Source of the DNA: Candidatus Levyibacteriota bacterium | GTDB taxonomy: Bacteria > Patescibacteriota > Microgenomatia > Levybacterales > UBA12049 | NCBI GenBank assembly: GCA_038254115.1 | Contig: JBBSGK010000004.1 | Location: 4,227 to 68,226 of the forward strand | DNA length: 64,000 nt | Reading direction: 5' to 3' | Shown here: in pieces, positions 1 through 64,000 of the stretch | Position numbering within the stretch: the first letter of the stretch is position 1 | How the letters are laid out: every line of letters begins with the position of its first letter | Position numbers and translations under genes: made by a program | The notes under the pieces: generated by a model | What the model saw: only the letters and a program-made list of their open reading frames with translations | Told to the model about the DNA's origin: nothing | The model's database searches: none

Positions 1-1183
1 GATCAAATCCCTTCATGCCATATGTTCCGTTTAGACTGATGTTGTAGGCTATATTCCATGTAAAATCACTAAGTTTGGGATCTATTAAATCAAACGGTAC
101 GATAAAGAACCCTTCGTTAACAGATGGACTATTATATTGAATACGGATTTTTTTATATACATTCCCATTGCCTTCAATAATAACGCGGGACGGATGTCCC
201 TTCCATCCGACCAGCATATGTGATTCAAATGTTTGGTAAGTGGCCGAAACCGGATCAAGTGCATGATCTGCTTTTCCCTGAATAAATAAGGATTGAAATG
301 CAGGATTTTCAATAGTTACCACGGGAGCCGATTGTGCTGAAGCGGTAATGATCTGACCTGAAGCCTTATATGCAATTTCAGTTGCCCGTGAATGCTGCTC
401 TTTCCCAAACCATTGTCCGGGATCGGTAAATTTATCAACAACAAATTCATAGGATTGGGCACCGGTGCCTATCAACTGATAACTCAACGCCAAGTCGTAA
501 TCACTGCGCCAAAATTTGGCATTTAATTGTACAGATAGGGGACCTGAGTAGGTGGTTGAGAGCGTTGTCGGAGTTAGATGTTTATCTGATTGTGATTGCC
601 TGGTAAAATTGCTTGCTTCTAGAACAGTTCCGTTGTTAACTGCATTAAATCCTACTTTTGTAACGTGTTCCATATTGTCATATCGATAGTCCTGTTGAAG
701 GTAGTTATCGGGAGTATCCGATGCAATCACACGTTGACCAGGATCCAAGTCTTCAAATACCCCTTGCTCGCGCCGCAGAAATAATTGCGTTCCTTGATAG
801 GAAGAAGACGGAATTTGAGAACTTATTAAACCATTTATAATGTGTTTAATTGATTCTAGCCTAACGATTGGGGAGGATTTTTCTTCTTCAGCAAACGCCA
901 AAATTGTCCGCGCGCTATCCTCAGTAAAGTGGATAGCAGGAAGGTTATCGGAATTAATTCCGTCCAGGGAAAATGTCAGCAAGTTATACCGGTTATCAAT
1001 TAAATTTTCCATATAATTTCCGGCATTCCAGCTGAGTTGGGTTGCAGTGGAGATTGGGGTTTGTGCTTTTGTCCTGAAATCATTTTGCTTTCTGAGAAAG
1101 AGAATCGTAATTGGTACTGCTAACAAGAGGAATATTAAGAATAACAGGGTAATATATTTTTTTTGACCCAAAAACCGCCGCAT
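1..1183 (-). CDS. hypothetical secreted/membrane-anchored protein, partial (runs off the window start; N-terminus at 1183)
   Basis: Minus-strand frame reads open from the ATG (reverse complement of 1181-1183) to position 1 with no stop. The ORF track omits it because there is no stop inside the window. The N-terminus MRRFLGQKKYITLLFLIFLLLAVPITILFL looks like a signal anchor. It sits downstream of rplL where rpoB is normally found. Confidence 0.6.
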   Translation of the reverse strand, partial: MRRFLGQKKYITLLFLIFLLLAVPITILFLRKQNDFRTKAQTPISTATQLSWNAGNYMENLIDNRYNLLTFSLDGINSDNLPAIHFTEDSARTILAFAEEEKSSPIVRLESIKHIINGLISSQIPSSSYQGTQLFLRREQGVFEDLDPGQRVIASDTPDNYLQQDYRYDNMEHVTKVGFNAVNNGTVLEASNFTRQSQSDKHLTPTTLSTTYSGPLSVQLNAKFWRSDYDLALSYQLIGTGAQSYEFVVDKFTDPGQWFGKEQHSRATEIAYKASGQIITASAQSAPVVTIENPAFQSLFIQGKADHALDPVSATYQTFESHMLVGWKGHPSRVIIEGNGNVYKKIRIQYNSPSVNEGFFIVPFDLIDPKLSDFTWNIAYNISLNGTYGMKGFD

Positions 1184-1230
1184 TATCCCAGTGTAGCACA
1201 CTTAATATACTTAAAATGGTGAAGAGAATA

Positions 1231-1282
1231 CAAAAATAGTATCTAGCATAAGACTAAAAATAATCGTAATACTAGATACTAT
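1231..1282 (-). terminator. candidate rho-independent terminator after rplL
   Basis: Perfect 11-bp inverted repeat ATAGTATCTAG / CTAGATACTAT (1236-1246 and 1272-1282), followed on the minus strand by a T-run. It lies just 3' of the rplL stop. The loop is unusually large (about 25 nt). Confidence 0.35.
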
Positions 1283-1288
1283 TTATTG

Positions 1289-1681
1289 CTATTTGAGCTC
1301 TACTGTAGCTCCTGCTGTTGTGAGTTTTTCTTTTGCCTCCTCAGCTGTTTTTTTGTTAACACCGTTCATTATTTCTTTTGGAGCTGCGTCAACTAGATCT
1401 TTTGCGTCTTTAAGCCCGAGAGTTGGAACCAACTCACGAAGTGCTTTGATAACAGCAATTTTTTGCGCGCCTGATTGTGCGATCACAACATTGAAAACTG
1501 TTTGTTCCTCAGCCGGAGCGCTGTCTCCTGCCGGAGCGGCACCCGCTGCTGGAGCTGCAACTGCCATCGCTGCTGCTGATACACCGAATTTTTCTTCCAA
1601 AGCTTTTACTAAGTCAGAAAGTTCAAGAACTGACATCTCTTCAATTGATTTCATTAAATCGTCTTTATTTATTTTTGCCAT
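1289..1681 (-). CDS. rplL: 50S ribosomal protein L7/L12
   Basis: 130 aa. N-terminal dimerisation helix, Ala/Pro/Gly hinge ([17 protein letters not shown]) and a conserved C-terminal domain ...[21 protein letters not shown]... Confidence 0.95.
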
Positions 1682-1711
1682 ATATTAACACCTCCCTTCG
1701 TTATAAAATTG

Positions 1712-2260
1712 TTAAGCTTGTTTGGATTTCTCAATTGCCGATAGGGTCATTACAAATTTTTGCAGGTTCCAATTTAGTGCGCGGTGAAGTCCTGAGATTG
1801 GACCTTTCATATTGCCAAGAAGTTGGGCGCGGAGAACATCAAGAGGCGGGAGAGTTGAGATTTTGATTACGTCATCTTCTGCAACGATTTTGCCCTCAAG
1901 AATGCCGAATTTAATTAGAGGAAGCTTGAATTCTTTGATGGATTTGGTTATTGCTTTTAGTGGGCCTACAACGTCATCGTACATAAAAAGCGTTGCTGTT
2001 GGGCGACTAAATCTTTCTTTCTCAGCTTCTGTGTCAATCTTTCCTTTAAGCGCGATAAGAAGAAGTGTATTTTTGGTGTTAATGTATTCCGACTCCATAG
2101 ATTTGAGGGATTTCTTAAGTCCTTCAATCTGTTGATGGGTGAGTCCCTGATAATCAGTGAAGATGATGCCTTTGGCTTTTTCGACTTTTTGAAGGAGTTC
2201 GGCGACGATCTGCTCTTTTTTCTTGCGGTTATTACTTACTTTATTTGTTGCGTCTTGCAT
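1712..2260 (-). CDS. rplJ: 50S ribosomal protein L10
   Basis: 182 aa, immediately upstream of rplL in the same orientation. The L10-like N-terminus is ...IVAELLQKVEKAKGIIFTDYQGLTHQQIEGLKKSL... Confidence 0.93.
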   Translation of the reverse strand: MQDATNKVSNNRKKKEQIVAELLQKVEKAKGIIFTDYQGLTHQQIEGLKKSLKSMESEYINTKNTLLLIALKGKIDTEAEKERFSRPTATLFMYDDVVGPLKAITKSIKEFKLPLIKFGILEGKIVAEDDVIKISTLPPLDVLRAQLLGNMKGPISGLHRALNWNLQKFVMTLSAIEKSKQA

Positions 2261-2426
2261 ATATTCCTCCGTAGGATTTATTCCGAATTTTTCGAAACCT
2301 ACTTCTTAGGACTATTAAATTATAGCAGGGGAGGGGAGGATTGTAAATAGCCATTAAAACTGATAACGAATAAGAACTACTGATAAGAGTTTATCCAAAC
2401 AGGTATAAGTTATTGGTAAGAAGACA

Positions 2427-5318
2427 TTATGGTGCAACTTCTCTTGAGATTGTTTCATCCCGCATCAGAAAAGTTGGGGCATTAAGTATAAAATCAAGTC
2501 TCGGACTGATTGTGAGAGATGGGGTATTTGAGTTAGCGCCGCAAAGACTGCGGTTATTTATTAGCTTTCCATTCCCACCATTACCGGCAGCATTCATGAT
2601 AATTGATCCTTCTACATTTAACATTTTATCAGGAGCCGGGCAATTGTTTTTTCCCTCAAGAACAAAATTCTTATCAGTACTGTAAAATCCTTGTAATTGG
2701 CCTGCGGGTTTGGGCAAAGAGTTGCTTGCGGCGCCTACCGATTTATCGATAACGATGTTCCCGCTTGATGAAAATAGAGCAGTCGAGCCGTTTGGAATTG
2801 TAATGTCGCCTTTAACCGTTAACTTTCCATTGATTAGGAATATATAATTTTGGGATACGGTTGTAGGATTAAAGCTTGTAATAGTTACATCGCTATTGGG
2901 CGGGGCAACATAAATTCCATGGGATAAGTTGCTTGGAAGAGCGCAGTTGGAAATGCCACCGCTGCAAACTGATGCAAGATCAATTGTGGTTAATTGTGCC
3001 CCGGATATCTTGTCGGTCAAACTCCCATAACTTGTATGCAAGCGGCCGGTAGATGAGAAGAATTCAGGATACGATGATCCTCCTACGACCCAATTTTTAC
3101 CGGATGACTGACCCGGGGAAAAATCCGGATTTCCATCTCCTGAAAAAATGACTCCAGGGGTTGATCCGATAGCGCTGTCACTCTCTGAGGCAGATGCGCC
3201 TGAGGGAACATTGTCCACAAATCCGCTATCAATCCGAAGGTCAAGATTATAGCCCTGTATCCAAGCAGTGGAGTTATTGAGGGCAAAATTGAGATTTATT
3301 ATATTTCCTGATGCATCACAACTGCCTCCGGTTGTTGGATTGGGAATAGGATTAACGCATCCCGAGCCGGCAGTTACAGAGAATGCTGCTGGTCCGTAAG
3401 GATATACATGGTAATTAGGCGGAACAGTATTGTACGTTATTGTGTAGGTCCCGGAAGGAACATTTGTAAAGGAATAACTGCCATCCGCGTTATTGGCTAC
3501 TGTTATTCCAGCGCTTGGAGAGATACTTATATTTGGTGGTGTTGCAGTATAGTTTAATTCGCCACGGTTACTCTGATTGTCTCCATTTGTATCAATAAAA
3601 ACCTTTCCGGAGATGCTGAAGAAAGCCGTATTTACAGTAGCTGTATTTACAGTAAATGACAGATTGTCGGTACTAGCATTGCAATTTGCGTCACCCGAAT
3701 AGTCTGCTGTAATTGTATGGGTTCCGGTAGTTAAGGATGAGGTAGAGATGTTTGCTGTTTGCGCGGCAAGAGCTACGGGATTACCCATTGATATGCCCCC
3801 GTCATTGAATTGAATTGTGCCTGTCGGAACACAGGCACCGCTTCCTGCAACTGAAGCTGAAAAAGTAACTGATGTTCCTGAATTAGATGGGCTTACCGGG
3901 GAAGAGGTAAGAGTGGTAGTGGTTGCTGCTAATGAACCTGTTGTAGGTGTTGCGGTTGGAGGAGTAGTTGGAACCGTGGTTGGGGTAGGTGTTGCGGTTG
4001 GAGGAGTAGTTGGAACCGTGGTTGGGGTAGGTGTTGGTGGTTGTATTTGTGGAACTGAGCAGCCTGCTCCTCCGCGTCCTCCGGCACCGCCTGTGTTACC
4101 TGAGGGCGGTTGGCCGGCTTGTCCTGCATGTAATCCGTTACAGCCAGAACCTCCAGCTCCTCCGACACGGCCAGGTCCAACTTTATCATTGTAAATATCG
4201 CCATAACCCCCGGCTCCATAACCGGCAATTGGTCCGGCGGGCGAGGCAGTCCCAGTGGCACCGGTGCCTCCTTGACCTCCATCTCCTCCCTTGCCTCCGT
4301 CGCCACCGGCTGTAGTTCCAAGTCCATTTCCGCCATTGCCACCTAACCCTCCTATACCTCCCTTACCATTGAAGCTCTCAGCAATACTAAACGCTCCGTA
4401 TCCTGCAATTGGACCTGTAAATTTTGCGTCTCCATGGGCATTGTTTCCTCCTCTTCCTCCGTTGCCTCCATTTCCACCATTTCCTCCAGATTGGATCCCG
4501 TTTGAGTCACCTCCATTGCCTCCATCGCCTCCAAAGCCCCCCTCTCCATTATATAAAATTCCAAAACTACCTGCCCCATATCCGACTCCTCCAGGGGATG
4601 AGGCAGTTCCGTGGGCTCCCGTGCCTCCTTGACCTCCATCTCCTCCCTTGCCGCCATTCCGTCCTAATTTTCCATTATTTCCATTCCCTCCCCATCCTCC
4701 GGCACCGTTATATACTTGAGCAAAACTTGAAGCACCATAACCGACAGGTGTTACGGATTTAGCATCGCCCGAAGCATTATCCCCACCACGTCCACCAACT
4801 CCTCCATCTCCACCTGCGCTAATTGCGGTTGCATTTCCTCCCTTGCCTCCATTTCCACCCTTACCGTTGTATACCTGAGTCGAGAAAGCTGAACTGCTAC
4901 TTTTGGCATTACCGGAAGCATAATTACCTCCAGTTCCTCCGCTTCCTCCTGGCCCGGCAACACCATTGCTTGTTATATTATCGCCTCCATTTCCGCCTTT
5001 TCCTCCGAGGCCGTTATATACAGTTGTGAGGGTTGTGGCATCACTTTTAGCATTGGCGACTCCGCCTCCTCCTCCGCCCCCACCGGCGCCGAGTGCTTGG
5101 TTGAGAGTTAATAATCCACTTCCACCATTTCCTCCATTTGCTGCCCCTCCTGCTCCCCCTCCTAAGCCTTGAGAATTATTGCAACCTTTTTGTCCTGGTG
5201 CGCCGGAAGCGCCACCTGTACCACAGCCAACTTGGGCAGATAAGGTGGGTACGAGTATAAGAAAAGTGAAGATAAACAGCGTGAGAATAGAGTTATTGAG
5301 GAATGGTTTTCTTGCCAT
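2427..5318 (-). CDS. glycine-rich repeat cell-surface protein (signal peptide, Gly-rich repeats, Pro/Thr linker, Ig-like/Cna-B-like domains, C-terminal domain)
   Basis: 963 aa. The signal peptide is MARKPFLNNSILTLFIFTFLILVPTLSAQ. It is followed by about 390 aa of roughly 40-aa repeats of the form YNGxGGxGGxGG...DAKS. Then comes a PTPTTVPTTPPTAT x2 linker, then beta-sandwich-like segments such as GKVFIDTNGDNQ...SGTYTITY. The gene lies between rplA and rplJ. Confidence 0.85.
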   Translation of the reverse strand: MARKPFLNNSILTLFIFTFLILVPTLSAQVGCGTGGASGAPGQKGCNNSQGLGGGAGGAANGGNGGSGLLTLNQALGAGGGGGGGGVANAKSDATTLTTVYNGLGGKGGNGGDNITSNGVAGPGGSGGTGGNYASGNAKSSSSAFSTQVYNGKGGNGGKGGNATAISAGGDGGVGGRGGDNASGDAKSVTPVGYGASSFAQVYNGAGGWGGNGNNGKLGRNGGKGGDGGQGGTGAHGTASSPGGVGYGAGSFGILYNGEGGFGGDGGNGGDSNGIQSGGNGGNGGNGGRGGNNAHGDAKFTGPIAGYGAFSIAESFNGKGGIGGLGGNGGNGLGTTAGGDGGKGGDGGQGGTGATGTASPAGPIAGYGAGGYGDIYNDKVGPGRVGGAGGSGCNGLHAGQAGQPPSGNTGGAGGRGGAGCSVPQIQPPTPTPTTVPTTPPTATPTPTTVPTTPPTATPTTGSLAATTTTLTSSPVSPSNSGTSVTFSASVAGSGACVPTGTIQFNDGGISMGNPVALAAQTANISTSSLTTGTHTITADYSGDANCNASTDNLSFTVNTATVNTAFFSISGKVFIDTNGDNQSNRGELNYTATPPNISISPSAGITVANNADGSYSFTNVPSGTYTITYNTVPPNYHVYPYGPAAFSVTAGSGCVNPIPNPTTGGSCDASGNIINLNFALNNSTAWIQGYNLDLRIDSGFVDNVPSGASASESDSAIGSTPGVIFSGDGNPDFSPGQSSGKNWVVGGSSYPEFFSSTGRLHTSYGSLTDKISGAQLTTIDLASVCSGGISNCALPSNLSHGIYVAPPNSDVTITSFNPTTVSQNYIFLINGKLTVKGDITIPNGSTALFSSSGNIVIDKSVGAASNSLPKPAGQLQGFYSTDKNFVLEGKNNCPAPDKMLNVEGSIIMNAAGNGGNGKLINNRSLCGANSNTPSLTISPRLDFILNAPTFLMRDETISREVAP
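3947..4040. repeat. 42-bp tandem repeat (2.3 copies) inside the Gly-rich protein gene, encoding the PT-rich linker
   Basis: GTGTTGCGGTTGGAGGAGTAGTTGGAACCGTGGTTGGGGTAG occurs at 3947-3988 and again at 3989-4030, followed by a partial third copy. Confidence 0.8.
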
Positions 5319-5497
5319 AATTTAACTATACAAAGGGGGGAACTAACTTGTCAACGAAGAGCGTAAAGGATGTTAGGGAAATAAAATTTATAATTATTTA
5401 ATAACTTCTCTTCTAAATCCTAGTGTTGGAAGGATAATGAAAAAATACAGTATAGGATTATAAAAGATGATAAAGATTGAGAATTAGAAACGAAGAA

Positions 5498-5992
5498 TTA
5501 CTTAAGGTCGGCACAAACAATATCTGTTTTAAGATCCTGCGCAGATTTATGCACCCTTACAGCTAGTGGAAATTGTTTTTTAAAATCAGCCAGCGTACCC
5601 GTTATATAGTTTGCCGTTTTTCCATTTACAACAGGGGAGAGAGAATATTTTGCATTTTCCGGTTTTTCACAGCTTCCTTCATAAACATATGCCGGATGCG
5701 AAGCCTTATCAGTCGTATTATTTAGATCAACACCTATAAATACTTTTCCATTAACCTCATTGAATGTTACAATTCCGGAGCTTCCTGAATTGTTTTTTTC
5801 CGAAAGATTAGCCTCCATACTGGCTACAATAGGTCCCTGTTTTAAATCAGGAGTAAGATTTGCGGTAGGGGGAGAGGGGTTGGATTGAACGGGCCGGTTA
5901 TTTGTATTTTTCTTGGGTAGGAAAATTATAGATGCTATCATCAGGACAACGAAAATAGAACCAAAAATAAGTATTTTTTTGTTCATGGTCAT
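5498..5992 (-). CDS. hypothetical membrane-anchored/secreted protein
   Basis: 164 aa. N-terminal TM helix IFGSIFVVLMIASIIFL, Pro-rich spacer, and a C-terminal domain with two Cys. It sits between rplA and the Gly-rich protein gene inside the ribosomal cluster. Confidence 0.6.
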   Translation of the reverse strand: MTMNKKILIFGSIFVVLMIASIIFLPKKNTNNRPVQSNPSPPTANLTPDLKQGPIVASMEANLSEKNNSGSSGIVTFNEVNGKVFIGVDLNNTTDKASHPAYVYEGSCEKPENAKYSLSPVVNGKTANYITGTLADFKKQFPLAVRVHKSAQDLKTDIVCADLK

Positions 5993-6041
5993 ATTAAATT
6001 TACCAATTGTTGCCGGAAATTGTCAAGCTGACCAATGTAGA

Positions 6042-6929
6042 TTATGCAGAAAAATTGAGTTTGATTCCGGGGGACATTGTGGATTTGAGCGTGATGTTTT
6101 TGATATTTTTTGCCTGCACTGCTTGGATAACTGCCTCGACATTGTCAACCAATTTTTTCTCTTCAAATGAAATCTTGCCGATTGATAAGTGCATGATTGG
6201 GGCTTTTGCTTCTGTCTTGAAATTGATTTGTCCGAGCTCAAATTTCTTTGCTGCCTCTTTTGGTTTGGGATGGATGGTGCCGTTTTTGGGATTTGGCATA
6301 AGGCCCCGTGGCCCGAGAACTCTTGCAACTTTTGCAAGATGGCTCATGGTATCAGGCGTTGCGATAAGGATATCAAAATCCACTTGCCCCCCGGTAATTG
6401 CTTTTACAAGTTCTTCAACGTGTTTGGGATCCGCAGCGTGATCCGCAATCTCGATTTTTGCCTTTTTTCCTGATCCATGGGGGAGTGTGAGATTTCCTGA
6501 AATTCCCCGCTCCTGCGTATTGATGTGTAGCTCAACTGTTTCATCAAGTTTGGTTCTTTTTGTAGAATTTAAAATCTTCAAAGCATCTGTCACAGAATAC
6601 TTTTTATTTTTATCTACCTGCTTGGCCATTGCCAGATAACTTTCTGAGTGAGGCCTTGCTTTTTTGGAGGCTTTGTATTTTGATGTCTTGACAGTTTTGG
6701 CCGCTTTTTTTTCAGTCTTTGTTTCCTCAGCTTTTAATTCGGACTGTTCTTCTTTCTCTTCATTTACTGATTCTTTTATTGCTGAGTTTTCAACCTGCGT
6801 TGCTTTTTCGGCTTCGCCTTGTTTTTTGGCAGCTTCTATCCTTTTGGCTTCAGCTTTTTGCTTAGCTTTTTTCTTCTGATCTTTTTCGTCTTCTTCAATT
6901 CCAATTGTTTTAACTCTTATTTTACCCAC
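6042..6929 (-). CDS. rplA: 50S ribosomal protein L1 with an N-terminal Lys/Glu-rich extension of about 85 aa
   Basis: The L1 core begins around MAKQVDKNKKYSVTDALKILN... I place the start at the GTG at 6927-6929, which sits 4 nt after a GGGAGG Shine-Dalgarno sequence. The ORF-track start at 6965 is a TTG inside a heptamer repeat and I discount it. The ATG at MAKQVDK remains a possible alternative start. Confidence 0.85.
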   Translation of the reverse strand: MGKIRVKTIGIEEDEKDQKKKAKQKAEAKRIEAAKKQGEAEKATQVENSAIKESVNEEKEEQSELKAEETKTEKKAAKTVKTSKYKASKKARPHSESYLAMAKQVDKNKKYSVTDALKILNSTKRTKLDETVELHINTQERGISGNLTLPHGSGKKAKIEIADHAADPKHVEELVKAITGGQVDFDILIATPDTMSHLAKVARVLGPRGLMPNPKNGTIHPKPKEAAKKFELGQINFKTEAKAPIMHLSIGKISFEEKKLVDNVEAVIQAVQAKNIKNITLKSTMSPGIKLNFSA

Positions 6930-6952
6930 GTTTCCTCCCTTCGGTCGGTCAA

Positions 6953-6983
6953 GTGCAAAGTGCAAAGTGCAAAGTGCAAAGTG
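6953..6983. repeat. heptanucleotide tandem repeat (GTGCAAA) x4 plus a partial copy, in the rplK-rplA intergenic region
   Basis: Directly visible as gtgcaaagtgcaaagtgcaaagtgcaaagtg. Confidence 0.9.
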
Positions 6984-7039
6984 AAGGAATTTTTGTTTTT
7001 AATTATTTTTATTAAATTTAAACTTTTCATTTTTAACTT

Positions 7040-7462
7040 TTAACTTACTTCAACCCCCATTGATCTTGCAGTTCCGGCTACAATTCTTGCTGCCATTTCT
7101 ACGTCATCTGTATTCAGGTCTTCCATTTTGTCCTTTGCGATTTGGCGGGCCTGATCCATGGTGAGTTTGCCTATTTTTTCCCGTCCAGGTTTTTGTGATC
7201 CTTTTTCCTGGCCCATTGCTTTTTTGATCAGCTCGGCAACAGGGGATTTTTTGGTGATGAAAGAGAAAGTCCTGTCTTCATAAACAGTAATCACAACAGG
7301 GATGACATTGCCTTTCTGATCAGCAGTCTTATCATTGTAGGCTTTGACAAACTCCATGATGTTAAGACCATGTGGCCCGAGAGCAGTTCCGACAGGCGGT
7401 GCTGGTGTTGCTCCTCCTGCAGGTAATGCGATTTTAATTAATGTTTTTATTTTCTTAGCCAT
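7040..7462 (-). CDS. rplK: 50S ribosomal protein L11
   Basis: 140 aa with the L11 signature [43 protein letters not shown]... Confidence 0.93.
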
Positions 7463-7474
7463 AATAGTAAGTAC

Positions 7475-7693
7475 TTAGAAATTTTTTCCTTCACTTTTCC
7501 AGATTTTTCTTGTCCCTCTTCTTGCTCCTATCCTACTAAAATAGAATCCTTCTTTTCGAGCCAAGACTAATTCACCTTGAGTAGCTGTTACTCTGAATTC
7601 TGAACGTGTAACAGGCCATTGGCCTCCTTCCAGCTTTTTTACTCTGACACGAATTGGCAAATCTTCCTCTGATTTTTCAGCGCGTAACTTCAT
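7475..7693 (-). CDS. small basic ORF between nusG and rplK (uncertain; could be a leader region)
   Basis: 72-aa Arg/Lys-rich ORF in the 305-bp nusG-rplK gap, where an L11/L1 regulatory leader is usually found. Confidence 0.2.
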   Translation of the reverse strand: MKLRAEKSEEDLPIRVRVKKLEGGQWPVTRSEFRVTATQGELVLARKEGFYFSRIGARRGTRKIWKSEGKNF

Positions 7694-7767
7694 ATTTGCA
7701 AATACATAATAAAAGAATTAACAGGTTTTAGCACAATGAGTAAGTCTAATACCAATTCTTGGCCATC

Positions 7768-8406
7768 TCATATCTTCTTCACCTGTAAAAAGTCCAGCTC
7801 AACGGGGGTTTCCCTCCCGAAGATTGAGACCAGAACTTTTACTTTTCCGCGGGTTTCGTCTATATTGTCAATTGTTCCCAGGAACTCTGCAAAAGGTCCG
7901 TCTGTGATCTTTACTGCCTCACCGACTGTAAAGGCAACTTTGTAAAGAGGTTCATCCAGGTTCATAAACTTCTGAATTGCCTCAACTTCTTTCTCCGAAA
8001 TTGGAGTCGGTTTGTTCCCGGCTCCGATAAAGCTTGTTACTCCCTGAGTGCTTCTTACCATGAACCATGATTCATCATCCAGAATCATCCTGACAAGTAC
8101 ATATCCCGGGAAGATTTTTTCCTGAATTGTTTCTTTTTTGCCCTGGCTGACCTTGATTGTGTTGCGGGTCGGGACAATGATATCAAAGATACGGTCATCA
8201 AATTTCATCGCCTCGGCTCTTTGCTTAAGAGATCTGGCGACTTTGTTTTCATGCCCAGCATAGGTATGAAGAATGTACCATTTAGCGTTATCAGGAACAG
8301 TTACAACTTTTTTCTCGTCGCCTGCAATGCCCGCTGTATCGACAGGATCTGCTGCTTTTTTTTCTTCTTTCTTTTCTTTTGGTTCGGTTGTCTGCGCTGT
8401 ATCCAT
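7768..8406 (-). CDS. nusG: transcription termination/antitermination factor NusG with a charged N-terminal extension
   Basis: NGN domain (KWYILHTYAGHENKV...) and C-terminal KOW (GEAVKITDGPFAEFLGTIDNID...KVKVLVSIFGRETPVELDFLQV). It is preceded by an approximately 35-aa Lys/Glu-rich tail. Confidence 0.9.
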   Translation of the reverse strand: MDTAQTTEPKEKKEEKKAADPVDTAGIAGDEKKVVTVPDNAKWYILHTYAGHENKVARSLKQRAEAMKFDDRIFDIIVPTRNTIKVSQGKKETIQEKIFPGYVLVRMILDDESWFMVRSTQGVTSFIGAGNKPTPISEKEVEAIQKFMNLDEPLYKVAFTVGEAVKITDGPFAEFLGTIDNIDETRGKVKVLVSIFGRETPVELDFLQVKKI

Positions 8407-8408
8407 AA

Positions 8409-8603
8409 TTATCTTAATATCAATCCCATCAATTTTGTAAACGCCAAATCAAGAGCACCTATATATAGTCCGACAAGTACGCTGATTGTTATGACAACCA
8501 AAGTAAGTCTGATGACTTCATCTCTTGTCGGCCATATGACTTGTCTTAATTCGACATAAGTTTCTTGTAAAAATTTAACAGGAGTAGTCATTATATCAGA
8601 CAT
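8409..8603 (-). CDS. secE: preprotein translocase subunit SecE
   Basis: C-terminal ...KFLQETYVELRQVIWPTRDEVIRLTLVVITISVLVGLYIGALDLAFTKLMGLIL matches the SecE TM helix. I trimmed the start to the internal ATG (MSDIMTTPVKF...). The longer ORF to 8699 overlaps a plus-strand promoter. Confidence 0.8.
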   Translation of the reverse strand: MSDIMTTPVKFLQETYVELRQVIWPTRDEVIRLTLVVITISVLVGLYIGALDLAFTKLMGLILR

Positions 8604-8668
8604 CCGCCTAAAACAGCGGATATGCATTGCAATTGTACCAAAATTGCGGGATGGTGTAAAGAAGCATG

Positions 8669-8696
8669 TTGACAAATAAAAAGTTTGTACTACAAT
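8669..8696 (+). promoter_or_regulatory. sigma-70-like promoter (TTGACA, 16-nt spacer, TACAAT) driving small plus-strand ORFs
   Basis: TTGACA at 8669-8674, 16-nt spacer, TACAAT at 8691-8696. It diverges from secE. Confidence 0.4.
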
Positions 8697-8701
8697 CACA
8701 A

Positions 8702-8902
8702 ATGGAGGAAAGCACGCGTATGTTTGAACGAAGATCCAGAGATGAATCTACAGTATTGCCCGAAGTTGTTGAACCACTTAGAAGATTTTTAATTAGGGAA
8801 GGTCGGCAGTATGTGGATCCTGCAAAATTAAAGAAACCCAACCGCCCAAATCCTAGAACCAGACGCAGTAGGCGGAGAAGAGCTGCCGATAAAGGTAATT
8901 AA
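8702..8902 (+). CDS. small Arg-rich basic protein, hypothetical
   Basis: The ATG lies a few nt after the predicted transcription start (MEESTRMFERRSRDESTVLPEVVEPLRRFLIREGRQYVDPAKLKKPNRPNPRTRRSRRRRAADKGN). An alternative start is the ATG at 8720, 11 nt after a GGAGG. Confidence 0.35.
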   Translation: MEESTRMFERRSRDESTVLPEVVEPLRRFLIREGRQYVDPAKLKKPNRPNPRTRRSRRRRAADKGN

Positions 8903-8977
8903 AACTTTATTAAATCAATCAGTTATTTCAAATATTGAATAAAAAGAGTTATATTTTACTGAAAATATATTAAATAT

Positions 8978-9199
8978 ATGGAGCGTATATTAAGAGAAGG
9001 TCATGTTAAGGGAGATGTTATAAGAGTCCGTAGCGCTGGTAATAGAGTTAAGGGAACGGTTGATATGGGTGAAACAGGGCACATAGAAGTTTTATCATCA
9101 GATCAGGCCAAATGGCAATATGATGAGGACGTGGCAAAAAGACGTTCACGGCAGGGAAACGCTCGGCAACAAGGTAGGGGAAGAAGGGGTGGGTCCTAA
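8978..9199 (+). CDS. small Arg-rich basic protein, hypothetical
   Basis: 73-aa ORF with an Arg/Gly-rich C-terminus (RRSRQGNARQQGRGRRGGS). No recognisable family. Confidence 0.35.
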   Translation: MERILREGHVKGDVIRVRSAGNRVKGTVDMGETGHIEVLSSDQAKWQYDEDVAKRRSRQGNARQQGRGRRGGS

Positions 9200-9253
9200 T
9201 TCTTATTTCTCTATCTTTGCAAAAGGAGCAAGAAACATTATAATATCCACATA

Positions 9254-10135
9254 ATGCGTAAAAAGATCCGTAAAGCTGTTATTCCCGCTGCCGGGTTTGG
9301 TACCCGGTTTTTGCCTCAAACAAAGGCCATGCCCAAGGAAATGCTCCCGATTGTCGATAAGCCTGTGATCCAATACGTTGCCGAGGAAGCTGTAGCATCA
9401 GGGATAAAGGATATTATTATAGTGACAGGATCACTGAAGAGGGCGATCGAAGATCACTTTGATGCACCCAATTCAGATCTTATCAAAAATCTGGAAGTAG
9501 CGGGTAAGGACAAACTTCTCGCCCAGACAAGAGCTATCTCTGAGATGGCCAATTTTATATACATCCGCCAAAAAGGCATGTATGGCAACGGGACACCTGT
9601 TCTATCTGCGGAACCAGCGATTGAAGATGAATTCTTCGCAGTACTCTGGGGAGATGAGTTTATTTATAGTAATCCGCCAAGGCTTTCCCAGATGCTTGCA
9701 GTGCACGAGCAGTATGGCGGCGCTGTTATATCAGGTGTGCGGATTGAGAATAAAGAAGACCTAAGGCGCTATGGAATTGCGGAGGTGGAAGAAGTCAAGG
9801 GAAATGTTTTTAAGATAAAGAAGATAATCGAGAAGCCTCATCCCGATAAAGCTCCATCCAATCTTGCAACCCACGGCGCATACATTCTACCGCCTGAAAT
9901 CTTCGGAATCCTGAGAGATCAAAAGCCGGGGACAGGTGGAGAAATTTATTTACCGGAAGCTATAGATCAGCTCATCAAAACAGGCTATCCCGTATACGCA
10001 TGTGAGATAGAAAACGGCAAATATTTTGATACCGGGAATAAGCTTGAGTACATGAAGACAGTAGTCGAGTTTGCACTAAATCATGAAGATATAAGTGAAG
10101 ATTTCCGCACATTCCTCAAAGAGCTGAAGATTTAG
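9254..10135 (+). CDS. galU: UTP-glucose-1-phosphate uridylyltransferase
   Basis: N-terminal KAVIPAAGFGTRFLPQTKAMPKEMLPIVDKPVIQYVAEEAVASGI is the classic GalU nucleotide-binding signature. Confidence 0.9.
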   Translation: MRKKIRKAVIPAAGFGTRFLPQTKAMPKEMLPIVDKPVIQYVAEEAVASGIKDIIIVTGSLKRAIEDHFDAPNSDLIKNLEVAGKDKLLAQTRAISEMANFIYIRQKGMYGNGTPVLSAEPAIEDEFFAVLWGDEFIYSNPPRLSQMLAVHEQYGGAVISGVRIENKEDLRRYGIAEVEEVKGNVFKIKKIIEKPHPDKAPSNLATHGAYILPPEIFGILRDQKPGTGGEIYLPEAIDQLIKTGYPVYACEIENGKYFDTGNKLEYMKTVVEFALNHEDISEDFRTFLKELKI

Positions 10136-10503
10136 GCTTGATCTATTTTTCTAATTCTAACTTTACCATGGTTGGTTAAAGTCCAGGATCTTATACTAAC
10201 AAGGCTTGGTCCATCGGGATCAATTGATGCAATATGGGTTCGTGCATAGCCCCATTTAGTTAGGGTTGACAATGTCTCAAATACACGAGGTTTAAAAGTA
10301 GGGGTAGAATGTGTATCTACAAGTTCGTCAAAGTGGTGTGAAGCAGAGTCTCCTGCCTGACGGTTTAATAACCGCAAACAATCAGCTTCAAACGGACTTA
10401 ATATTTTGGGTACTCTCCGCCTTTTTCCATTCTGCCACTCGTTAATCATCTGGCGTTTTTCTTGTCCTTCCGATTTTTCTCTTTCTACCATAGCGAGCCG
10501 CAT
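10132..10503 (-). CDS. hypothetical protein (Arg-rich)
   Basis: 123-aa ORF, convergent with and overlapping the galU stop. No confident family. Confidence 0.5.
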   Translation of the reverse strand: MRLAMVEREKSEGQEKRQMINEWQNGKRRRVPKILSPFEADCLRLLNRQAGDSASHHFDELVDTHSTPTFKPRVFETLSTLTKWGYARTHIASIDPDGPSLVSIRSWTLTNHGKVRIRKIDQA

Positions 10504-10530
10504 TATAGCATTTATTAATCACATTGGCAT

Positions 10531-10927
10531 TTTTATTTGCACTTTTTGCAGAAAAAGTGCCCAAAACTGCCGCCGGGTCTAGCTCCAGCTTTTTGAAATC
10601 TCACTCGTTCCCTAAAAGAGCCAGTCTTCGCTGCGCTTGCTTTTCCTCTTTTCCTGCCTGCCGGCAGACGTTCACTCATTCATTTCTCATGCAGTCGCTC
10701 GAATCGGCGGATACTATTTAGGCCTACCGTAATTCGGCAATTCGAGCATGCGTTAAAGAAATATGACTAATGAGCGTTAAGAAAACTGAAAAGTGAAGTG
10801 AAACTGAACGTAGTTTTTAGCGAAGAGGAAATATTTCTAGCACGCGCAGACCTGCCGACGCTTTTCGTTCTTTGTGCGCACAAAGAATAATAGAAAAGAA
10901 ATATTGCTGCAAAAAGTGCAATAAAAA
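10531..10927. mobile_element. MITE-like non-coding element of about 397 bp with 21-bp terminal inverted repeats
   Basis: The left end TTTTATTTGCACTTTTTGCAG (10531-10551) and the reverse complement of the right end CTGCAAAAAGTGCAATAAAAA (10907-10927) match at 19 of 21 positions. The interior carries no consistent ORF. A roughly 150-bp internal segment (10566-10716) recurs at 30866-31010. Confidence 0.5.
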
Positions 10928-10977
10928 ACATTATATTTACACAAAGAACAGATGAGAGAATTTGCTATACTAGTTAA

Positions 10978-11628
10978 ATGCCCAGGAAGTATTTGTTGAT
11001 TTTATCAGGAACTATATTATTTTTCATCTTTATCCTTTTCTCATATCTGGTGCACAAGAATCATTTTACTGCAACAGACTTTAATACAACTGTACGTATC
11101 CAAGACCGGATGCCGAGAAGGTTTGATAATATTTTTTCAACATTCAGTGATATCGGAAAAGTTGAAGTGATGTCTATCATTTTGTTAATAGTTTTGATCA
11201 TCTCAAGAAAAATTATCCGAGGTTTGATTGCTGTTGGATTGTACGTCGGATTTCATCTGATTGAGATTTACGGGAAGTTTTTTGTTTCTCATCCGCCGCC
11301 GCCGCAATTTATGCTCAGGACCAAACATATTATTGATTTTCCCCAGTTTCATGTGCGACTTGAAAATTCTTATCCGTCGGGACATGCGGGGAGGACACTT
11401 TTCCTATCAACGATTTTGATAATATTAATATATAACAGCAAAAAATTTTCTAAGGCGCTAAAAATAGGCTTGATCGGTTTAATAGTTTGTTTTGATATCA
11501 CTATGCTGGTTTCGCGCGTGTATCTGGGAGAGCACTGGACATCTGACGTGATAGGAGGAGCGGTACTGGGAGCAGGTTTGGGATTGGTAAGCGGGGGAGC
11601 GCTTACAAAAGCTTGGTTAGAAAGATGA
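10978..11628 (+). CDS. PAP2-family phosphatase (phosphatidic acid / undecaprenyl-PP phosphatase-like)
   Basis: PAP2 motifs PSGH (SYPSGHAGRTLF) and SRxxxxxHxxxD (SRVYLGEHWTSDVIGG); polytopic membrane protein. Confidence 0.8.
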   Translation: MPRKYLLILSGTILFFIFILFSYLVHKNHFTATDFNTTVRIQDRMPRRFDNIFSTFSDIGKVEVMSIILLIVLIISRKIIRGLIAVGLYVGFHLIEIYGKFFVSHPPPPQFMLRTKHIIDFPQFHVRLENSYPSGHAGRTLFLSTILIILIYNSKKFSKALKIGLIGLIVCFDITMLVSRVYLGEHWTSDVIGGAVLGAGLGLVSGGALTKAWLER

Positions 11629-12390
11629 TTTGTTGTTATAATTTTGCGCGCTGGAATCATTATCAGAATTAATGGAATCTCCACCACTAAACAGTGGTGA
11701 ATAATTGGCAAGGAGAAGTAGGACACCTGTAACTATCAGCAGTATTTTAATAGTTTTATTCTTCATAGCCATATAAAAACTAGGATAGGTGTCTGAGAGA
11801 TAGAAGCTATAAATATTTTGAGCCAAGTCTATTCTTATTGAATCACGGTTGAACTCATAAAGGCTTTCAGGATACTTACCTGTAAAGAGGATTGCAAACC
11901 AAGAAATAACCACAGCCACATAGGATCCATTTTGAATAACGCTTTGGAATATTAAATAGGGAATAAGCAAAATAATTCTAATTAGAAAACCAATTAGAGG
12001 AAAGGCCAACAAACGGCTGGGAGCAGTAGGTTTGTCAATTTTCAATGTAAAGATTCCATTATCATCCAGTCCAAATCCCGGATATTTGTCCGTCAACCCG
12101 TAAACATATAGATTTATTTTTGTGGTAAATTTCATATATTTTAGGTTAAAGTCATATGCTGAGTCCCAATATTTTCCGGTAAACAAGATAACAAACGGAG
12201 TCCCAATCATGTATATGGAAGCTACGAGAGAATAGGCAAAATTCACAAATGCAACCGGAATCAAAAGAATTATTTTTATAAGTATTCCTATGAAGGGAAA
12301 AGCAAGAAGTCGGCTGGGGTTTTCATTATTTTTTATAATCAGCTGGGGATATATATTTTGCTTTACGTTTTTCTTTTCGGCCATATCCAC
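11617..12390 (-). CDS. membrane protein with an internal tandem duplication (DUF4389-like)
   Basis: Two homologous halves, each with PSRLLAFP..IG.LI.IILLIP...LFTGKY....Y.FN. Confidence 0.55.
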   Translation of the reverse strand: MDMAEKKNVKQNIYPQLIIKNNENPSRLLAFPFIGILIKIILLIPVAFVNFAYSLVASIYMIGTPFVILFTGKYWDSAYDFNLKYMKFTTKINLYVYGLTDKYPGFGLDDNGIFTLKIDKPTAPSRLLAFPLIGFLIRIILLIPYLIFQSVIQNGSYVAVVISWFAILFTGKYPESLYEFNRDSIRIDLAQNIYSFYLSDTYPSFYMAMKNKTIKILLIVTGVLLLLANYSPLFSGGDSINSDNDSSAQNYNNKSSF

Positions 12391-12447
12391 AGACTAATCA
12401 AGTGGAGCGTACTTGTCAAGCAGGAATAAATATGCTAATCTAGTATT

Positions 12448-12681
12448 ATGAATCTGCAGGACACTTTCTACATTTTGGGAATAGTATTTATGTCGTTCAG
12501 CATTGTGATACTTATCGCGATTGCTATTCTGATTTTTTATCTCAAAAAAAGAGTTGAGGAAATTCATAAATTTGTTGATAATAAAATTGAGGAGATTTCA
12601 ACAGTTACAAATCCAATTAAGAATGCAGTAGGTTTTGCCAGCTCTTTTTTCTCAAGTAAATCCAAAAAGACAAAGAACTAA
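12448..12681 (+). CDS. small single-pass membrane protein, hypothetical
   Basis: 77 aa with one TM helix (ILGIVFMSFSIVILIAIAILIFYL). Confidence 0.4.
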   Translation: MNLQDTFYILGIVFMSFSIVILIAIAILIFYLKKRVEEIHKFVDNKIEEISTVTNPIKNAVGFASSFFSSKSKKTKN

Positions 12682-12689
12682 TAAAGAAT

Positions 12690-13256
12690 TTGACCAAGCT
12701 ATTTATTCCAATTCTTCTCGGAACTGTACGCCCCAAGCGTGAATCCATAAAAGCCGCAAATTTGATTGAGAAAGTAGGAAAGACGATTAAGGAGATAGAA
12801 GTTTCATTAGTCGATCCGAAGGATTACAATTTTCCCTACGATGGCAATGATCCTGAGAACAAAGACCCGCGCTATTCAAAGCTGACAAAAAAAGCTGATG
12901 GATTTTTTATAGTGACACCGGAATATAATCACAGCTTTCCCGGAACTTTGAAAAGAATGCTCGACTCAGAGCTCAAAAATTACATCCATAAGCCTGTTGC
13001 ATTTGCCGGTGTTTCCAATGGAATTTTTGGGGGAGCCCGGGCTATTGAATCGCTCACCCATACAGTACGTGAGATGGGGCTTGTTCCTACTTTTTCAGAT
13101 GTCTATTTTCCGCAAATTCAGAATCTATTTGATGAAAAAGGAGAGATAATTGATAAGGGATATGTGAAAAGAATTGAGAGGGGATTTGCCGAGCTGATCT
13201 GGATGAGCAAAGCGTTGAAGTGGGGACGGGAGAATCTGGAAAGTATTTATCACTAA
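12690..13256 (+). CDS. NADPH-dependent FMN reductase (flavodoxin-like fold)
   Basis: ...FFIVTPEYNHSFPGTLKRMLD... is the NADPH-dependent FMN reductase signature. The 3' end (ELIWMSKALKWGRENLESIYH*) is repeated twice downstream. Confidence 0.8.
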   Translation: MTKLFIPILLGTVRPKRESIKAANLIEKVGKTIKEIEVSLVDPKDYNFPYDGNDPENKDPRYSKLTKKADGFFIVTPEYNHSFPGTLKRMLDSELKNYIHKPVAFAGVSNGIFGGARAIESLTHTVREMGLVPTFSDVYFPQIQNLFDEKGEIIDKGYVKRIERGFAELIWMSKALKWGRENLESIYH

Positions 13257-13921
13257 GAAGTTGCAAATTCAGGCATTGGTATATCCGCAAAGCGTGGTAC
13301 AAGTTCAGGATTAAGTTCCGGATCCCGGACAGCTCTATTTATAAGTATCAAAGATTCTGCAACATTTCTTTGCAACTCTTCAATTTGATACCATGGGCTT
13401 TCTTCATCCCCAAGTGTGAATCCAGCACCATTTAGCCCTAGGTCTTGCAGCGATTCACGATCCAAGACTTTACCGTACTGGTGGTCAGAATGGTAATTTA
13501 TTTCATGTAGTGGTGTCTCATCAGGTTTAAAGCTGTAATTAATTGTTATAGTACGCATGTCATCCCACTTCGCATCGTCATAACTAACATTCCTGCTTGG
13601 CCTCCCATAAATTTCGGCAACTATCCTGCCGCTTCCATATAATGGTAAAGTAGCTGCTCCAAGATTAACTGGTGTTGAGAAAGCTCTTTTGTTATCTTCA
13701 TTGCCAATGACTTTTAAAAGATCGATTCCTCCTTCGACTAATGATTGTTGTCTTTCAAGAGCAGCAATTTGAAACCGTCTATCAGCAGGATCAATCTCGC
13801 CGTTTTTGACTTTATGATGAGTTTCTGCTCGTTTGAGATGCACTCTCTTTTCTATCATTTGAGCCCTGAGTCTTTCGGGATTCATAAGTATATAGTATAT
13901 CACATAAATGCAATATAGCAA
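13253..13921 (-). CDS. hypothetical protein (cassette gene 1; Arg-rich)
   Basis: 222-aa ORF, convergent with the FMN reductase, stop overlapping its stop. No family recognised. Confidence 0.55.
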   Translation of the reverse strand: MLYCIYVIYYILMNPERLRAQMIEKRVHLKRAETHHKVKNGEIDPADRRFQIAALERQQSLVEGGIDLLKVIGNEDNKRAFSTPVNLGAATLPLYGSGRIVAEIYGRPSRNVSYDDAKWDDMRTITINYSFKPDETPLHEINYHSDHQYGKVLDRESLQDLGLNGAGFTLGDEESPWYQIEELQRNVAESLILINRAVRDPELNPELVPRFADIPMPEFATS

Positions 13922-13976
13922 TAGACAAATTGCGTTAAGCCAAATATTATTTAGTCTTATAGATTTTTTTAATTAT

Positions 13977-14072
13977 TTTGCCAGGCGAATCGAAAAAGTT
14001 TACACCGAGCTGATCTCGTTGGCAAAGAGTCTGAAATGGGGACGGGAGAATTTGAAAAGTATTTATCACTGA
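13977..14072 (+). pseudogene. degenerate duplicate of the FMN-reductase 3' terminus (fragment B)
   Basis: In-frame fragment RIEKVYTELISLAKSLKWGRENLKSIYH* versus genuine RIERGFAELIWMSKALKWGRENLESIYH*. Roughly 80% nt identity with 13165-13256. No upstream remainder of the gene. Confidence 0.7.
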
Positions 14073-14872
14073 GCATCGGGATCTTGCGGATTCTCTTCAT
14101 CAGAAATTGGATTAAGCATCTCCCGGAGCTTGCGTCTTGCTCTCATCAGTTTTAATCTGACTCCGTCTTCGCTAGTACCGAGAACATCTGCGATCTCTTG
14201 TATTGAAAAAAGTCCACTTTCAACAAGATTGACTACAATACGAGGGTCAAATATGACATGTTCAGTATGGTTTGGTGAATCCGAATCCGCATTATTTTTT
14301 TGTTTTTTATTATAATATTGTTTGGCTACTTCTTCTCCTAAAGCATTTACTCTGGTTTTTAATGTATCTAATTCCGGAATCTCCTCTAAGCTACTGCATA
14401 CCACGTTTAAAGCTTCAATGATATCACTTTTTAGATTACCCCTCCTGGGCAAATGGGGCAAAAGGGTATATCCAGCACTCACTAATAAATCAACGCGGTC
14501 ATGAGGACTTATGGAATCATCTTCAGTTTTAAGTGCTTTCAAATACATCTTTGCTAAAATACTGGGCGCTACTTTTTTTTGATTCAATGGTATCATTTCA
14601 AGTAATTTTAAAGCTCCTCTTCTTTGGCGGATAATCCACGGATTTTCAGTTTGCCCACTTATACCAGAAAGCAACTCTCTAGTTAGATTCGCAGTTTGCC
14701 CGTTTGACCTCTCAGAATAATGATCCAATTCTGTCCTGATACCGCTCATTAGGAGCTTGCGTTTCGGATCGCGTTCATTCAATAAAAGTGATAATAGGCT
14801 ATCTTTTTCTAGGATTCCTGCGACTAAAATACGATGGGGCTGCATTCTTAATTCTTTTCTCTCGTATTGCAT
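14066..14872 (-). CDS. hypothetical protein with a C-terminal sigma-70 region-4-like HTH (cassette gene 2)
   Basis: 268 aa. The C-terminus LFSIQEIADVLGTSEDGVRLKLMRARRKLREML resembles sigma-factor region 4.2. Its stop overlaps the fragment B stop. Confidence 0.55.
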   Translation of the reverse strand: MQYERKELRMQPHRILVAGILEKDSLLSLLLNERDPKRKLLMSGIRTELDHYSERSNGQTANLTRELLSGISGQTENPWIIRQRRGALKLLEMIPLNQKKVAPSILAKMYLKALKTEDDSISPHDRVDLLVSAGYTLLPHLPRRGNLKSDIIEALNVVCSSLEEIPELDTLKTRVNALGEEVAKQYYNKKQKNNADSDSPNHTEHVIFDPRIVVNLVESGLFSIQEIADVLGTSEDGVRLKLMRARRKLREMLNPISDEENPQDPDAQ

Positions 14873-14903
14873 AGGTAGTGCATTGTAAGAAATAAGAACT
14901 ATA

Positions 14904-14954
14904 ATGTCAAACGGATCGGAGGGAAGGGAGAATTTGAAAAGTATTTATCATTGA
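14904..14954 (+). pseudogene. second, shorter degenerate duplicate of the FMN-reductase 3' terminus (fragment C)
   Basis: MSNGSEGRENLKSIYH*. It matches fragment B at 27 of 28 nt over GGGAGAATTTGAAAAGTATTTATCA. Confidence 0.6.
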
Positions 14955-14958
14955 CTCA

Positions 14959-15621
14959 TCAATTATCATAAACCCTTACTGCAATATCCGGATTTCCGTA
15001 GACTAACGCAGCATCACAAGATCGGAACCAAATATCCAATTGTGTACCGTAACCGTATGTATCATCAATTATAAATCTGTGACCTGCCATCGGACCGGAT
15101 AGGACATCTACATGTGCCCTTTGTGGTTCATCGTTCATGGCAATATCTCCTTCTTTTGCCAATCCCACACCTGAGTTTGTGTCACAATATGCAGTTGATT
15201 TTACAGTACGATCGTGAAAGGTAGAGGATGGATTAGGACTAGAGGCCAACGGATAGGAATCTGTTGTGCTAGCTGAGGTAGGTTCAGTGAAGGTCGGCTC
15301 GGTTTTAGTCGCCGTTTCTTTTGGGGGTGGTGCGGTTATTTCGGGTGAAGCTGTTGGGGGAGGAGCTACAAAAATGGTACTTGTAGATGTATCAGGATTT
15401 ACAAAAATTGTTGTTGAAGTTGGAATTGTACGGGAGGTTGGTTCTACCGCACGCAGGCCTGATGTCACAATAGTTGCACGGTTGTCTACGTGTCTTGCAG
15501 CTGCAACACCTGCGGCTGATTCGGTTAGTGAAACAAATAACATGGCTGAGCGGAATGTTTTTGATCTAAAAAGCCTATTTATCCTATCGGAACGAGCTCC
15601 TTGTTCATGACTTATTCTCAT
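14959..15621 (-). CDS. hypothetical secreted/anchored protein with a Pro/Thr/Ala-rich linker (cassette gene 3)
   Basis: 220 aa. N-terminal hydrophobic segment AMLFVSLTESAAGVAAA, PT-rich stalk, and an approximately 90-aa C-terminal domain. Confidence 0.5.
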   Translation of the reverse strand: MRISHEQGARSDRINRLFRSKTFRSAMLFVSLTESAAGVAAARHVDNRATIVTSGLRAVEPTSRTIPTSTTIFVNPDTSTSTIFVAPPPTASPEITAPPPKETATKTEPTFTEPTSASTTDSYPLASSPNPSSTFHDRTVKSTAYCDTNSGVGLAKEGDIAMNDEPQRAHVDVLSGPMAGHRFIIDDTYGYGTQLDIWFRSCDAALVYGNPDIAVRVYDN

Positions 15622-15675
15622 TTTATTAAGCTCAAAATAACATCTGGGAGCTTATATGTCAAATTATTAAGGCTA

Positions 15676-16380
15676 TTAGCGGATGTCGCTTAGATCCTGG
15701 GGTTTTTTGAATGCGAATTGGTTTATGTAGCCCGGAAGGTATGAAAGCATGCCTTTTAAAAAGCCATTTTTTACGCGTCTGCCATCAACTATAACGGGGA
15801 AACGGATAAATTTTATTTTCCCAAGCTTGTTAACACGGTTGGCAAGGTCAATGTCCTCATTGCTCAATAGGGCGGGATTGAACTCTCCTGCTTTTTTGTA
15901 ATCATCTGATCGTATGGCGAAGTTGAATCCTGTCAGCCAAAAGTGCCCGGCAAAAAGACGGTAGGCTACCATCGCGGTTGGTTGAATAATGTCGAAACAT
16001 ATATTGGTCCACCTAGAACAATCCTCAATTCTTCCAGTACCTGTAACTGCTACTATATTTTTGTCGGATAGAGGAGCTGTCAATTTCTCAATCCAATCTC
16101 GTGGCGCAATACTGTCTCCATCAAGAGATAGAATTATCTCGCCCTTTGCTTTCCGGAATCCTGCAAATCGTGCTGAACCGCGTCCTTTCACAGGCTCTTT
16201 AATTACTTTTAGATCGAGTTTATCTTTATACTTATTTGCAGTTTCAAAAGTTCTATCAGCCGAGCCATTGTCCACGACAATTACCTCATAAGGTTTATCA
16301 GTAGTTTGGTCGATGAGGGATTCAATACATCTGCCTATTGTTTTCTCTTCATTGTAGGCGGGGATAACTATAGATATCAT
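15676..16380 (-). CDS. family 2 glycosyltransferase
   Basis: MISIVIPAYNEEKTIGRCIESL...VIVVDNGSADRT is the GT2 N-terminal signature, with a DGD motif. Confidence 0.85.
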   Translation of the reverse strand: MISIVIPAYNEEKTIGRCIESLIDQTTDKPYEVIVVDNGSADRTFETANKYKDKLDLKVIKEPVKGRGSARFAGFRKAKGEIILSLDGDSIAPRDWIEKLTAPLSDKNIVAVTGTGRIEDCSRWTNICFDIIQPTAMVAYRLFAGHFWLTGFNFAIRSDDYKKAGEFNPALLSNEDIDLANRVNKLGKIKFIRFPVIVDGRRVKNGFLKGMLSYLPGYINQFAFKKPQDLSDIR

Positions 16381-16444
16381 ATTTTATAAATTCCAAGTTC
16401 TAATTACCAATATCTAATAAATTGACAAATTTTACAAGTGCAAA

Positions 16445-17680
16445 TTAAACCATGCTATCTACTTTAGCCAGAGTACGTGTATGTCCATTTTGGTCCCTCC
16501 TTCTTGCAGATTCAGAGGCTGTATGGGGTTTTATCCCTTCTATTTTCATTTTTTGGGCTACAACCCGACGAGAAATACTATATTTAAGTGCGATATCAGA
16601 TGGGGAAAGTCCATCTTCCCGGAGAAGAACAATTAGTTCCTCTCCAGATAATGCCGCAAAAGTCTCAAACTTTTTTTCTTCTCGGGCCGTAGACTTAGGT
16701 TGGCCATCTTGTGTTTGGGAGTCTGGATTAAAATAGCTATTTAATCTATTTATTGCGTTTTCTACAGTTTGCCGCGCTAATTCTCTAGAAATTTCAAGCA
16801 CAGCTCCAACTTCCACATTCGACCTAGGATAACCCCGGTCAAATCCATAAGATAGCACGACGGCTCGGCGTTCTCTTTCCGGAAGAAGATCTAATATTTC
16901 ACCTATCTCTTTAATTTCAGTACTGCTTAATCCCGCAACATCAGGACGTGGAGCTGTTGTCTCTGCGACCCGATCACCAATCGTCGGTGAATCAGAGTCG
17001 CTACTGACATGATCCTCAAGAGCCCGTTCTTGTTGAAAAATTTTGGCTATGTTTGTTACTTCATCTGGTGTTCTTTTCAATTTTGCTGCGAGCTCATCTG
17101 TAGTTGGTTCGCGCCCATTATCAATTAAAAATGCTGTGCTTACATTTTTGATTGCTCTATGTTCCTCGTGTCTATGGGTGGGAATCCGAATGTTCCTACC
17201 CGTGTCCCGTATACCTTTTATAACTGCTTGTCTGATCCACGAAGTTGCATAAGTTGAAAATTTAAAACCTTTTCTGGCATCAAATTTGTCAACTGCATGC
17301 ATAAGACCAAAAGTCCCTTCTTGTATAAGATCCATAATCGGCAATCCATTACCTGTATATCTTTTTGCTATATTTACAACCAATTTTAAGTTGGACCCGA
17401 CAAACATTTCTTTTGCTTTTCTTCCTGCTTCAACTTGAACCTCTGCTTTTCGTTTTTCATCGTCTGATAATCCACCCCTCCGTTTTAATGCAACTTCTGC
17501 TTTTCTACCCCTTGCAATATCACCAGCCAGTTGGACTTCATCAGCCCTGGTAAGTAAAGGATACTTGCGAATATCGTTTAGATATATTGTAAATGAATCA
17601 GCGTTTTCTCTCCCACGACTTGTAGCTCTCCCTCTGCCGGGCATTACATCTCTTTCTGTATGTTGCTCATTTCTTGGCAT
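16445..17680 (-). CDS. rpoD: RNA polymerase sigma-70 factor (RpoD-like) with an approximately 95-aa C-terminal extension carrying an extra HTH
   Basis: Regions 1.2, 2, 3 and 4 are recognisable: YLNDIRKYPLLTRADEV, MFVGSNLKLVVNIAKRY, LIQEGTFGLMHAVDKFD, IRQAVIKGIRDTGRNIRIP, LPERERRAVVLSYGF. A tail follows region 4, containing LSGEELIVLLREDGLSPSDIALKYSISRRVVAQKM. Confidence 0.88.
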   Translation of the reverse strand: MPRNEQHTERDVMPGRGRATSRGRENADSFTIYLNDIRKYPLLTRADEVQLAGDIARGRKAEVALKRRGGLSDDEKRKAEVQVEAGRKAKEMFVGSNLKLVVNIAKRYTGNGLPIMDLIQEGTFGLMHAVDKFDARKGFKFSTYATSWIRQAVIKGIRDTGRNIRIPTHRHEEHRAIKNVSTAFLIDNGREPTTDELAAKLKRTPDEVTNIAKIFQQERALEDHVSSDSDSPTIGDRVAETTAPRPDVAGLSSTEIKEIGEILDLLPERERRAVVLSYGFDRGYPRSNVEVGAVLEISRELARQTVENAINRLNSYFNPDSQTQDGQPKSTAREEKKFETFAALSGEELIVLLREDGLSPSDIALKYSISRRVVAQKMKIEGIKPHTASESARRRDQNGHTRTLAKVDSMV

Positions 17681-17788
17681 AAAATATTATAGTACGCATT
17701 ATACAGGTAATTAAAGCAAAATTCCATCCTCTTATAGGTTTAGGAAAATTTATTATTGGGCTGTACGGAAATAAAAGCTGGTTTTAAC

Positions 17789-19387
17789 TTATTCCCATCT
17801 CATCGTTGCGGGGGGTTTGGAAGTGATGTCATAAACAACTCTTGAAACATCAGGGACCTCATTTACAATTCTTGATGATATTTGCGCGAGCACATCATAG
17901 GGGATACGGCTCCAATCAGCCGTCATAACATCCTCAGAATCATACGAGCGCACAGCTAGGACTTCTGCATAAACACGGGCGTCTCCTTTGACCGCGGTTG
18001 AAAAGCTTCCTGTCATTACTGCAAAGCATTCAAATACTTTGCTGTATTGGTCTGCTTTTTTCATCTCTTCAACCACTATTTGATCTGCTTTCATGACTTG
18101 TGCAAGCCTTTTTTCTGTGACCTCACCCATTATATTTACCGCATGTCCGGGACCGGGCCAAGGCTGCTGCATTACTATTTCCTCAGGAAGTCCTGAGAGG
18201 CGCCCGATTTCGCGTACTTCATCTTTATAATAAGTCCGGTTGGGTTCGATAAGTTTTAATTTCAAACTCTGAGGAAGTCCTCCGACATTGTGATGGGATT
18301 TGATGTGGGATGCATGCTTAGACCCTTTGGATTCTATAACATCTGAGTAAATTGTTCCCTGCCCGAGGAACTCTGCATCCTTATGCTTTTCTGCAATTTC
18401 CTGGAAGATATCTATATAAAGACTTCCGATTATTTTTCTCTTTTGTTCCGGATCTGTTATTCCTTTTAGCTTGTTTAGGAAACGTGTACGTGCATCAACG
18501 ATCACCAAATTTGCATGTATCAAATCTTTAAAAATGTAACTGACAAGCTGATCTGTGCCGACTCTCATAAGACCTGATTCGACATAGACCGGGATAAGAT
18601 TTGGGCCGATTGCTTTTCCTATCAGAAAAGCTGCAACAGTTGAGTCGACACCTCCTGAAACAGCAGCGATGACTTTACTTGTCCCAACTGTCTTTTTAAT
18701 GTCCGCTATTATTTTTTGCGGATCAAGAGAGAGGGGAACAAGATCCTCTTTACAGATCTTTGCAAAGTTTCTCAAAATTTCCAAACCATAATCTGTGTGC
18801 TGCGCTTCAGGATGAAACTGCACGCCATATAGATTTTTATCTGTGTTTTGGACAGCTGAAAATTCAACTGTTTTGGTGACAGCGAGATTTTCAAAACCCG
18901 GGGGAAGTTTTGTTACAGTGTCGCCATGTGAAACAATAACACTTGAAGTTTGGGGAAATCCATTAAGGATGCTTAATTCTTGATTATTAAGTCTTAATTC
19001 TAACTTTTCAGGTCCGTATTCTTTGGTCGTCTCCTCCACCTTTGCGCCCAATACCTGAGCCATTAATTGCCAGCCGTAACAAATGCCAAGAATTGGTGTT
19101 CCTTGCTCAAAAATCTCTTTTGAAATTGTTGGCGCGCCTTTTTCATAAACAGATGAAGGTCCGCCGGAAAGGATAATTCCCTTGATAGTATCACGGGTAC
19201 CACGTGTAGCACGAGTACCACGAGCTTTTTTCGTTTCTTTCCCGTGATACCCGTGGTACTTTTGATACTCGTGATACTTTTGGAGTGTTTCCTCGGGGTT
19301 TACGTATTCTATTTGGACTCCTATTTGCCGGAGGCGTCTCCCTATGAGGTGAGCAGTTTGTGAGCCAAAGTCAACGATGAGGATCAT
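17789..19387 (-). CDS. guaA: GMP synthase (glutamine-hydrolysing) with an approximately 35-aa low-complexity insert in the amidotransferase domain
   Basis: N-terminal GATase (IVDFGSQ...ILSGGPSS...GICYGWQ), ATP-pyrophosphatase SGGVDS motif, and a C-terminal dimerisation domain. The extra segment YHEYQKYHGYHGKETKKARGTRATRGTRDTIKG is not in canonical GuaA. Confidence 0.93.
   Translation of the reverse strand: MILIVDFGSQTAHLIGRRLRQIGVQIEYVNPEETLQKYHEYQKYHGYHGKETKKARGTRATRGTRDTIKGIILSGGPSSVYEKGAPTISKEIFEQGTPILGICYGWQLMAQVLGAKVEETTKEYGPEKLELRLNNQELSILNGFPQTSSVIVSHGDTVTKLPPGFENLAVTKTVEFSAVQNTDKNLYGVQFHPEAQHTDYGLEILRNFAKICKEDLVPLSLDPQKIIADIKKTVGTSKVIAAVSGGVDSTVAAFLIGKAIGPNLIPVYVESGLMRVGTDQLVSYIFKDLIHANLVIVDARTRFLNKLKGITDPEQKRKIIGSLYIDIFQEIAEKHKDAEFLGQGTIYSDVIESKGSKHASHIKSHHNVGGLPQSLKLKLIEPNRTYYKDEVREIGRLSGLPEEIVMQQPWPGPGHAVNIMGEVTEKRLAQVMKADQIVVEEMKKADQYSKVFECFAVMTGSFSTAVKGDARVYAEVLAVRSYDSEDVMTADWSRIPYDVLAQISSRIVNEVPDVSRVVYDITSKPPATMRWE
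19186..19292. repeat. array of 7 octamer repeats GTAYCACG in both orientations (palindromic), in frame inside guaA
   Basis: Forward copies gtatcacg, ggtaccacg, tgtagcacg, agtaccacg, then inverted copies cgtgatac, ccgtggtac, tcgtgatac. It corresponds exactly to the extra 35 aa in GuaA. Confidence 0.6.
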
Positions 19388-19748
19388 TTGTAGTTATTAT
19401 ACAATTTTATCGCACGGATTGGTAGACTTGGGGCATATCGCTTTTTGAAAGAACCACCTGGAAAAGTAGAAGGGAATTAGATTTGAACGCTCCTGCAAAA
19501 ATTAAAAGATAGTATTTCCATATTCTGTAAAACTTCCCGTCGTATTTTTGAGGACATTTTTTGACTGTCTTTTCGGCCTGATCCATAAGTTAAGGGTATT
19601 ATACTGCTAATTGTGAGGATGGCAAGGGTAGAATTGCTTGAGTTAAATTAAAACTAATCTCATAGCAAACTATTTACTAACTCTCTAAATTTATTTCGAG
19701 GCTTGAAAAATAATAAACGATAGTATATAATTCCCTATAATAATTATT

Positions 19749-20750
19749 ATGAGAACTGAACAGGAAGTAAGAAGAGGTTTGGGACAATATAAGAGAGGTC
19801 TAATAAGGGCAACCTGGGATAATCCTACTACTTTTGATCCTGAAGATGTGCGGCGTCATCTTAGAGCAAAAGGAGTACATAGCACATCACCAATTGTTGT
19901 AATTCCTTATGATATAGAGAGCTTGGATAGAGCCGCTGCAGTAGCTGACTCGTCTGAGTGGCAGGACCCGTTTGTTGTCGGTAAAATAAAGAGTGCTAAA
20001 AGCAAAAGGAAAAAGTTGGATAAAGGCGCCTCAATATATGATATCGGATTTCCCACTGTTTTTTATACAGAGTTGCTCGATTTAGCAGTTGTTATAGACG
20101 ATAGTAAAACAAACGAAGAGTTATTTGGAGAAATTTATTCTAGAGGTGCGTTAATTGAATCATTTGCTCATGAACTTACTCACAGCGCGTTTGCGCCTTT
20201 AACCGTTGTGAGTTTTTCTCCTAAAAACGATTCAGACAAAGTACGGGTAAAATCAACCCATGGTATTGGTCAAGCTAGCGAAACAGTAACTCTAAGTCCA
20301 GGAGCTGGTACTGAAAACCTATATAAACCCGTCTGGATTGATGAAGCGCATGCTGTTAAGTTGGCATCAGAAGTGAGAGGCAACATGGTTCCGGAGTCAG
20401 TTCAGCAAAAGCCATGCGTGATGGAGGAGGAAGAATTTGGTATTGATGAGATAGAAATACCCCCCCCATACCTCATCTTTTCTGAGAGTTATCCGGATGA
20501 ACCGGGGGATGTAGGGGGAAGCGTTGCCGGGGTGGGATTGGATACTCTGGAGACCAAGCGACCTGGATTAATACGTGACATTAATAATCTTACGACAGGC
20601 GGATCTATAGTGGATTTTCACAATAGATTAAAGCATAGTGTTGGGAAAGTTCTTTACAAGGCTATTACAACACGTCAGCCATATAAATCATGGGGAAATG
20701 TTCTTGATCAAATCCTTGATCTTTCTCCATCTCCATCATCAAAGCGCTAA
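19749..20750 (+). CDS. hypothetical protein with an HExxH motif (possible metallopeptidase-like)
   Basis: 333 aa, Arg-rich, containing IESFAHELTHSAF. No confident family. Confidence 0.5.
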   Translation: MRTEQEVRRGLGQYKRGLIRATWDNPTTFDPEDVRRHLRAKGVHSTSPIVVIPYDIESLDRAAAVADSSEWQDPFVVGKIKSAKSKRKKLDKGASIYDIGFPTVFYTELLDLAVVIDDSKTNEELFGEIYSRGALIESFAHELTHSAFAPLTVVSFSPKNDSDKVRVKSTHGIGQASETVTLSPGAGTENLYKPVWIDEAHAVKLASEVRGNMVPESVQQKPCVMEEEEFGIDEIEIPPPYLIFSESYPDEPGDVGGSVAGVGLDTLETKRPGLIRDINNLTTGGSIVDFHNRLKHSVGKVLYKAITTRQPYKSWGNVLDQILDLSPSPSSKR

Positions 20751-21015
20751 ATTTATAGAGCGCAAGGGGAAAGTTGCATAGCCAACTTTATTCTTAACCT
20801 CTAAGATGTCTATATACTTGCAATTAAAGGCTAAAGTGCTATAATATAGGATAATTTTGTATTTAAGCTATAATTAATAAATATGCAGAAAATTTCAAGA
20901 CATGTAAACAATATATTCGCGCTGCGTCACAATTCTCTATACATGAATTCAATTTATATAATGCTGAGTACATTGATGGTGTCTGCAAGAGGATTTTTTA
21001 TTAGCTTTGTTATGA

Positions 21016-21594
21016 GTGATAAGAAAAAATAATATGTATTTAAAACTAATAAATTTTTACATTTCATCCAAATATTTTATTGCACGCGTGAGGTCGATCG
21101 TGTTGGGTTTTAAACCGGAAAACTTCAAAAAGCATATTTACGTTATGCCGCATGTCCTGTTTGAAAACTACCGTCAAATGGATATCGGCTCGTATGTATT
21201 CATAAACCATCACACTGTTTTTTCGACCCCTCACGGCATGAAGATCGGGGACTATGTGATGATAGGGCCATATTGTTTGTTCGCAACAGTACATCACGAA
21301 TTTGATGACTACAAGAGCCCTATGATTTTTCAAAAGCCGCGAATAAGACCAATTGAGATAAGGAAAGATGTGTGGATCGGGGCAAAAGTAACCGTTTTGG
21401 GGGGGGTAACCATTGGTCGGGGAGCAATAGTCGCAGCAGGGGCAGTCGTCACAAAAGATGTTGAGCCTTATTCAATTGTCGGGGGAGTGCCTGCAAAATT
21501 GATAAGATATAGGTTTGATAAAGCAAAAATCCGTAAGGCTTCAATGATTAACTTCAAAAACCTCAAACATCAAAAGACAGATTTATGGGGATAG
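21016..21594 (+). CDS. hexapeptide-repeat (LbH) acetyltransferase, sugar O-acetyltransferase-like
   Basis: The C-terminus VWIGAKVTVLGGVTIGRGAIVAAGAVVTKDVEPYSIVGGVPAKLIRYRF is the left-handed beta-helix acyltransferase signature. The true start may be the internal M (MPHVLFENY...). Confidence 0.8.
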   Translation: MIRKNNMYLKLINFYISSKYFIARVRSIVLGFKPENFKKHIYVMPHVLFENYRQMDIGSYVFINHHTVFSTPHGMKIGDYVMIGPYCLFATVHHEFDDYKSPMIFQKPRIRPIEIRKDVWIGAKVTVLGGVTIGRGAIVAAGAVVTKDVEPYSIVGGVPAKLIRYRFDKAKIRKASMINFKNLKHQKTDLWG

Positions 21595-21607
21595 TTTGGA
21601 GACTTTG

Positions 21608-22723
21608 TTATTTTCTCCAGCCATGTATATTTCCAAAAGCGACTAACACCTTTTCTGTTTCTTCTTTCCCCTCATCAAAGCGAAGATCTATTGGAAAAGC
21701 CTGATCATCGGGTCCGCGTAAATTTTCAAACGATTCTAATATATGGTGCATGCCTCTTGCTTCATGTCTACGTAGCCCATTCATATTATCTGGTGTGGTT
21801 TCAAGTGCTCTATAAAAATCGTTTTGCAAATCGGGAACTTCAAGCCAATTTTCATTGTCTCCCACTGCAAATCCTACCCCCTCAAATAACTGAGAATAAT
21901 CATATGCCTCCTTTGATTTTGCAAGACTTGAAAGTCGCAGAGCTCCTGGAGTACTCAACGCTCTGAGTTCGTGTGCCCCTAAGCTATGCGCAACATACAT
22001 TGCTAAAAAAGCAAGGCATCTTTGTGGTGAAATTTTAAATTTTTTTCTAAATTCAGAGTAACCTTTTATTTTATCCACATCTTTTTTAACAGCAGAACCC
22101 GTCCTTATTATTCTTGTTGCAAGTGATCCAGCTGAGTCCTCTGTCTCGGTATCTATTCCTGTTCTCCATAGTTCCCCAGAAGTTTTGTTGAATGGCTGCC
22201 CCCAATCTATGCCTATGGCAAAATCAAGTGAAAAAGTTCCAGCACCAGATCCTCCTTTACAAGAAAGAAAAAATTTTGTATCTGCAATAGGAGCTTTAAA
22301 TATAGTTGCTCTTTCTTTGTCTTTACTTGCAAAGAAATCTTGTCCGACAAGGCTTATCAAGTATCTTGCATTGTGTGAGGCTCGTGAGAATGCAATAACT
22401 GGATCTTCCTCTTCAGAGATATAATTAAATGATCTGGATTTAAAAAAATCAGGTAAATCTGTAACTTCGTGAAGATCATCTAGTAACTTTAGAGCCGGCT
22501 CGCCCAAAGGAGAAGTATGTAGATTCCAGCGCCTAGCATAATTATAGACTCCGAATATGAGATTTGGAGAGATACCCTTTCGTTCACCATATATATTTAA
22601 CCCATCAAATAAACGCATTCCGCGATTTCGCCTTGTCCTGGAATTTTCCAATATAAATCCTTCCGGGGTTAATTCTGGAGGAGTAATATCTTGTGAGCGA
22701 TCTATTTCGTGCACAGTACTCAT
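21608..22723 (-). CDS. hypothetical protein
   Basis: 371-aa ORF with coding-like composition and no recognisable motif. Confidence 0.55.
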   Translation of the reverse strand: MSTVHEIDRSQDITPPELTPEGFILENSRTRRNRGMRLFDGLNIYGERKGISPNLIFGVYNYARRWNLHTSPLGEPALKLLDDLHEVTDLPDFFKSRSFNYISEEEDPVIAFSRASHNARYLISLVGQDFFASKDKERATIFKAPIADTKFFLSCKGGSGAGTFSLDFAIGIDWGQPFNKTSGELWRTGIDTETEDSAGSLATRIIRTGSAVKKDVDKIKGYSEFRKKFKISPQRCLAFLAMYVAHSLGAHELRALSTPGALRLSSLAKSKEAYDYSQLFEGVGFAVGDNENWLEVPDLQNDFYRALETTPDNMNGLRRHEARGMHHILESFENLRGPDDQAFPIDLRFDEGKEETEKVLVAFGNIHGWRK

Positions 22724-22833
22724 TGTAAGAGTATATCATAATAGGACACTAAGAGCAACCTATAGTAGGTATATAATTATTGATAAGTATTGCATAATAT
22801 AAAGAAAGAATAGTAAATAAAAAGGAGTTTTTC

Positions 22834-24468
22834 CTATTTTACAAGCAATGATTGGGTGGAGATTGTTGGTTGATATGTATAGTTTGATTTTGTAACACTG
22901 GATATTTTTGTAGTGTATGTTCCAAGTTCTTTTGAGCGGAGAGAAAATGATACTTTTCCAAGTGAATCTGTAGTTGCGGAAAATGAAGTAATTTTTCCTG
23001 AGGGAGTTGTTATAGTTGCTTTTACTGCCGCACTTGAAATCGGGACATTCGAGTCTTTGTTAACAGCAGTTATAACTGATATTATCTTTCGCTGGCCGAA
23101 GAGTTGTGAAGCATAAGACATCGTGATATCGGAAACAGTCATCGTAAGAGAAGGTGCTGAAGTTGGTACTGCTGTTGTGGGTGTTGGTGTTGGAATAACA
23201 GGAGCCTGAGTAGGAGTGGGAGTATTAATAGAGAGAGGAGATACTGCTTTGTAGGCGTTAATCCGGCCGTATGTCCAGTTGGTTCCTGTTCCTGTAATCT
23301 GTTCAGCTGTTTTTTCGATTTGTTCACGTACACAGATATTTGTTGAGCAAATTCCTTTGGACCAGATTAGGGCTGCAACTCCTGCTGTAAGTGGAGATGC
23401 CATAGAGGTTCCTGACATGGAAGCGTATGAATTGCCTTTGTAAGTTGAGTAAATTGATGACCCAGGTGCTGCCACATCTACCCAGGGACCATAATTGGAA
23501 TAACTTGTTATTGTATCATTTGCGTCTGTTGCGGCTACAGCAATTACATGTATATACGCTCCGGGGTATGATTCTGCAGTGCTTGATGAGTTTCCTGCCG
23601 CTGCGATTACTACACTCCCTTTGCTCCAGGCATAGTCGACAGCATCTTGAAGAGTTTGGGATGATTGTGTTCCCCCAAGACTCATATTTATGACTTGTGC
23701 TCCCTGATCGGCTGCCCATATAATACCGTTCGCGATCCAAGAGTGGTAACCTGACCCATCATCAGCGAGCACTTTTCCATTTAAAAGTACGGAATTGTAA
23801 CCGGCTCCTGCTACACCAGACCCGTTATTGGTCGAAGAAGCTGCAATTCCTGCAACATGAGTTCCATGGCCATTTAGATCTGTAGCATTTGCTGTTGTTG
23901 TGAAATTTGTACTATTTATGACTTTTCCCGCTAAGTCGGAGTGTGATTCTTCAATCCCGGTATCCAGTATCGCAATTTTAACCGATGATGATCCTGTTGT
24001 CAGGTCCCAGGCACTTTCGCTGCCGCTTTTTGCTGCGTCAATTTTGAATAGTCCCCATTGTTGGGATAAAGACTGATCATTGGTTATTCCTAAAACATGT
24101 GCTTTAAAATTGGGCTCAGCGTATTCAACGAGGGAATTATTACTATATTCTGCTACTGCTTGTTCAATATTTCCCGTTTCTATTTTAATTACCTCAGAAT
24201 TTAATTTATTGATCCTTTGTCTTAACTGTGCTCTACGTGTCTTTCGCAAAGATTCTTTGTCTTTTTCATTTACATTTTTTTTATACTTCACAATAATTTC
24301 ACCGGGAGCTGTATTGCCTGTCGCTGTTCCCTTTACGTCAACTTGGGAAGGTTTATTTAATAAGCTAAAAATACCGATTACTAGAAGTGCGATACCTACT
24401 GCGATAGAGATAAAGGGGGTTTTATTGCTTTTTTTAATTCTTTTCCGGCGGACAGACTTTTTCTTCAT
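22834..24468 (-). CDS. subtilisin-like serine protease (S8) with an N-terminal anchor, PT-rich linker and C-terminal beta-sandwich domain
   Basis: Catalytic triad contexts ILDTGIEESHSDL (Asp), HGTHVAGIAAS (His), MSGTSMASPLTAGVAAL (Ser); TPTPTQAPVIPTPTPT linker. Confidence 0.9.
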   Translation of the reverse strand: MKKKSVRRKRIKKSNKTPFISIAVGIALLVIGIFSLLNKPSQVDVKGTATGNTAPGEIIVKYKKNVNEKDKESLRKTRRAQLRQRINKLNSEVIKIETGNIEQAVAEYSNNSLVEYAEPNFKAHVLGITNDQSLSQQWGLFKIDAAKSGSESAWDLTTGSSSVKIAILDTGIEESHSDLAGKVINSTNFTTTANATDLNGHGTHVAGIAASSTNNGSGVAGAGYNSVLLNGKVLADDGSGYHSWIANGIIWAADQGAQVINMSLGGTQSSQTLQDAVDYAWSKGSVVIAAAGNSSSTAESYPGAYIHVIAVAATDANDTITSYSNYGPWVDVAAPGSSIYSTYKGNSYASMSGTSMASPLTAGVAALIWSKGICSTNICVREQIEKTAEQITGTGTNWTYGRINAYKAVSPLSINTPTPTQAPVIPTPTPTTAVPTSAPSLTMTVSDITMSYASQLFGQRKIISVITAVNKDSNVPISSAAVKATITTPSGKITSFSATTDSLGKVSFSLRSKELGTYTTKISSVTKSNYTYQPTISTQSLLVK

Positions 24469-24557
24469 CTATAAAAATATTAAACTATCAAAAGTATTGA
24501 TGTCAAGTTTAGCTTCATTTAACAGTATTATCCACAGAGGTTATTGCTAAGAAGGTT

Positions 24558-24962
24558 TTACTTCGATTTTTTAAAACTTGGTTTGTCGGGTGGGGCGAGC
24601 ATTATATTGATTAAAGTAACTAACTCCTGAATATCAAATGGTTTGTATAGTACCTCAATTTTATGTTTTTTGAGCCAGTTCGTCTTGTCTTCGCCAAGTG
24701 TTGACGCGGTCGCTATAACCACAGGCATTTCTTTTGTCTGTGGGTCAAGCCTGAGAAGATCAAGCATACTCCATCCTCGTTGCGGGCTATCCATGCGGAT
24801 ATCTAAAATAATTAAGTCGGGTGCTTCTTTTTTCAGGCGGTGATAAGCTTTTTCCCCTTCGTGGATAACAAAGACATCATAATCTCCAATCTCCTGTAGG
24901 AGCATATTCATCGCGTCGATAAAATCTACATCGTCATTTACAATTGCAATTCTTCTCTTCAT
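24558..24962 (-). CDS. stand-alone response-regulator receiver (REC) domain protein
   Basis: 134 aa. Phospho-acceptor context DLIILDIRMD and conserved T/K positions (VVIATAS ... YKPF). No output domain. Confidence 0.85.
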   Translation of the reverse strand: MKRRIAIVNDDVDFIDAMNMLLQEIGDYDVFVIHEGEKAYHRLKKEAPDLIILDIRMDSPQRGWSMLDLLRLDPQTKEMPVVIATASTLGEDKTNWLKKHKIEVLYKPFDIQELVTLINIMLAPPDKPSFKKSK

Positions 24963-25020
24963 TGAAGAATTATTCTAAACAAAAAGTACTTATTTAGCAA
25001 TGAGGACTTATTGTCTGCTA

Positions 25021-25764
25021 TTACTGCTTTGTGATGGAGGCGATAATGCTGTCCAGCTCAGACAGTGTAGTTGCATCTGCCGGGCTTGGGGATTTGGCAC
25101 TGATTGCCCCGTATTTAGTAGGGGAACCATACGATGTCCCGGTTGGATTTTTCTGACAAATAGTATATTCTCCGCCTGTATTCCAGCTTCTTCTGTATTG
25201 TCCTTCTTTTCCTGCTATGTCTGTAAAATCTGTGAATGTTTGGGACATTTCAGCCGGTGGATCGCCTTTGTAAGTACAAGTTCCGCCGCCAAATGCTGCT
25301 TGCAGAATATTAATTGTGTATCCGTTTTTACTGATAATCAGTTTGTCCGAAACATTTGTTGTCTCGTGCTTATCAGTCCAATCGGCCGGAATCTCAACCA
25401 TGTAGGGTTTAAAGCTTGTGCTTCCATCAGTGAGCCCTGCCTTTACGGTTTTTTTGGAACCTATTGTAGGGGATACTTCTTGTTTCATAGCTTGCGTAGG
25501 CTGCTCAATAATTGCCTTGGTGGGAGCTGGAGTCGGGGTAACAGTATCTGAACTTTTCTTGGAACTTCCGAGATAATATCCTCCAAAAAGCAACAGGGCA
25601 ATTGCAGCGATGCCAATCATGACCTTCCCAAATACCGGAAAAGGCTTTTTGTTTTGTGGAGCCGGTGGATTATTTACAACAGTAGTCTCTGATTCCGGAG
25701 CAGTTGGGGGAACAGGTTTTGTCTCTTCAGATGCAGGTATCGTATCTTCTTGTTGCGCGTCCAT
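25021..25764 (-). CDS. hypothetical membrane-anchored protein (Pro-rich cytoplasmic N-terminus, one TM helix, extracytoplasmic domain)
   Basis: 247 aa. TM helix VMIGIAAIALLLFGGYYL. Confidence 0.55.
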   Translation of the reverse strand: MDAQQEDTIPASEETKPVPPTAPESETTVVNNPPAPQNKKPFPVFGKVMIGIAAIALLLFGGYYLGSSKKSSDTVTPTPAPTKAIIEQPTQAMKQEVSPTIGSKKTVKAGLTDGSTSFKPYMVEIPADWTDKHETTNVSDKLIISKNGYTINILQAAFGGGTCTYKGDPPAEMSQTFTDFTDIAGKEGQYRRSWNTGGEYTICQKNPTGTSYGSPTKYGAISAKSPSPADATTLSELDSIIASITKQ

Positions 25765-25998
25765 ATATCAAGTATCGCAGAGAATAAATTAAATTACAAT
25801 ATATCAGGCACTTTTATATCTTTCTTGCGATTACATATAAATAATGTTTGCAAAAAATTCAAAATATTTTATATAATCATCGATATAGTAATGATATGGA
25901 GGAAGCTAAATTTAAGTCATTTTGAGCAGGTTTTGATTCTTCGTTCGTATTATCAATAATTTTTTGCATGATATGGTATAAAGAGTAGTGACATATCT

Positions 25999-26757
25999 AT
26001 GAAAATTATTTATATCATTTTTGCCGCAGTAATTGTCTTACTTGTAGTTATTCTTCTAGTTGAAGTTTTGATGGTCATAAGTATCAAGCAGCCTACGTTT
26101 AAAAATCCTGACCGCGCAGCTCAAGTTTTGGGTACTACCGGTGAGAAGCTGACATATGTCGTGTTGGGAGACAGCACAGGAGCTGGCCGGGGAGCGGATT
26201 ATAAGAGGGGGGTAGCAATTCAAACAGCAAAGTATTTGGCAAAAAAAAGAAAGGTAAAATTTGTAAATTTATCTGTATCCGGCGGGACAACTAGAGATGT
26301 TCTGATCGAGCAAATTCCTCATGTGAGTGTATATAAACCGGATTTGGTTCTTTTGGCTGTTGGATCAAATGATGTTACGCATTTAACGCTTGGAAAATCA
26401 CTTGAGAAAGATCTGAACCTTATAATAGAAGATTTAATAAAAACCAATTGTAATGTAAAGATTGTTGTAACAGGGGCTGCGGAGATGGGTGCGATTCCAC
26501 TTTTTCCCCAGCCTTTGCAATATATTGCAGGATTGAGAACACAGCAGTTAAATAAAATTTTTGGTAGAGTGGCAGAAGAAAAAAATATAACCTTCGCGCA
26601 AATTGCCTATGAAACAGGACCGTTATTTAAAAAATATAAAAGTCTTTTCGCTTCAGATGGTTTTCATCCAAACGAAAGTGGTTACGCAACATGGCTTCCT
26701 GTTCTAAATAAATCAATAGATGGCGCCTTGCAAACTCAGCCAAGCCACTGTAATTAA
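25999..26757 (+). CDS. SGNH/GDSL-family hydrolase
   Basis: Block I VVLGDSTGAGRGA, block III GSNDV, block V DGFHPNESGYATW. It has an N-terminal TM anchor. Confidence 0.8.
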   Translation: MKIIYIIFAAVIVLLVVILLVEVLMVISIKQPTFKNPDRAAQVLGTTGEKLTYVVLGDSTGAGRGADYKRGVAIQTAKYLAKKRKVKFVNLSVSGGTTRDVLIEQIPHVSVYKPDLVLLAVGSNDVTHLTLGKSLEKDLNLIIEDLIKTNCNVKIVVTGAAEMGAIPLFPQPLQYIAGLRTQQLNKIFGRVAEEKNITFAQIAYETGPLFKKYKSLFASDGFHPNESGYATWLPVLNKSIDGALQTQPSHCN

Positions 26758-26891
26758 TGTAAATTACAGAAATATGTCTACGCGCTTTCATATATTTTGG
26801 TACACATTATAATAGTATAGCCCCTCCGAAGCTAAAATTAACCTATAGTGTAATTTAATTATATTTTTCTTATTAATGTTATAATTTCAGC

Positions 26892-27464
26892 ATGTTACAG
26901 ATTTTGGGAATAGGGTCGGGAGTTATATGTTTTTTCGGTTACGTTCCGTATCTAAGGGATATTTTTCGGGGGACTACTAAGCCTGAGCGTGCTTCATGGT
27001 TTATATGGCTGGTACTTGGGATTATTGGATTTTTTTCCCAAAGAGCCGAAGGCGCGACTTGGTCACTCTGGCTATCCGGAGTAAATAATATCGGGATACT
27101 TGTTATTGTTATTTTATCAATTAAATATGGGGTTGGAGGTATGCGCAAGAGAGATGTACTGGCATTGGCTGCCGCGGCAGTGGGACTATATCTCTGGTAT
27201 TTAACGCGTCATGCTTACATCGCACTATACATAACTCTTTTTATAGATGCTTTGGGCTACATCCTGATCTACATGAAGTCATATTCTGATCCGGGAAGCG
27301 AAACACTAATCGCCTGGGTGATTTATTCCTTGGCGGGTCTTGCCGCAGCGTTGTCAATCGGCACATTCAATCCCGTTTTGCTTTCATACCCTGTGTACGT
27401 CTTCGTGGTCAATATGATAGTTGTATTGATTCTTCTTTCAAGAAAACAAAAAATCACCAAATAA
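26892..27464 (+). CDS. polytopic membrane protein, hypothetical
   Basis: 190 aa with about five predicted TM helices. Confidence 0.5.
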   Translation: MLQILGIGSGVICFFGYVPYLRDIFRGTTKPERASWFIWLVLGIIGFFSQRAEGATWSLWLSGVNNIGILVIVILSIKYGVGGMRKRDVLALAAAAVGLYLWYLTRHAYIALYITLFIDALGYILIYMKSYSDPGSETLIAWVIYSLAGLAAALSIGTFNPVLLSYPVYVFVVNMIVVLILLSRKQKITK

Positions 27465-27507
27465 CTTTAGCCTTGATTTATTAAGCTATCCTGCTATAAT
27501 TTCGTTT

Positions 27508-28023
27508 ATGGTAGGTTACGAAGCAAGCTCACATTATATTCCGAGAAAAAACAGAGAATTTAAACCTTCGGATACAGATCCTGCGGCAAGAAGACATTTT
27601 AGAGATCTTCATAAAGCAGCAAATGTATGCGGTGAGAAAAGAGTTACTGTTCCTGCGTATACACCCGAGCGCGCCCTTGTTATAAGAAATTTAGTATCAG
27701 ATTATCCGGATGAGACCCCTATAGCAGTGCTTTATCCACGTTCACAAAAAAGAATGGCCAAAAATAGACTACCTTCTAATCAATGGGAAGAATTTATTGA
27801 TCGACTAGACATATATGTCAAAGGACGCATTGCTTCAGTTTTGAGAAGAGCAGGAACATCCTTTGGCACACTTGGTGCTCTTAGAAAGGCTATAGAAAAA
27901 GGAACGCTTCGCGAGCCACAAAGGTTGGTGTCATCAACAGGGAAAATGAATCCTGCGTTAAGTGAAAGGCAAGCTGGATTTCTTGCACAGGCTTTTGGTC
28001 GTCCTCCCGAAGCTTCACATTAG
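27508..28023 (+). CDS. hypothetical protein (Arg-rich)
   Basis: 171-aa ORF with no recognised family. Confidence 0.45.
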   Translation: MVGYEASSHYIPRKNREFKPSDTDPAARRHFRDLHKAANVCGEKRVTVPAYTPERALVIRNLVSDYPDETPIAVLYPRSQKRMAKNRLPSNQWEEFIDRLDIYVKGRIASVLRRAGTSFGTLGALRKAIEKGTLREPQRLVSSTGKMNPALSERQAGFLAQAFGRPPEASH

Positions 28024-28026
28024 CAA

Positions 28027-29211
28027 TTAATTTTTTGAAATCTTATATTGCGATAAAGAGAAGATGATGAATGCCAGGAAGGCCATCCCGCTTCCGAAGA
28101 GGAAAGTTGCAGATGGACTTATCATCGACCAGATTAGCCCCCCGGCAAATGATGCGATAAAAGTGCCGATTGCTGTGATTGTGTAGTAAGCTCCGAAATA
28201 AGTTCCTGACTCCGAACTTTCTATAAATTCTGAAATGTATGCTTTGGAAACACCATCTGTTGCCGCTATATATATTCCATAAATTGGGAATAAAATCCAT
28301 AAGAAGTTGGCTGTTTTGATCAAGCCGAAAAATAAATAAACTATGGCAAAAATTATAAGTCCTCCTGAGAAGACTTTTTTGGCGCCGATTTTATCAGACA
28401 ACTTTCCAAGCGGTGTTGCAAATACGGTTTGCGAGATATTGTATAGAACGTATGCAAGAACTACCAGAGTTGTTGTGAGTCCCAGATCTTTGGCCCGCAG
28501 GAGTAGGAATGCGTCTGAGCTATTACCTGCCGCAAAAAGAAAACTGACAACAAGGAAAAGCTTGAGCCTTGTATCAATCAGGCTCCATTTGAGATTTTTG
28601 AAGTGGAATTTACGCTCAGTTTTAGTCTTTTTAGTTTCTTTCACAAAGAAAAATAACAAAGCAACTGCTATTACGGCCGGGATAAAAGCGATGAAAAAAG
28701 TAAGGCGTATGTTTTCTTTTAGCAATGCTAGCAGTCCGAGTGCTAGCAATGGACCGATTACAGCGCCAAGACTATCAAATGCGCGGTGAAAGCCAAAAAT
28801 AAATCCTTTGTTGTGCTTTTGTGTATTATCAAGCAGCAGACTATCTCTTGCTGCAGTCCTCATTCCTTTTCCGAGCCTGTCAATGAAGCGGGCAAATAGG
28901 ACTAGAGGCCAGGTATAAGCGAGTCCTGTCAAGAGTTTGGAAATTGCTCCAAAAGAATACCCTCCGATAACAAAAGGTTTTCTTTTCTGCATATAGTCGG
29001 AGTAGGCTCCAAAGAGAAATTTGGTAATCGCAGCAGTTGCCTCAGCAGTTCCTTCAATTAGACCGATGACAGGTATTGGTGTATGTAAAACAGATGTCAG
29101 AAAGATCGGGACGATGGGGTAAATCATCTCAGAGGATAGATCATTGAAAAAACTCACAAGTCCTAAGAATAGAACCGGTCGGGGAATTTTTTTGAGGTTT
29201 GGAAAATTCAT
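28027..29211 (-). CDS. MFS transporter
   Basis: 394 aa, 12 TM-like segments, with an MFS-type loop motif (DRLGKGMRTAARDSLL). Confidence 0.85.
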   Translation of the reverse strand: MNFPNLKKIPRPVLFLGLVSFFNDLSSEMIYPIVPIFLTSVLHTPIPVIGLIEGTAEATAAITKFLFGAYSDYMQKRKPFVIGGYSFGAISKLLTGLAYTWPLVLFARFIDRLGKGMRTAARDSLLLDNTQKHNKGFIFGFHRAFDSLGAVIGPLLALGLLALLKENIRLTFFIAFIPAVIAVALLFFFVKETKKTKTERKFHFKNLKWSLIDTRLKLFLVVSFLFAAGNSSDAFLLLRAKDLGLTTTLVVLAYVLYNISQTVFATPLGKLSDKIGAKKVFSGGLIIFAIVYLFFGLIKTANFLWILFPIYGIYIAATDGVSKAYISEFIESSESGTYFGAYYTITAIGTFIASFAGGLIWSMISPSATFLFGSGMAFLAFIIFSLSQYKISKN

Positions 29212-29251
29212 TTGGTTAAGTAATTATATCAAAAAATATTTTACAAATTAA

Positions 29252-30760
29252 CTATCCCAAACTTTTCCTGAGGATTGCAGCTTGAGTGATTAGGTCGGTA
29301 AGTGATCCGTCATCTGATTCCAATTTATCATAGATCTGATCTGTCAAGGTTTTGTGCTTGATTTCATCTTTTGTGACAGGTCCAAGTTTGATTCCAAGAG
29401 TTGTCTCAATTGCTCTTATGTCGTCCAATATTGGTTTCCAACCAGTGGACTTCTTACTCAATTTATTTAGATTATCAATGTTTAGATACCGTCCTGCCTG
29501 GTCCAGATCTTCTGAAATGTATTTGTAATATTTCTTGACGATATCAAGTTGTCCCATTTTTTTTGCGTTTTCCAGGCCGCGGCCTGTTCCTATCAGCTCA
29601 GGAGGAACGCCGATAGAATACAAAGCTGCGGTAAAACCGATCGCGCGTGGGAGTTTCACCTTTCCAACTCCACGCGAATATCCGAAAAGCCCGATGTGCT
29701 GGACCCGTTCACGCCGTCTTGGCAAAAATGCAGCTACCTTATTGATTAGTGGTGCAATTTTTTCAATTGTTTCGCGGTAGTTTTTCTCAAAACAAGGAAT
29801 CAAGCTTTGCAAAATATCTTCATCCTTTCCGGAAATTATCTCGGCCGTTTGCGTCGGAAGGGTGTCTTCAAGATATTTTATGGCTTTGATGACATCTTTT
29901 TTGTCAAAATCATACCTGAAAGCGCTTTGAATGGTAGTAGTGCGGATTCCTTTATATTCATCAGCAAATTTTTCAATGTTTGTCGGATCGATTCCCCCGC
30001 GGAAGGGAAGTACTGCTGCGCCGATTATCGGATAAAAAGGAATCCCAAGCTTTTCAGCTAATTTTCTGTATCTGGACAGGGCAATTTTAATTGCAAAGAC
30101 AGTCGGAACCATACCGAAATTAAGAGCAGGATCGGATCTAGCAACATAAGGGCGGATGTATGATGGTTTCTTCTTGAACTTATTTTCATAAAGACTTATG
30201 TATTTTTCAATTATTTTGTCAGAATTAATTATCGTTTCAACATCCTCAAATAGCGGGATAATCTTGGGATTGGTCAAAATATTTTCCAGACGGTACAGCG
30301 GATGAGTGAGCGAGTGGATCTGCTGATAGGCGACATGAATCTCAAAAATATCCTCAGCATTGGTGGTCATGGGAAGAATTACTTCAAATATCGGGGGAGT
30401 GGGGAGTCCAAAATGCTTGGCGACGCTTGCTGCGCTAGCTACGTTCATAAACGCGCGTCCTATTCTGAATTCTGTTTCGACTTTGGGATTGGGAAGTCTG
30501 AATGTCAAAAATGTTTCCTGCCCGAGAGGATTTTTTTGGAAAAATTCAAAATGCTCTCCAAACAATCTTTCAAGTACTGATTCATCAACCAATTTTCCTT
30601 CCCAGTCCCATTTGTATTCACGGATTCCAAGCTCTGAATATGCTAGAAATGTTTCGTGGGATTCAAAATTGGTCCTGATAAATTCACGGTCATGCCAAAA
30701 AGGCATGCTTGCGTGATCAGGGTGTTGAGTGGCCATAGTGGCTGAGATTTTTCTTTTCAT
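29252..30760 (-). CDS. archaeal-type phosphoenolpyruvate carboxylase (atPEPC)
   Basis: About 500 aa. The N-terminus ...TMATQHPDHASMPF...YKWDWEGKLVDE matches the conserved atPEPC start (TQHPD). Its size is typical of atPEPC, not the roughly 900-aa bacterial Ppc. Confidence 0.75.
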   Translation of the reverse strand: MKRKISATMATQHPDHASMPFWHDREFIRTNFESHETFLAYSELGIREYKWDWEGKLVDESVLERLFGEHFEFFQKNPLGQETFLTFRLPNPKVETEFRIGRAFMNVASAASVAKHFGLPTPPIFEVILPMTTNAEDIFEIHVAYQQIHSLTHPLYRLENILTNPKIIPLFEDVETIINSDKIIEKYISLYENKFKKKPSYIRPYVARSDPALNFGMVPTVFAIKIALSRYRKLAEKLGIPFYPIIGAAVLPFRGGIDPTNIEKFADEYKGIRTTTIQSAFRYDFDKKDVIKAIKYLEDTLPTQTAEIISGKDEDILQSLIPCFEKNYRETIEKIAPLINKVAAFLPRRRERVQHIGLFGYSRGVGKVKLPRAIGFTAALYSIGVPPELIGTGRGLENAKKMGQLDIVKKYYKYISEDLDQAGRYLNIDNLNKLSKKSTGWKPILDDIRAIETTLGIKLGPVTKDEIKHKTLTDQIYDKLESDDGSLTDLITQAAILRKSLG

Positions 30761-30865
30761 GGATAAGATGGATTATAGCAGATTTATTGTGTACTTTTGG
30801 CAGCAAATGTATGCAAAACTGTTTTTTTATATGTTCTTTGTGTGGACAAAGAACCAAAGCCACCG

Positions 30866-31010
30866 CCAAGTCTAGCTCCAGCTTTCGGAATAGCACTCGC
30901 TCATTAAAAGAGTCAGTCTTCGCTACGCTTGCTTTTCCTCTTTTTCTGCCTGGCGGCAGACATTTTTTCGCTTATTTCTCATGCAGTCGCTCGAATCGGC
31001 GGATAATGGT
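30866..31010. repeat. second, partial copy (about 85% identity over about 150 bp) of the MITE-like element interior
   Basis: GTCTAGCTCCAGCTTT...CAGTCTTCGCT(A/G)CGCTTGCTTTTCCTCTTTT...CTGCCTG(G/C)CGGCAGAC...TTTCTCATGCAGTCGCTCGAATCGGCGGATA is shared with 10566-10716. Both copies are in the same orientation. Overlapping ORFs differ in frame and content, so the segment is non-coding. Confidence 0.6.
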
Positions 31011-31155
31011 TTAATTCTTTGGAAATGTGAGCGTTCAAATAAAAAAATTATTTGTATTTTGCGATTGAAACAAATATATTTAGTGAACATTCAAGCAAAG
31101 CACGTTTTGTAAATTGTGAATGAGTGGCATGTGTAACCAGCTTTATAGCATTTGC

Positions 31156-31809
31156 CTATATCTCTCTTCTTCCAGGACCTTCTATTCCTCTGAAAGCAAT
31201 TTCGGGGATCCTGCGTTCATTTTCGATTCCCAGTGTAATTGGATCGAGATCAAATACCATGGCTGATCCTGGTGGAATAGATTCTTCTATTTTTGGTTCT
31301 GGGTCCTCCGGATGTTTGAGTTTGTGCATAATTACACCAATTCCTTCTGAATGACCCATAATGCCAATCGTAAGTCCTTCATTTTTTTCATCCTGGACAA
31401 TTTCCGTAAAAGATTCCCAAATGCGTCGACTTAATTCTTCAGGTGATTCATCATCTTTATCATCTTGATTGGGTACATAAAATCCATTTTCTCCTATAGA
31501 TCCTTCAACCGGTTTTCCAACCCAACTAGGAGATGATATTGCCTGTAGACCTTTAAATGAAGTAAAGCGGGGACTTTTTTGCTCCAACATAGTTAGTAAA
31601 AGTGTGGCTGATGTTTCTGCTCTGGGAGTAGTGCTTGTGTATATAGCATCAAAAGGGGTACTCCTCAAAGAAGTTGCGAGGTTAGCTATTTCACCCTGCG
31701 CCTGAGGCGCAAGCTTTCCAGATGGACTATAAATAAGTTCCTGCCCTGACGCATTCCGTTCACGATTTACGCTGCCATGGCGCATGAGGACTACTCTTAC
31801 ATTCTTCAT
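31156..31809 (-). CDS. histidine phosphatase superfamily protein (phosphoglycerate-mutase-like)
   Basis: RHG motif (VVLMRHGSV) and a second catalytic His (IGIMGHSEG). Confidence 0.75.
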   Translation of the reverse strand: MKNVRVVLMRHGSVNRERNASGQELIYSPSGKLAPQAQGEIANLATSLRSTPFDAIYTSTTPRAETSATLLLTMLEQKSPRFTSFKGLQAISSPSWVGKPVEGSIGENGFYVPNQDDKDDESPEELSRRIWESFTEIVQDEKNEGLTIGIMGHSEGIGVIMHKLKHPEDPEPKIEESIPPGSAMVFDLDPITLGIENERRIPEIAFRGIEGPGRREI

Positions 31810-32110
31810 GATGGGTATTTTACTTTAAAATTGATGGAGATACAACTATGGGGTTTAGGCGAAAAATATTTCAGTGCCATTTGTCGAATTCTTCAAACAT
31901 CTTAAGCCTTTTCTCGGATCCGTCGTATTCTGAATTGATAAATGCAGTTACAATATTTTTAGATTTCAGGTATGAAGAAACAATTTGTATAGCATCAAAG
32001 CCCTGCAAGTCAGCGCCCAAATAAATCATGCTTGTAATATATCAAATTGTATTACCTTTTCCTTACATGTTTTATACCCGCTTCACACCCTGAGGCATTA
32101 TATTGTTGTA

Positions 32111-32413
32111 ATGAAGAAAAGTGAAAATGGAGTACTGGTTAAAAAGCAATCCAGCAATGGTCATCACAATTCAGTAACACCTGTTGTTGCCGGAATGGTG
32201 GGCGCAGCGGTCGGGGCAGGAGTCGGGATTGCCGGGGCAATCGCGATGAGAGATGAGAAAACAAAAGCTAAAATGATCGATGTGCTCCATACTGTATCGA
32301 AGAAAGCCAGTGAGTATATGGATAATATGAAAAAAGAAGCTACAATTCAACTGAAAGATAAAGCAGGGGAGGCAGTTCCGGAAATTAAAAAAATTGCAGC
32401 GGGTAACAGATAA
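32111..32413 (+). CDS. small Gly-rich membrane-associated protein (YtxH-like?)
   Basis: Start trimmed to MKKSENG... Hydrophobic Gly/Ala segment VVAGMVGAAVGAGVGIAGAIAM, then a charged helical tail. Confidence 0.4.
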   Translation: MKKSENGVLVKKQSSNGHHNSVTPVVAGMVGAAVGAGVGIAGAIAMRDEKTKAKMIDVLHTVSKKASEYMDNMKKEATIQLKDKAGEAVPEIKKIAAGNR

Positions 32414-32572
32414 TATGTCTATACTATTTTTTTCATCAATTAGTCTTATTGGATCGGTCATACTTGCTTATCTTTTGATACAACTTGGCCACGAACTATT
32501 GTAGGGATTTAAGAACCTCATTTACCTCATTGCATTTAAAACTTTTTATGTTAAATTAGATACAGTAAAATA

Positions 32573-33280
32573 ATGAAAAAAACCCACTCAACAACTGAAA
32601 AACAGGCAAGTCCATCCTTGGCAAAAATAATATTGGAATTTTTAGGCTTAGTCGTTTTATCGCTACTGCTAGGCTTGTTTCTGCAGAACAATAAAAATGC
32701 AATGCCGTTTGATAGATTTTTTTATGGACTGGCAGATAAAGTTCCTCATGGACCGTTTTTAGACAGCATAATGTCTGTCTTTGATTACAATTTCCTGCCT
32801 ATCAGCGCCCATCCCCAATTTTTTTTAATTATAATGTTGGTTGCAGTAATATATATAGGGTTAAAAAAACCTAAAGATTTTTGGTATATTGTATTAGCGC
32901 TTACAATCGGAGGTATTATAGCGAGGTTAATCATATTTATAGACACTACATTGGTTTATAGACAACGGCCTTGGCTTTTTCTTCCAAACCATGTCAGCAA
33001 TACTTTAAAGGAAGCTCTAAAAAGTTGGACCTCCTATCCCTCGGGGCACACGAGAGATACGCTTATGATTGGGTTGATTGTAAGTTATTTCATACCCAAA
33101 CTTAAATATTTTATGATTTTTCTTGCACTTCTTGTAGGATTTAGCCGGCTATATTATGGAGTTCATTTCCCGACAGACATTTTGTCAGGTTTAATTATCG
33201 GATATTTTGCTTACATAATAGTAATTAAATTAACAGAGTATATAAGAGGACGATTTTATCCTACTCATGGATCAAGATAG
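32573..33280 (+). CDS. PAP2-family phosphatase
   Basis: SYPSGHTRDTLMIG and SRLYYGVHFPTDILSGLIIG. It overlaps convergently with the next gene by 16 nt. Confidence 0.8.
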   Translation: MKKTHSTTEKQASPSLAKIILEFLGLVVLSLLLGLFLQNNKNAMPFDRFFYGLADKVPHGPFLDSIMSVFDYNFLPISAHPQFFLIIMLVAVIYIGLKKPKDFWYIVLALTIGGIIARLIIFIDTTLVYRQRPWLFLPNHVSNTLKEALKSWTSYPSGHTRDTLMIGLIVSYFIPKLKYFMIFLALLVGFSRLYYGVHFPTDILSGLIIGYFAYIIVIKLTEYIRGRFYPTHGSR

Positions 33281-34248
33281 GTGCGCTTCAAAAGAGCTGC
33301 GCTTTCAGGCTTGGGAAAACCTGTAATCACGTTAATTGCGCTTGGTACTATTTTAAATTCGACAGGAGTTTCTCCAAAAAGTCTTGCATCTGCATGCACC
33401 ATCTTTTCTACTTCGGATGTTATTTTAACTTTTTCAGCTTGATATGTTTTTATATCTTTGATTTTCTTGCCGGGGCGTTTAAATAAAAGCCTTAGAATAT
33501 GAAGAGTTAAGCCAAACATATTCATATTAAAAAGGGTCACAGTTAATTTATGATCATTGAGTTTGGCATCCGGAGCAAGCTCAAGCGCAAGCCCTCCTAG
33601 TGGCCCGTTGGATACAGTTACCATAGTTGCTTTTGTTTCGATTGCGCTATTGTCGAGATAAACCTGCGCTCTATGCCCATAATATGAAAAAAGAGCTTTA
33701 ATAATTCTAAAACCGCTTAGATATTCCTTCCTATCAAAAAATCCTGAAAAGTTATAATGCATTTCCGCGTCAATTCCAAGTCCTGCCTGTTCCAGAAAAT
33801 AATAAGGCTTTTCCATTTTTTCACCATTCAATTTTGTAATACTTCCCAAATCAATTTTTCTAACACGTTTTATTTTTATCAATTGTACAGCTTTTTCAAT
33901 TTCCAGTGGAATTGAGAGCATGCGGGAAACATTCATGACAGTTCCGAGCGGGAGTATAGCAACTGTTACATCTGTGCCCACAAGGCCGTTAATTACTTCA
34001 CCTACAGTTCCGTCACCTCCTGCTGCAATTATAAGATCATAGCCTTCTTTTACGCTGTTTCGCGCTAGAACTGTTGCATGTCTTGCATAACGTGTTGGGA
34101 AGTAGTCAACAGGGATCTGGTATTGCTTGAGCATATTCTTAATATCTTCAAGAGTCATTTTTGAATACAGAGGATTTTTATTGCGTTTTTCTCCTGAATG
34201 CGGATTGTAAATTAGTTTGGCTTTTTTGATTCCTTCGTTTTTTTTCAT
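33265..34248 (-). CDS. lipid kinase, DAGK_cat family (DgkB/YegS-like)
   Basis: LIIAAGGDGTVGEVINGL...VAILPLGTVMNVSRMLSIP is the diacylglycerol-kinase catalytic-domain signature. Confidence 0.85.
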   Translation of the reverse strand: MKKNEGIKKAKLIYNPHSGEKRNKNPLYSKMTLEDIKNMLKQYQIPVDYFPTRYARHATVLARNSVKEGYDLIIAAGGDGTVGEVINGLVGTDVTVAILPLGTVMNVSRMLSIPLEIEKAVQLIKIKRVRKIDLGSITKLNGEKMEKPYYFLEQAGLGIDAEMHYNFSGFFDRKEYLSGFRIIKALFSYYGHRAQVYLDNSAIETKATMVTVSNGPLGGLALELAPDAKLNDHKLTVTLFNMNMFGLTLHILRLLFKRPGKKIKDIKTYQAEKVKITSEVEKMVHADARLFGETPVEFKIVPSAINVITGFPKPESAALLKRTYLDP

Positions 34249-34249
34249 A

Positions 34250-35221
34250 TTATTTTTTCACGATAGGTTTTTTATTAAAAATCAGAGTTTTTGAATAGAA
34301 CAAAAGCAAAAATACAGCCCCGAAAAGTATATAAAAAACAAGAGTAATGAAGCGGAAAATCAAAATTGAGGCAAAAGCTTTTTCAAATGCGACGTTCATA
34401 AGAACGAAAACCCCTGCAATCCCACCTTCGGCAAGTCCTACGCCTCCCGGGACGATGCCTGAAATAGCCCCGATGATAATACTCATCGCGTAAATATATA
34501 TGCTTTGCGCAAAGGTTAGTGGCAGGGAATAGGCGCTAACAATAATATATATCATAAGACCTCCTACAACGTTTGAAAATAAACCTATGCCGATATTGAG
34601 CAGAAATGTACCACCCGGTTTGTGATCGCTTCCTTCATGAAGCATGTTTTTTCTGACTCCTTTCTGGGTTGCTTTAAGAGTCATAGCAGGTTTTTTAAGT
34701 TTTTTAACTTTTCCGATCTTACCGAACAATTTGAAAAGTATTTTTTTATTCCAAATCAAATAAATGGTGAGTAGCATTAGTACAAGCGCAATCAAAGCTA
34801 CATTTAATAGAATTCCGTAAACTAAGCTTCCTATAATCGCAATTATTGCCGAGGAGAAAAATACAATCAAAGCCTGCATTACGACTGGTCCTGATGTTTC
34901 TTTGGTATCAACTCCGGTTTCTTCTTTTAAGATTACGGTTCTGAAAGCTTCCCCGCCTGGGATTGATGAGGTAGCTTGTCCTGCAATATAGACTTTGCAT
35001 ATCTGCCAAAAACTTACTTTGATATCATTTTTCCGCAGAAGCAGGAAAAACCGCCATGATTTAAGTAAAGATATTAATGTTGCTAACAGGCATAAATAAA
35101 TAAGCCGTTCTTTTGGAAAACGACTGATTTCTTTAGACAAAACATTTAGATTAACAGCATGGCTCAATGCAAATAGTACGAGAACACCAATGATGATGAA
35201 AATTATAAAACGGTATTTCAT
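34250..35221 (-). CDS. flippase-like membrane protein (UPF0104 / lysyl-PG-synthase TM-domain-like)
   Basis: 323 aa, about eight TM segments, with the central motif ...YIAGQATSSIPGGEAFRTV. Confidence 0.65.
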   Translation of the reverse strand: MKYRFIIFIIIGVLVLFALSHAVNLNVLSKEISRFPKERLIYLCLLATLISLLKSWRFFLLLRKNDIKVSFWQICKVYIAGQATSSIPGGEAFRTVILKEETGVDTKETSGPVVMQALIVFFSSAIIAIIGSLVYGILLNVALIALVLMLLTIYLIWNKKILFKLFGKIGKVKKLKKPAMTLKATQKGVRKNMLHEGSDHKPGGTFLLNIGIGLFSNVVGGLMIYIIVSAYSLPLTFAQSIYIYAMSIIIGAISGIVPGGVGLAEGGIAGVFVLMNVAFEKAFASILIFRFITLVFYILFGAVFLLLFYSKTLIFNKKPIVKK

Positions 35222-35222
35222 A

Positions 35223-35987
35223 TTATGAAGGTTTTACTTTGGGCTGCCATTTGTTGAATAGGAATATTACAATTGAAAGCCAGATAAAACCAACCAGATA
35301 TGCTCCCATTACATCTGAAAACCAGTGGGCTCCCAAATAAATTCTGGATGTACCGATTAGCGAAACTAAAAATGTTAATATCACAAGAAGAATTATGCGG
35401 AATTTATTGCTTGCAGGTAAAGTAAAGGTAAGATAGAGTAAAAATCCAAAAAATCCAACAAAAAACAATACATGACCTGAAGGAAAGCTATCAGGCTTAA
35501 GATAGCGTGCCACCTGGTGTATGAGCTTGGGATTTGGTCTTAACCTGTGAACAAAATGCTTCATAGTGACTGAAATAATTGTTGCTCCGGCTGTTGAAAA
35601 AATAACCATCATACCTTCTTTTTTACGTTTCTTCAGGAATAAGATTCCGGATGTAATAAGCAGCAGGACAGGGCTTATTCCGGGATTTCCAAGCCATGTT
35701 AAAAAATTCATAAGCATGTCAAACCATGAAGCATTGAACTCCTGCACCTCCTGGGTAATTGTTAAGTCTATTGCAAAATACGGTTTTTGTTTGGCAAAAA
35801 AAGTAAGAACTGCAACCGCACCCATAACAGATGCAAGGATAATATATGATGCAATTCTCCGTGCGTTATAGACGCGTTGGGAAACGACCGGTATGTTATC
35901 AACAGGTTTTGTTACTTTTTTAAGTGATTCAACTTTTTCTTCGATTGCTTTTTTTACAACCGGTAATTTTTTCTTTGGTTTTGCCAT
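35223..35987 (-). CDS. PAP2-family phosphatase
   Basis: SFPSGHVLFFVGF and SRIYLGAHWFSDVMGAYLVG. Confidence 0.8.
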   Translation of the reverse strand: MAKPKKKLPVVKKAIEEKVESLKKVTKPVDNIPVVSQRVYNARRIASYIILASVMGAVAVLTFFAKQKPYFAIDLTITQEVQEFNASWFDMLMNFLTWLGNPGISPVLLLITSGILFLKKRKKEGMMVIFSTAGATIISVTMKHFVHRLRPNPKLIHQVARYLKPDSFPSGHVLFFVGFFGFLLYLTFTLPASNKFRIILLVILTFLVSLIGTSRIYLGAHWFSDVMGAYLVGFIWLSIVIFLFNKWQPKVKPS

Positions 35988-36005
35988 ATAATTTATACGA
36001 TTCTG

Positions 36006-36926
36006 CTATTTTACCATAATCGTCAAGGATTTGGGAAAAATTTCGACTTTCAATTTTTCGACCGGATCGAAAAGGTCACCATCGCATTGAAAAGCTTTTT
36101 TACCTCTTAATGAAACTACGGAAATCTCTTTGCCTGAAAGCAATTTATAGTGCGGGCTTTTGTTGATATTTCCTCTTAAAATATTGATTGCTAAATCAAT
36201 CCAGTGCAGAATTCCTGATGCCTGCATAATACCGATTCTGAGTATTCCATTATCAGCTCTCGCTCCCGGAACTGCTTCAATACCTGATTCAATGCGTCCC
36301 ATGTTTGCGATCATGACACTTTTTGCTTTATAAGTTTTAGGTGGTTTTTTATCAATTGAAACTTTATAATATCCTGATGGGGAGCCAAGGCTTTTAAATC
36401 CTCCTATTATATATGCGAAAAATCCGAGTTTGTTTTTTACTTTACGGTCAGTGTTCTGCATCAATTCTGCGTCAAGTCCTATTCCTGCGATGATTGAGAA
36501 AAATATTCCGTTTGCGCGCCCGATATCTATTTTCTGAGGCTTACCCAATAGTGCAACAGGAATTGCTTTTTTATAATCTGTTGGAATTTTAAGATTCTTG
36601 GCAAACAAATTTCCGGTACCTAGGGGGACTACTCCGATAACGGCCTTTTGTTTGCTTACAGCCTGCAGAATCTCCATTATTGTTCCGTCACCGCCGCAAG
36701 CAATTATATGTCTAGTGCCATTTGCTAGCGCTTTTTTTGCGATAGTGCCGCCATTTATTTTGCGCGACGTTTCATATGCTTTTCCATGCCATCCAAGTTC
36801 TTTTGCAATCTCTAAGATTTTATCTTTCCTTTTCTGACCATCCCCAACCCCGCTTACGGGATTGATGATAAATACAGCATTTTTTGGGCCGTTTTTAGTA
36901 TTAATTTTTATTTTTGTATCAGTCAT
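36006..36926 (-). CDS. lipid kinase, DAGK_cat family (DgkB/YegS-like), second copy
   Basis: IIACGGDGTIMEILQAV...IGVVPLGTGNLFAKNLKIP. Confidence 0.85.
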   Translation of the reverse strand: MTDTKIKINTKNGPKNAVFIINPVSGVGDGQKRKDKILEIAKELGWHGKAYETSRKINGGTIAKKALANGTRHIIACGGDGTIMEILQAVSKQKAVIGVVPLGTGNLFAKNLKIPTDYKKAIPVALLGKPQKIDIGRANGIFFSIIAGIGLDAELMQNTDRKVKNKLGFFAYIIGGFKSLGSPSGYYKVSIDKKPPKTYKAKSVMIANMGRIESGIEAVPGARADNGILRIGIMQASGILHWIDLAINILRGNINKSPHYKLLSGKEISVVSLRGKKAFQCDGDLFDPVEKLKVEIFPKSLTIMVK

Positions 36927-37001
36927 AATTTAAGCAGAATGATACATTGTATCATTTAAATTGCAATTAATGTGTGAGATTATCGATTTGATGCAAATAA
37001 T

Positions 37002-37928
37002 ATGTATTGTTATAATGTGAATGTGCAATTCAGTTTTGTCCCCAAAGGTCCCTTTAATTTACTAAACCAGAATAAATACTTCGGCGGTTGGCCCTCCCTC
37101 AACGATGAAAACAATGCGATAGTTCAAGCATTTCCAGTTGAGGGATGGAGCGATTCCGGAGCTGTTGTAATGGAGCAATCATCTGATGGAAAAATAAGAG
37201 GAGAAGTATTGGGTACAAAAAATTCAGAAAAAGCATGGAAGCAGGCTCTTGCAAATATTTCGCTTGATGTAGATGCAAGAAGTTGGCCTGAAGTAGGGCA
37301 ACGCGATCAGGTAATAAAAAATTTACAGGTGAAATATGATTATCTCCGTCCCATACTTTTCAATTCACCATATGAAGCAGCTGTTTCATTTATCATAGGT
37401 CACCGGATCTCAATCAAACAGGGGAGGGCATTAAGGCAAAATATTTCACAGGAGTTTGGTCAGGAGATTAAAATAGGCAATAAGTCATTTTTTGCTTTCC
37501 CAAATCCGGTTGTGATGCAGCGGATTGAAAAATACCCCGGACTTAGCGGCGAAAAAATAGTACGTCTTCAGGGGGTTGCTAAGGCTGCGCTTGAGGGATT
37601 ACTGGATAGAAAATATTTGCGCAGTATTCCGGTTGAAGAGGCACTTTCAAAGATTTGTACGATAAGGGGGATTGGCAAATTTTTTGCGCAGGGAATATTA
37701 CTGCGTGGCGCAGGGCTTAGTGATTTTGTAACAGAGGATGATATTACCCCGCAAGCAATCCAACAGTTGTACAAATTGGATCATGAACCGAATCGTGCTG
37801 AAGTGTTGGAGATTGCAGATAAATGGAAACCATACCGGATGTGGGCGACTGTCCTTATGCATGTTTGGATAAGAAGTGAGGGAGAGATAGTGAGAAGAAA
37901 CACTCCATTCAGTAAAGTAAAGAAATAA
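37002..37928 (+). CDS. HhH-GPD DNA glycosylase (AlkA-like, 3-methyladenine glycosylase II)
   Basis: AlkA-type N-terminal domain followed by an HhH-GPD core (...IRGIGKFFAQGILLRGAG...). Confidence 0.7.
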   Translation: MYCYNVNVQFSFVPKGPFNLLNQNKYFGGWPSLNDENNAIVQAFPVEGWSDSGAVVMEQSSDGKIRGEVLGTKNSEKAWKQALANISLDVDARSWPEVGQRDQVIKNLQVKYDYLRPILFNSPYEAAVSFIIGHRISIKQGRALRQNISQEFGQEIKIGNKSFFAFPNPVVMQRIEKYPGLSGEKIVRLQGVAKAALEGLLDRKYLRSIPVEEALSKICTIRGIGKFFAQGILLRGAGLSDFVTEDDITPQAIQQLYKLDHEPNRAEVLEIADKWKPYRMWATVLMHVWIRSEGEIVRRNTPFSKVKK

Positions 37929-37929
37929 T

Positions 37930-38060
37930 ATGAGCGATATCCCAAATATATCTTTTCAGAAGCTGCAAGTGGCGGATATTCCCCAAATTCATAAGTGGCT
38001 TAAAGAGCCGCATGTACACGCATGGTAAGATAGGTACAAGAAAAATTCTACTGGCGGCAT
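37930..38060 (+). pseudogene. truncated duplicate of the 5' end of the downstream GNAT acetyltransferase gene
   Basis: MSDIPNISFQKLQVADIPQIHKWLKEPHVHAW* versus intact MLNSHKISFRKLEVGDIPQIHKWLKEPHVHEWYDRDKKNS. The 28-nt block ATAAGTGGCTTAAAGAGCCGCATGTACA is identical. A C-to-A nonsense change turns TGGTAC into TGGTAA. Confidence 0.7.
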
Positions 38061-38075
38061 TTATTTTGCGCTCTC

Positions 38076-38915
38076 TTACATTAAACGTGTTTGGGTTTCC
38101 TCTTGGACACGTTTTGAATCAGTTATAAGAACACCCATTAACAGGTCAACCTGATCAGGAGTTAGTTTATTATCTTGTCCCCATTCGTAACGGTCATCTC
38201 TCATTGCCAATTCACGACCCTGGTCTAATATGCCGATTCCAAGAGCATGCTTTACTTTGGCAATTTCCGATGCCAACCTTCTTCTTTCTACTACAGCATC
38301 TATTATCGTAGAGTCTATTTGGGTATTATCCTCGGGTTTTATTTTTACAGCAGAGGTGACATCTGCAAATACAGCATCGAAATTTCTTAATCCTGCTTGA
38401 GTCAGGATAACTTGATCAACCCTATCTAATCCATTTCTATAATCGCTCAAGCGTTGCAGGGAAGAATCGTTACCCCCCTCAATTGGTATTTTGGTGATTG
38501 CTGGATGATGGCGGACAAATACTGCCCAGTTTTCAAACATGTCCCGTGCTGTGTTTAAGCTTTCACTATCAACTTGTCGATTATTCAAAACATGATTTAC
38601 TGTAGTTTGTACTTTTTTGGAGACTTGTGTTATATAATCATTTGGTGGCATTTCTGTAGGTTTGGCGTCCCAATCGACGATGTTACCCAGGGTAACTTCA
38701 TGATGAAACCTCTCCATTGGATTCGTAGGTATTTCCAGCAACATAATGCCTTGTTCCAATGCGCCTCTGTCGCGTCTATCATCGTAGCCATTACTTGCGC
38801 GCAAGCGTCTTCTACTGCTAAAGACGGTAATTGCATCGCTTACTCTATATAAGTCAAGGAAGGATGCTGCGCGGGGCGCATCAGGTTTTGTCGGTTTTTC
38901 AAGTGTTCCCCACAT
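38076..38915 (-). CDS. hypothetical protein (Arg-rich; inserted between the GNAT fragment and the intact GNAT gene)
   Basis: 279-aa ORF with no family recognised. Confidence 0.55.
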   Translation of the reverse strand: MWGTLEKPTKPDAPRAASFLDLYRVSDAITVFSSRRRLRASNGYDDRRDRGALEQGIMLLEIPTNPMERFHHEVTLGNIVDWDAKPTEMPPNDYITQVSKKVQTTVNHVLNNRQVDSESLNTARDMFENWAVFVRHHPAITKIPIEGGNDSSLQRLSDYRNGLDRVDQVILTQAGLRNFDAVFADVTSAVKIKPEDNTQIDSTIIDAVVERRRLASEIAKVKHALGIGILDQGRELAMRDDRYEWGQDNKLTPDQVDLLMGVLITDSKRVQEETQTRLM

Positions 38916-38963
38916 AATGCGTGATTATATACCAGCAGCCTCATTTTGTAAATCTAACGTCAT

Positions 38964-39524
38964 ATGGAGTGCTACAATATGCATATGCTTAATTCTCACA
39001 AGATATCATTCCGGAAGCTGGAAGTTGGGGATATTCCACAAATCCATAAGTGGCTTAAAGAGCCGCATGTACATGAATGGTACGATAGGGACAAAAAAAA
39101 TTCGCTTGAAGAAGTTACCGCGGAGTATACCAAATACATAACAGGGGAAGACAAAATGGATGGATACTTGGTGTGTATTGAAAATAAAGCAATAGGGTAT
39201 ATCCAGAAATACAGGATCTGGGACTGGCCTGAGTTTGCAAAAGCTTTAGGCTATGATAAGTCCACAGTAGCGATTGATATATTTATAGGAGATAAGAAGT
39301 TTATAGGAAAGGGTTTGGGATGTTGTTTTATTAAAAAGTTTCTAAAGGAAATAGTTTTCAAGGAAGAGGGGATAAGGACATGTCTTATTGATCCCGAGCC
39401 GGAAAATAAGCGTGCAATAAAGTCTTACGAAAAAGCAGGATTCCGATATGTCAAAACCCTAGATATCCCACCAGACCCGGGGCTTACTTATTTGATGGAG
39501 ATAAGGAAAGAAGACGCCAAATAG
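38964..39524 (+). CDS. GNAT-family N-acetyltransferase (aminoglycoside-acetyltransferase-like)
   Basis: GNAT core ...IGDKKFIGKGLGCCFIKKFLKEIVF...NKRAIKSYEKAGFRYV. The likely true start is the ATG at 38985 (MLNSHK...), just after a TACAAT box at 38971-38976, which implies a leaderless mRNA. Confidence 0.85.
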   Translation: MECYNMHMLNSHKISFRKLEVGDIPQIHKWLKEPHVHEWYDRDKKNSLEEVTAEYTKYITGEDKMDGYLVCIENKAIGYIQKYRIWDWPEFAKALGYDKSTVAIDIFIGDKKFIGKGLGCCFIKKFLKEIVFKEEGIRTCLIDPEPENKRAIKSYEKAGFRYVKTLDIPPDPGLTYLMEIRKEDAK

Positions 39525-39603
39525 TAATTTAATTTGAATTCTTACCAAACTGTGATGGTATTCAGATGTGGTCCTTAAGATACTTGCCTACGCTTAATGA
39601 GCT

Positions 39604-40065
39604 ATGGAAACCGTATTAATGAGTAAATCAAGTTTTGCGCAGCAAAGAATGGGCCCTGCCCAAAAAGAGTTAGTGGTAATTGAGGCCAAAAAAAAGGCAA
39701 TAGTCCGTGGAGCCGGCATTTTTTGGCTTTTCTCAACTGTCTTTATTTTTTTACGGTTTTTTCTGGAAGCGATCGGTTCTGATCCTCAGTCTTTTTTTGT
39801 CTCGTTAATTTATGTGATAAGCAGTATTTTCCTTTTTCCTTTTTTCGGAATTTTTCCACACCTCAGAAGTGTTTTGCAGCCTGGTGAGCCGACCTTTGAC
39901 CCAATGGCATTAACAGCAATATTTTGCTATACAATTTTGGTGCTGCTCACTATTGGAGTTGCTCCGCTTACAGCCAGGATATTTAAGACAAGAAAGCATG
40001 TGAAAGAGACGGTTGATAATGATCAAATCATAGACCCAACGGTCGCTGAAAAGATAATAAAATAA
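39604..40065 (+). CDS. hypothetical membrane protein
   Basis: 153 aa with three to four TM helices. Confidence 0.5.
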   Translation: METVLMSKSSFAQQRMGPAQKELVVIEAKKKAIVRGAGIFWLFSTVFIFLRFFLEAIGSDPQSFFVSLIYVISSIFLFPFFGIFPHLRSVLQPGEPTFDPMALTAIFCYTILVLLTIGVAPLTARIFKTRKHVKETVDNDQIIDPTVAEKIIK

Positions 40066-40067
40066 TT

Positions 40068-40139
40068 GCAGGGACGCCCAGACTCGAACTGGGAAAAGCA
40101 GTTTTGGAGACTGCTGTGATAACCATTTCACCACGTCCC
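40068..40139 (-). tRNA. tRNA-Trp (anticodon CCA)
   Basis: Reverse complement AGGGACGTGGTGAAATGGTTATCACAGCAGTCTCCAAAACTGCTTTTCCCAGTTCGAGTCTGGGCGTCCCTG. The anticodon loop CTCCAAA and T-arm AGTTCGAGTCT match E. coli tRNA-Trp. The 7-bp acceptor stem pairs. Confidence 0.9.
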
Positions 40140-40291
40140 TAATTGGCCACAAGTGCATTATGGCATGTAGATTATACTAAAAAGCTTACAGGTTAGCTAC
40201 ATCTTCACCTCAGCTTTGACAAACTCTTCGTTGACAATAACAAATCTTGAGATACAATGTAGGTTGATATAGAAAGGAAAACAACAGAAGT

Positions 40292-41431
40292 ATGGCTGAA
40301 AGGATAAGAAAGGGAATGGAAAGGGTAAGGGGTTCGGAAGAATCACCCAAAAAAGAAAAGCCAACAGGAATTGGAACAGGTATTTACCGGCCAAGAAAAT
40401 TACTAACTACTTTTGAGCTTGGAAGACGAAGGATAATTCTTCCACATAGAGGCGAAGAACAACGAGATGATCGAAGGATGCCTAGGATACTTACAGCTGC
40501 TGATATAGAACGAAAAATTGGCGTTGAACAAAGACGCATAGCTGGTACAACTGAAACAGTCGCGTATATGGGTTACAAAGCTGGGGAGGAGGCGCTTGGG
40601 GAAGACCATAAGGTAGATCTGATCATAACATCTACGACTCACCCCACTTCTGAACATGTTTCGAAAGAGATCGCTAAATCGCTAAAGTTGCCGGAAGATA
40701 CCCCGGCAATTGATGTCCATGCGGCATGCTCGGGATCAGCGCTGGCTTTTGCTTATTTACATGAACATAGAGAGGAAATGCTAGGAAAGAGGATACTTGT
40801 TGTAGCATCTGAAAAAATTACTGATACTCTTGTTGATCTGAGGAATGGGGGAGCGGAACTTGATCCTTCGCTCGGACAAACCATTTTTAGTGACGGCGCT
40901 GCAGCAATCGCTTTTACTTTTGGAAAGGACATTAAAACCCATTTTGCGGGCAATGAATCTCTTCCTGATGCAAGAGGAAGAACAGATTTGATAAAAATGT
41001 CTGTTGGAGACAGCTCTTTTGTGGAGCCTTGCATTACTTATCCTGTTGCTCCTTCACCCAGTACTCCTGAATATCCAAAAGGTTTCTTCACACAGGAAGG
41101 CGGGGCGGTTTATGAAGGAGTTCAATCCGCTATACCCGACATAATACGAGATGCAGTAAAGGCATCCACGTGTAGGCCTGAAGAAATAGATCTTGTAGTC
41201 GCGCATTCCGGAAGTAAAAAAATGGTAGAGGCATTAAAGAGAAGATTAGGTGAGTATAAATTGCATGCATTATACAAAGAAGGTAACGTGTCTTCAGTAT
41301 CTATGCTTTATGCTTTGATAGATGCAATAGACGAAGGATTAATTGGGAAGGGAAGTAAAGTGGTCTTATCAGGATTTGGGGCCGGAAGTCCTGATCTTTT
41401 TTCCTCAACTGTTGTAGCAGAGCTTGGGTAA
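40292..41431 (+). CDS. 3-oxoacyl-ACP synthase III (FabH / KAS III)-like condensing enzyme
   Basis: Active-site Cys context VHAACSGSALAF, His/Asn region VVAHSGSKKM, C-terminal GFGAGS. It has a basic N-terminal extension, and the start could be one of the internal Met codons. Confidence 0.75.
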   Translation: MAERIRKGMERVRGSEESPKKEKPTGIGTGIYRPRKLLTTFELGRRRIILPHRGEEQRDDRRMPRILTAADIERKIGVEQRRIAGTTETVAYMGYKAGEEALGEDHKVDLIITSTTHPTSEHVSKEIAKSLKLPEDTPAIDVHAACSGSALAFAYLHEHREEMLGKRILVVASEKITDTLVDLRNGGAELDPSLGQTIFSDGAAAIAFTFGKDIKTHFAGNESLPDARGRTDLIKMSVGDSSFVEPCITYPVAPSPSTPEYPKGFFTQEGGAVYEGVQSAIPDIIRDAVKASTCRPEEIDLVVAHSGSKKMVEALKRRLGEYKLHALYKEGNVSSVSMLYALIDAIDEGLIGKGSKVVLSGFGAGSPDLFSSTVVAELG

Positions 41432-41661
41432 TTTACTAAGATATAAATATGAATCCTCTTTCTATTTTATTGTGGTGTTTGAGTAGACTTGTATGCCTGA
41501 AGCCAGTTATTTGAAATTTCTTTTTGCGCATCAGGAAGACTTATAAATTATAGGAAATTCTATGCTACCAACATATATCTATTGACAATTTATTGTTTAT
41601 AGTTTATACTACGAGACATGAGTCATTTTTCAGAACTAGGGCGTAAAGACATTTAGCAGCA

Positions 41662-42150
41662 ATGGGCGGCAACCCAGAGCCTGTTGCGCCTGTCGATATG
41701 TTAAGCATGCCAAAAAAGGATTTTAGAGCTAACCTACTTGTAACCAGAAGTTTGGAAAGATTTGTAATAAAGGCTTATGAAAGAAGCAATAAATTGTCTG
41801 TTGAGGATGAAAATAGTTATGACTGGGATTTATTGGATAGTAGAATTAGGGAAGTTGATGAAGCAGTAATGAAAGCAGTTGAAGAAAATAAAGTGGGAGA
41901 TGTTATTGTACACTTAGGATACTCTAATTTAAAACAGGATCAAGAAATGTTTGGATTATTAAGTCTTTACTCTGGACAATTTTTAGCAGATGGTCCTAAG
42001 GAAGAGGATGGTTACCGCGTATTTAAAAAATCAACTATTCACGGCTTGTATTTAGAGAGTTTTTCACCCGTAGAGGGCTCTCCTAGAATCAGGCTATTAG
42101 GCGCGAATAAATTACCCCCAAAAGTAAAAGCCGAATTTGGCATAAAATAA
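41662..42150 (+). CDS. hypothetical protein
   Basis: 162-aa ORF with no family recognised. Confidence 0.45.
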   Translation: MGGNPEPVAPVDMLSMPKKDFRANLLVTRSLERFVIKAYERSNKLSVEDENSYDWDLLDSRIREVDEAVMKAVEENKVGDVIVHLGYSNLKQDQEMFGLLSLYSGQFLADGPKEEDGYRVFKKSTIHGLYLESFSPVEGSPRIRLLGANKLPPKVKAEFGIK

Positions 42151-42481
42151 TATTTGTACCAAGCACTCATATCTACAACATTTTTTGAAGAAACTGTATC
42201 TACTTTTACTTGTATACTCCCTGGAATAAATCGGGTTTATGGCGCTCAGGAGGACATTATTTCAACTTTTCTGATTCTTTGTGATCTGTTACCTTTTTAC
42301 AAAATTTGCACCATTTTTTCAAAACAAGCTTTTCAGGTGTTTCCATCTTATTTTTTTGGCTGATGTAATTGCGGCTTTTACAAATAGAACAAACCAAGCC
42401 TATTTTTATTCTGTGTTCTCCCTTTTTGGCCATAATCTAGCTATTATACAATATTTGGAATCAAACTGCCACTACAATTGA

Positions 42482-42553
42482 GCCGAAGATGGGAATCGGA
42501 CCCATGATCTAGTCATTACCAATGACTTGCTCTACCACTGAGCCACTTCGGCA
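42482..42553 (-). tRNA. tRNA-Thr (anticodon GGT)
   Basis: Reverse complement GCCGAAGTGGCTCAGTGGTAGAGCAAGTCATTGGTAATGACTAGATCATGGGTCCGATTCCCATCTTCGGCT. Cloverleaf with anticodon loop TTGGTAA. Confidence 0.85.
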
Positions 42554-42600
42554 TTCGTTTCATCATGTGTGAACAAGCTTATTCTGATGAGTCAGTTTGT

Positions 42601-42684
42601 GCCAGCTGAGGGACTCGAACCCCCGTAGGCCTTACGGCCGCCTCGTCTACAGCGAGGTGCAATTGCCGCTATGCGAAGCTGGCA
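42601..42684 (-). tRNA. tRNA-Tyr (anticodon GTA), long variable arm
   Basis: Reverse complement GCCAGCTTCGCATAGCGGCAATTGCACCTCGCTGTAGACGAGGCGGCCGTAAGGCCTACGGGGGTTCGAGTCCCTCAGCTGGCA. Anticodon loop CTGTAGA. 84 nt. Confidence 0.85.
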
Positions 42685-42686
42685 GA

Positions 42687-42750
42687 TTAGTCGTTAGCTG
42701 TTAGTCATTAGTCGTTGGCTAAAGACAAAAGACCAAAGACCAAAAGCTAA
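42687..42750. repeat. heptamer tandem repeats in the tRNA spacer: (TAGTCRT)x4 followed by (AAAGACC)x3
   Basis: ttagtcgttagctgttagtcattagtcgttggctaaagacaaaagaccaaagaccaaaagc lies between tRNA-Tyr and tRNA-Thr(TGT). Confidence 0.6.
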
Positions 42751-42754
42751 TTTG

Positions 42755-42826
42755 AGCCGAGACGGGGATTCGGACCCCGGACCTGCTGTTTACAAAACAG
42801 CTGCTCTACCGCTGAGCTATCTCGGC
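42755..42826 (-). tRNA. tRNA-Thr (anticodon TGT)
   Basis: Reverse complement GCCGAGATAGCTCAGCGGTAGAGCAGCTGTTTTGTAAACAGCAGGTCCGGGGTCCGAATCCCCGTCTCGGCT. Anticodon loop TTTGTAA. Confidence 0.85.
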
Positions 42827-43025
42827 AAAAAGATTATATGATTTTACCAAACGGGGGAAGCTTGGGCAAGCAGCAAAGAGTTAAGATTTATCAGTATTGT
42901 TCCAGGGGATGCAGATTTTTTCAACAGCCGATCTCTCTTGTAGTTGTCCGCCGACAAATATTAAGAAATGCATACGTGCATTATAATACTTTATGTTTGG
43001 GGGTGAAATTGGAGTTTAAAAAAGT

Positions 43026-43340
43026 TTATCTAGGTTCTCTTCTAGGTGAAGACCTGCGTGGTTGCAATTTTCGAGTAACTAGTGGAAACACTTCTTTAGA
43101 AGCTCTTCTCCTGCCAGGCATTCCAACCGCTCCTCTTAACTCATCAATGGTAGCGGGAGTACCTTCTTGAGTTTTCAGGGCTTGATCAAATTCTTGAGCA
43201 GTTACTATTAGGGTGAGTACACCTCTATCTATGCGGAATGGTGGTTCTATTGGATCCAGACCCATTGCTATTCTCTGGTATTTAGTAGCATTTTCTTGAT
43301 CTGAGCGTGACGGCTCTCTTTCTCCACCTTTTGTAACCAT
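43026..43340 (-). CDS. hypothetical small protein (Arg-rich C-terminus)
   Basis: 104-aa ORF with no family recognised. Confidence 0.35.
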   Translation of the reverse strand: MVTKGGEREPSRSDQENATKYQRIAMGLDPIEPPFRIDRGVLTLIVTAQEFDQALKTQEGTPATIDELRGAVGMPGRRRASKEVFPLVTRKLQPRRSSPRREPR

Positions 43341-43374
43341 AATAGTATAGCTAACTAATTTGGATAAATTCTTG

Positions 43375-43544
43375 CTCTATGATATGGGTTTGGCTGGTAT
43401 TTTCCCGAGCTAAAACTAATTAGGAAGGTTATCCCGTGCACCACGGTGCAAAGGACTTGCCTCATCTCCCACTTGCGCAGGATACCCCAGGATTTGTGAA
43501 CTTGTTGAGAAAAATTATCCAACCAAATATCCAATATCAAAGAG
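43375..43544. ncRNA. candidate structured RNA or small palindromic element (ends form an approximately 20-bp imperfect helix)
   Basis: 5' TTGCTCTATGATATGGGTTTGG pairs with 3' CCAAATATCCAATATCAAAGAGCAA (7 + 6 + 2 + 5 bp). A further helix TGG...TTTTC / GAAAA...CCA and an internal GCACC-ACG-GTGC hairpin are present. The 170-bp ORF-free region lies between hypothetical ORFs. Strand and identity are unknown. Confidence 0.2.
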
Positions 43545-43941
43545 CAAGGATAGTATATGGTGGGTGATGTGAAAAGTCAAGGAGAGTTTATGTTATTTTA
43601 ACGTCTACGTCTTTGCTGAAGTCTATCCATTAGGGAAGGAAGCTGAGGATCTTCCGGTGCGCCATTAGCCCGCTCGCTGCGAGTTATCCGTCTAAGTTTA
43701 TGAACAGCGTAGACTGCGCCAAGCGGTACTGTCAGAGTTGCAAATTCAAGGACTTTTAGAGGAGTGATATTTGCCAATTGTTCTTTTCCCATTAATTATG
43801 ATTATATTTCTTTTTTTGAAAAAGTCAACAACACCAGTTCGTACAGGAAGGACCAAACAGGATAAAGCGTTCTCTGTCCTCCTGAGGCCAACAGCCGAAG
43901 GATCTAGATTATTTGTTCCGCTCAGAATGACAAAAGGCTTA

Positions 43942-45228
43942 CTACATCATGCAGGTGAAGTTGGGGTGATTTTTGTCTGCTTTGAAAAATCCGCCCCATT
44001 CGGTGACTGTGAAGCCCCGCCTTTTAAATCCAGGAAGGTGGGGAGGAGTAACATTTACAGGTTTATCAAGCGCTTTGAAATATAGCGCAACACGGAGCGT
44101 GCTGTCAGGTACCGGCTGAATACTAAGAGGCGCCAGACTATCAATATCCCGCTCCGGCATTACTCCGACAAAATAATATGGGGAGGCGGGGAGCGCCTTG
44201 AGCCAATATTTTGTAAATTGTAACTGTTCTCTTTCATTCAGTCCGAGTTTGGGGAGAATATCATGGAAAAGTTGAGACAAATCTTGGTGTTTTGTCACAT
44301 ATCCACTTTGCGGGATATTTAATAGCTTATCTGGGATAGCAGCCTCCCAGTACAGATAAGGATAAGATGCGCTGTTGTATGAAATTTCACCATCTGGAGA
44401 GGCACTCACGTCCCATCCGCCCATGGGATACAGTGGAATTGTCTGGGTGAATTTGCCAACAGGCTTTACTTCTACATGAATATCTGATTTTTGAGTAGGG
44501 TATAAGTTGATCGCCGGTTTGCACCATGCTGAGAACCAGCGGTTGTTGGGGGTTTCTACATTGAAAGTTTCAAGCTGCAGATTTTTTTTACCGTTGGCCG
44601 GGGGAGTATTGATAATACTCTGCTTGGAAGTATCATCGGGTTTGGGACACATTGTCGAGACCACATTTGGAACAGCCCCATCACTTAAGCGGAAATATAC
44701 ATCAAAAGGGAGGGATTCAGTTGCTTTATTTGCTTTACATGTAGTTGCGCCATTGCGGCAAACATAAATGATCTCGTCATCGGGAACACAAAAATACCCG
44801 CCAAAGTAAGGTTCACCCGGAGGTTTTTCGGGCCCTCCTGCTATGAAATCCATACCGTTCTGACAACCAGGCAGAAGCGGGCCCAACGGATGGGATTTTA
44901 CGTAATCATTGCGGTCACTTATATTTATAAATATTCTATCGCCTGCAGGACTGTACTGTTCCGTTGGTTCTGTGTGAACTGGCTCTTTCTGATAAATGTT
45001 GGATTTTAAAAGTCCGTATGTTTGTCCGTTGTATGTAAGTTGTTTTTGGTTATTTGGGTGGCAGTCGGCTCCCGATCCACTGTCACAGCATGCATATGCG
45101 GCGCTTGATGATGAAGGCGTTTCGTTTTTTGGGGTAATTCCGCCAACTAAGCCATTTGTAAACGCAATTATAATTGCGAGAATGAGAACGATAAATAAAG
45201 CTCCGGCACTTCCTCCTTTTTCTTTCAT
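43942..45228 (-). CDS. hypothetical secreted Cys-rich protein
   Basis: 428 aa. Signal/anchor ALFIVLILAIIIAF; many Cys in the N-terminal third. Confidence 0.6.
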   Translation of the reverse strand: MKEKGGSAGALFIVLILAIIIAFTNGLVGGITPKNETPSSSSAAYACCDSGSGADCHPNNQKQLTYNGQTYGLLKSNIYQKEPVHTEPTEQYSPAGDRIFINISDRNDYVKSHPLGPLLPGCQNGMDFIAGGPEKPPGEPYFGGYFCVPDDEIIYVCRNGATTCKANKATESLPFDVYFRLSDGAVPNVVSTMCPKPDDTSKQSIINTPPANGKKNLQLETFNVETPNNRWFSAWCKPAINLYPTQKSDIHVEVKPVGKFTQTIPLYPMGGWDVSASPDGEISYNSASYPYLYWEAAIPDKLLNIPQSGYVTKHQDLSQLFHDILPKLGLNEREQLQFTKYWLKALPASPYYFVGVMPERDIDSLAPLSIQPVPDSTLRVALYFKALDKPVNVTPPHLPGFKRRGFTVTEWGGFFKADKNHPNFTCMM

Positions 45229-45277
45229 GTGAGTGTACTACTATTCTGCCAACTTCAAATTTGGTTGTCAAGAATAA

Positions 45278-45928
45278 TCAAAAACCAAGAAGCCTCAGTG
45301 AAAAGTTAATGAGGTTTGTAACTATACCCATGAGAGAGAAAGGACCCAAAGGAAAAAATAGAAGAAAAATCAATAAAAACATCCCCATCCTCTGTCCGAA
45401 GGCAAGAAATGTTGCCGCCTCACGTCTTGGCAAAATCATGGCAAATATTTTTGATCCATCAAGAGGCGGGATAGGAATGAGATTAAATACAGCAAGAATT
45501 AGATTGAGAAAAACTATCTCATGAAGAATGTAACCAATAATTCCAAGTGATTTAATCTCATTGAATCCCGCGTGTGGGAATGCCAAATGTATAACAATGG
45601 TTCCGATAATAACCAATATTAAGTTGGTAAAGGGACCTGCAACTGAAACAAGCGCCAAATCTTTTATGCCGTCACGGAGATTGAAAGGATCAACGGGAAC
45701 AGGTTTGGCACCTCCAAATATAACAGGAGATTGGGCTAGGATAAGTATGAGAGGGAGCGCTATACTCATATAAGGATCTATATGAGGCCGCGGATTTAAT
45801 GTGAGGCGACCTGTGAGTTTGGCTGTTGGATCACCGAGCTGGTAAGCCACGTATCCGTGGGCAATCTCGTGAAGGATAGAGGAGTAAACAAGAATAAATA
45901 TACTTATGATCGGGAAAAGTAATTCCAT
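45278..45928 (-). CDS. site-2-protease-like membrane metalloprotease (peptidase M50 family)
   Basis: HExxH motif (SSILHEIAHGYVAY) in a TM helix, and the NLIPIPPLDGSKI motif typical of M50. I trimmed the start to the ATG at 45926-45928 (MELLFPIISIF...), because the longer ORF overlaps rpmB. Confidence 0.75.
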   Translation of the reverse strand: MELLFPIISIFILVYSSILHEIAHGYVAYQLGDPTAKLTGRLTLNPRPHIDPYMSIALPLILILAQSPVIFGGAKPVPVDPFNLRDGIKDLALVSVAGPFTNLILVIIGTIVIHLAFPHAGFNEIKSLGIIGYILHEIVFLNLILAVFNLIPIPPLDGSKIFAMILPRREAATFLAFGQRMGMFLLIFLLFFPLGPFSLMGIVTNLINFSLRLLGF

Positions 45929-45967
45929 ACGTTGAGAATTTAACGATAATATGATATCATAACCCAT

Positions 45968-46204
45968 ATGGCAATGAAATGTACCAGTTGTAAAAAAGGA
46001 ATAATGTACGGACACAATGTGTCTCATTCTAAGAGGCGAACAGGACGCAAATTCAAACCCAATCTCCACGCGACAAGAGTCGGTGTCAATGGTATGAGTG
46101 TCAAGATGAAACTTTGTACCAAGTGCTTGAGGACAATTAAGAAAGTTAAAACTCCAGTAAAGGTTGCTCTTTCCCCTGAAATCCAAGCCGTAGCATCCTT
46201 CTAA
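45968..46204 (+). CDS. rpmB: 50S ribosomal protein L28
   Basis: 78 aa. CTSCKKGIMYGHNVSHSKRRTGRKFKPNLHATRV matches the L28 core (...[20 protein letters not shown]..R.). Confidence 0.85.
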   Translation: MAMKCTSCKKGIMYGHNVSHSKRRTGRKFKPNLHATRVGVNGMSVKMKLCTKCLRTIKKVKTPVKVALSPEIQAVASF

Positions 46205-46242
46205 GGATTGATTTTTCCTATATCAAATGGTATCATCCACGT

Positions 46243-46818
46243 ATGGTAATTGAACGAGTTGATGCACGAGAGCATCCATCAGAAAATGGTCAAGAAATAA
46301 GGGTAGAATTGGATCAAGATCAAGCTACAAGTGTGCAAGAGGCACTTGAACTGTTAAAGGAATCTGAATCTTTTGACGCCCTCGCTCTGTTGGATGCTCA
46401 AGAGAATATGGTGCATGTATTGTCAGGGATAGGCATAGATTCATTGAGGGTATCAGCTGGAAATCAACTAGTTGTAAGGCCAGGACACAAATTGACAGCT
46501 CCTTCTGAAACCACAAAAAATCGGCATTTAACAATAAAACCCATTGTCGAGTTAATAATCACTAGTGATACTCCATCTCCAGTTTCAGGAAAGACCTCTC
46601 CGGTGAAAGTTTATGTTGCAGAATATGATCAATTTCCGCAAAACCATCCATATTTGGCAGGTGCATTTAGAGTCGCACTAAAGGGGGCAGCTGGTTTGGG
46701 TAAACTAACGGGTAAAGTCACTAATAGAATTGGAACCAGTCCACAAGAAGCATTAGACAAAGCACGGGAGGCATTTATAACCGTTAAAACTAAAGCAAGA
46801 AGAAAGTCAGGCTCTTAA
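46243..46818 (+). CDS. hypothetical protein
   Basis: 191-aa ORF with no family recognised. Confidence 0.45.
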   Translation: MVIERVDAREHPSENGQEIRVELDQDQATSVQEALELLKESESFDALALLDAQENMVHVLSGIGIDSLRVSAGNQLVVRPGHKLTAPSETTKNRHLTIKPIVELIITSDTPSPVSGKTSPVKVYVAEYDQFPQNHPYLAGAFRVALKGAAGLGKLTGKVTNRIGTSPQEALDKAREAFITVKTKARRKSGS

Positions 46819-47097
46819 GATCACGGTGCCCCGCGTGAGTAATAATTTCCGAGATTAAATTTTGACATGCCATGATATAATTCGTCTTGCGATGTCAAAA
46901 GAATGTCCTGCTAGAATAGATAGAAAAACTAGTCCTGGAGCAAGTTCTGCAAGGGTTGTCTGTGCAACAGATTGTCTACTCAACAACAAGTTAATAAGAA
47001 TCCAGAACTCTGGAGAAAATCTTACTGTACCGCCAGAACGCATTAGATGTCCTAAATATAAAGTGTTTAAAGATATTAAAATAGACTAGAAATAAGT

Positions 47098-47931
47098 TTA
47101 CGACTTGAAGATATTTATTATTTCTTTAATCTCAGGATAGCCGTTGAGAAAGTCTTTAACACTCATCGGTTTGCCGCCTTCGACTTGTATTTTTTTCTCC
47201 GGTAATAACTTTATTCTTAATTCTTTATTCTTAATTTTTACTATTGTCCAGACAGCCGGCCAGGGATAATAAGCCCTTATCATGCGGTCAAGTTTATCTT
47301 TACTTGGCAAGTTTTCTATATCTATCTGTCCATCAGATTTGCTCAAGTGTTTTGTGAATGTCGCTTCATGGTGATTTTGTTCACTCCATGACAATTCATC
47401 TTTAACATAACTCTTCAATATCTTTTCAATTAGTTTTGCGCCTAAAGCGAATAATTTGGTATGAAGAGTGTCCGTGGTGTCACTATCTAGAATATTCATT
47501 TTTTCCTGTGCGAGAATAGGCCCATGGTCTACATCTTTGTCCAGAACTATGAGGGTTGTTCCTGTTTCTTTCTCGCCATTTATAATTGCTGTCTGGACGG
47601 GAGTCGGGCCCCGGTACGATGGTAGAAGTGAAGGATGGATGTTCACAATTCCTTTTGGAAAAATGGATAAAAGACTTTGAGGTACGATACGGCCAAAATA
47701 ACCTAGCACAGCAACTTCTGCATTCATATCTTTTAATTTTGAGAGAAGATCTTCAGAATTTAAATCTTTCACAGAAATAAATGAGATATTGTTTTTTATA
47801 GCGTAGTGGGGGACTTCGTCAATTTTATTTGCTTCTGTGGTTACAATAAGCGAGAGGTCAAAATTTTCATTGAGCATTTTTATCACAGGGATTACATGTT
47901 TGGAGGAACCAAAAAATACTGTTTTTATCAT
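47098..47931 (-). CDS. fmt: methionyl-tRNA formyltransferase
   Basis: N-terminal formyltransferase domain VFFGSS...IVNIHPSLLPSYRGPTPVQTAIINGEKETGTTL, plus a C-terminal domain. Confidence 0.9.
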   Translation of the reverse strand: MIKTVFFGSSKHVIPVIKMLNENFDLSLIVTTEANKIDEVPHYAIKNNISFISVKDLNSEDLLSKLKDMNAEVAVLGYFGRIVPQSLLSIFPKGIVNIHPSLLPSYRGPTPVQTAIINGEKETGTTLIVLDKDVDHGPILAQEKMNILDSDTTDTLHTKLFALGAKLIEKILKSYVKDELSWSEQNHHEATFTKHLSKSDGQIDIENLPSKDKLDRMIRAYYPWPAVWTIVKIKNKELRIKLLPEKKIQVEGGKPMSVKDFLNGYPEIKEIINIFKS

Positions 47932-47937
47932 ACCTGT

Positions 47938-48525
47938 CTATATCTCCATCTCCTCAAATTCCGTTTCGCCTTTCTCATTTTTTACTGATTTGTAAAGCTC
48001 CGATTTTTGCTCAAGCACTCTTTTGGGAAAGAGAATTCCCTGAAGATGATCGTATTCATGCTGGATAATTACGCTCATAAATCCATCAAATGTCTTCTTG
48101 TGATCAACTCCTTTTTCATCCTGATAGGACAAAACAACCTCATCATGCCTTTTGACAACTCCCCATATATCTTTTAATGAGAGGCAGCCCTCAAGCTGTA
48201 CTCCTTTTTTAATTCCGGATTTTTTCTTTGCTTTTGTTGTTTTGCTGCTTTGTTTAACAGCAGTTTTTTTATTGGGTTTTTCGATAAACTTTTCAACAAC
48301 AGGATTTATAAATATCTTAATTTCGGCATCGGGATTTTCTTTCACAATGAAAATCTGGAGTCCTTTTCCTATTTGCGGCGCTGCAAGACCGACTCCTTCA
48401 GGATCACTTGCTGCAAGAAGCGCTACCTCCATCTCTTTGAGAAGCTTGTGGATGTATTTATCAATCTTGGCAACCGGTAGAGCAGGATTTGCCAAAACTT
48501 CCTGCGGCGCTTGAACAATTTTCAT
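47938..48525 (-). CDS. def: peptide deformylase
   Basis: Motifs GVGLAAPQIG, EGCLS and HEYDHLQG. It lies immediately upstream of fmt. There is a Lys-rich insert. Confidence 0.9.
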   Translation of the reverse strand: MKIVQAPQEVLANPALPVAKIDKYIHKLLKEMEVALLAASDPEGVGLAAPQIGKGLQIFIVKENPDAEIKIFINPVVEKFIEKPNKKTAVKQSSKTTKAKKKSGIKKGVQLEGCLSLKDIWGVVKRHDEVVLSYQDEKGVDHKKTFDGFMSVIIQHEYDHLQGILFPKRVLEQKSELYKSVKNEKGETEFEEMEI

Positions 48526-48799
48526 ATCAACGCTGTAAATTATATCATATTGACACTATAGAATTTATCCTTCATTATTAATTTATGGGAGCAGATAATA
48601 ATGAACGGGTGCTGATGGACAGGCAGGAGTAGAAAGAATACAGCCTGAAAGTCCTACCTCTACATCAGCTGGCGATAAAGTAGGTCGTCCACAAGCTTCA
48701 AGAGGTGAGTCTGGTAGAGCACGTTCTCCTATTAATTTTGGAAATGCACTTCTGGGTGAGGATTCTATTGATGAATCTCGCAGGAGACCAGAGGGAGAA

Positions 48800-49438
48800 T
48801 TGGAATTGTCTGATGTACCCAGAGGACCGCAAGCTGTTGTTTCAAGACCTGATATCAGTGAAAAAGATTGGGAAGCGGCTAATGCCACTCACCGTATCTT
48901 AACTAAGGAAGAAAGAGAAGTGGATAGACCAGGGGAGGGCCAATTAGACAGGTTTGCGCGGATTTCTAGTGAGGCACAGACCTATTCGGATGTAAATTAT
49001 CGGGTTCAGGAAGCAATTGATATTAATCAAGCCCGTGATACTGCCGAAAGATTTGGGCTTGAGCCTTCTTTGGCTGATGATGATTTGGTTTTCAGAAGAG
49101 ATTTGAAAATCGCCGTACAAATTCTTGATGAGCTTGGTTTGGACGGTAAGCAAGTCTATAGTAATGAGGACCAGCGTCGGGCTCTGCAGCAGCTAATAGC
49201 AAGCGAAGTTAGAGTTGGAGGCCATGAAGGACGCGTTATGAGAGCTAAAGCCGCAGTGGAGCTCGCGCAGCAGAAGTTAGATAATGAACAGGCTTTACTT
49301 GAGCGAGAATTACAAGCAAATGCTTCTAGCGAAGAGGAGTTAGTTAGATTGGCTGGTAGAAATGAATCTGACTCTGCATCATCTCCTAGTGCCAATTCAC
49401 CAGTAAAAGATAATCCTAATTCGGAGCCTGATGTTTGA
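48800..49438 (+). CDS. hypothetical protein (Arg/Glu-rich, coiled-coil-like C-terminus)
   Basis: 212 aa with a TTG start as called. The upstream frame is open to 48605 but lacks ATG or GTG. Confidence 0.45.
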   Translation: MELSDVPRGPQAVVSRPDISEKDWEAANATHRILTKEEREVDRPGEGQLDRFARISSEAQTYSDVNYRVQEAIDINQARDTAERFGLEPSLADDDLVFRRDLKIAVQILDELGLDGKQVYSNEDQRRALQQLIASEVRVGGHEGRVMRAKAAVELAQQKLDNEQALLERELQANASSEEELVRLAGRNESDSASSPSANSPVKDNPNSEPDV

Positions 49439-49441
49439 AAG

Positions 49442-51745
49442 TTATTTTCCCCAGATCTTTAAACTATCTTGTACTTGTTTGTCCTGTAGGTCGATGTTTT
49501 TCAGAATATATTGATATGTATTTATTGCTTTTTGATTATCTCCCACTTCGTGGTAAAAAAGGCCCAGGGCAAAGTATGCATCGCGATAGTCAGGCTTGAG
49601 TTTTATGGTATGCTCCAGGATCTCAATTCCTTTTTTGGGGCCCATTGTTTGTCCTGCAAGTACTCCATAGTTGTAGGATATTTTGGCATCATTTGGCGCA
49701 AGCTCCCGGGCCTTTATGATGGAGCTTAGAGCTTTGCCATAATAATTTTTTTCATTGTCCTTCCCACTCTGCGCAAGTGTATAGAAAAGTCTTACGCGGT
49801 TTTTCCAGTAGACAATATTGTTGGGATGAGTATTTATGACATTGTCACTTATTGTGATTGCATCCCGCGATAACTGAGCTGCTCCTGATGCGTCTTTTTG
49901 AAGATATAAAGCAGATGCCAGGGTGCCCAGATTTATGGATAGTTCATCTTTATAAACAGGCTCATTTGGCTCTGCATTGACCGCGTTTTGGAGAGGGGTA
50001 ATTGCTTCCTGATAACTACCTACTTTATCCAGACTTGAACCATTTGCGTAATTCAGATCAGCGCTCCAGTAGCTAAAAAGGTTCTGAAGGAAGAGAGAAG
50101 AAGTAAGAAGTAAGGCTACTAGCAGAATCCATTGGATGATCGAGGTTTTAGATGGGACAGAAGGCTCATCGGAGACAGAGGGAAAGCTTAATACTTTTTG
50201 GGGATTGAGTATTCCGGATAGTATGAATATGAATGCAGGAATTAGGAAAAAGTAGAGATTGATTATTACAACCGAGAATCCGAAGAAGTTGGAAACCAAG
50301 ATTGAAACCCACCCCGCGAATAGAGCAGTAATCAGAATACTCGGAATACTCAGAGAACCAGTTGATCTGACCTTCAGATTTTCAGATGATCTGAGCGGAC
50401 TGTCATTCTGAGTTTTCAGAGTTTTCTGAAAAACTTGAAAAATAAATAATCCAATGATTGCTAGATAGCTTCCCAGACCAAATGCTCCCGTTGTCGCCAG
50501 ATAATTTAGGTATTCATTGTGGGCCTTGTTGTACAGATAATCCCATTCCGAAGTGACATTGTGTTCCACTGGCCGGTATCTGTAATAGGCAAAAGCAAAT
50601 GTCTCAACACCTGTCCCGATAATCGGATTTGCCTTCCATGCATCTATTGCCCCGCGCCAAACCAAAAGACGGATTTTGCCGGAATCAGTTCCTCCGAGTT
50701 CTCCGGCAGCTGGTAATTCGTGGGTTGAAGTTGGATTTGATGATTTTATTTTGTTCAATTCAGGCAAAGTGAATTTTGAAAGTTGTGAAATAGGAACGCC
50801 CGAAAAGAAATTGAAAACTATAAATATCAGATTGAATAGCAGAAAGTATTTTAGGAAATTTTCTTTGAGATATTTTTTGAAAAATAGTATTGCCCAGAAG
50901 ATAATATTTGCAATCCAAAAACCTATAAAACCGCCTCGTGTATCGGTGTAGGTGAGGCAGGCATAAAATAAAGAAGTAAGAAGTAGGAAGTAAGAAGCAA
51001 GGAAAAAATTTCCTGAACCATAATTCTTGATTCTTGATTCTTGATTCTCATGGGATGATTCTGATTTAGATTTTAGATTTCTTAGAAAGTAGGAAATTGA
51101 AAGAGGTATTAAAACTGACATGTATGCAGCAAGCCAAGCCGGCTGACCAAGAGTTGAGAAGATACGGATTGTGGGTTTGAATGCATCAGTCCAGCATGAT
51201 GTATCAAAACTTCCCCTGAAAATATAACAAGTAGGGTCCCAACCAAAATGGGATGGAAATCCCCAAAGAGCAACAATCAAGCCTGAAAATAAGCTAACTT
51301 TTAAGACTTTAAGTACGTGTTTGGTTTCCAGATTGGAGACAAAGGCGTAGTATAGAAATATATAAGAGATGATAGATAACAGGCCGCCGTTAAATCTTGA
51401 GTAATAACCCCAGAGCGAGACATGCGGATCAAGGGAAAAAATTGTTGAGATTATTTGAGAAGCGAGGAAAAGAATTAGCGGAATATCAAGAGGTGTACGT
51501 TGGATGAAGATTCTTTTTTGAAGAATCATTTTTGCTATCCAGGAAGCGCCGATTATGGTTGTTATTCCAAAAGTAAGCCACATTTTTGGAAATTCAAAAA
51601 GTTCTGAAGGGGATCCGCTAAAAACAATGGGGACTAGGAGGAAGAGGGCGTAGAAGGAGAATTCGATAATGCGGTTGCAAAAATTTATAATTTTCATTAG
51701 CGGGATGATGTACGGCAGATAAAACTTCATTTTCCATGGTATCAT
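49442..51745 (-). CDS. O-antigen-ligase-like polytopic membrane protein with C-terminal TPR repeats
   Basis: 767 aa, at least 12 TM helices with a Wzy_C-like core, then TPR-like repeats (...AINTYQYILKNID...). It contains in-frame heptamer-repeat inserts. Confidence 0.75.
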   Translation of the reverse strand: MIPWKMKFYLPYIIPLMKIINFCNRIIEFSFYALFLLVPIVFSGSPSELFEFPKMWLTFGITTIIGASWIAKMILQKRIFIQRTPLDIPLILFLASQIISTIFSLDPHVSLWGYYSRFNGGLLSIISYIFLYYAFVSNLETKHVLKVLKVSLFSGLIVALWGFPSHFGWDPTCYIFRGSFDTSCWTDAFKPTIRIFSTLGQPAWLAAYMSVLIPLSISYFLRNLKSKSESSHENQESRIKNYGSGNFFLASYFLLLTSLFYACLTYTDTRGGFIGFWIANIIFWAILFFKKYLKENFLKYFLLFNLIFIVFNFFSGVPISQLSKFTLPELNKIKSSNPTSTHELPAAGELGGTDSGKIRLLVWRGAIDAWKANPIIGTGVETFAFAYYRYRPVEHNVTSEWDYLYNKAHNEYLNYLATTGAFGLGSYLAIIGLFIFQVFQKTLKTQNDSPLRSSENLKVRSTGSLSIPSILITALFAGWVSILVSNFFGFSVVIINLYFFLIPAFIFILSGILNPQKVLSFPSVSDEPSVPSKTSIIQWILLVALLLTSSLFLQNLFSYWSADLNYANGSSLDKVGSYQEAITPLQNAVNAEPNEPVYKDELSINLGTLASALYLQKDASGAAQLSRDAITISDNVINTHPNNIVYWKNRVRLFYTLAQSGKDNEKNYYGKALSSIIKARELAPNDAKISYNYGVLAGQTMGPKKGIEILEHTIKLKPDYRDAYFALGLFYHEVGDNQKAINTYQYILKNIDLQDKQVQDSLKIWGK
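50971..51049. repeat. roughly 80-bp imperfect palindromic repeat element: (GAAGTAA)n, spacer, (TTCTTGA)n, in frame in the ligase-like gene
   Basis: aagaagtaagaagtaggaagtaagaagcaagg...aaaaaatttcc...ttcttgattcttgattcttgattctc. A second copy is at 55201-55267, and a half-copy (gaagaagtaagaagtaagg) at 50096-50114. Confidence 0.6.
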
Positions 51746-51746
51746 A

Positions 51747-52901
51747 TTGGAAAAACGTGGGCAAGCTGATAGAATAGGTTTAATTATGAATCTCTTGAAT
51801 AGTTTCTACGGTCTTTTTTCTCACGATATCGGTATAGATCTCGGCACTGCAAATACTCTTGTTTTTGTCCGGGATAAAGGGATTGTGATCCGTGAACCGT
51901 CAGTTGTCGCGAGGCAAAAAAAGAGCAAACAAATCATCGCGATTGGAAGTGAGGCCAAGAAAATGCTTGGCAAGACACCTGCTTCTATAGTTACGGTACG
52001 TCCGCTTCATGGGGGAACGATTGCGGATTTTGACGCGACTGTTTCGATGATCGCTTACTACATCAAGCAAGTCCATGAGATGGGGGGAAAATTGACCGGG
52101 ATTTTTGCCCGTCCCAAAGTGGTGATTGGGATTCCATCTGCAGTAACCGAGGTTCAAAGACGTGCTGTCTGGGAAGCAGCTCTCTCAGCAGGAGCCCGGG
52201 AAGCGTATCTTATTGAAGAGCCGATGGCCGCGGCAATTGGTGAGAATATATCAATTTTTCAGTCAAAGGGCATAATGGTAGTCGATATAGGCGGCGGGAC
52301 TACAGAAATCGCGGTTATCTCGCTTGGTGGAATAGTAGTCGGCCGGTCAATGAAACTCGCCGGAGACGAGATGGATCAGGCGATCCTGCATTATGTGCGG
52401 CTTCGCCATGGAATGCTTCTTGGGGAGAGTACAGCTGAGGATATAAAAATAAAAATAGGAAGCGCTGCCCAGAAAAGCGCAAAAGCGCAAAAGCGAAGAA
52501 GCGAAGAAGGGGAAGAAGAGAAGGAAGAGATTAGCCGTACGGCGAAGGTTATGATTGTGAGGGGACGGGATATTGAGACTGGTCTTCCAAAAAGCCAGAA
52601 GATAACTGAGCCTGAAATACGTGAGGCATTATCTCCGATAATCAATCAAATAATTCAAGCCGTTGCCGATGTTTTGGAGGAAACGCCGCCTGAGCTATTG
52701 CCTGATATTCTCGAGCAGGGAATTCTTCTCACAGGTGGGGGCGCCAATTTGGAAGGCTTTGATCAGTTGATGGTTGAACGGGTGCATCTGCCTGTTTTTG
52801 TTTCATCTGATCCGATGACCTCTGTTGTCCGCGGAACGGGAAAAGTTGTGCAGGATGAAAAACTCCTCGAGCGGGTGAAGGTAATTGGGGGATTGAGGTA
52901 G
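51747..52901 (+). CDS. mreB: rod-shape-determining protein MreB (with an approximately 35-aa charged insert)
   Basis: Actin-fold motifs DLGTANT, VIGIPSAVTEVQRRA and DIGGGTTE. The insert QKSAKAQKRRSEEGEEEKEE is encoded by the heptamer repeat (AAAGCGC)n(GAAGCGA)n at 52474-52512. Confidence 0.93.
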   Translation: MEKRGQADRIGLIMNLLNSFYGLFSHDIGIDLGTANTLVFVRDKGIVIREPSVVARQKKSKQIIAIGSEAKKMLGKTPASIVTVRPLHGGTIADFDATVSMIAYYIKQVHEMGGKLTGIFARPKVVIGIPSAVTEVQRRAVWEAALSAGAREAYLIEEPMAAAIGENISIFQSKGIMVVDIGGGTTEIAVISLGGIVVGRSMKLAGDEMDQAILHYVRLRHGMLLGESTAEDIKIKIGSAAQKSAKAQKRRSEEGEEEKEEISRTAKVMIVRGRDIETGLPKSQKITEPEIREALSPIINQIIQAVADVLEETPPELLPDILEQGILLTGGGANLEGFDQLMVERVHLPVFVSSDPMTSVVRGTGKVVQDEKLLERVKVIGGLR

Positions 52902-52921
52902 GAATAAAATTGTTATCCTGC

Positions 52922-53476
52922 TCATGCAGCCGGATTGAGCGCTATCCTACCGGTACGCAGTCCAAAGAAAAAATCTTCCGCTTTTGCCCGTTCATTTTCT
53001 GTGAGTCTGGCCAGGCTTTCGGCAGTTGAAGCATCAATTCTCGCACCGGTCATCATGATAGGAAGAGCTTCCATTTCGTCTACACTCAATTCACGTGAGC
53101 CTAGAGGAATATGGAATGTTGTTCCGTCTTCTTCTGCAACAACATAAGACTTTCTTTCCATGGATGAAGGTCCAATCCCATCTTTACCAGGAATAGGAGT
53201 AAAGGTTGACTTGACAGTTTGAGGACCATCCTCAAACATTACACCGGAACGTGTTAAACCAACTCCTGCTGTATTTGATTTGGCGTTGGGATCCACATAA
53301 TTGAGGCGATATCCACCATCTGATCCTCTGACTTTTATTCCTTCTTTCGCAGACTTTAAATCTCCTAACCCACCATAAAATAAGCTGATGGCCATTCTTC
53401 TTGCATCATCCTTTCTGCTTTGGTCTGGACTTAGTGGTCTTTCTGGTGAGCTTGCCATAATAAGTGGATGATACAT
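52922..53476 (-). CDS. hypothetical protein inserted between mreB and mreC
   Basis: Start trimmed to the ATG at 53474-53476 (MYHPLIMASSPER...). The longer ORF to 53782 overlaps a plus-strand promoter and ORF. Confidence 0.5.
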   Translation of the reverse strand: MYHPLIMASSPERPLSPDQSRKDDARRMAISLFYGGLGDLKSAKEGIKVRGSDGGYRLNYVDPNAKSNTAGVGLTRSGVMFEDGPQTVKSTFTPIPGKDGIGPSSMERKSYVVAEEDGTTFHIPLGSRELSVDEMEALPIMMTGARIDASTAESLARLTENERAKAEDFFFGLRTGRIALNPAA

Positions 53477-53500
53477 TTTTAATAACAGATTGTCAAGACT

Positions 53501-53531
53501 AGCGGTGAAGGTAATTGGGGGATTGAGGTAG
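53501..53531 (+). repeat. duplicate of the last 31 nt of mreB (29 of 31 identical), distal to the inserted gene
   Basis: AGCGGTGAAGGTAATTGGGGGATTGAGGTAG versus the mreB 3' end GCGGGTGAAGGTAATTGGGGGATTGAGGTAG at 52871-52901. Confidence 0.7.
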
Positions 53532-53534
53532 AGA

Positions 53535-53562
53535 TTGCAAATAAACAAAATTGTGGTAGAAT
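53535..53562 (+). promoter_or_regulatory. sigma-70-like promoter (TTGCAA, 16-nt spacer containing TG, TAGAAT)
   Basis: TTGCAA at 53535-53540, then TGgTAGAAT with TAGAAT at 53557-53562, followed 8 nt later by the ATG at 53571. Confidence 0.35.
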
Positions 53563-53570
53563 GCATTTCT

Positions 53571-53882
53571 ATGGGATTAGAAACACAAGATAGATTGGCA
53601 AGAGAAAGAGTACTTGCTACGCTTACATCAATGTCAAATGATGCATATCCATCAAACACACGGCATATAGCTGAAAGAATGGTTCGAGGCAAACCTACAA
53701 CGGGTGATCTGGTAACTGTTTTTCTTGCGTTGGGTCCACTTGAGGAGGAAGGAAAAGTAGAATCTGTTGTAGTTAGACACACAAATCCGGCACATATTGC
53801 TTATCGATTAACCAGAGAATCAGAGCCAAGACGTAGGCGAAAACGAAATAGAAAATGGCCAATAGAGGAAGTTAGAAGATAA
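53571..53882 (+). CDS. small winged-helix-like protein (PadR-like?) with an Arg-rich tail, hypothetical
   Basis: MGLETQDRLARERVLATLTS...TTGDLVTVFLALGPLEEEGKVESVV resembles the PadR wing (LYPALHRLEEEGLI). The C-terminus is RRRRKRNRK. Confidence 0.35.
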   Translation: MGLETQDRLARERVLATLTSMSNDAYPSNTRHIAERMVRGKPTTGDLVTVFLALGPLEEEGKVESVVVRHTNPAHIAYRLTRESEPRRRRKRNRKWPIEEVRR

Positions 53883-54049
53883 TCATCTAAAATTAAACCA
53901 AAATAATACTAGTTATTGACTAGCGGAAGAGTAATCTGTCAGGATTTGTTAAAATTCCTATTGTTCGAGCGTAGCTGACTTTCATTCGCTAAAGCCTCGG
54001 GGGGATATGCAGTTTTGAATTTACAATCAGGGAAGTATATAATACCTTT

Positions 54050-54805
54050 ATGCAGAAGAGGAAGAGTTTTTTCCCCACGTTTTTAATCTTTTTTATACTT
54101 TCTATATTTATTTTTCTCTTATCCCGCTTAGGATTTCTCAACGGATTGACAGGATTTTTGGAGAGGGCAACAGTACCTCTGCAACGTGTAATATTTGGAG
54201 CAACACATTCCGATAAATGGGGAGAGTCTGCAAAATTGAAGGATGAAAATAGTAAATTGGCCTCACAAATTGTAAAGCAATCAGAATTGAAGCGTGAAAA
54301 TCAGGCACTCCGTGATCAATTCCAGACTTCAAATCCGGCGCCCAGAATACTTTTACCGGCAAAAATTATAGGTAACAATGATGGCAGTCTAACAATTGAT
54401 AAGGGACGCGCGGACACTCTAAAAAAAGGTGATGTAGTAGTTATAAAAGACAATCTAATCGGCAAGGTGGAGAAAATTTCAGAACACCTCGCAACTGTAA
54501 GCCTTCTAACTTCAAACATAATCTTTACTGCAAAAACGGCCAAAACAGGATCAGTCGGAATACTGAAAGGCCAATCAAATGGCATGATACTTGATAATGT
54601 TCTGCTCAATGATCATCTTGAGAAAGACGATTTGGTCATAACAAAGGGGGATGAAGATTTATATGGAAGTGGATTTCCGCCTGATCTGGTTGTCGGGAAA
54701 ATTGTTTCGGTAAATAAAAAAGCAAGCAATCTTTTCCAAAGCGCTGAAGTTAGGAGCTTAATTGATTTTTCCAAACTCGAAACAGTATTCATAATTACGA
54801 AATAA
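54050..54805 (+). CDS. mreC: rod-shape-determining protein MreC
   Basis: N-terminal TM helix, coiled coil (ENSKLASQIVKQSELKRENQALRDQF), then beta-rich domains. It lies downstream of mreB. Confidence 0.85.
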   Translation: MQKRKSFFPTFLIFFILSIFIFLLSRLGFLNGLTGFLERATVPLQRVIFGATHSDKWGESAKLKDENSKLASQIVKQSELKRENQALRDQFQTSNPAPRILLPAKIIGNNDGSLTIDKGRADTLKKGDVVVIKDNLIGKVEKISEHLATVSLLTSNIIFTAKTAKTGSVGILKGQSNGMILDNVLLNDHLEKDDLVITKGDEDLYGSGFPPDLVVGKIVSVNKKASNLFQSAEVRSLIDFSKLETVFIITK

Positions 54806-54811
54806 CTTTAA

Positions 54812-55222
54812 ATGGAGATATTATTTTTCATTCTACTTATAATTTCTATTTTCGTGGAATCAACTTTTATAAACTTGCCCCTAGTATTCATTCTTCTGGT
54901 TGTGTTTTGTATCCTCAAAAAAAGCGGCTACGTATTTTTGAGCGCTTTTTTAGCAGGAATTTTACTGGATCTTACAGCAGTCCGGTTTCCGGGAACATCC
55001 AGTATTTTTTTCCTCCTCGTTCTTTTAATGATCATGCTATATCAACGCAAATATGAAATTAATTCTTATCCTTTTATACTTGTCAGCTCGTTTGTTGGAA
55101 CGTATATGTATTTGATTATTTTTAATAAGCATGCTAATTTATTACAGCCATTTTTATGTACCATTTTAGCATTGGTGCTATACTCAGTTCTGCAAATACG
55201 GGAAGTAAGAAGCAATAATTAA
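54812..55222 (+). CDS. mreD: rod-shape-determining protein MreD-like membrane protein
   Basis: 136 aa, four to five TM helices, positioned between mreC and mrdA. Confidence 0.6.
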   Translation: MEILFFILLIISIFVESTFINLPLVFILLVVFCILKKSGYVFLSAFLAGILLDLTAVRFPGTSSIFFLLVLLMIMLYQRKYEINSYPFILVSSFVGTYMYLIIFNKHANLLQPFLCTILALVLYSVLQIREVRSNN

Positions 55223-55284
55223 GAGTTAAGGTCTTGTGGTAAATTTTTCCTTGATTCTTGATTCGTTATTATTAATTCATATCT

Positions 55285-57078
55285 ATGAAAACAGGATACG
55301 CCTTTGGTGAGCATATAAAAACAGAGAAGATCAAAAAAAGAAGATATTCGTCAGGTCCGTCGGATTTTAACTCGCGCGAATTTTTTCTTCCCCTTGCACT
55401 TTTTGGAGCAGCCGTTCTTCTGATATCCAAACTATTTTATCTGCAAGTGGTTAAGGGTTCTGATTTCCGGGCGCTTTCTGATTCCAACCGAATAAGGACT
55501 CAAATTATTCATGCTCCGCGGGGTGCTATATTTGACCGGAACGGTGTCCCGCTTGTAATAAATAATCCGGGATTCAGGCAGGTAAATAAAGACAAATCAA
55601 CAATCTTGACTCGGGATCAGGCGCTGCCTCTTATTGCAAAAGGGGATAAAAATCTCGAGGTAGACTCTCTCAGGAATTATGTCTTAAAAGACAGTCTGAG
55701 CCATGTTATCGGATACATCGGCCAGGTCTCCAAGCCCGAGCTCGATTCAGGGGAGTTTAATGATTACCGTGGTACTGATTGGATAGGTAAAAGCGGAATT
55801 GAGAGGCAATATGAACACATATTGAGGGGCACAGACGGTAAGCAACTGGTTGAAGTCAATGCAATGGGTAATAAAGTGCGTCCACTTGGCACGACCGATC
55901 CAATTTCAGGGCAGGATATCACACTGACGATTGATTCGAAGCTTCAGCAAGTTGTATTTGACGCGACAAAAGATGTAAAAAAGGGCGCTGTTATCGTCTC
56001 CAGCCCGACAGGTGAAATTCTGGCAATGGTTTCGCGTCCTTCTTATGACCCCAATCTTTTTACCCTGGATAAAACTTATAAAGTTGCAACGGATGCAGCG
56101 CATCAAAATGTAAGTGAGATACTTCTGGATTCACAAAATCAGCCGCTTTTGAACAGGGCAATTGCAGGTACATATCCTCCCGGCTCAACATACAAAATAG
56201 TGACAGCCGCCGCCGGACTTAATGAAAATATTATTGATGAGAATTACAAGATACGCGACAGCGGTGTAATAAAAGTCGGGGAGTTTTCTTTTGCGAATTG
56301 GTACTATACGGGTTATGGCAGGACAGAGCCGGGTGAGCTAAATGTAGTCCGTGCACTGGCTCGGTCCAATGACATTTTTTTCTACAAACTTGCTGAAAAA
56401 GTAAGTCCTGACAAGCTATCTGAAATGGCAGTAAAATTTGGTTTGGGAAATAAATCGGGCATTGACTTGGGAGGAGAAGCAAAAGGTTTGGTTCCTACTG
56501 AAAAATGGAAAAAAACTGTAATTGGGGAGGGATGGTACTTGGGAGACACTTATCATTATGGAATAGGACAGGGATTTTTATTGACAACACCTCTTCAAGT
56601 TAATGAATGGACAGAGGTAGTTGCAAATGGCGGGAGTCTGTACGAGCCACATTTGCTGAAAGCTCAAAGTGAAAAGCGCAAAAGCGCAAATATTTTGAAT
56701 GATAAGACGATTTCTTTGATCAGGCAGGGAATGATTGAAAGCTGCTCAACGGGAGGTGTTGCGTGGCCATTATTCAAGTTTAAAGTTCAAAATCCAAAGT
56801 TAAAAGTTGATGGCAAAAATATTTTGGAAGTAAAAGAAGCCAGTGAATCAGCAAAATCTGAAAGCTTGAGAGAGATTGCGGTGGCGTGCAAGACTGGAAC
56901 CGCCCAGCATGGAGGGGAGACGACCCTGCCTCATGCATGGATTACCCTCTTTGCTCCTGCATACAATCCCCAAGTTGTAGTAACTGTTTTGAATGAGGAG
57001 AGTGGGGAAGGCTCAAATGAGGCAGCCCCAATAGCTAAAAAGATATTGGAAGCCTATTTTACAGAAACACCTCAATAA
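55285..57078 (+). CDS. mrdA: penicillin-binding protein 2 (peptidoglycan D,D-transpeptidase)
   Basis: N-terminal anchor, dimerisation domain, and transpeptidase motifs SxxK (PGSTYKIV), SxN (ARSNDIFFY) and KTG (ACKTGTAQ). It contains (AAAGCGC)x2 at 56672-56689. Confidence 0.9.
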   Translation: MKTGYAFGEHIKTEKIKKRRYSSGPSDFNSREFFLPLALFGAAVLLISKLFYLQVVKGSDFRALSDSNRIRTQIIHAPRGAIFDRNGVPLVINNPGFRQVNKDKSTILTRDQALPLIAKGDKNLEVDSLRNYVLKDSLSHVIGYIGQVSKPELDSGEFNDYRGTDWIGKSGIERQYEHILRGTDGKQLVEVNAMGNKVRPLGTTDPISGQDITLTIDSKLQQVVFDATKDVKKGAVIVSSPTGEILAMVSRPSYDPNLFTLDKTYKVATDAAHQNVSEILLDSQNQPLLNRAIAGTYPPGSTYKIVTAAAGLNENIIDENYKIRDSGVIKVGEFSFANWYYTGYGRTEPGELNVVRALARSNDIFFYKLAEKVSPDKLSEMAVKFGLGNKSGIDLGGEAKGLVPTEKWKKTVIGEGWYLGDTYHYGIGQGFLLTTPLQVNEWTEVVANGGSLYEPHLLKAQSEKRKSANILNDKTISLIRQGMIESCSTGGVAWPLFKFKVQNPKLKVDGKNILEVKEASESAKSESLREIAVACKTGTAQHGGETTLPHAWITLFAPAYNPQVVVTVLNEESGEGSNEAAPIAKKILEAYFTETPQ

Positions 57079-57098
57079 AATCTTGCACTTGAATTTTC

Positions 57099-57674
57099 TT
57101 GCCCCCCCTGATAGAATATAGGACTATGAGATTTGAAAAGCAAGATAGAAGACCACATGTAGCAAGGGATGGTCAACGCGGCAGAAGCGAGGAGGGCTCG
57201 GAGCTTCCGGCCGGCCCAAGAAAAAGTTTTTTTGATGCTGTTAACCAAAAGGGTTCTGATATGCGTGATTTAGCCTGCCGAGGGTTACTATATCAGTCAA
57301 CAACTGGCGAGATAACTGTGGGAAGTAATCCCCAAAATGGGCCAAAAGTTACAATAACGGTTGATATTAAGGCAAATCGTGATATGGTGGTTCATAGACG
57401 CATATATCATGATTCCAGCGGCAAGCATCTAAAAAGACATGATGAATTGGAACTTACATCTTCAGACAGGGATCCAGCAACAAGAACTTTCACAAGAATT
57501 AGAATTGAGAGTGAGGATCACATAAGCGGAAAAAAGTCTTTCACCATTGATAATGAGGGACCAGATCAAGTAGTAGACCAAAGCGGTGTAGATTTTGCAA
57601 CAAAAATTCTTAAAGATGCATCCGGTGATTTAAAGCGCTTAATGAGACCTGAGGCATCTGATGAGTTCGCGTAA
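57099..57674 (+). CDS. hypothetical protein (Arg-rich) inserted after mrdA
   Basis: 191-aa ORF, bracketed by the mrdA 3' end and its duplicate. Confidence 0.5.
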   Translation: MPPLIEYRTMRFEKQDRRPHVARDGQRGRSEEGSELPAGPRKSFFDAVNQKGSDMRDLACRGLLYQSTTGEITVGSNPQNGPKVTITVDIKANRDMVVHRRIYHDSSGKHLKRHDELELTSSDRDPATRTFTRIRIESEDHISGKKSFTIDNEGPDQVVDQSGVDFATKILKDASGDLKRLMRPEASDEFA

Positions 57675-57687
57675 CTCTCCCCAAAAA

Positions 57688-57733
57688 GCCAAAAAAATCT
57701 TGGAAGCGTATTTTACAGATCGAAAATAATTGA
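57688..57733 (+). pseudogene. degenerate duplicate of the mrdA 3' terminus
   Basis: GCCAAAAAAATCTTGGAAGCGTATTTTACAGATCGAAAATAATTGA encodes KKILEAYFTDRK*, versus genuine GCTAAAAAGATATTGGAAGCCTATTTTACAGAAACACCTCAATAA (AKKILEAYFTETPQ*) at 57034-57078. Confidence 0.65.
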
Positions 57734-57779
57734 TTCTTCAAATACTTGATTTTTATTAATCTTATGTTATTATTTTGCT

Positions 57780-58115
57780 ATGATTGATAGGGACCAGGTC
57801 CGAGCAAGGTATAGGAGATTAAAGCCTTTTGTAAGCAGTTTAGAGAGCGTACCAAAAGCAGAGCAATTGTGGAGAAACAAAGACCGAGGCGTAATATTCT
57901 CATTATTAAAATATGCAACTTTAGAAGACGCAGTATTAGGTGATTACACTGGGGCAGAACTAAATTTACGTGGGAGATTAAGAGCAAGAACAAAAGTTGT
58001 TGATGATTTTGTCAGAGCTTTTGGTAAGCCAACTAGAGAAAAATTGACTAAAGTGCTGGGAGTACCTAAAAAGGTAATATGGGAAGATCCAAGAATTAAT
58101 AGATCCTCACAATAA
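57780..58115 (+). CDS. hypothetical protein (Arg-rich)
   Basis: 111-aa ORF. Confidence 0.4.
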   Translation: MIDRDQVRARYRRLKPFVSSLESVPKAEQLWRNKDRGVIFSLLKYATLEDAVLGDYTGAELNLRGRLRARTKVVDDFVRAFGKPTREKLTKVLGVPKKVIWEDPRINRSSQ

Positions 58116-58138
58116 GACTGGATTCTGCATAAAGATTA

Positions 58139-58765
58139 TTGTATAATACCGCCATGGTATTAGCAGAAGTAGAAACAGAAGGCAAAGAACAAGATGGGTA
58201 TTTCAGAGTCCGCAGGTTTGTCGCCCGGGTGTCGGATCTGCATGAGCTTCAGGAACAAAGACTTGAAGGTATGAAGATGGAGCGAGGGGTCGGATCGCTT
58301 GATGGCCAGATCGCTATAGTTGAGGAGGATTTGCGTGACAGAGCTGAGCAGACTGAGGTGCAGGATTGGGCAGCCAGAAAGAAGGAGCAGTACGATGCCG
58401 AGTTTACTGGACTTGTGCGCCAAAAAGGGCGACGGGGACAAAGCCTCTCAGCATTAGATGAAGAGATTGAAGCTCTAAGAGGAAGTAAAGAGGTCTTAGC
58501 TCTACGTTGGTACTTAGAAAGTAGGCAGGGAGGGTCGAGAAAGAGGGGCCAAAAATCTCCATCAGCAAATGCGCAGAAACGAGTTGCTGCACTTGGTAGG
58601 GCTATTAAAGATGGAAATTATAGAACACCACAGGGGCATTTTGCAGTAGGGCGAGCAGCAACAGATATTGGAATAGGGCCAAATACTGCCAAAAGAGATT
58701 TTATGAGACTGCCAGCAGATCAAAGAGGGGGACTGACCCTTAGAACAGCCGCTCCTAGAAAATAA
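58139..58765 (+). CDS. hypothetical protein (Arg-rich)
   Basis: 208-aa ORF. Confidence 0.45.
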   Translation: MYNTAMVLAEVETEGKEQDGYFRVRRFVARVSDLHELQEQRLEGMKMERGVGSLDGQIAIVEEDLRDRAEQTEVQDWAARKKEQYDAEFTGLVRQKGRRGQSLSALDEEIEALRGSKEVLALRWYLESRQGGSRKRGQKSPSANAQKRVAALGRAIKDGNYRTPQGHFAVGRAATDIGIGPNTAKRDFMRLPADQRGGLTLRTAAPRK

Positions 58766-58789
58766 CCTCATTATGCTACTATAAATAGT

Positions 58790-59914
58790 ATGCAAGAAAG
58801 ATCATATTGGCTTGGGTTTTCTTCTTTTTCGGGGATTGGGCCCAAGAAGTGTGAAGCTTTATTAAATGAATTCGGCACTGCTGAGGATGCATGGAAAGCG
58901 GATTTTAAAAATCTGGAGAAAGTATTGGGGAAAGCGCTTACCCCAAAGTTTGCAGATTTCCGTGACAGTTTCTCGATAGCAGACTATGAAAAACAACTCC
59001 TAAGGAAAAAGGTGGGATATTTGATTCTTACGGATAAAGATTACCCGTTCTTGTTAAAACAAATCAAGAAACCTCCATTTGTACTTTATTATAAGGGTAA
59101 TATTGAGATCTTGAAACAAGACGTGCCTACCGGTAGGCAGGTTCAGGATGACTATAAATCTATTGCGATTGTCGGGACGCGGCGGATTACTGAGTATGGA
59201 AAACAAGTGACTACCAGTCTTACAATGGACTTGGTAAACAATGGTTTTGTAGTTGTTTCAGGGCTTGCTCTGGGAGTTGACGCTGCAGCCCACAAGGCAA
59301 CTATCTTGAATAAAGGCAAGACAATAGCGGTACTTGGGTGCGGAGTTGATTGCTGTTATCCCAGGGAGAACCAGCAGATTTATGATAACATTCTTGAGAG
59401 TGGGGGAGCGATTGTGTCTGAATATTCTCTTGGTGAGCCCCCCTCAAAAGGATCTTTTCCATCAAGAAATCGAATTATCTCAGGTTTGTCATGCGGCGTA
59501 ATTGTAACAGAAGGATCTGCAGATAGCGGGGCGTTGTATACGGCAGATGATGCATTTGCCAATGGACGGCCCGTATTCGCAGTTCCAGGGCCCATCACAT
59601 CGAGCCTCTCAAAAGGCCCTCATGGATTGATAGGAAAAGGGGCAAAGCTTATAAGCGGGGCTGGGGAAATCATAGAGGAATTAGGTTTCAGAGGAGACAG
59701 AAGAGACAAAGGGGAGAGAGGGGCGAAGAGTTTTAAGGGAGATACAAAAGATGAACAGAGAATTATCGATCTCCTGCAGAATGAAAGCCTGCATTTTGAT
59801 GAGATTGTAAAACGAAGCAAGATCAGGTCTTCAAAACTGGGCGGAATTCTTTCAATGATGGAGATGAAAGGAATTGTAAAAAGTCAGGAAGCTGGCTTTT
59901 TCTGTTTGATTTAG
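58790..59914 (+). CDS. dprA: DNA-processing protein A (Smf/DprA)
   Basis: Rossmann-like DprA core IAIVGTRRITEYGKQ...VVSGLALGVDAAAHKA...IAVLGCGVD..YP, plus a C-terminal winged-helix-like domain. Confidence 0.85.
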   Translation: MQERSYWLGFSSFSGIGPKKCEALLNEFGTAEDAWKADFKNLEKVLGKALTPKFADFRDSFSIADYEKQLLRKKVGYLILTDKDYPFLLKQIKKPPFVLYYKGNIEILKQDVPTGRQVQDDYKSIAIVGTRRITEYGKQVTTSLTMDLVNNGFVVVSGLALGVDAAAHKATILNKGKTIAVLGCGVDCCYPRENQQIYDNILESGGAIVSEYSLGEPPSKGSFPSRNRIISGLSCGVIVTEGSADSGALYTADDAFANGRPVFAVPGPITSSLSKGPHGLIGKGAKLISGAGEIIEELGFRGDRRDKGERGAKSFKGDTKDEQRIIDLLQNESLHFDEIVKRSKIRSSKLGGILSMMEMKGIVKSQEAGFFCLI

Positions 59915-59924
59915 TCAAGTTTTC

Positions 59925-61760
59925 TTGACAAGGTCCCGAATTTCTAATACGCTGATATTAGCTATCAAACATCCTGCCCGTAAACACAAAGTTAAGAAAA
60001 AAAGTATGATACAAAAAATAAAATCCTTCATAAGTAGGATTAACCCCCGCAGTCCAATTGTAATTACCATTATATTCTCAGCTATTTTATTATTTTTAAT
60101 TGTTGTAGCAATTGCGAACCGCAGCGCTCAGGAGAATCAGCTAACAAGCAACTCATTATTGACCCCGACCCCAACTTCTAAATTCGTTCCCAAAAGTGAA
60201 TATATTAAGGGTCAAATAAATGTAAAATTCAAAGACGGTTTGACTGACGCTGTTATAAATGGGAGGTTACTCAAATATAATGCCCAGATCAAATCCACAA
60301 TTTCAGGAATCAACGTGAAGGTCATTGCTGTACCCGTAGGACAGGAAGCTGCAGTGCGTGTTGCCCTTGTAAAAGAGGGAATAGTCAAATACGCAGAGCT
60401 GGATCACATAGCTCACGGGACATTTGTGCCAAATGATGCCAACTTCCCAAATCAGTATGGGCTAAATAATAAAGGTCAAAGTATAAAAGGACATAAAGGA
60501 AAGGCCAATGCCGATATACACATAGAAGAAGCTTGGGATGTTACAAAAGGGAGCGGCATGAATATCGTAATTCTGGATACAGGAATTGATTTAAATCATC
60601 CTGAATTTTCCGACAAAGTCGTTTTGCAAAAAATATTTATAACAAATTCAATTGATGATGGATATGGACATGGAACACATACGGCCGGAATTTTGGCTGC
60701 TAATACTAATAATAATCAAGGAATTGCCGGAGCATGTCCTGACTGCAAGCTAATTGTTGGGAAAGTACTTGATGATACGGCCAGTGGACCATATTCTGTA
60801 ATTTCGCAGGGAATTACCTGGGCAGCCGACAATAATGCAAAAGTGATAAGCATGAGCCTTGGAGGATATGATGATGACAGCACCTTAAGAGATGCTGTGA
60901 ATTATGCGTGGGGTAAGGGATCTGTTTTGATAGCCGCTGCAGGAAACGATAGCACTGCCACTAAGTTTTATCCGGCAGCTGATTCGAACGTTATATCTGT
61001 TGCCGCAACTGATAATAATGACGTTAAAGCAAGTTTCTCAAATTATGGAGATTGGGTTATGATTGCCGCACCGGGGAAAGATATTTTTTCGACATTTCCA
61101 ACGCATGCTTATAATATTCAGAGATCAATTAGTACTGCTTTGAATTACGATTACCTCTCGGGAACATCCATGGCAACGCCTATGGTATCAGGAGTTGCCG
61201 CTCTTATCTGGACAACACCTTATGGAACATCAAACCAAGCAGTTGTGGATAGGCTTTTTAGTACTGTTGATCCGATAACCGGAACAGGCACCTATTGGCA
61301 GAAGGGCAGACTAAATGCAGTCGCAGCTGTTGGGGCTGCTGTTGCAATCCCAACGCCAACTTTAACTCCAAATCCAACTGTCAGCCCGACAGATTTTCCG
61401 AATCCATCTCCATCTGATACGCCAACCGTTACAGTAAATCCTCCTACTTCTACTCCAGAGCCCAGTCAGCCCGTACCTACCTTTGTCTGCGGAGGGTCTC
61501 CTTTCAGTATCTGTACTTCTCCTACTGTTACGCAAGGCCCTGTTATTACAAAAATTCCTAAGAATCCTAATTTGACAGGAGTCCCAACTCCCAACGGACC
61601 CTGCTTGAATCCTAGGGATCCTGGTTTTGTTCAAAAGATACATACCTGGGTCTCGGATGTACGTAAGACCATTCAGGATTTCGTTAACTCTATATTGGGC
61701 AATCCAACAGCTCCGCGTCCTGCTCCTCCCAAGATCGTCCCACCTTGCATTCAGCATTAG
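59925..61760 (+). CDS. subtilisin-like serine protease (S8), second paralog, with a Pro/Thr-rich C-terminal region
   Basis: ILDTGIDLNHPEF, HGTHTAGILAANTNN and LSGTSMATPMVSGVAAL. The C-terminal 130 aa is P/T-rich and low-complexity. Confidence 0.9.
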   Translation: MTRSRISNTLILAIKHPARKHKVKKKSMIQKIKSFISRINPRSPIVITIIFSAILLFLIVVAIANRSAQENQLTSNSLLTPTPTSKFVPKSEYIKGQINVKFKDGLTDAVINGRLLKYNAQIKSTISGINVKVIAVPVGQEAAVRVALVKEGIVKYAELDHIAHGTFVPNDANFPNQYGLNNKGQSIKGHKGKANADIHIEEAWDVTKGSGMNIVILDTGIDLNHPEFSDKVVLQKIFITNSIDDGYGHGTHTAGILAANTNNNQGIAGACPDCKLIVGKVLDDTASGPYSVISQGITWAADNNAKVISMSLGGYDDDSTLRDAVNYAWGKGSVLIAAAGNDSTATKFYPAADSNVISVAATDNNDVKASFSNYGDWVMIAAPGKDIFSTFPTHAYNIQRSISTALNYDYLSGTSMATPMVSGVAALIWTTPYGTSNQAVVDRLFSTVDPITGTGTYWQKGRLNAVAAVGAAVAIPTPTLTPNPTVSPTDFPNPSPSDTPTVTVNPPTSTPEPSQPVPTFVCGGSPFSICTSPTVTQGPVITKIPKNPNLTGVPTPNGPCLNPRDPGFVQKIHTWVSDVRKTIQDFVNSILGNPTAPRPAPPKIVPPCIQH

Positions 61761-61803
61761 AAATGCATAGGCTTGACAACTACTGTATAATCTAGATTAC
61801 GTT

Positions 61804-63876
61804 ATGAAACATTTAGTCATCGTAGAATCACCGACAAAAGCCCGTACTATTACTAAATTTTTAGGAAGTGATTACGACATCAAATTCTCAATGGGGCATG
61901 TCATGGATTTGCCTAAGAGCCGATTGAGCATTGATGTCGAAAATAATTTTACACCTCTATATGAAGTGATAGGGGACAAAAAAAAATTAATAGCTGAGCT
62001 TAAGAGTCTCGCCAAAAACGCAGATACTATCATTCTGGCAACTGATCCTGACCGCGAAGGAGAGGCGATAGCCGCGCATATAAAGGATGTACTTAGCACA
62101 AATTTAAAACTTAAAACTCAGGATTTAAAAAAATTTCAGAGGATTGCTTTCCATGAAATAACGGAAAGCGCGATCAAAGAGGCTTTGCTTCACCCCCGAG
62201 ATATTGACACAAATTTGGTTAATGCGCAGACAGCAAGGCGCGTTCTTGACCGTTTGGTTGGATATGAGCTGTCACCGCTCCTTTGGAAAAAAGTAAGACG
62301 CGGTTTGTCAGCAGGACGTGTCCAGAGCGTTGCTTTGCGTTTGATTGTACAAAGAGAGCGTGAGATTGAGAGATTTGCAAAAAGTAATTACTGGACAATT
62401 CATGCACTATTTGCAAATAAAATCGGGGAAGCTGAATTTGAACTTCTTGAAATAAATAATCAAAGAATTGAATCAAAGGAAAAATTTACTCTTTATGATG
62501 GGGAATATAATGTAAGTAAAACAACTCTCGATTCAGAAAAAAAAGCGCAGGAAATTCTTAACGATCTGAAAGGCAAAGAATTTGTGGTCTCAGACGTTGC
62601 ACAAAAACAAGCCAAAAGAACACCAAGTCCTGTATTCACAACCTCTACTCTTCAGCAGGATGCTTCACGCAGATTTGGTTTCTCAGGAAAACGGACAATG
62701 AGTCTTGCCCAAAAACTTTATGAAGAGGGATTTATAACTTATCACAGGACTGACTCTATCGCTGTGTCCAAACAGGCGATAATAAAAATGCGGGAATTTA
62801 TAGAAAAGGAATATGGACGTAAATATCTTCCTGATTCACCGCGTATTTTTTCTGGAAAACAAAAGAACGCTCAAGAAGCGCATGAAGGAATCAGGCCGAC
62901 TCAAGCTGGTAGAAAGCAACAGGAAGTAACAGGCCAGATGGGTGTTGATTATGGTAAGCTTTATGACTTGATTTGGAGAAGAGCTCTGGCATCTCAGATG
63001 GCGGATGCCATAATTGAGTCGACTTCTGTTCTGGTTGATGCAAAAAACGGTTCATCCAATGTTTACCGCTTTAAAGCAGCAGGGTCTGTTCTCGTTTTTG
63101 ATGGATTTTTGAGACTAAATCCACAGGCTCTTAAGGATAACCAGTTACCAAAGTTTTCGGCTAATGAGATTCTTGTTGAGAAAAACATAAGGTCCGATGC
63201 TCATGAAACAGCGCCTCCTCCCAGATACAATGAGGCCTCAATCATCGCAACTCTTGAGGAAAAAGGAATCGGCAGGCCATCCACATATGCTGCTATTATC
63301 TCAACTCTAGTTGACCGCGCCTATGTTGAACGGGTTGAGCGGAAATTTGTCCCAACACCGATTGGAATGTCGGTAAATGATTTCTTGGTTGCCAATTTCG
63401 GAGATATTGATGATATTCCATTTACGGCCTCGATGGAGGAGACACTGGATGACGTAGCCAATGGTAAAAAAGATTGGGTTGCGATGATGAAGGATTTTTA
63501 TATTCCTTTTGAAAAAGACATAAAAGACGCTGAAGGATCTGAAAGAGTTGCTATTGCAACTGAGGCAACCGATGAAAAGTGCCCTGAGTGCTCATCAACA
63601 CTTGTCATAAGACATGGTAAATTTGGAAAGTTTCTCTCCTGCAGCACTTTTCCTGACTGTAAATTCACAAAAGCTTTTGTTGAGGAGACTGACTCGCTTT
63701 GCCCCAAAGACGCGGGCAAGATAGTTGTCCGCAAAACACGAAAAGGCCGCAAATTCTATGGCTGCGCCAATTATCCCAAATGCGACTTCGCAGCATGGAA
63801 GCTTGAGGATATAAATAAAAGCGCAGAAGAGAAAGAGCGAAAAAGTGCAAAAAAATCCACTGAGAAAAAGAAATAA
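61804..63876 (+). CDS. topA: DNA topoisomerase I
   Basis: TOPRIM N-terminus (MKHLVIVESPTKARTI...DPDREGEAIA), catalytic Tyr region (YITYHRTDS), and C-terminal zinc-ribbon repeats (CPECSS...CSTFPDC, CPKDAG...CANYPKC). Confidence 0.93.
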   Translation: MKHLVIVESPTKARTITKFLGSDYDIKFSMGHVMDLPKSRLSIDVENNFTPLYEVIGDKKKLIAELKSLAKNADTIILATDPDREGEAIAAHIKDVLSTNLKLKTQDLKKFQRIAFHEITESAIKEALLHPRDIDTNLVNAQTARRVLDRLVGYELSPLLWKKVRRGLSAGRVQSVALRLIVQREREIERFAKSNYWTIHALFANKIGEAEFELLEINNQRIESKEKFTLYDGEYNVSKTTLDSEKKAQEILNDLKGKEFVVSDVAQKQAKRTPSPVFTTSTLQQDASRRFGFSGKRTMSLAQKLYEEGFITYHRTDSIAVSKQAIIKMREFIEKEYGRKYLPDSPRIFSGKQKNAQEAHEGIRPTQAGRKQQEVTGQMGVDYGKLYDLIWRRALASQMADAIIESTSVLVDAKNGSSNVYRFKAAGSVLVFDGFLRLNPQALKDNQLPKFSANEILVEKNIRSDAHETAPPPRYNEASIIATLEEKGIGRPSTYAAIISTLVDRAYVERVERKFVPTPIGMSVNDFLVANFGDIDDIPFTASMEETLDDVANGKKDWVAMMKDFYIPFEKDIKDAEGSERVAIATEATDEKCPECSSTLVIRHGKFGKFLSCSTFPDCKFTKAFVEETDSLCPKDAGKIVVRKTRKGRKFYGCANYPKCDFAAWKLEDINKSAEEKERKSAKKSTEKKK

Positions 63877-64000
63877 TTTTATTTAGTGAATTTGAAGGTG
63901 GAGAGCATGAGGTCAATCTCATTTGTGGGACATGGGCCGCCTATTAAAGTATCAATTACATAATGGTAGTCATTTTTCGTAATAGTATAGAATTCCGATA

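Follow-up and report, generated by a model that had tools for sequence, protein, structure and literature searches.

The window, by which we mean the complete 64-kb stretch of DNA analysed here, has its best matches among records under the names Candidatus Levybacteria, Levyibacteriota, Microgenomates or Patescibacteria, and judged by sequence its source is a very small, uncultured bacterium whose genome belongs to the CPR/Patescibacteria, Levybacteria type (Microgenomates). On the minus strand, ORF calls and Pfam confirmed the gene order secE-nusG-rplK-rplA-p164-big963-rplJ-rplL, in which 3.7 kb of predicted surface-protein genes (p164 and big963) occupy the interval between rplA and rplJ. 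The features are as follows:

8409..8603, minus strand: secE (Pfam SecE, 2.2e-18); the ORF is open to 8699, and the ATG at 8603 is the start chosen by the sequence-only reading
7768..8406, minus strand: nusG (Pfam NusG, 3.2e-30, plus KOW)
7040..7462, minus strand: rplK, encoding L11 (Pfam Ribosomal_L11_N and Ribosomal_L11)
6042..6929, minus strand: rplA, encoding L1, 295 aa (Pfam Ribosomal_L1 at aa 134-299 of a 307-aa ORF)
5997..6026, minus strand: promoter-like site of p164, TTGACA-18-TAAATT with TG upstream
5498..5992, minus strand: p164, 164 aa, with an N-terminal membrane anchor
5325..5354, minus strand: promoter-like site of big963, TTGACA-18-TATAGT, 11/12 positions
2427..5318, minus strand: big963, 963 aa, with signal peptide and Gly-rich region; predicted secreted multidomain surface protein
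big963, aa ~30-440: Gly-rich repeat region, some 5-6 units of ~53 aa
big963, after the Gly-rich repeats: Pro/Thr linker holding an exact 42-bp tandem duplication (3943-4026)
big963, aa 471-558 (nt 3645-3908): Big_3_5 Ig-like domain (Pfam, 66.7 bits; gathering threshold 35.5)
big963, aa ~566-650: SdrD-B/CnaB-like domain
big963, aa ~678-954: putative C-terminal beta-solenoid with a DUF3494/ice-binding-protein-like fold
2319..2347, minus strand: promoter-like site of rplJ, TTTACA-17-TGcTATAAT (extended -10), 11/12 positions
2264..2312, minus strand: predicted L10(L12)4-binding 5' domain of an L10 leader, short form (custom covariance model R2)
1712..2260, minus strand: rplJ, encoding L10 (Pfam Ribosomal_L10, 1.2e-19)
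1289..1681, minus strand: rplL, encoding L7/L12 (Pfam Ribosomal_L12_N and Ribosomal_L12)
1234..1284, minus strand: intrinsic-terminator-like hairpin 3' of rplL, with 16-nt arms followed by UUUUUG (inverted repeat and fold)

The likely start of rplA is the GTG at 6929, which is preceded by the Shine-Dalgarno (SD) sequence GGGAGG. The ORF tool starts at the TTG at 6965 (ORF 6042-6965), and tblastn alignments of the resulting 307-aa ORF with relatives begin at residue 12-13; the product carries a K/E-rich N-terminal extension of ~90 aa. The sequence-only reading had described rplA and rplJ as split by two exported-protein genes lying on the same strand and lacking flanking duplications, which is borne out by ORF calls, Pfam and a repeat search. 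No direct or inverted repeats were found at the borders of the p164-big963 segment, Pfam detected neither integrase nor transposase among the two cargo genes, and no tRNA lies within 30 kb. A mobile element or integrated island, for which boundary repeats, an integrase, a transposase or a tRNA target would speak, was rejected on these grounds. Searching the literature, we found no description of such an arrangement in CPR.

The big963 product is predicted to be a cell-surface protein. It has no Pfam match to the ice-binding or SdrD_B families, and adhesins with the DUF3494/ice-binding fold or SdrD-B/CnaB domains have no counterpart to its N-terminal Gly-rich repeats; an adhesin role is putative. 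The similarity of this Gly-rich N-terminus to neighbours of p164 homologues in two further genomes (L029 and L031) is significant only without composition correction, and the relationship was judged by a common N-terminal Cys-containing motif and by gene order. A further big963 homologue (P0017) sits between mutL and mutS, away from ribosomal genes; the 140-aa protein upstream of it was considered as a p164 counterpart and rejected, being unrelated to p164. As for p164 itself, the protein might be a small extracytoplasmic beta-sandwich protein of the CHRD/Cu,Zn-SOD-like type, a putative assignment that draws on modelling. Its six homologues (45-100% identity) share invariant C108, C160 and H148, the AF2 model has a pLDDT of 72, and Foldseek matches to SODs are weak (best E 7e-3, TM about 0.4). 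There is no Pfam match, the CHRD threshold not being reached; even the distant homologue in L033 scores 23.2 bits against CHRD, under the cutoff of 24.1. Compared with the CHRD/Cu,Zn-superoxide-dismutase-like domain, p164 thus falls short of the Pfam threshold and does not show the conserved metal-binding histidines, and it carries YVY at the position where distant relatives, L033 among them, have HIH. When metagenomes were scanned for the p164 family, just four remote homologues emerged (27-35% identity), and ribosomal genes adjoin none of them.

We considered whether the MAG contig might fuse unrelated pieces, for example via the Gly-rich or Pro/Thr repeats. Two Logan contigs (run SRR24807095) align to the window with 100% identity, one at 1249-3972, spanning the C-terminal half of big963, rplJ and rplL, and one at 4623-6983, spanning rplA, p164 and the big963 N-terminus. 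The junctions that had been feared misassembled (2300-2430 and 5320-6040) are therefore both reproduced by an independent assembly, and the gene order is real. What speaks for an artefact is the stretch 3972-4623 within big963, which is repetitive and the only part that the Logan contigs do not bridge. Their ends adjoin repeats, namely the 42-bp duplication and the 66-nt family D5, whose copies at 4233-4298 and 4590-4655 are 83% identical overall and include a long identical stretch. However, the big963 ORF runs uninterrupted through these repeats, the rplA-p164 and big963-rplJ adjacencies recur in relatives from other samples, and the full gene order is present in L042 on a 1.14-Mb contig. 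Were there a chimera within big963, rplA and rplJ would still both have a non-ribosomal neighbour, and we regard misassembly as an explanation that is hardly credible.

The same relatives bear on the age of the arrangement. In L042 the order reads secE-nusG-rplK-rplA-p164-...-big963 orthologue-rplJ-rplL, and in L030 rplA (75% identity) is followed by a p164 homologue, 1.5 kb of other sequence and, beyond that, the gene of a Gly-rich protein that shares its promoter block with big963; in both genomes the p164 homologue lies directly downstream of rplA. Orthologues of big963 are found just upstream of rplJ in L036, L038/L039, L040 and L042, those of L036, L038/L039 and L040 being 43-53% identical over aa 560-963. 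Five genomes retain the big963-rplJ adjacency, four of them with 108-231 bp between the two genes, and the N-terminal halves and everything upstream are entirely different between genomes. L040 carries a toxin-antitoxin-like gene pair between the big963 orthologue and rplJ. Colinearity is not universal even in this subclade, as L036, L038 and L040 have no rplA within 9-10 kb of rplJ. Homologues of the 963-aa protein thus do occur at the same place, at the level of the subclade (L036, L038/L039, L040, L042), and the suggestion of an insertion peculiar to this genome is not supported, given orthologues at the same places in L030, L036, L038/L039, L040 and L042. On sequence grounds, we consider p164 and big963 to be an old, inherited feature of the subclade rather than a fresh insertion.

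The opposing view would have a two-gene cassette enter a contiguous rplKAJL operon recently and be expressed by read-through from a ribosomal-protein promoter. The cargo does lie on the strand of the ribosomal genes, and the rplA-rplJ interval lacks a terminator; a p164 homologue paired with a downstream Gly-rich protein is also met with in different surroundings (L029, L031), suggesting that the pair can move or duplicate, and none of the 16 deep relatives carries p164 or big963 in the gap. Nevertheless, this scenario is very unlikely: relatives sampled elsewhere (L030, L036, L038, L040, L042) carry these genes at equivalent positions, and their L10 proteins are just 71-86% identical where orthologues are present, making a common population unlikely; flanking repeats, integrase, transposase and tRNA are missing; each cargo gene has a promoter-like site conserved in L030; and the interval is already filled in 14 of the 16 deeper relatives.

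This last point extends to the wider lineage. Among 16 Levybacteria-type genomes with both genes, rplA and rplJ are adjacent in only two (gaps of 138 and 195 bp); 13 have them colinear with 1.4-8.5 kb of mostly unrelated cargo in between, and in one the arrangement is inverted. Differing genes thus fill the interval in 14 of the 16. Among their products are secreted proteins (GH10, GH16 and beta-helix), a GT4 glycosyltransferase, a NUDIX-like protein and an IS200-like transposase, together with many proteins of unknown function. In a comparison that also took in the genes after rplA in L003, 34 gap ORFs had no homologue in another gap, and cargo was common only to L004/L005 and L010/L024; tblastn and blastp detected no homologues of big963 or p164 in the gaps of the 16 deep relatives. 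These genomes are very divergent (L10 45-64% identical), and the differing cargo could reflect long divergence rather than unusually high turnover. The interval downstream of rplL is variable as well, and the slot between rplA and rplJ may therefore be no different from the other operon boundaries of these genomes. Signature motifs of rpoB and rpoC are absent from about 3-10 kb downstream of rplL in all 16 loci, and from the window.

Promoter assignments were made throughout as consensus matches. Three of four minus-strand promoter-like sites (at least 10/12 positions; 9.5 kb) fall in the three intergenic regions that precede the cargo genes and rplJ, which total 394 bp. The number of promoter-like sites in the region is not enriched (22 versus 19.0 +/- 3.8 in shuffled sequence), and hence only position and conservation in L030 argue for promoter function. 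The -10 element of p164 ends 4 nt and that of big963 6 nt before the respective ATG, with no SD in either case; in L030, TTGACA-17-TAAAAT precedes the ATG of the p164 homologue by 6 nt, and the big963 promoter block (cttcgTTGACAag...TATAGT + 6 nt + ATG) is identical in L030. The rplJ element recurs in L004, L008, L038 and L042. The stretch from rplA to rplJ shows no intrinsic terminator, including after p164 and big963, unlike downstream of rplL, where a strong hairpin is followed by a U-run. Read-through from rplA into the downstream genes is therefore possible. The expectation that the cargo is likely co-transcribed with the ribosomal genes holds in so far as the genes share one strand and lack a terminator, whereas the promoter-like sites of the cargo genes make such co-transcription unnecessary to explain their expression.

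A search for an L10 leader between big963 and rplJ (2261-2426) was rewarded at 2264-2312. The Rfam model RF00557 gave no match in the window at E up to 5 (12 kb) or up to 10 (301 nt), its gathering score of 44 bits being unreached, and the element was recovered only after a conserved element had been found in relatives and its 5' domain modelled. The resulting covariance model, R2, built from 16 relatives, scores the window element at 28.2 bits (E 1.6e-5), the sole match under E 1 in 64 kb. Upstream of rplJ, the 5' domain is present in all 19 rplJ-bearing relatives, with a promoter-like -10 just upstream of it in those inspected; the leaders of deeper relatives score 34-51 bits against RF00557. 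Across the relatives, the stem shows covariation in four of five pairs, with 100% of cells paired. The family has conserved L10-binding strands, AAGAcAG ... CCGAGG, on either side of a covarying stem with a hairpin above it and unpaired adenosines, and the window element follows this pattern. In the window, the motifs AAGA-AG, GUAGG...CCUAC and GGAGGA are accompanied by an A-rich internal loop (AUAAAU) and a hairpin on top, and the element ends 3 nt before the rplJ ATG (2260) on the same strand. The proposal that the cargo has taken the place of the L10 leader is not supported, given that leader domain and promoter-like site still lie immediately upstream of rplJ. With rplJ retaining both elements, the split falls at the boundary of two transcription units.

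The small novelty lies in the form of this leader. A bulged cytosine next to the kink-turn is present in >90% of L10 leader examples, and the expression platform of the RNA varies from phylum to phylum (PMC3616713). The window shares with L036, L038 and L042 a short leader with covarying stems in which the bulged C is missing, AAGAAG or AAGAAA being one base shorter than AAGACAG by a deletion. In deep relatives, leader domain and AUG are 33-276 nt apart, with a hairpin and T-run in between; the 3 nt in the window hold no terminator. The 3' strand GGAGGA (about 2265-2270) doubles as the SD of rplJ, at 3-5 nt from the AUG in the subclade. Going by sequence comparison, the subclade has lost the terminator and the bulged C, and the 3' strand serves as the rplJ SD site.

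We assign a probability of roughly 0.7 to the following reading: the boundary between the operons is a variable slot, with surface genes fixed at its edges in the subclade and expressed from their own promoters, and with an SD-occluding leader before rplJ. The cluster of the lineage would be arranged as separate units, secE-nusG-rplK-rplA and then rplJ-rplL, with rpoBC elsewhere, and the boundary between rplA and rplJ would gain and exchange accessory genes across the lineage. The subclade would have fixed p164 by rplA and the fast-evolving big963 by rplJ, and the window would represent the minimal state with those two genes only. Apparent sigma-70-type promoters would drive each cargo gene, at so short a distance from the ATG that the transcripts are probably leaderless or nearly so, and some read-through would probably add to this, as no terminator follows rplA, p164 or big963. 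rplJ-rplL would keep its own promoter and its L10(L12)4-binding leader. Since the subclade leader appears to have dropped the terminator of deeper relatives, its conserved 3' strand becoming the SD, L10(L12)4 would autoregulate by blocking ribosome binding rather than by transcription attenuation.

It is conceivable, if rather doubtful, that the surface-protein gene and rplJ-rplL of the subclade instead form one selected transcription unit. Here, the leader would have shed its terminator so that transcripts from the big963 promoter run into rplJL, a proposal we likewise hold to be unlikely, and the synthesis of surface and stalk proteins would be coupled, with L10 control shifted to translation, which again we suggest only tentatively. 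Persistence of the big963-rplJ adjacency in five genomes, despite wholly different upstream regions and N-terminal halves, fits this proposal, as do the phylogenetic coincidence of terminator loss with the adjacency and the missing terminator after big963. Against it stand the well-conserved promoter-like TTTACA-17-TGcTATAAT, which in the window, L038 and L042 separates big963 from the leader, and the toxin-antitoxin-like pair that intervenes in L040; the adjacency may also be merely inherited. That a rapidly diversifying surface-protein gene became the fixed upstream partner of rplJ-rplL in this subclade while the leader swapped a terminator platform for SD occlusion is an outside chance. If true, it would provide a natural case of an r-protein autoregulatory RNA changing its mechanism within a single class, and the switch may stem from the need to tolerate read-through from a new upstream gene.

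Under the reading that we prefer, of a variable slot between two units, one of the most strongly conserved gene strings of bacteria proves breakable at an internal operon boundary, where in this CPR lineage of very small genomes accessory genes, many of them for secreted or surface proteins, have repeatedly settled. The L10 RNA provides a clean comparative series, from deep relatives with full leader and terminator to a subclade with a minimal form whose binding strand is the ribosome-binding site, and offers a way to examine switches of expression platform in r-protein riboregulators. Neither the breakage nor the leader series overturns current understanding.

Set against the L10_leader family RF00557, the window element is alike in its position directly 5' of rplJ, its conserved AAGA...stem...GAGGA strands, its covarying stem and its hairpin; it differs, with its subclade, in having neither bulged C nor terminator and in a 3' strand that is also the SD. 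In E. coli, rplKA (the L11 operon, PL11) and rplJL-rpoBC (the beta operon, PL10) are adjacent units, each with a promoter of its own and its own autoregulator, L1 and L10(L12)4 respectively (summarised in PMC3616713). The window is split exactly at this boundary between the L11/L1 and L10/L12 units, and its rplJ likewise has its own promoter-like site and predicted L10-binding leader, whereas the boundary holds surface-protein genes over 3.7 kb (in relatives, other genes over 1.4-8.5 kb) and rpoBC does not follow rplL in the window or in relatives. It is a general concept for bacterial chromosomes that hotspots where genes are gained and lost lie between conserved core genes. While the flanks here are ribosomal-protein operons and an integrase, tRNA or repeat signature is lacking, the locus resembles such hotspots in that two conserved colinear blocks flank an interval that differs in nearly every genome compared.

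On the minus strand of the window, between positions 1289 and 8603, ORF and Pfam searches give the order SecE, NusG, L11, L1, a 164-aa protein (p164), a 963-aa protein (big963), L10 and L7/L12. This confirms the sequence-only reading, which had placed two extra genes between rplA and rplJ.

7040-7462, minus strand: L11
6042-6965, minus strand: L1 (rplA) ORF
5498-5992, minus strand: p164, 164 aa with an N-terminal hydrophobic anchor
2427-5318, minus strand: big963, 963 aa with a signal peptide, a long Gly-rich region and a Big_3_5 Ig-like domain
1712-2260, minus strand: L10 (rplJ)
1289-1681, minus strand: L7/L12

The sole correction concerns rplA, whose most probable start is the GTG at 6929, preceded by GGGAGG, rather than the TTG at 6965. 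The absence of flanking duplications also held, as no repeats were found around p164 and big963; the closest tRNA lies >30 kb away. L1 itself comprises 295 aa, compared to a usual length of ~230 aa, and carries a Lys/Glu-rich N-terminal extension of ~90 aa ahead of the Pfam L1 domain (6650-6929, minus), which appears to be lineage-wide, given that tblastn alignments to 12 relatives start at residue 12-13. Between rplK and rplA, directly upstream of the rplA Shine-Dalgarno (SD) sequence and GTG, ~4-5 tandem copies of the heptamer CACTTTG (repeat family D19; 6951-6990, minus) could belong to an L1-responsive or translational-coupling element. At 305 bp (7463-7767), the spacer between nusG and rplK is unusually long and contains a 72-aa ORF (7475-7693) without a Pfam match; the spacers of relatives span 10-220 bp, and some include a short called ORF (36 aa in locus L003, 88 aa in locus L042).

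The window proteins sit on a 70.7-kb NCBI contig. Two Logan contigs (run SRR24807095) are 100% identical to positions 1249-3972 and 4623-6983, so a different assembler arrives at both the rplA/p164/big963 and the big963/rplJ junction. Positions 3972-4623, inside big963, fall outside both contigs, whose ends adjoin repeats: an exact 42-bp tandem duplication (3943-4026) and the 66-nt family D5 (4233-4298 and 4590-4655; 83% identical overall, with a long identical stretch). Because relatives from other samples have the same adjacencies, misassembly, which the sequence-only reading had raised for the two junctions, is not a credible explanation, and an artefactual locus is very unlikely.

A scan of one genome per species recovered 22 loci encoding an L10 relative (44-64% identity over full-length matches), from records titled Levybacteria, Levyibacteriota, Microgenomates or Patescibacteria and, for a few ENA ones, Gammaproteobacteria. 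The ENA MAG records L004, L005, L008, L009 and L014 are titled 'uncultured Gammaproteobacteria bacterium'; these labels are probably wrong, since their secE-nusG-rplKA/rplJL proteins are 55-88% identical to those of the Levybacteria-type window. Both rplA and rplJ are present in 16 of the 22 loci, where they are adjacent in two (138 bp in L012, 195 bp in L016), colinear but 1.4-8.5 kb apart in 13, and inverted in one. In the latter, L024 (11064-13662), the sole relative whose rplKA block is inverted relative to rplJL, an IS200-like Y1 transposase (Pfam Y1_Tnp, 2.5e-11) adjoins rplA. The rplA|rplJ boundary is thus usually occupied in this lineage, and its occupants differ in nearly every deep relative: a comparison that also took in the L003 genes following rplA gave no homologue in another gap for 34 of the gap ORFs, and cargo was in common only for L004/L005 and L010/L024. 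The cargo includes secreted GH10, GH16 and beta-helix proteins, a cohesin-like protein, a GT4 glycosyltransferase and a NUDIX-like protein, alongside many proteins of unassigned function; none resembling p164 or big963 was found in the 16 loci. Secreted proteins encoded at 1-1183 (minus) of the window, at 5727-7730 of L002 and in the gaps of L004 and L005 have a common N-terminal signature, a hydrophobic segment followed by Q-rich-[D/E]xR[S/T][K/R]A (for example ...LQQQDNRSKA...; in the window ...LRKQNDFRTKAQ...), possibly an export or processing signal particular to this lineage.

Downstream of rplL, a region that is also variable, though with recurrent anchor genes, rpoB/rpoC signature motifs were absent (about 3-10 kb) in every locus checked. 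Together with the gene order of the deep relatives, this shows that the classical string is broken lineage-wide into secE-nusG-rplKA, rplJL and rpoBC. The genes for tRNA-Thr, tRNA-Tyr, tRNA-Thr and tRNA-Trp, located upstream of tuf/rpmG/secE in many bacteria, lie at 40068-42826 (minus) of the window, 31-34 kb from secE, and none of six scanned ORFs adjoining them matches the EF-Tu (tuf) Pfam families, which constitutes a further break.

Searches with L10 also brought up closer relatives, at 71-86% identity. In L036, L038/L039, L040 and L042, rplJ is immediately preceded by a same-strand orthologue of the big963 C-terminal half (43-53% identity over aa 560-963). The 1.14-Mb contig L042 has the order secE-nusG-rplK-rplA-p164-4.9 kb of other genes-big963 orthologue-rplJ-rplL; its p164 homologue (frameshifted) and big963 orthologue are both split across frames (3242-3699, 7971-9868) and could be pseudogenes or long-read assembly indel errors. 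In L030 (L1 75% identical), rplA is followed by a p164 homologue, 1.5 kb and a Gly-rich protein, whose promoter block (cttcgTTGACAag ... TATAGT, 6 nt, ATG) matches that of big963, while L029 and L031 encode a p164 homologue and then a Gly-rich signal-peptide protein in another context. The sequence-only reading had treated the two genes as inserted at a junction that is uninterrupted in almost all bacteria, a view to be abandoned if homologues of the 963-aa protein occupied the same place throughout the lineage. They do so at the subclade level and not in the gaps of the 16 deep relatives; nevertheless, with the slot mostly occupied there and the genes inherited in the subclade, the premise of a unique insertion fails. 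Judged by these positions, p164 and big963 were inherited, one at each edge of the slot, and are not a recent insertion.

Four minus-strand promoter-like sites score at least 10/12 in 9.5 kb, and the short intergenic gaps ahead of p164, big963 and rplJ hold three of them. Overall, promoter-like matches do not outnumber those in shuffled sequence, and the case for promoter function comes from where the sites lie and from their conservation in L030. The -10 elements of p164 and big963 end 4-6 nt from the ATG, and neither gene has an SD, which suggests leaderless or near-leaderless mRNAs; the SDs of rplJ and rplL are strong. After rplL there is a strong hairpin with a U-run, and no comparable terminator was found after rplA, p164 or big963, which makes read-through from upstream units plausible. 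That a recent insertion is expressed solely by such read-through is unlikely, given the inherited positions and the candidate promoters.

The site directly upstream of rplJ (TTTACA-17-TGcTATAAT, 2319-2347) matches 11/12 positions. In all 19 rplJ-bearing relatives (fetched from GTDB genomes), two conserved elements precede rplJ: CC[A/U]AAGACAG-stem-CCGAGGAG, and a hairpin with a T-run. The Rfam model RF00557 (L10_leader) scores 34-51 bits on these regions (gathering score, 44), and the relatives' element is thus an L10(L12)4 autoregulatory leader with a terminator platform, as known from Firmicutes and others (PMC3616713). A covariance model of the 5' domain from 16 relatives (five stem pairs, 100% of cells paired, four of five covarying) gave a single match below E 1 in the window, at 2264-2312 (minus; 28.2 bits, E 1.6e-5), and the L10 leader that the sequence-only reading had proposed to search for is hence present in its 5' domain. 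Compared to the deep relatives, the bulged C is missing (AAGA-AG) and the terminator is entirely absent; the 3' strand reads GGAGGA, 3-5 nt from the AUG, and so forms the SD of rplJ. L036, L038 and L042, the closest relatives, have this short form too, and both stems carry compensatory changes there.

The big963 protein consists of a signal peptide, about 5-6 Gly-rich repeats of roughly 53 aa (159-nt periodicity in the DNA), a Pro/Thr linker, the Big_3_5 domain (66.7 bits, Pfam) and a C-terminal half conserved in about 20 Patescibacteria proteins. The 42-bp duplication at the independent contig's end lies in the linker and is a recent or variable repeat expansion. When big963 (2427-5318) is compared with its orthologues (L036 7499-9892, L038 7515-9866, L040 4980-7739), the C-terminal Ig/SdrD-like/beta-solenoid half is common to all, whereas the N-terminal low-complexity halves are wholly dissimilar (Gly-rich, YQ-rich (YQYEYQ), PGQY repeats or SAYGNY repeats (SAYGNYSNY)), suggesting rapid diversification of the exposed part. 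Homologues of p164 from five other samples are 45-52% identical, with Cys108, Cys160 and His148 invariant. Its structure model (pLDDT 72) weakly resembles Cu,Zn-SOD beta-sandwiches (E 7e-3, TM about 0.4), and a distant homologue with PAHIHKGEC scores just under the CHRD threshold (23.2 vs 24.1 bits); p164 reads YVY in place of HIH. We read p164 as a putative membrane-anchored CHRD/SOD-like domain from which most of the putative metal ligands have disappeared.

We favour, with a probability of roughly 0.7, an explanation in which the rplA|rplJ operon boundary is a slot varying across the lineage, two surface-protein genes with their own promoters would have been anciently fixed in it, and rplJL would stay autonomous under a remodelled L10 leader without a terminator. 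A functional fusion of big963 with rplJL, compatible with this explanation, is a lesser prospect: big963 orthologues recur next to rplJ, and rplJ has a candidate promoter of its own.

The window leader works like the RF00557 RNA, yet it differs in the bulged C and the terminator and gives no match to the RF00557 model, falling short of the gathering score; it is a variant platform rather than a standard member, and differences in expression platform between phyla had been anticipated (PMC3616713). Relative to E. coli, the arrangement behaves as the L11 and L10 operons would if moved away from each other, and the split is a new variation on a known type of organisation.

Follow-up and report, generated by a model that had tools for sequence, protein, structure and literature searches.

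Gene Structure and Genomic Context

The window analyzed here, i.e., the whole stretch of 64,000 nucleotides from a Candidatus Levyibacteriota bacterium (GCA_038254115.1, JBBSGK010000004.1:4227-68226), a tiny and uncultured member of the Patescibacteria/CPR, harbors a gene encoding a modular protein with a glycine-rich region, whose features are listed in Table 1. The ORF scan disclosed a single, intact ORF of 963 aa on the minus strand, and the gene is real; on the plus strand, the same stretch shows Pro-rich ORFs that merely mirror the GGN codons in antisense. The order of the domains (signal peptide, glycine-rich array, Pro/Thr-rich linker, Ig-like/prealbumin-like β-sandwiches, and C-terminal domain) is the one proposed in a preliminary description of this DNA, which was based on the sequence only.

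Table 1. Position of the features identified in the gene and in its surroundings.
Feature	Residues	Position (nt)	Strand	Remarks or basis
rplJ promoter-like element		2319..2347	minus	TTTACA-17-TATAAT plus a TG; lies past the stop codon of the gene
Whole gene	1-963	2427..5318	minus	963 codons and a stop codon (2427-2429)
Family-defining C-terminal β-solenoid domain	671-963	2430..3308	minus	profile, AF2, Foldseek
SdrD-B-like/prealbumin-like β-sandwich (C654, C667)	~565-670	3309..3626	minus	Pfam, AF2, Foldseek
Big_3_5 bacterial Ig-like domain (C496, C546)	471-558	3645..3908	minus	Pfam match
Pro/Thr-rich (PT) linker (PTPTTVPTTPPTAT x2)	422-470	3909..4055	minus	sequence
42-bp tandem, 2.2 copies		3943..4036		TRF and repeat search; encodes the duplicated PT unit
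Glycine-rich module	29-421	4056..5234	minus	40% Gly, Cys-bounded caps, six repeats
Sec-type signal-peptide-like N-terminus	1-28	5235..5318	minus	sequence inspection
Promoter-like element		5325..5354	minus	TTGACA-18 nt-TATAGT, ends 6 nt before ATG; motif scan and conservation
orf164, conserved upstream neighbor		5498..5992	minus	N-terminal membrane anchor and ~110-aa domain

The preliminary description had considered that the repeat region might have been collapsed during assembly. This is unlikely, since the DNA repeats within the glycine-rich region do not exceed 66 nt and are only 61-90% identical, the ORF is intact, and three independent assemblies share the same architecture. The homologues P0002 and P0003, which have this architecture, show 45-52% identity, depending on the measure. 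More generally, that the gene might be an assembly artefact or a pseudogene appears extremely improbable: even though GGN-rich DNA is error-prone and, in the long-read chromosome OY970292.1, the orthologue is broken across at least five frames, the 2.9-kb ORF of the window is uninterrupted, as are those carrying the same architecture in the independently assembled P0002, P0003, and L008, and the internal repeats have neither the length nor the identity that a collapse would require. A protein-guided scan of metagenomes recovered only relatives with an identity of 45% or less.

In its closest orthologues the gene is likewise located between rplA and rplJ, and the arrangement rplA-orf164-gene-rplJ is found in four genomes. 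The element TTGACA-18-TAtAGT-6 nt-start is kept across three orthologues sharing about 45-52% of protein identity; in the orthologous loci L001 and L002 the -35, the 18-nt spacing, the -10, and the TAAAxT-start arrangement are maintained, and the spacer has diverged. The absence of a Shine-Dalgarno sequence before the start codon and the position of the promoter abutting the ATG lead to the prediction of a leaderless mRNA. Taken together, promoter-like sites are no more numerous than in shuffled sequences; it is their position and conservation that argue for a possible function. The separate rplJ promoter-like element, located downstream of the stop codon, suggests that rplJL could do without read-through from the gene of the glycine-rich protein; this element is also conserved in L001 and L002.

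As for the upstream neighbor, orf164 accompanies the gene at each of the four syntenic loci and matched nothing in Pfam, NCBIfam, or PDB; a functional link between the two is a conjecture. Small membrane-anchored ORFs recur upstream, and the idea of a conserved partner gene was discarded, these ORFs not being homologous (hhalign probability <10%).

N-Terminus and Export

The first residues exhibit the usual layout of a signal peptide, as previously proposed: on inspection of the sequence, MARK is followed by a 13-residue hydrophobic core and then by TLSA|QV, with a Leu at position -3 of the predicted cleavage site, which is less than ideal. The protein contains 12 Cys, i.e., six pairs, each of which lies inside one module. 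An N-terminal hydrophobic region is present in 117 of the 134 full-length family members (in 61 it is followed by a strict AxA motif), and these signal regions, together with the six intramodular Cys pairs and the conserved Cys of the C-terminal domain, suggest that the protein is exported.

Neither an LPXTG motif nor a hydrophobic C-terminal stretch or transmembrane segment is present at the end of the protein (...FLMRDETISREVAP), and the Pfam and NCBIfam scans revealed no SLH, LysM, or CW_binding domain. For the whole protein, NCBIfam gave no match and the search against PDB sequences gave nothing useful. The N-terminus does not contain a prepilin-type motif (G|FTLIE-like).

The Linker and Its Tandem Repeat

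The duplicated unit of the linker is encoded by a perfect 42-bp tandem, as the preliminary description had reported: TRF placed it with 100% identity and a score of 188, and the repeat search found the units 3943-3984 and 3985-4026 to be identical (100%). In P0002 and P0003 the linker is missing at the corresponding position. The proposal that slippage might vary the length of the presumed stalk is weakly supported at best, as this 2.2-copy 42-mer is the only perfect repeat in the gene, homopolymers in the gene and in the promoter do not exceed 6 nt, and no strain-level variants were found in metagenome contigs by searching for the exact 42-mer (itself absent from them) and by the protein-guided scan. 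Phase variation at homopolymers was ruled out, the longest runs being two 6-nt C tracts, one in the coding sequence and one in the promoter spacer.

The β-Sandwich Domains and the C-Terminal Solenoid

The HMM searches confirmed the two β-sandwich domains to a different extent. Big_3_5 (PF16640) was matched above its gathering score (E = 2.8e-18, 66.7 bits vs. a cutoff of 35.5), whereas SdrD_B (PF17210) reached 24.9 bits, below its cutoff of 29.7 (E = 2.5e-5); the latter domain is above the cutoff in the homologues P0014 and P0054 and occurs in 41 of the 61 other members of the family. The AF2 model of the SdrD-B-like sandwich has a pLDDT of 79-93 over most of residues 565-650, and about 70 near residue 660; for residues 565-670, Foldseek retrieved SdrD (10ps, 4jdz; prob 1.00) and Gram-positive pilins (prob 0.99). 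The sub-threshold match and these structural similarities make the earlier label "Cna-B-like" a reasonable one. This sandwich is part of the constant C-terminal unit of the family.

The C-terminal domain, initially estimated at approximately 300 aa, consists of ~293 aa. The structure prediction of the C-terminal domains that had been suggested gave a confident model, with a pLDDT mostly of 80-98 over residues ~560-960, dropping to 36-63 at ~721-760 and in the last ~14 residues. The modelled domain would be a β-helix with a flanking α-helix (residues 764-774 of the model), and its best folds are those of ice-binding proteins (4nu2, prob 0.97; 5b5h, TMt 0.47) and of ComZ (6qvi); these matches are modest (prob 0.90-0.97, TM 0.34-0.47, all with E >= 0.078). 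It is known that ComZ and FfIBP share a triangular β-helix (PMC6561018). At the sequence level, only weak matches were detected among eight C-terminal domains (DUF7305 in 3/8; Beta_helix in 1/8, sub-threshold). PF11999 (Ice_binding/DUF3494) was not matched in Pfam by the query domain even at E <= 10, and weakly by only 2 of 39 family members (best E 0.0039). The PDB sequence search with the profile of the domain gave nothing useful; no significant match emerged from a viral fold library, where a DUF3494 protein was among the top viral matches. No literature was found on DUF7305, nor on DUF3494 in CPR.

A family profile built from the eight C-terminal domains retrieved 1,936 representatives (counted at 50% identity) at E <= 1e-3, of which 662 reached E <= 1e-30; the protein of the window matched it over profile positions 1-288 with 456 bits (E = 3.6e-132). 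The family loci with an informative label belong to MAGs of Levybacteria/Levyibacteriota or of the "Patescibacteria group"; the other labels (Gammaproteobacteria, Saccharimonadales, and Lysobacterales) are regarded here as errors of automatic labelling. The domain is, in 148 of 154 members, located at the C-terminus of the protein, with a family tail [S/W]-Q-E-V-A-P (..SREVAP in the protein of the window), while the other 6 carry further domains beyond it, which gave no clue to an anchor. The window protein contains two conserved Cys pairs in this domain (C785/C792 and C893/C926), which are probably disulfides; these four Cys show little or no variation across the family, and the protein of the window also has the E960/P963 tail. 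The conserved polar residues are D693, R695, D897, R923, R940, D942, E960, and several Asn.

The part of the protein preceding this constant unit differs from member to member. In 61 members, VWA is the most common recognizable ligand-binding module (7/61), accompanied by CBM_4_9 (3), Laminin_G_3 (2), F5/8C (2), and CBM96 (1); another set of family members carries CBM96, Ricin-B, F5/8C, and VWA modules. The VWA, CBM, lectin, and F5/8C modules are all located N-terminal to the constant unit. These proteins form a large, un-named family, in which a constant chassis (SdrD-B-like domain plus solenoid) would carry a swappable N-terminal cargo.

The Glycine-Rich Module

In the protein of the window, the cargo would comprise the PT linker, the Big_3_5 domain, and, ahead of them, a glycine-rich module of 393 aa. 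The preliminary description had correctly recognized a region of about 390 aa with YNG..GGxGGxGG..GDAKS..GYGA.SF units; its estimates of a Gly content above 50% and of a period of about 40 aa have to be revised, since Gly accounts for 40% of the residues (47% at most within any 100-aa window) and the six repeats, starting at residues 100, 149, 202, 255, 315, and 375, are 47-60 aa long. A typical repeat reads [V/L/I]-Y-N-G-x-(GGX)2-4, loop, (GGX)3-4, A-x-G-D-A-K-S.., G-Y-G-A-x-S-F; most repeats contain two GGX runs, and the first and the last are degenerate. Compared with shuffled sequences, the Gly-Gly spacing is enriched at lag 3 (z = 8.7) and at lag 6 (z = 4.0), and aromatic and hydrophobic positions recur at regular intervals. 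The X of GGX is N, D, K, A, or R, with 4% Pro and no Asp-hydrophobic register; RTX (GGxGxDxUx) and collagen (G-X-Y with Pro) repeats were ruled out on the basis of the GGX units, the Pro content, and the lack of a Pfam match. The module is delimited by an N-cap (C32..C46) and a C-cap (C393..C420), and these Cys-bounded caps are kept in all the six carriers (the protein of the window, P0002, P0003, P0031, P0069, and L008), whereas the length of the module varies widely among homologues, from roughly 150 to 620 aa.

No family was matched in Pfam by the module, nor any PDB sequence. The term "PGRS-like" applied to it beforehand holds for the composition and the GGX periodicity, and does not extend to a PE domain or to a sequence or profile link with PE_PGRS proteins. 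The AF2 model has a pLDDT of about 34 over residues 25-404, a value that a disordered region would also give; since the alignment contained only about five homologues over this stretch, AF2 was effectively blind there. The GGX runs, of 8-14 residues, match in length the helices of glycine PPII bundles already described (PMC13243192), and similar GGX sequences of PE_PGRS proteins form ordered PPII bundles in AlphaFold and molecular dynamics models.

The array had been interpreted as a highly flexible stalk presenting adhesin-like domains. This view is not supported, given the constancy of the C-terminal unit, the occurrence of VWA, CBM, lectin, or Ig modules in paralogues at the position of the glycine-rich one, and the conserved Cys pairs bounding it; the same three observations argue for a distinct, variable head or cargo module rather than a spacer or a stalk. 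Such a module might be folded and might bind something.

Proposed Organization and Alternative Explanations

The analysis established the anatomy of the protein, the existence of the family and the taxa in which it occurs, the type of fold adopted by the C-terminal half, the synteny, and the conservation of the promoter. Beyond these observations, the interpretation that we somewhat favor is that of a Sec-exported modular surface protein, with the C-terminal solenoid as a chassis and the glycine-rich module as a distal cargo. The signal peptide would be cleaved; as for the attached end, we infer that the conserved solenoid might attach the protein to some conserved structure of the envelope, serving either as an assembly module or as an anchor of the non-covalent kind. 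The sandwich domains and the linker would act as a spacer, and the glycine-rich module as the exposed distal element, probably a compact scaffold of the polyglycine-II type with variable binding loops and not a floppy stalk. The gene, which occupies a conserved site between rplA and rplJ, would be transcribed from a near-consensus promoter of its own, immediately before the ATG.

The same observations can be read differently. The glycine-rich region might be intrinsically disordered, with no defined fold, and serve as a spacer (elastic or entropic) or as a "brush" of low complexity, which would fit either topology; this is possible, if less probable than the modular reading. The low pLDDT, the lack of family or PDB sequence matches, and the very variable length are in line with it, while the blindness of AF2 in a region aligned with so few homologues, the strict GGX register (z = 8.7), the Cys-bounded caps conserved at both ends, the recurrence of V-Y-N-G and G-Y-G-A-x-S-F, and the ordered models of similar sequences in PE_PGRS proteins speak against it. 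The topology might even be reversed, with an uncleaved signal anchor attaching the N-terminus, the glycine-rich region as a flexible stalk, and the Ig-like and solenoid domains as a distal adhesin head. Such an arrangement seems unlikely, although the structural analogues of the C-terminal domain (ice-binding proteins and the pilus-tip solenoid of ComZ) act as distal binding modules, which by analogy would weigh against the solenoid as an anchor, as do the absence of a recognized anchoring motif and the further domains following it in 6/154 members; it would also agree with the structureless AF2 model of the glycine-rich region and with the Leu at -3. Nevertheless, a constant C-terminal unit with a swapped N-terminal part (VWA, CBM, lectin) is the usual signature of an anchor and a head, respectively, many members have textbook AxA cleavage sites, and the glycine-rich module combines conserved Cys caps with regular hydrophobic positions.

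It is rather improbable that the solenoid is catalytic, i.e., a β-helix of the polysaccharide lyase/hydrolase type targeted to its substrate by the N-terminal modules, the glycine-rich one included, as happens in CBM-carrying carbohydrate-active enzymes. β-helices are common enzyme scaffolds, one of the eight domains has a sub-threshold Beta_helix match, the polar residues mentioned above are conserved, and the paralogues contain CBM_4_9, CBM96, Ricin-B, and F5/8C; yet no enzyme family was matched in Pfam, NCBIfam, or PDB sequences, the best folds are the non-enzymatic solenoids of IBP and ComZ, and VWA, the commonest ligand-binding module, is typical of adhesins, not of CAZymes. By analogy with ComZ, the protein might be a tip adhesin associated with a type IV pilus, a proposal to which we give very little credit: besides the similarity to the ComZ solenoid, one family member is followed by PilX-like and PilM/N/O genes and another by five prepilin genes, but the N-terminus is of the Sec type rather than the prepilin type, and no pilus genes flank the syntenic rplA-rplJ loci. 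Since pilus genes adjoin only 2 of 32 family loci, a general link with type IV pili was excluded.

A bolder version of the modular reading, which we consider improbable, is that the glycine-rich module represents a new, disulfide-capped bundle of the polyglycine-II type, acting as the head by which an abundant surface fibril of Levybacteria binds a host or a ligand. The solenoid would be its anchoring or assembly domain, hitherto unrecognized and common to some two thousand sequence clusters of patescibacterial surface proteins, and a consensus leaderless promoter at a fixed place in a ribosomal-protein cluster would tie expression to growth. If so, this glycine-headed fibril would be a principal attachment organelle of Levybacteria episymbionts.

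The way in which CPR/Patescibacteria attach to hosts or surfaces is largely unexplained, and most of their surface proteins lack an annotation. The gene analyzed here leads to a very large, un-named family, whose constant solenoid and exchangeable binding modules make it an obvious candidate for the set of proteins by which Levybacteria attach. If the glycine-rich module is a folded PPII-type bundle, a rare architecture would be extended to a new bacterial lineage and context; if not, the protein would be a modular surface protein of the ordinary kind, one segment of which is of low complexity.

Comparison with Known Systems

The signal peptide, the putative N-terminal ligand-binding region, the B-type sandwich spacers, and the predicted surface display recall S. 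aureus SdrD and the other MSCRAMMs of Gram-positive bacteria, as well as the Cna-B/SdrD-B pilins; the Foldseek matches of the protein include SdrD A2-A3-B1-B2, UafA, CppA, and GBS52. Unlike the Sdr family, the protein of the window has no LPXTG/sortase signal, no C-terminal transmembrane segment, and no SD repeats, its SdrD_B score lies below the Pfam cutoff, and its C-terminus is a β-solenoid of ~290 aa. This solenoid may have a β-helix with a flanking α-helix in common with its best structural matches, the DUF3494/PF11999 proteins (FfIBP, 4NU2) and ComZ of the Thermus competence pilus (6QVI), but the conserved motifs and Cys pairs of the family are its own, and it has no pilin domain.

In pneumococcal choline-binding proteins, a conserved C-terminal solenoid anchors the protein non-covalently to the wall. 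As in that system, a constant C-terminal solenoid is combined with diverse N-terminal modules across paralogues; the solenoid is, however, of another type, no CW_binding repeat is found in the protein of the window, and a comparable anchoring in Levybacteria is putative.

With the polyglycine/PPII bundles (PE_PGRS, snow-flea antifreeze protein, phage S16 gp38, ALK/LTK) the glycine-rich module shares GGX runs of 8-14 residues and short loops, and its Cys-bounded ends presumably parallel the disulfide stapling of the snow-flea protein. The module differs from these bundles in the non-glycine G-D-A-K-S...G-Y-G-A-x-S-F segment that most repeats add, and in that no PPII bundle was confidently modelled by AF2. 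As regards PE_PGRS proteins, the module does have GGX runs and a lag-3 periodicity; however, its unit is a composite repeat of 47-60 aa, the protein contains neither a PE domain (Pfam, E <= 1) nor an ESX signal, and a sequence relationship could not be detected. In phage S16 gp38, a glycine scaffold presents receptor-binding loops at the distal tip, a position that matches the one proposed for the glycine-rich module as cargo.

Architecture and integrity of the protein

The target gene encodes a genuine modular surface protein of Levybacterium, putatively exported, in which a predicted C-terminal IBP/ComZ-like beta-solenoid is combined with an unusual Cys-capped module of GGX repeats. The domain anatomy proposed in the preliminary description (signal-like N-terminus, Gly-rich part, PT linker, sandwiches and C-terminal domain) proved essentially right. 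The N-terminus consists of MARK, a hydrophobic core of 13 residues and TLSA|QV. The coordinates of the features are collected in the table below.

Positions of the features discussed (window coordinates unless a family locus, L001-L028, is named; residues are those of the window protein)
Feature	Position	Strand	Remark
Target gene	2427..5318	-	single ORF, 963 aa
Gly module	residues 29-421		
PT linker	residues 422-470		
Big_3_5 domain	residues 471-558		
SdrD-B-like sandwich	residues ~565-670		
C-domain	residues 671-963		last 293 residues
42-bp tandem	3943-4036		2.2 copies, 100% identity
Plus-strand ORFs	3817-4762	+	several, 94-125 aa, over the Gly-rich region; some Pro-rich
C6 run (coding strand)	5335-5340		within the target's promoter-like element, in the spacer between -35 and -10; not conserved in L001 or L002
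orf164	5498-5992	-	directly upstream of the target gene
rplJ leader motif	2261-2318	-	equivalents in L001 and L002
Ribosomal protein L1 gene	6042-6965	-	
rplA-rplJ gap	2261-6041		~3.8 kb; holds orf164 and the target gene
rplA-rplJ gap, L002	4213-8000		~8 kb; with CopG-antitoxin and HicA-toxin ORFs
rplA-rplJ gap, L003	2221-9086		
Orthologue, L003	4695-8951		
Family member, L008	8120-10876		long Tyr/Ser-rich repeats (YSAYGDYSNYS type) precede the Gly module
Tandem array, L011	5258-15008		four family genes, N-terminal parts differing
Tandem array, L017	8051-15942		two family genes, N-terminal parts differing
Family member, L027	6296-12219		1,822 aa, then five prepilin-type genes
Family member, L005	9391-12627		then a PilX-like gene and pilM/N/O-like genes

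The Gly module departs from the earlier figures of more than 50% Gly and a period of about 40 aa: its Gly content is 40%, with a maximum of 47% for any 100-aa window, and its six repeats, delimited by a recurring [Y/F]-N-[G/D] motif, measure 49, 53, 53, 60, 60 and 47 aa. In the usual repeat, [V/L/I]-Y-N-G-x-(GGX)2-4 leads through a short loop to (GGX)3-4, followed by A-x-G-D-A-K-S and then by G-Y-G-A-x-S-F; the first and the last repeat are degenerate. There are eleven GG-X-GG runs, each 8-14 residues long, and Gly-Gly spacing exceeds that of 2,000 shuffles at lag 3 (z=8.7) and lag 6 (z=4.0). The module is confined to a small sub-clade of six carriers (the window protein, its homologues P0002, P0003, P0031 and P0069, and L008), among which its length varies between roughly 150 and 620 aa; two modules seem to be present in P0002. 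In all six carriers the module closes with a Cys-bounded motif that is conserved, G-x-G-C-x-G...GG-x-GG-x-(G/P)-x-C, and in most of them it opens with a G-C-G...G-C cap.

A Big_3_5 domain follows the linker (66.7 bits vs a Pfam cutoff of 35.5). The SdrD_B/prealbumin-like match of the next sandwich remained below threshold (24.9 bits vs 29.7); in the predicted model, the latter region resembles SdrD B domains and Gram-positive pilins (Foldseek vs PDB, prob 0.99-1.00). Pfam at E<=10 yielded no match for either the Gly region or the C-domain, and NCBIfam and PDB sequence searches were empty. The twelve cysteines of the mature protein form six pairs (32/46, 393/420, 496/546, 654/667, 785/792 and 893/926), each within one module, a distribution that fits an extracytoplasmic protein folded module by module.

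The duplicated PTPTTVPTTPPTAT unit of the PT linker is encoded by the 42-bp tandem, whose perfection was confirmed. The slippage-prone stalk suggested earlier is weakly supported; the C6 run in the promoter spacer is probably too short for phase variation. A collapse of the repeat region during assembly, envisaged as a possible artefact, is unlikely: the DNA-level repeats within the Gly region do not exceed 66 nt and are 61-90% identical, and the homopolymers of the gene region are 6 nt at the longest. It is likewise unlikely that the gene is an artefact or a pseudogene, even though its L003 orthologue (= L023, in the complete long-read Levybacteria chromosome OY970292.1) is split over at least five reading frames, both in the Gly-rich part and beyond it; this splitting could mean that the copy is a pseudogene or that the GGN-rich DNA has given rise to indel errors. 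The plus-strand ORFs were rejected as genes, being antisense shadows of the coding sequence.

The C-terminal domain and its family

Word-indexed searches disclosed just a handful of relatives; an exhaustive search with a profile built from eight aligned C-domains retrieved 1,936 cluster representatives at E<=1e-3, 662 of them reaching E<=1e-30. The domain defines a large un-annotated family of which the window protein is a member, the sole NCBI name on a close homologue being "Ig-like domain repeat protein". In 148 of the 154 fetched members it ends no more than three residues from the C-terminus, with the family consensus [S/W]-Q-E-V-A-P; in the other six it is followed by PT linkers and further, mostly unannotated, domains. 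Across 133 aligned members, four Cys and a polar set including W686, Q688, D693, R695, S739, Y764, Y803, D897, N909, R923, R940, D942 and E960 are invariant or nearly so; a loop at residues 724-756 is conserved as well. According to genome scans, the family occurs in Candidatus Levybacteria/Levyibacteriota and other "Patescibacteria group" MAGs; the labels Gammaproteobacteria, Saccharimonadales and Lysobacterales on some records look like automatic mislabels.

The C-domain model obtained from the 8-sequence alignment was mediocre (pLDDT 59.5, core 80-93). The full-length model, based on a 39-row alignment that is deep across the C-terminal half, has a pLDDT mostly of 80-98 at residues ~560-960, with low values at ~721-760 and in the last ~14 residues. 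The fold matches of the C-domain are ice-binding proteins (4nu2, prob 0.97, TMt 0.44; 5b5h, prob 0.90, TMt 0.47) and ComZ, the Thermus competence pilin, with its beta-solenoid (6qvi, prob 0.93; all Foldseek vs PDB). A triangular beta-helix is common to ComZ and FfIBP (PMC6561018). The sequence echoes are weak: DUF7305 in three of the eight C-domains (best E 1.3e-3), Beta_helix in one of the eight and, in the C-domain or elsewhere, Ice_binding in two of 39 family members. On the basis of these fold matches and weak echoes, the C-domain is here assigned to the IBP/ComZ fold class as a predicted beta-solenoid, but is not counted among the members of PF11999.

Genomic setting

The target gene lies between rplA and rplJ, inside an otherwise canonical secE-nusG-rplK-rplA / rplJ-rplL cluster, and its three nearest orthologous loci, L001, L002 (= L007) and L003, share the order rplA-orf164-gene-rplJ; more distant members are located elsewhere, often beside glyA/thyA/folA-type housekeeping genes. 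In this clade, the gap between rplA and rplJ is a hot spot for insertions. In L002, a PDDEXK_3 gene is also found between nusG and rplK. Ribosomal protein L1 is typically about 230 aa long; in the window and in L001-L003 it has 303-332 aa, with a conserved Lys/Glu-rich N-terminal extension of ~90-110 aa before the L1 core.

Directly upstream of the start of the target gene, the element TTGACA-18 nt-TATAGT-TAAATT-ATG was found and no Shine-Dalgarno sequence; in L001 and L002 the -35 and -10 elements, the distance between them and the TAAAxT-start arrangement are retained, with a diverged spacer. Since this promoter-like element abuts the ATG, a leaderless transcript is predicted. It is position and conservation that carry the promoter argument, since the total number of promoter-like sites in the region does not exceed that of shuffles. 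For rplJ, a conserved promoter-like element and leader of its own lie 3' of the target's stop; 3' of that element, the leader contains a conserved hairpin-like motif, CCTAAGAA(A)GTAGG, which is possibly an L10-leader-type regulatory element and matched no Rfam family at gathering threshold.

In the product of orf164, a Pro-rich linker joins an N-terminal membrane anchor to a ~110-aa domain with a CADLK end; a promoter-like TTGACA-18-TAAATT abuts the start of the gene. The latter is conserved only beside the four syntenic orthologues and had no significant match in Pfam, NCBIfam or PDB. In L009, L011, L013, L017 (x2), L018, L019, L021, L027, L028 and the window, the family gene is directly preceded on the same strand by a small ORF (150-270 aa) whose product has a single TM helix, at its N-terminus. 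No mutual homology was detected among the three groups compared (hhalign probability <10%); these membrane-anchored ORFs fall into unrelated groups, and therefore a conserved partner gene was rejected. A general link with type IV pili was also discarded, pilus genes adjoining the family gene in only 2 of 32 loci.

Modular plan and proposed placement of the Gly module

The modules N-terminal to the constant unit (SdrD-B-like sandwich plus C-domain) were surveyed in 100 further members.

Modules in two sets of further family members (among the 25 families listed per set)
Module	Set of 61	Set of 39
SdrD_B	41	13
VWA	7	1
CBM_4_9	3	not among matches listed
Laminin_G_3	2	not among matches listed
F5/8 type C	2	1
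CBM96	1	2
Ricin-B	not among matches listed	1
Big_3_5	1	3
fn3	1	
Big_6	present	

A hydrophobic signal region was found in 117 of 134 full-length members, with a strict AxA motif in 61. This census and the signal regions point to a family plan in which a signal peptide is followed by variable binding cargo, an SdrD-B-like sandwich and the constant solenoid. The end of a bacterial surface protein that touches the cell is normally the constant one, whereas the variable one is turned outward; accordingly, the Gly module would occupy the distal cargo position and would not be a stalk.

Among the rival readings (ALTERNATIVES), the topology of the preliminary description, an N-anchored flexible stalk with a C-terminal head, draws on the fact that IBP and ComZ solenoids have distal roles and on the disorder-like AF2 output for the Gly region; it is nevertheless judged improbable, as it runs against the constant/variable logic of the family and the frequency of AxA sites within it. 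It is possible that the C-domain is a catalytic beta-helix targeted by the other modules, as the conservation of Asp, Arg and Asn residues in it and the presence of CBMs among its paralogues might suggest; however, an enzyme-family signal is absent and VWA cargo is atypical of CAZymes.

For the Gly module placed distally, the strict GGX register, the regular aromatic/hydrophobic positions and the Cys caps, taken together, argue for a folded glycine scaffold, to be regarded as a lead and not as a result; its pLDDT of ~34 is uninformative in both directions because only ~5 sequences covered the region. GGX runs of such length are known from polyglycine/polyproline-II bundles, namely those of the snow-flea antifreeze protein, of the phage S16 gp38 tip and of the ALK glycine-rich domain. 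For PE_PGRS proteins, too, a bundle of this kind has support from molecular dynamics and from AlphaFold models (Berisio & Delogu 2022, cited in PMC13243192). The term "PGRS-like" used earlier suits the composition of the window protein, whereas the PE domain is absent and homology to PE_PGRS proteins is undetectable in it; the likeness is a compositional analogy only.

Follow-up and report, generated by a model that had tools for sequence, protein, structure and literature searches.

The window analysed here is a stretch of 64,000 nucleotides with a GC content of 40%. In most of its genes a TATAAT-like box ends 6-8 nt ahead of the ATG and a Shine-Dalgarno sequence is lacking, which suggests that they are leaderless, and several have a canonical TTGACA-N17-TATAAT promoter. 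The ppc gene of the window encodes an archaeal-type enzyme whose closest named homologues are found in Candidatus Daviesbacteria and Levybacteria (CPR/Microgenomates). In the three genes adjacent to the elements described in this study, the ATG follows 7-11 nt after an extended -10 box, TGCTATAAT or TGCTATACT. The annotated ATG of the minus-strand gene at 10503 overlaps its box (TGCTATAAT, 10502-10510, minus strand), and judging from the sequence the true start of this gene is likely the ATG at 10491, 10 nt downstream of the box. The divergent PAP2-family gene, a leaderless gene, has TGCTATACT at 10963-10971 (plus strand) and an ATG at 10978, 7 nt downstream. The ppc gene has TGCTATAAT at 30772-30780 (minus strand) and an ATG at 30760, and the same box also precedes ppc in six relatives. 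Pfam analysis of the immediate neighbours identified an NTP transferase, PAP2, DUF4389, and an unknown 123-aa protein. No homologue of this 123-aa protein was found at the other loci examined, and it does not co-occur with the elements.

Between the two divergent genes, 10531-10551 (TTTTATTTGCACTTTTTGCAG) and 10907-10927 form an inverted repeat in which 19 of 21 positions match, as reported in the preliminary description of this DNA. A repeat search extended the inverted repeat to 25 nt, with 22 of 25 positions matching (88% complementarity) and 349 nt between the arms. Inverted repeats of this quality, 50-1000 nt apart, fall into two bins in the real window as compared to a mean of 0.08 in 12 Markov shuffles, and the 15-mer TTGCACTTTTTGCAG, with up to two mismatches, occurs four times in the window as compared to 0.33 expected. 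Local hairpins had been described at both ends. The left end is indeed a perfect hairpin with 9-bp arms, GCACTTTTT-GCAG-AAAAAGTGC (10539-10560), whereas the right end contains only the 3' half of this palindrome (CTGCAAAAAGTGC) and forms just a 5-bp ATTGC/GCAAT hairpin. The recurrence of an internal block of about 150 bp could also be reproduced: positions 10561-10713 and 30854-31005 share 84% identity over 153 nt in the same orientation, and 81.5% over 184 nt once the flanking hairpin region is added. The distance between the end of the block and the ATG is 57 nt for the gene at 10503 and 94 nt for ppc at 30760, where 60-90 bp had been given before, and both copies retain the central hairpin CTGCC-N4-GGCAG with a different loop, again as described. 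Consistent with the reported lack of an ORF in the interior, the block copies share no reading frame on either strand, and antisense-frame peptides of the block, used to seek further copies, had no match in the protein collection. No direct repeat that would indicate a target-site duplication was found around 10531-10927 (flanks …ACATTGGCA and CATTATATT…).

Two kinds of palindrome, H1 and H2, are found at this locus and upstream of ppc. H2 (GCACTTTTT-GCAG-AAAAAGTGC, 10539-10560), together with the T-rich flank at 10531-10538, makes up the previously described left terminal repeat, and the 3' half of H2 (CTGCAAAAAGTGC) with an A-rich tail (10907-10927, plus strand) makes up the right one. H1, GTTCTTTGTGCGCACAAAGAAT, lies at 10867-10888 and is preceded by the junction GACGCTTTTC. 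An isolated 3' half of H1, CACAAAGAAC (10940-10949, plus strand), ends 13 nt before TGCTATACT and 16 nt before the PAP2 hexamer TATACT. Upstream of ppc, an H1 variant, GTTCTTTGTGTGGACAAAGAAC (30833-30854), is inserted between the repeated block and a degenerate H2-like palindrome, H2' (TGTACTTTTGGCAGCAAATGTATGCA, 30790-30815), which ends 13 nt from the -10 hexamer in gene sense and is also found at two loci of other contigs (L091 and L123). Only three H-type palindromes are present in the 64-kb window. Two coding candidates were rejected because neither frame nor start is conserved, namely a hydrophobic ORF of 54 aa that spans H1 on the minus strand (10767-10931) and an ORF of 35 aa in proteobacterial-like copies.

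A covariance model was built from five copies of the block, hereafter the A-type element, and used to search the whole window with all filters off. It found exactly three members in the 64 kb, with scores of 167, 162.5, and 48.7 bits. The two highest scores belong to A-type copy 1 (10558-10715, core 10561-10713, minus strand; E=3e-38), with helices P1-P5 and three tandem G.A loops, and to A-type copy 2 (30851-31007, minus strand; E=4e-37), which lies upstream of ppc in gene sense. The third is a C-type element (10729-10870, core 10733-10866, plus strand; E=6e-10), which matches the A-type model over its full length and has the closing stem CGGCA/UGCCG. Since one model matches both halves, the 400-bp region at 10531-10927 is, according to this model, not one transposon but two members of one family arranged 5'-to-5' on opposite strands, 13-19 nt apart, each pointing toward a flanking gene. 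The spacer between their divergent 5' ends covers 10716-10728 between the two model matches (10714-10732 from core to core), and similar spacers of ~16-22 nt are present in L092 and L142. The inverted repeat described previously then corresponds to H2 after the A-type element and to half of H2 beyond the C-type element and its H1; read in this way, the sequence of the terminal repeats is that of a self-contained palindrome, H2, which caps two outward-facing elements. The description of the region as a single MITE of about 400 bp bounded by terminal inverted repeats is thus not retained, and we describe it instead as a divergent pair of an A-type element (minus strand) and a C-type element (plus strand). 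Likewise, the 400-bp unit as a whole does not recur and no second full unit exists in the window, but its modules recur in varying combinations. The A-type copy upstream of ppc is itself paired, in divergent orientation, with a 5' fragment of a further module, type D (31083-31125, plus strand), which has 86% identity to L092 7177-7218. We found this divergent-pair layout at all seven CPR loci examined, namely A|C and A|D' in the window, E|A in L091, B|D in L092, E|C in L093, A|D in L123, and D|A in L142. The elements are ~140-160 nt in size, and outside the window the model also recovered at full length type B (L091, L092), type C (L107, L130, L093, L124), and type E (L091). The family so defined comprises types A, B, C, and E, to which type D is related through sequence motifs only.

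RNAalifold analysis of the five A-type copies gave a consensus of 43 pairs, in which 93.4% of cells form standard pairs. The predicted fold consists of a closing GC helix P1 (CCGCCG/CGGCGG), a long irregular helix P2-P3 with up to three conserved tandem G.A loops split by 2-bp steps, and two hairpins, of which P4 is GC-paired and P5 has a purine-rich loop that is conserved. The analysis of covariation among copies, which the preliminary description had proposed, revealed two-sided changes at 16 of the 43 pairs in these five copies, as compared to 7.4 +/- 1.8 in shuffled and 1-2 in slid controls. In an alignment of ten family members (types A, B, C, and E; type D was left out), 29 of the 43 pairs show two-sided changes as compared to at most 9 in slid controls, although this alignment was fitted to the model and therefore leans toward the structure. 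Both samples are small. P4, for example, is CUGCC/GGCAG in the window, CCCGCC/GGCGGG in L123, and CCCGC/GCGGG in L142, and the closing stem covaries across types (CCGCCG/CGGCGG, CGGCA/UGCCG, and CUUGC/GCAAG). In type D, which is outside the ten-sequence alignment, the closing stem is GUGAGC/GCUCAC. Compensatory substitutions maintain the fold within type A and also between types A, B, C, and E. In imperfect palindromes, however, changes that look compensatory can also be produced in the DNA itself, by templated (quasi-palindrome) mutation or under selection on single-stranded DNA hairpins, as in REPINs.

Several features of the fold distinguish between the two strands. The three symmetric 2x2 loops contain GA dinucleotides at 23 of 30 places, where the other strand would read UC/UC, and in the modelled structure these GA-opposite-GA loops have the signature of sheared G.A pairs in tandem, formed by the gene-sense strand. 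The consensus fold has an energy of -40.1 kcal/mol in sense and -30.3 kcal/mol in antisense orientation, and the antisense fold loses the G.A-loop helix. Small nested inserts shared between genomes at 100% identity are capped by GAAA tetraloops, again on the sense strand. The ratios of G.U to A.C (8:5, 13:7, and, in H1 flanks, 12:6) weakly favour the sense strand, and the stability of the single sequences is unremarkable, with z = -0.31 for copy 1 and -2.5 for copy 2. Taken together, the data support selection on a single-stranded structure with the direction block, palindrome, gene.

The distribution of the family was followed in relatives at loci taken around ppc homologues of 77-83% protein identity. 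Upstream of ppc, three genomes (the window, L091, and L142) carry type A, L093 carries type C, and L090 and L092 carry type D, and no block was found at this place in L137, L144, and L145. The L143 contig starts inside the palindrome, so that the region upstream of ppc is outside this contig. The model had no match in five syntenic loci (95 kb in total). Type A is also present in an unrelated intergenic region of L123, type B is found upstream of coaBC in L091 and L092, and type E adjoins DUF4342 in L093. The C-type element of the window is 90% identical to L093 9800-9930, which is a non-orthologous site upstream of ppc, although the ppc proteins share only 79% identity between the two genomes. 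Compensated changes distinguish the A-type copies that precede ppc in the window, L091, and L142. In L107 and L130, single arms stand alone or in tandem, and in L091, L093, L107, L123, and L130 a 5' fragment of one type is found just upstream of another type. Two breaks in the Logan contig of the same sample, at window positions 10858 and 30943, fall within the C-type and the A-type copy, respectively. The patchiness, the near-identical copies at non-orthologous sites, the nested inserts, the 5' fragments, and the assembly breaks all suggest that the family moves or recombines between intergenic sites. The family is patchily distributed and mosaic. The proposal in the preliminary description of a dispersed and apparently mobile or recombining non-coding repeat is supported to this extent: further copies and their palindromes exist outside the window, always in intergenic regions, and the block is not part of a larger gene.

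The palindromes follow the elements in a regular order. P1 is followed by 3 nt and then U3-5, and every type has (C/T)(A/G)G(C/T)TTT or GCTTTTC at this junction, with an AT-rich perfect palindrome behind it. The palindrome has the H1 form GTTCTTTGTGCGCACAAAGAAC after types B, C, and D, and H2 comes after the A-type copies in the window, L091, and L123, with H2 variants in L091, L092, and L093. H1, H2, and a CCTGCCTGCCGGCAGGCAGG palindrome combine with the blocks in variable order, giving mosaics and inverted doublets. Conservation among four C-type copies runs from TCGGCAATTCGAGC to the end of H1. Their flanks show no target-site duplication, and their left flanks (TAAT, TACA, TATA, and TTAT) share no constant target tetranucleotide. 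On the other side, the palindrome abuts the extended -10 box of a leaderless gene or lies 13 to ~30 nt before it, and at four loci, those of ppc in the window, L090, and L093 and of coaBC in L091, it ends exactly 13 nt before the -10 hexamer. Since the H palindromes have U runs before and A runs after them on both strands, they are not canonical terminators. The divergent intergenic regions also contain no upstream gene whose transcript could be ended.

The same arrangement bears on two further roles that had been considered for the block. With -10 boxes beside the ATG, 7-11 nt before the gene starts, the blocks lie upstream of the inferred transcription starts, and a riboswitch or leader module is therefore rejected. 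A mobile promoter does not fit either, as the promoter is located outside the repeat and conservation of type C ends at the end of H1. The third suggestion, that of a small RNA, finds support in the strong covariation. We found no conserved -35/-10 pair at a fixed distance upstream of the elements, and the best candidates would start inside P1.

H1 was also found well beyond the genomes that contain the elements. Its 20-nt core occurs at 37 loci in metagenome contigs, of which eight are in CPR-like contigs with type C or A elements. In L107 and L130, H1 lies beside the stop codon of a convergent gene. The other 29 loci are in contigs of 30-67% GC with ordinary housekeeping neighbours, and share a common core of 45-60 nt composed of GGCGCCTTTCTTTGGTTCRT, the palindrome, and ATGAAC. 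Based on GC content and gene context, these carriers appear to be unrelated organisms. In the non-CPR copies, H1 comes directly after a GC hairpin and U tract, the stem extension beyond the H1 core covaries, and H1 is located after a co-directional ilvH-like gene, ffh, tmRNA, or hemH-like gene, or faces convergent genes. Single metagenomes contain several H1 copies with differing flanks and differing adjacent blocks of ~120-160 nt. The H1 loci showed no association with tRNAs, and one is beside a tmRNA.

No described family accounted for these sequences. With Rfam 15, only tRNAs in the window reached gathering scores, nothing meaningful appeared in 10400-11050 at E<=10, and L092, L093, and 20 H1 loci gave no match. 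The most conserved 18-mer of the block had 87 matches in species-representative genomes, all of which are short (24 nt at most), located in high-GC genomes, and attributable to chance, and a 23-mer had no match in metagenome contigs. Patterns for the block, C-type, H2, and H1 retrieved nothing related from viral contigs, where five loose-pattern matches were discarded as unrelated phage palindromes, and BLAST of the H1 core against plasmids and phages gave no match. Literature searches on the palindrome sequence, CPR repeats, and CPR RNA motifs returned nothing relevant. The element family is thus absent from Rfam and undescribed.

The reading that we prefer, at about even chances of being correct, is that the region at 10531-10927 consists of two 5'-to-5' capped members of a new structured, probably transcribed, and dispersed family. 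The branched fold, the conserved non-canonical loops and loop sequences, and the persistence of type A at ppc in three genomes make RNA the likelier molecule. The active form would be a single strand, most likely RNA, that runs from the block through the palindrome toward the gene, and the closing helix, U tract, and palindrome may together set an RNA 3' end just before the next promoter. With such a 3' end, the elements would be small structured RNAs or modules at transcript boundaries, and not leaders of mRNAs. Spread and exchange might proceed by duplication and recombination at the common 5' motif and the 3' palindrome. A more far-reaching version, which we put forward tentatively and hold to be rather unlikely, is that the elements represent a new structured-RNA class with a branched fold, three tandem G.A loops that form a "zipper", and exchangeable internal domains, spreading between CPR intergenic sites, whose T-rich junction and invariant TTCTTTGTGCGCACAAAGAA are common to multi-copy elements in unrelated bacteria of 30-67% GC.

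Other explanations start from DNA rather than RNA. The structure could be kept for mobilisation, with selfish DNA of the REP/REPIN/BIME kind or derived from IS200/IS605 forming single-stranded hairpins that are read by an HUH enzyme (RAYT/TnpA-type). The mosaic that small palindromes and larger, imperfect ones form in intergenic DNA, the inverted doublets without target-site duplications, the nested inserts of 100% identity between genomes, the multiple H1 copies with differing flanks within single metagenomes, and the weak strand asymmetry are all in line with such DNA. Nevertheless, the branched fold, the tandem G.A loops, and the conserved loop sequences exceed the known needs of HUH enzymes, the doublet members are not complementary to each other, and type A has been kept upstream of ppc through speciation with compensated changes. 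The low copy number (three elements in 64 kb), the lack of a constant target tetranucleotide left of the four C-type copies, and the lack of a Y1/HUH gene among the immediate neighbours in the Pfam analysis also speak against it, and we consider it possible but doubtful. Somewhat less likely still is the MITE originally proposed, that is, a 400-bp non-autonomous transposon with 21-25-bp terminal inverted repeats and a transposase elsewhere, of which the ppc copy would be half an element. Its inverted repeat is better than chance, copies are present at non-orthologous sites, assemblies break at copies, and a ~400-bp 5'-to-5' composite with outward palindromes recurs at five CPR loci in addition to the ppc locus of the window. 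However, the arms of these composites are of different types whose combinations differ by genome (A|C, B|D, D|A, E|A, E|C), and single arms are found alone or in tandem in L107 and L130. The supposed terminal repeat is a self-contained palindrome that is also found singly, and neither the 400-bp unit (flanks ...CATTGGCA and CATTATAT...) nor the four C-type copies show the target-site duplications that had been looked for. Furthermore, no transposase with matching ends was seen in the loci examined, and a DDE-type MITE does not require the covariation of internal helices P3-P5.

Two other explanations would place the function in double-stranded DNA. H1 and H2 could be operators for a dimeric factor or UP-like elements at the -35 region, with the blocks as incidental duplicated spacer. 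In favour of such sites, the distance to the -10 hexamer is exactly 13 nt at four loci, every ppc promoter of the clade is preceded by a T-rich/A-rich hairpin even in genomes without the block, and sequence conservation is higher in the palindromes than in the blocks (the window and L123 have the same H2, but their A-type copies are only ~70% identical). Yet this leaves the covariation of the blocks unexplained, no regulator co-occurs, the 123-aa neighbour has no homologue at the other loci examined, and H1 is also present at the convergent stop codon in L107/L130 and at gene 3' ends in other organisms. We therefore regard regulation of this kind as improbable. An inverton, in which the inverted repeats would serve as recombination sites for flipping a 350-bp segment between divergent genes, is hardly credible. 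Inverted repeats of 21-25 bp do flank ~350 bp between divergent genes, and the motif CGGCAATTCGAGCATG upstream of A-type copies occurs in either orientation in different genomes, but both flanking promoters lie outside the repeats, no recombinase is found among the neighbours, and the same modules occur without a partner repeat.

By analogy, the closest relatives of the structured family that we prefer appear to be the mosaic and stem-loop intergenic repeats of other bacteria (BIME/REP, ERIC, Correia, and EFAR). Like the BIME/REP sequences of enterobacteria, the elements are intergenic, lie at gene boundaries, and combine short palindromes and motifs in variable order and orientation, and like BIME, REP, and REPIN they form inverted doublets without target-site duplication. 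In place of the 20-40-nt hairpin of BIME, REP, and REPIN, the main unit is a branched fold that measures ~150 nt and has conserved non-canonical loops. Unlike in these repeats, the doublet members are of different types and not complementary, the density is low, the palindromes abut the promoters of leaderless genes, and no RAYT gene was seen among the immediate neighbours checked. ERIC/YPAL, Correia (NEMIS), and EFAR (100-170 bp, transcribed in mRNAs) resemble the elements in size, in a long closing helix formed by an imperfect palindrome, in intergenic location, in size variants produced by fixed-site internal insertions, and in possible effects on transcript ends. These repeats are, however, lineage-specific simple hairpins formed from terminal inverted repeats, with a TA duplication and an IHF site in the case of Correia, whereas the elements here have two internal hairpins, a covarying G.A-rich helix, and a separate terminal palindrome. 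Thus, the branched G.A-rich fold, the divergent pairing, and the placement against promoters of leaderless genes set the family apart from BIME/REP, ERIC, Correia, and EFAR. The compensated consensus fold, conserved unpaired nucleotides, GNRA loops of the inserts, and U tract after the closing helix are reminiscent of Rfam-type motifs, but the elements differ from these in having no match in Rfam 15, no identified promoter, whole domains swapped between types, and divergent pairs. The likeness to MITEs lies in short, non-coding, repeated, and patchy sequences with inverted repeats at the ends of the 400-bp composite; unlike MITEs, the elements have no target-site duplication, a composite that is not copied whole, ends that are self-contained palindromes, and a constrained interior.

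For the annotation of genomes, our results provide a warning that two outward-facing capped elements can mimic a MITE with terminal inverted repeats. The covariance model of 43 base pairs is usable on complete genomes and metatranscriptomes. The genomes of CPR bacteria (Patescibacteria) are tiny and gene-dense, and to our knowledge almost nothing has been described of their non-coding elements. The present family would be among the first covariation-supported dispersed structured families described for CPR. If a palindrome module common to repeats in unrelated bacteria is confirmed, the question would be which conserved factor reads it, and if the broader reading as a structured-RNA class is true, the module would be a widespread and undescribed signal for RNA ends, processing, or mobility that is read by a conserved factor.

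A contig from the Logan assembly of SRR24807095, 20,086 bp in length, covers exactly the stretch between both window loci of the structured-element family, with its ends at 10858, inside the C-type copy, and at 30943, inside the A-type copy. Contig breaks inside the copies are as expected if further near-identical copies are present elsewhere in this sample. The window also contains two sets of direct repeats of 80-94% identity, at 37945-38048 and 39000-39103 and at 13189-13257, 14005-14073 and 14921-14954, the latter marking the 3' termini of three paralogous genes in tandem. Neither set is related to the family. In addition, a 964-aa ORF on the minus strand (2427-5318) contains a perfect 42-nt tandem duplication (3943-4026) and has a 9-nt periodic repeat that is CCTCC-rich on the plus strand, and the encoded protein is therefore Gly-rich and collagen-like.

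For most genes in the window, a TATAAT-like box ends 6-8 nt ahead of the ATG and there is no Shine-Dalgarno sequence (for example, 17789-19387, 19749-20750, 26892-27464, 54050-54805, and 58154-58765). Leaderless mRNAs appear to be the rule in this organism; a few genes with GGAGG are the exceptions (1289-1681, 1712-2260, and 40292-41431). Some relatives carry, after the promoter, a ~40-aa leaderless ORF (MTLL...) that precedes ppc and overlaps its start (ATGA), as at 2610-2732 of locus L142 and upstream of ppc in L143 and L145; the window ppc is without such an upstream ORF.

The 20-nt core of the H1 palindrome that follows the elements, TTCTTTGTGCGCACAAAGAA, was found again outside CPR-like contigs, in 29 metagenomic contigs with GC contents of 30-67% (for example, at L102 323, L110 10049, L111 313, L128 398, and L135 6938). 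In these contigs the T-rich junction GGCGCCTTTCTTTGGTTCRT is conserved alongside the palindrome and terminator-like hairpins precede it. Single metagenomes hold several copies with differing flanks, and no match was found in Rfam, plasmids, phages or viral contigs. Another perfect palindrome, the GC-rich CCTGCCTGCCGGCAGGCAGG, repeatedly stands alone in relatives (L145 5378-5399 and 19000-19019; L093 9528-9548), and is also the P4 hairpin of the window A-type copy at 10647-10664.

Family elements themselves harbor mini-inserts of 19-60 nt, which are hairpins, some with GAAA loops. They fall into three groups: L090 9860-9920 and L123 3898-3957; L092 7049-7081, L093 9626-9658, and L091 2735-2788; and TTTACCCCGCTAAGCGGGG, in both L130 and L090. 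Because these mini-inserts are nested within the elements and are 94-100% identical across different genomes, they suggest that mobile or exchanged modules exist in a second layer, on a smaller scale.
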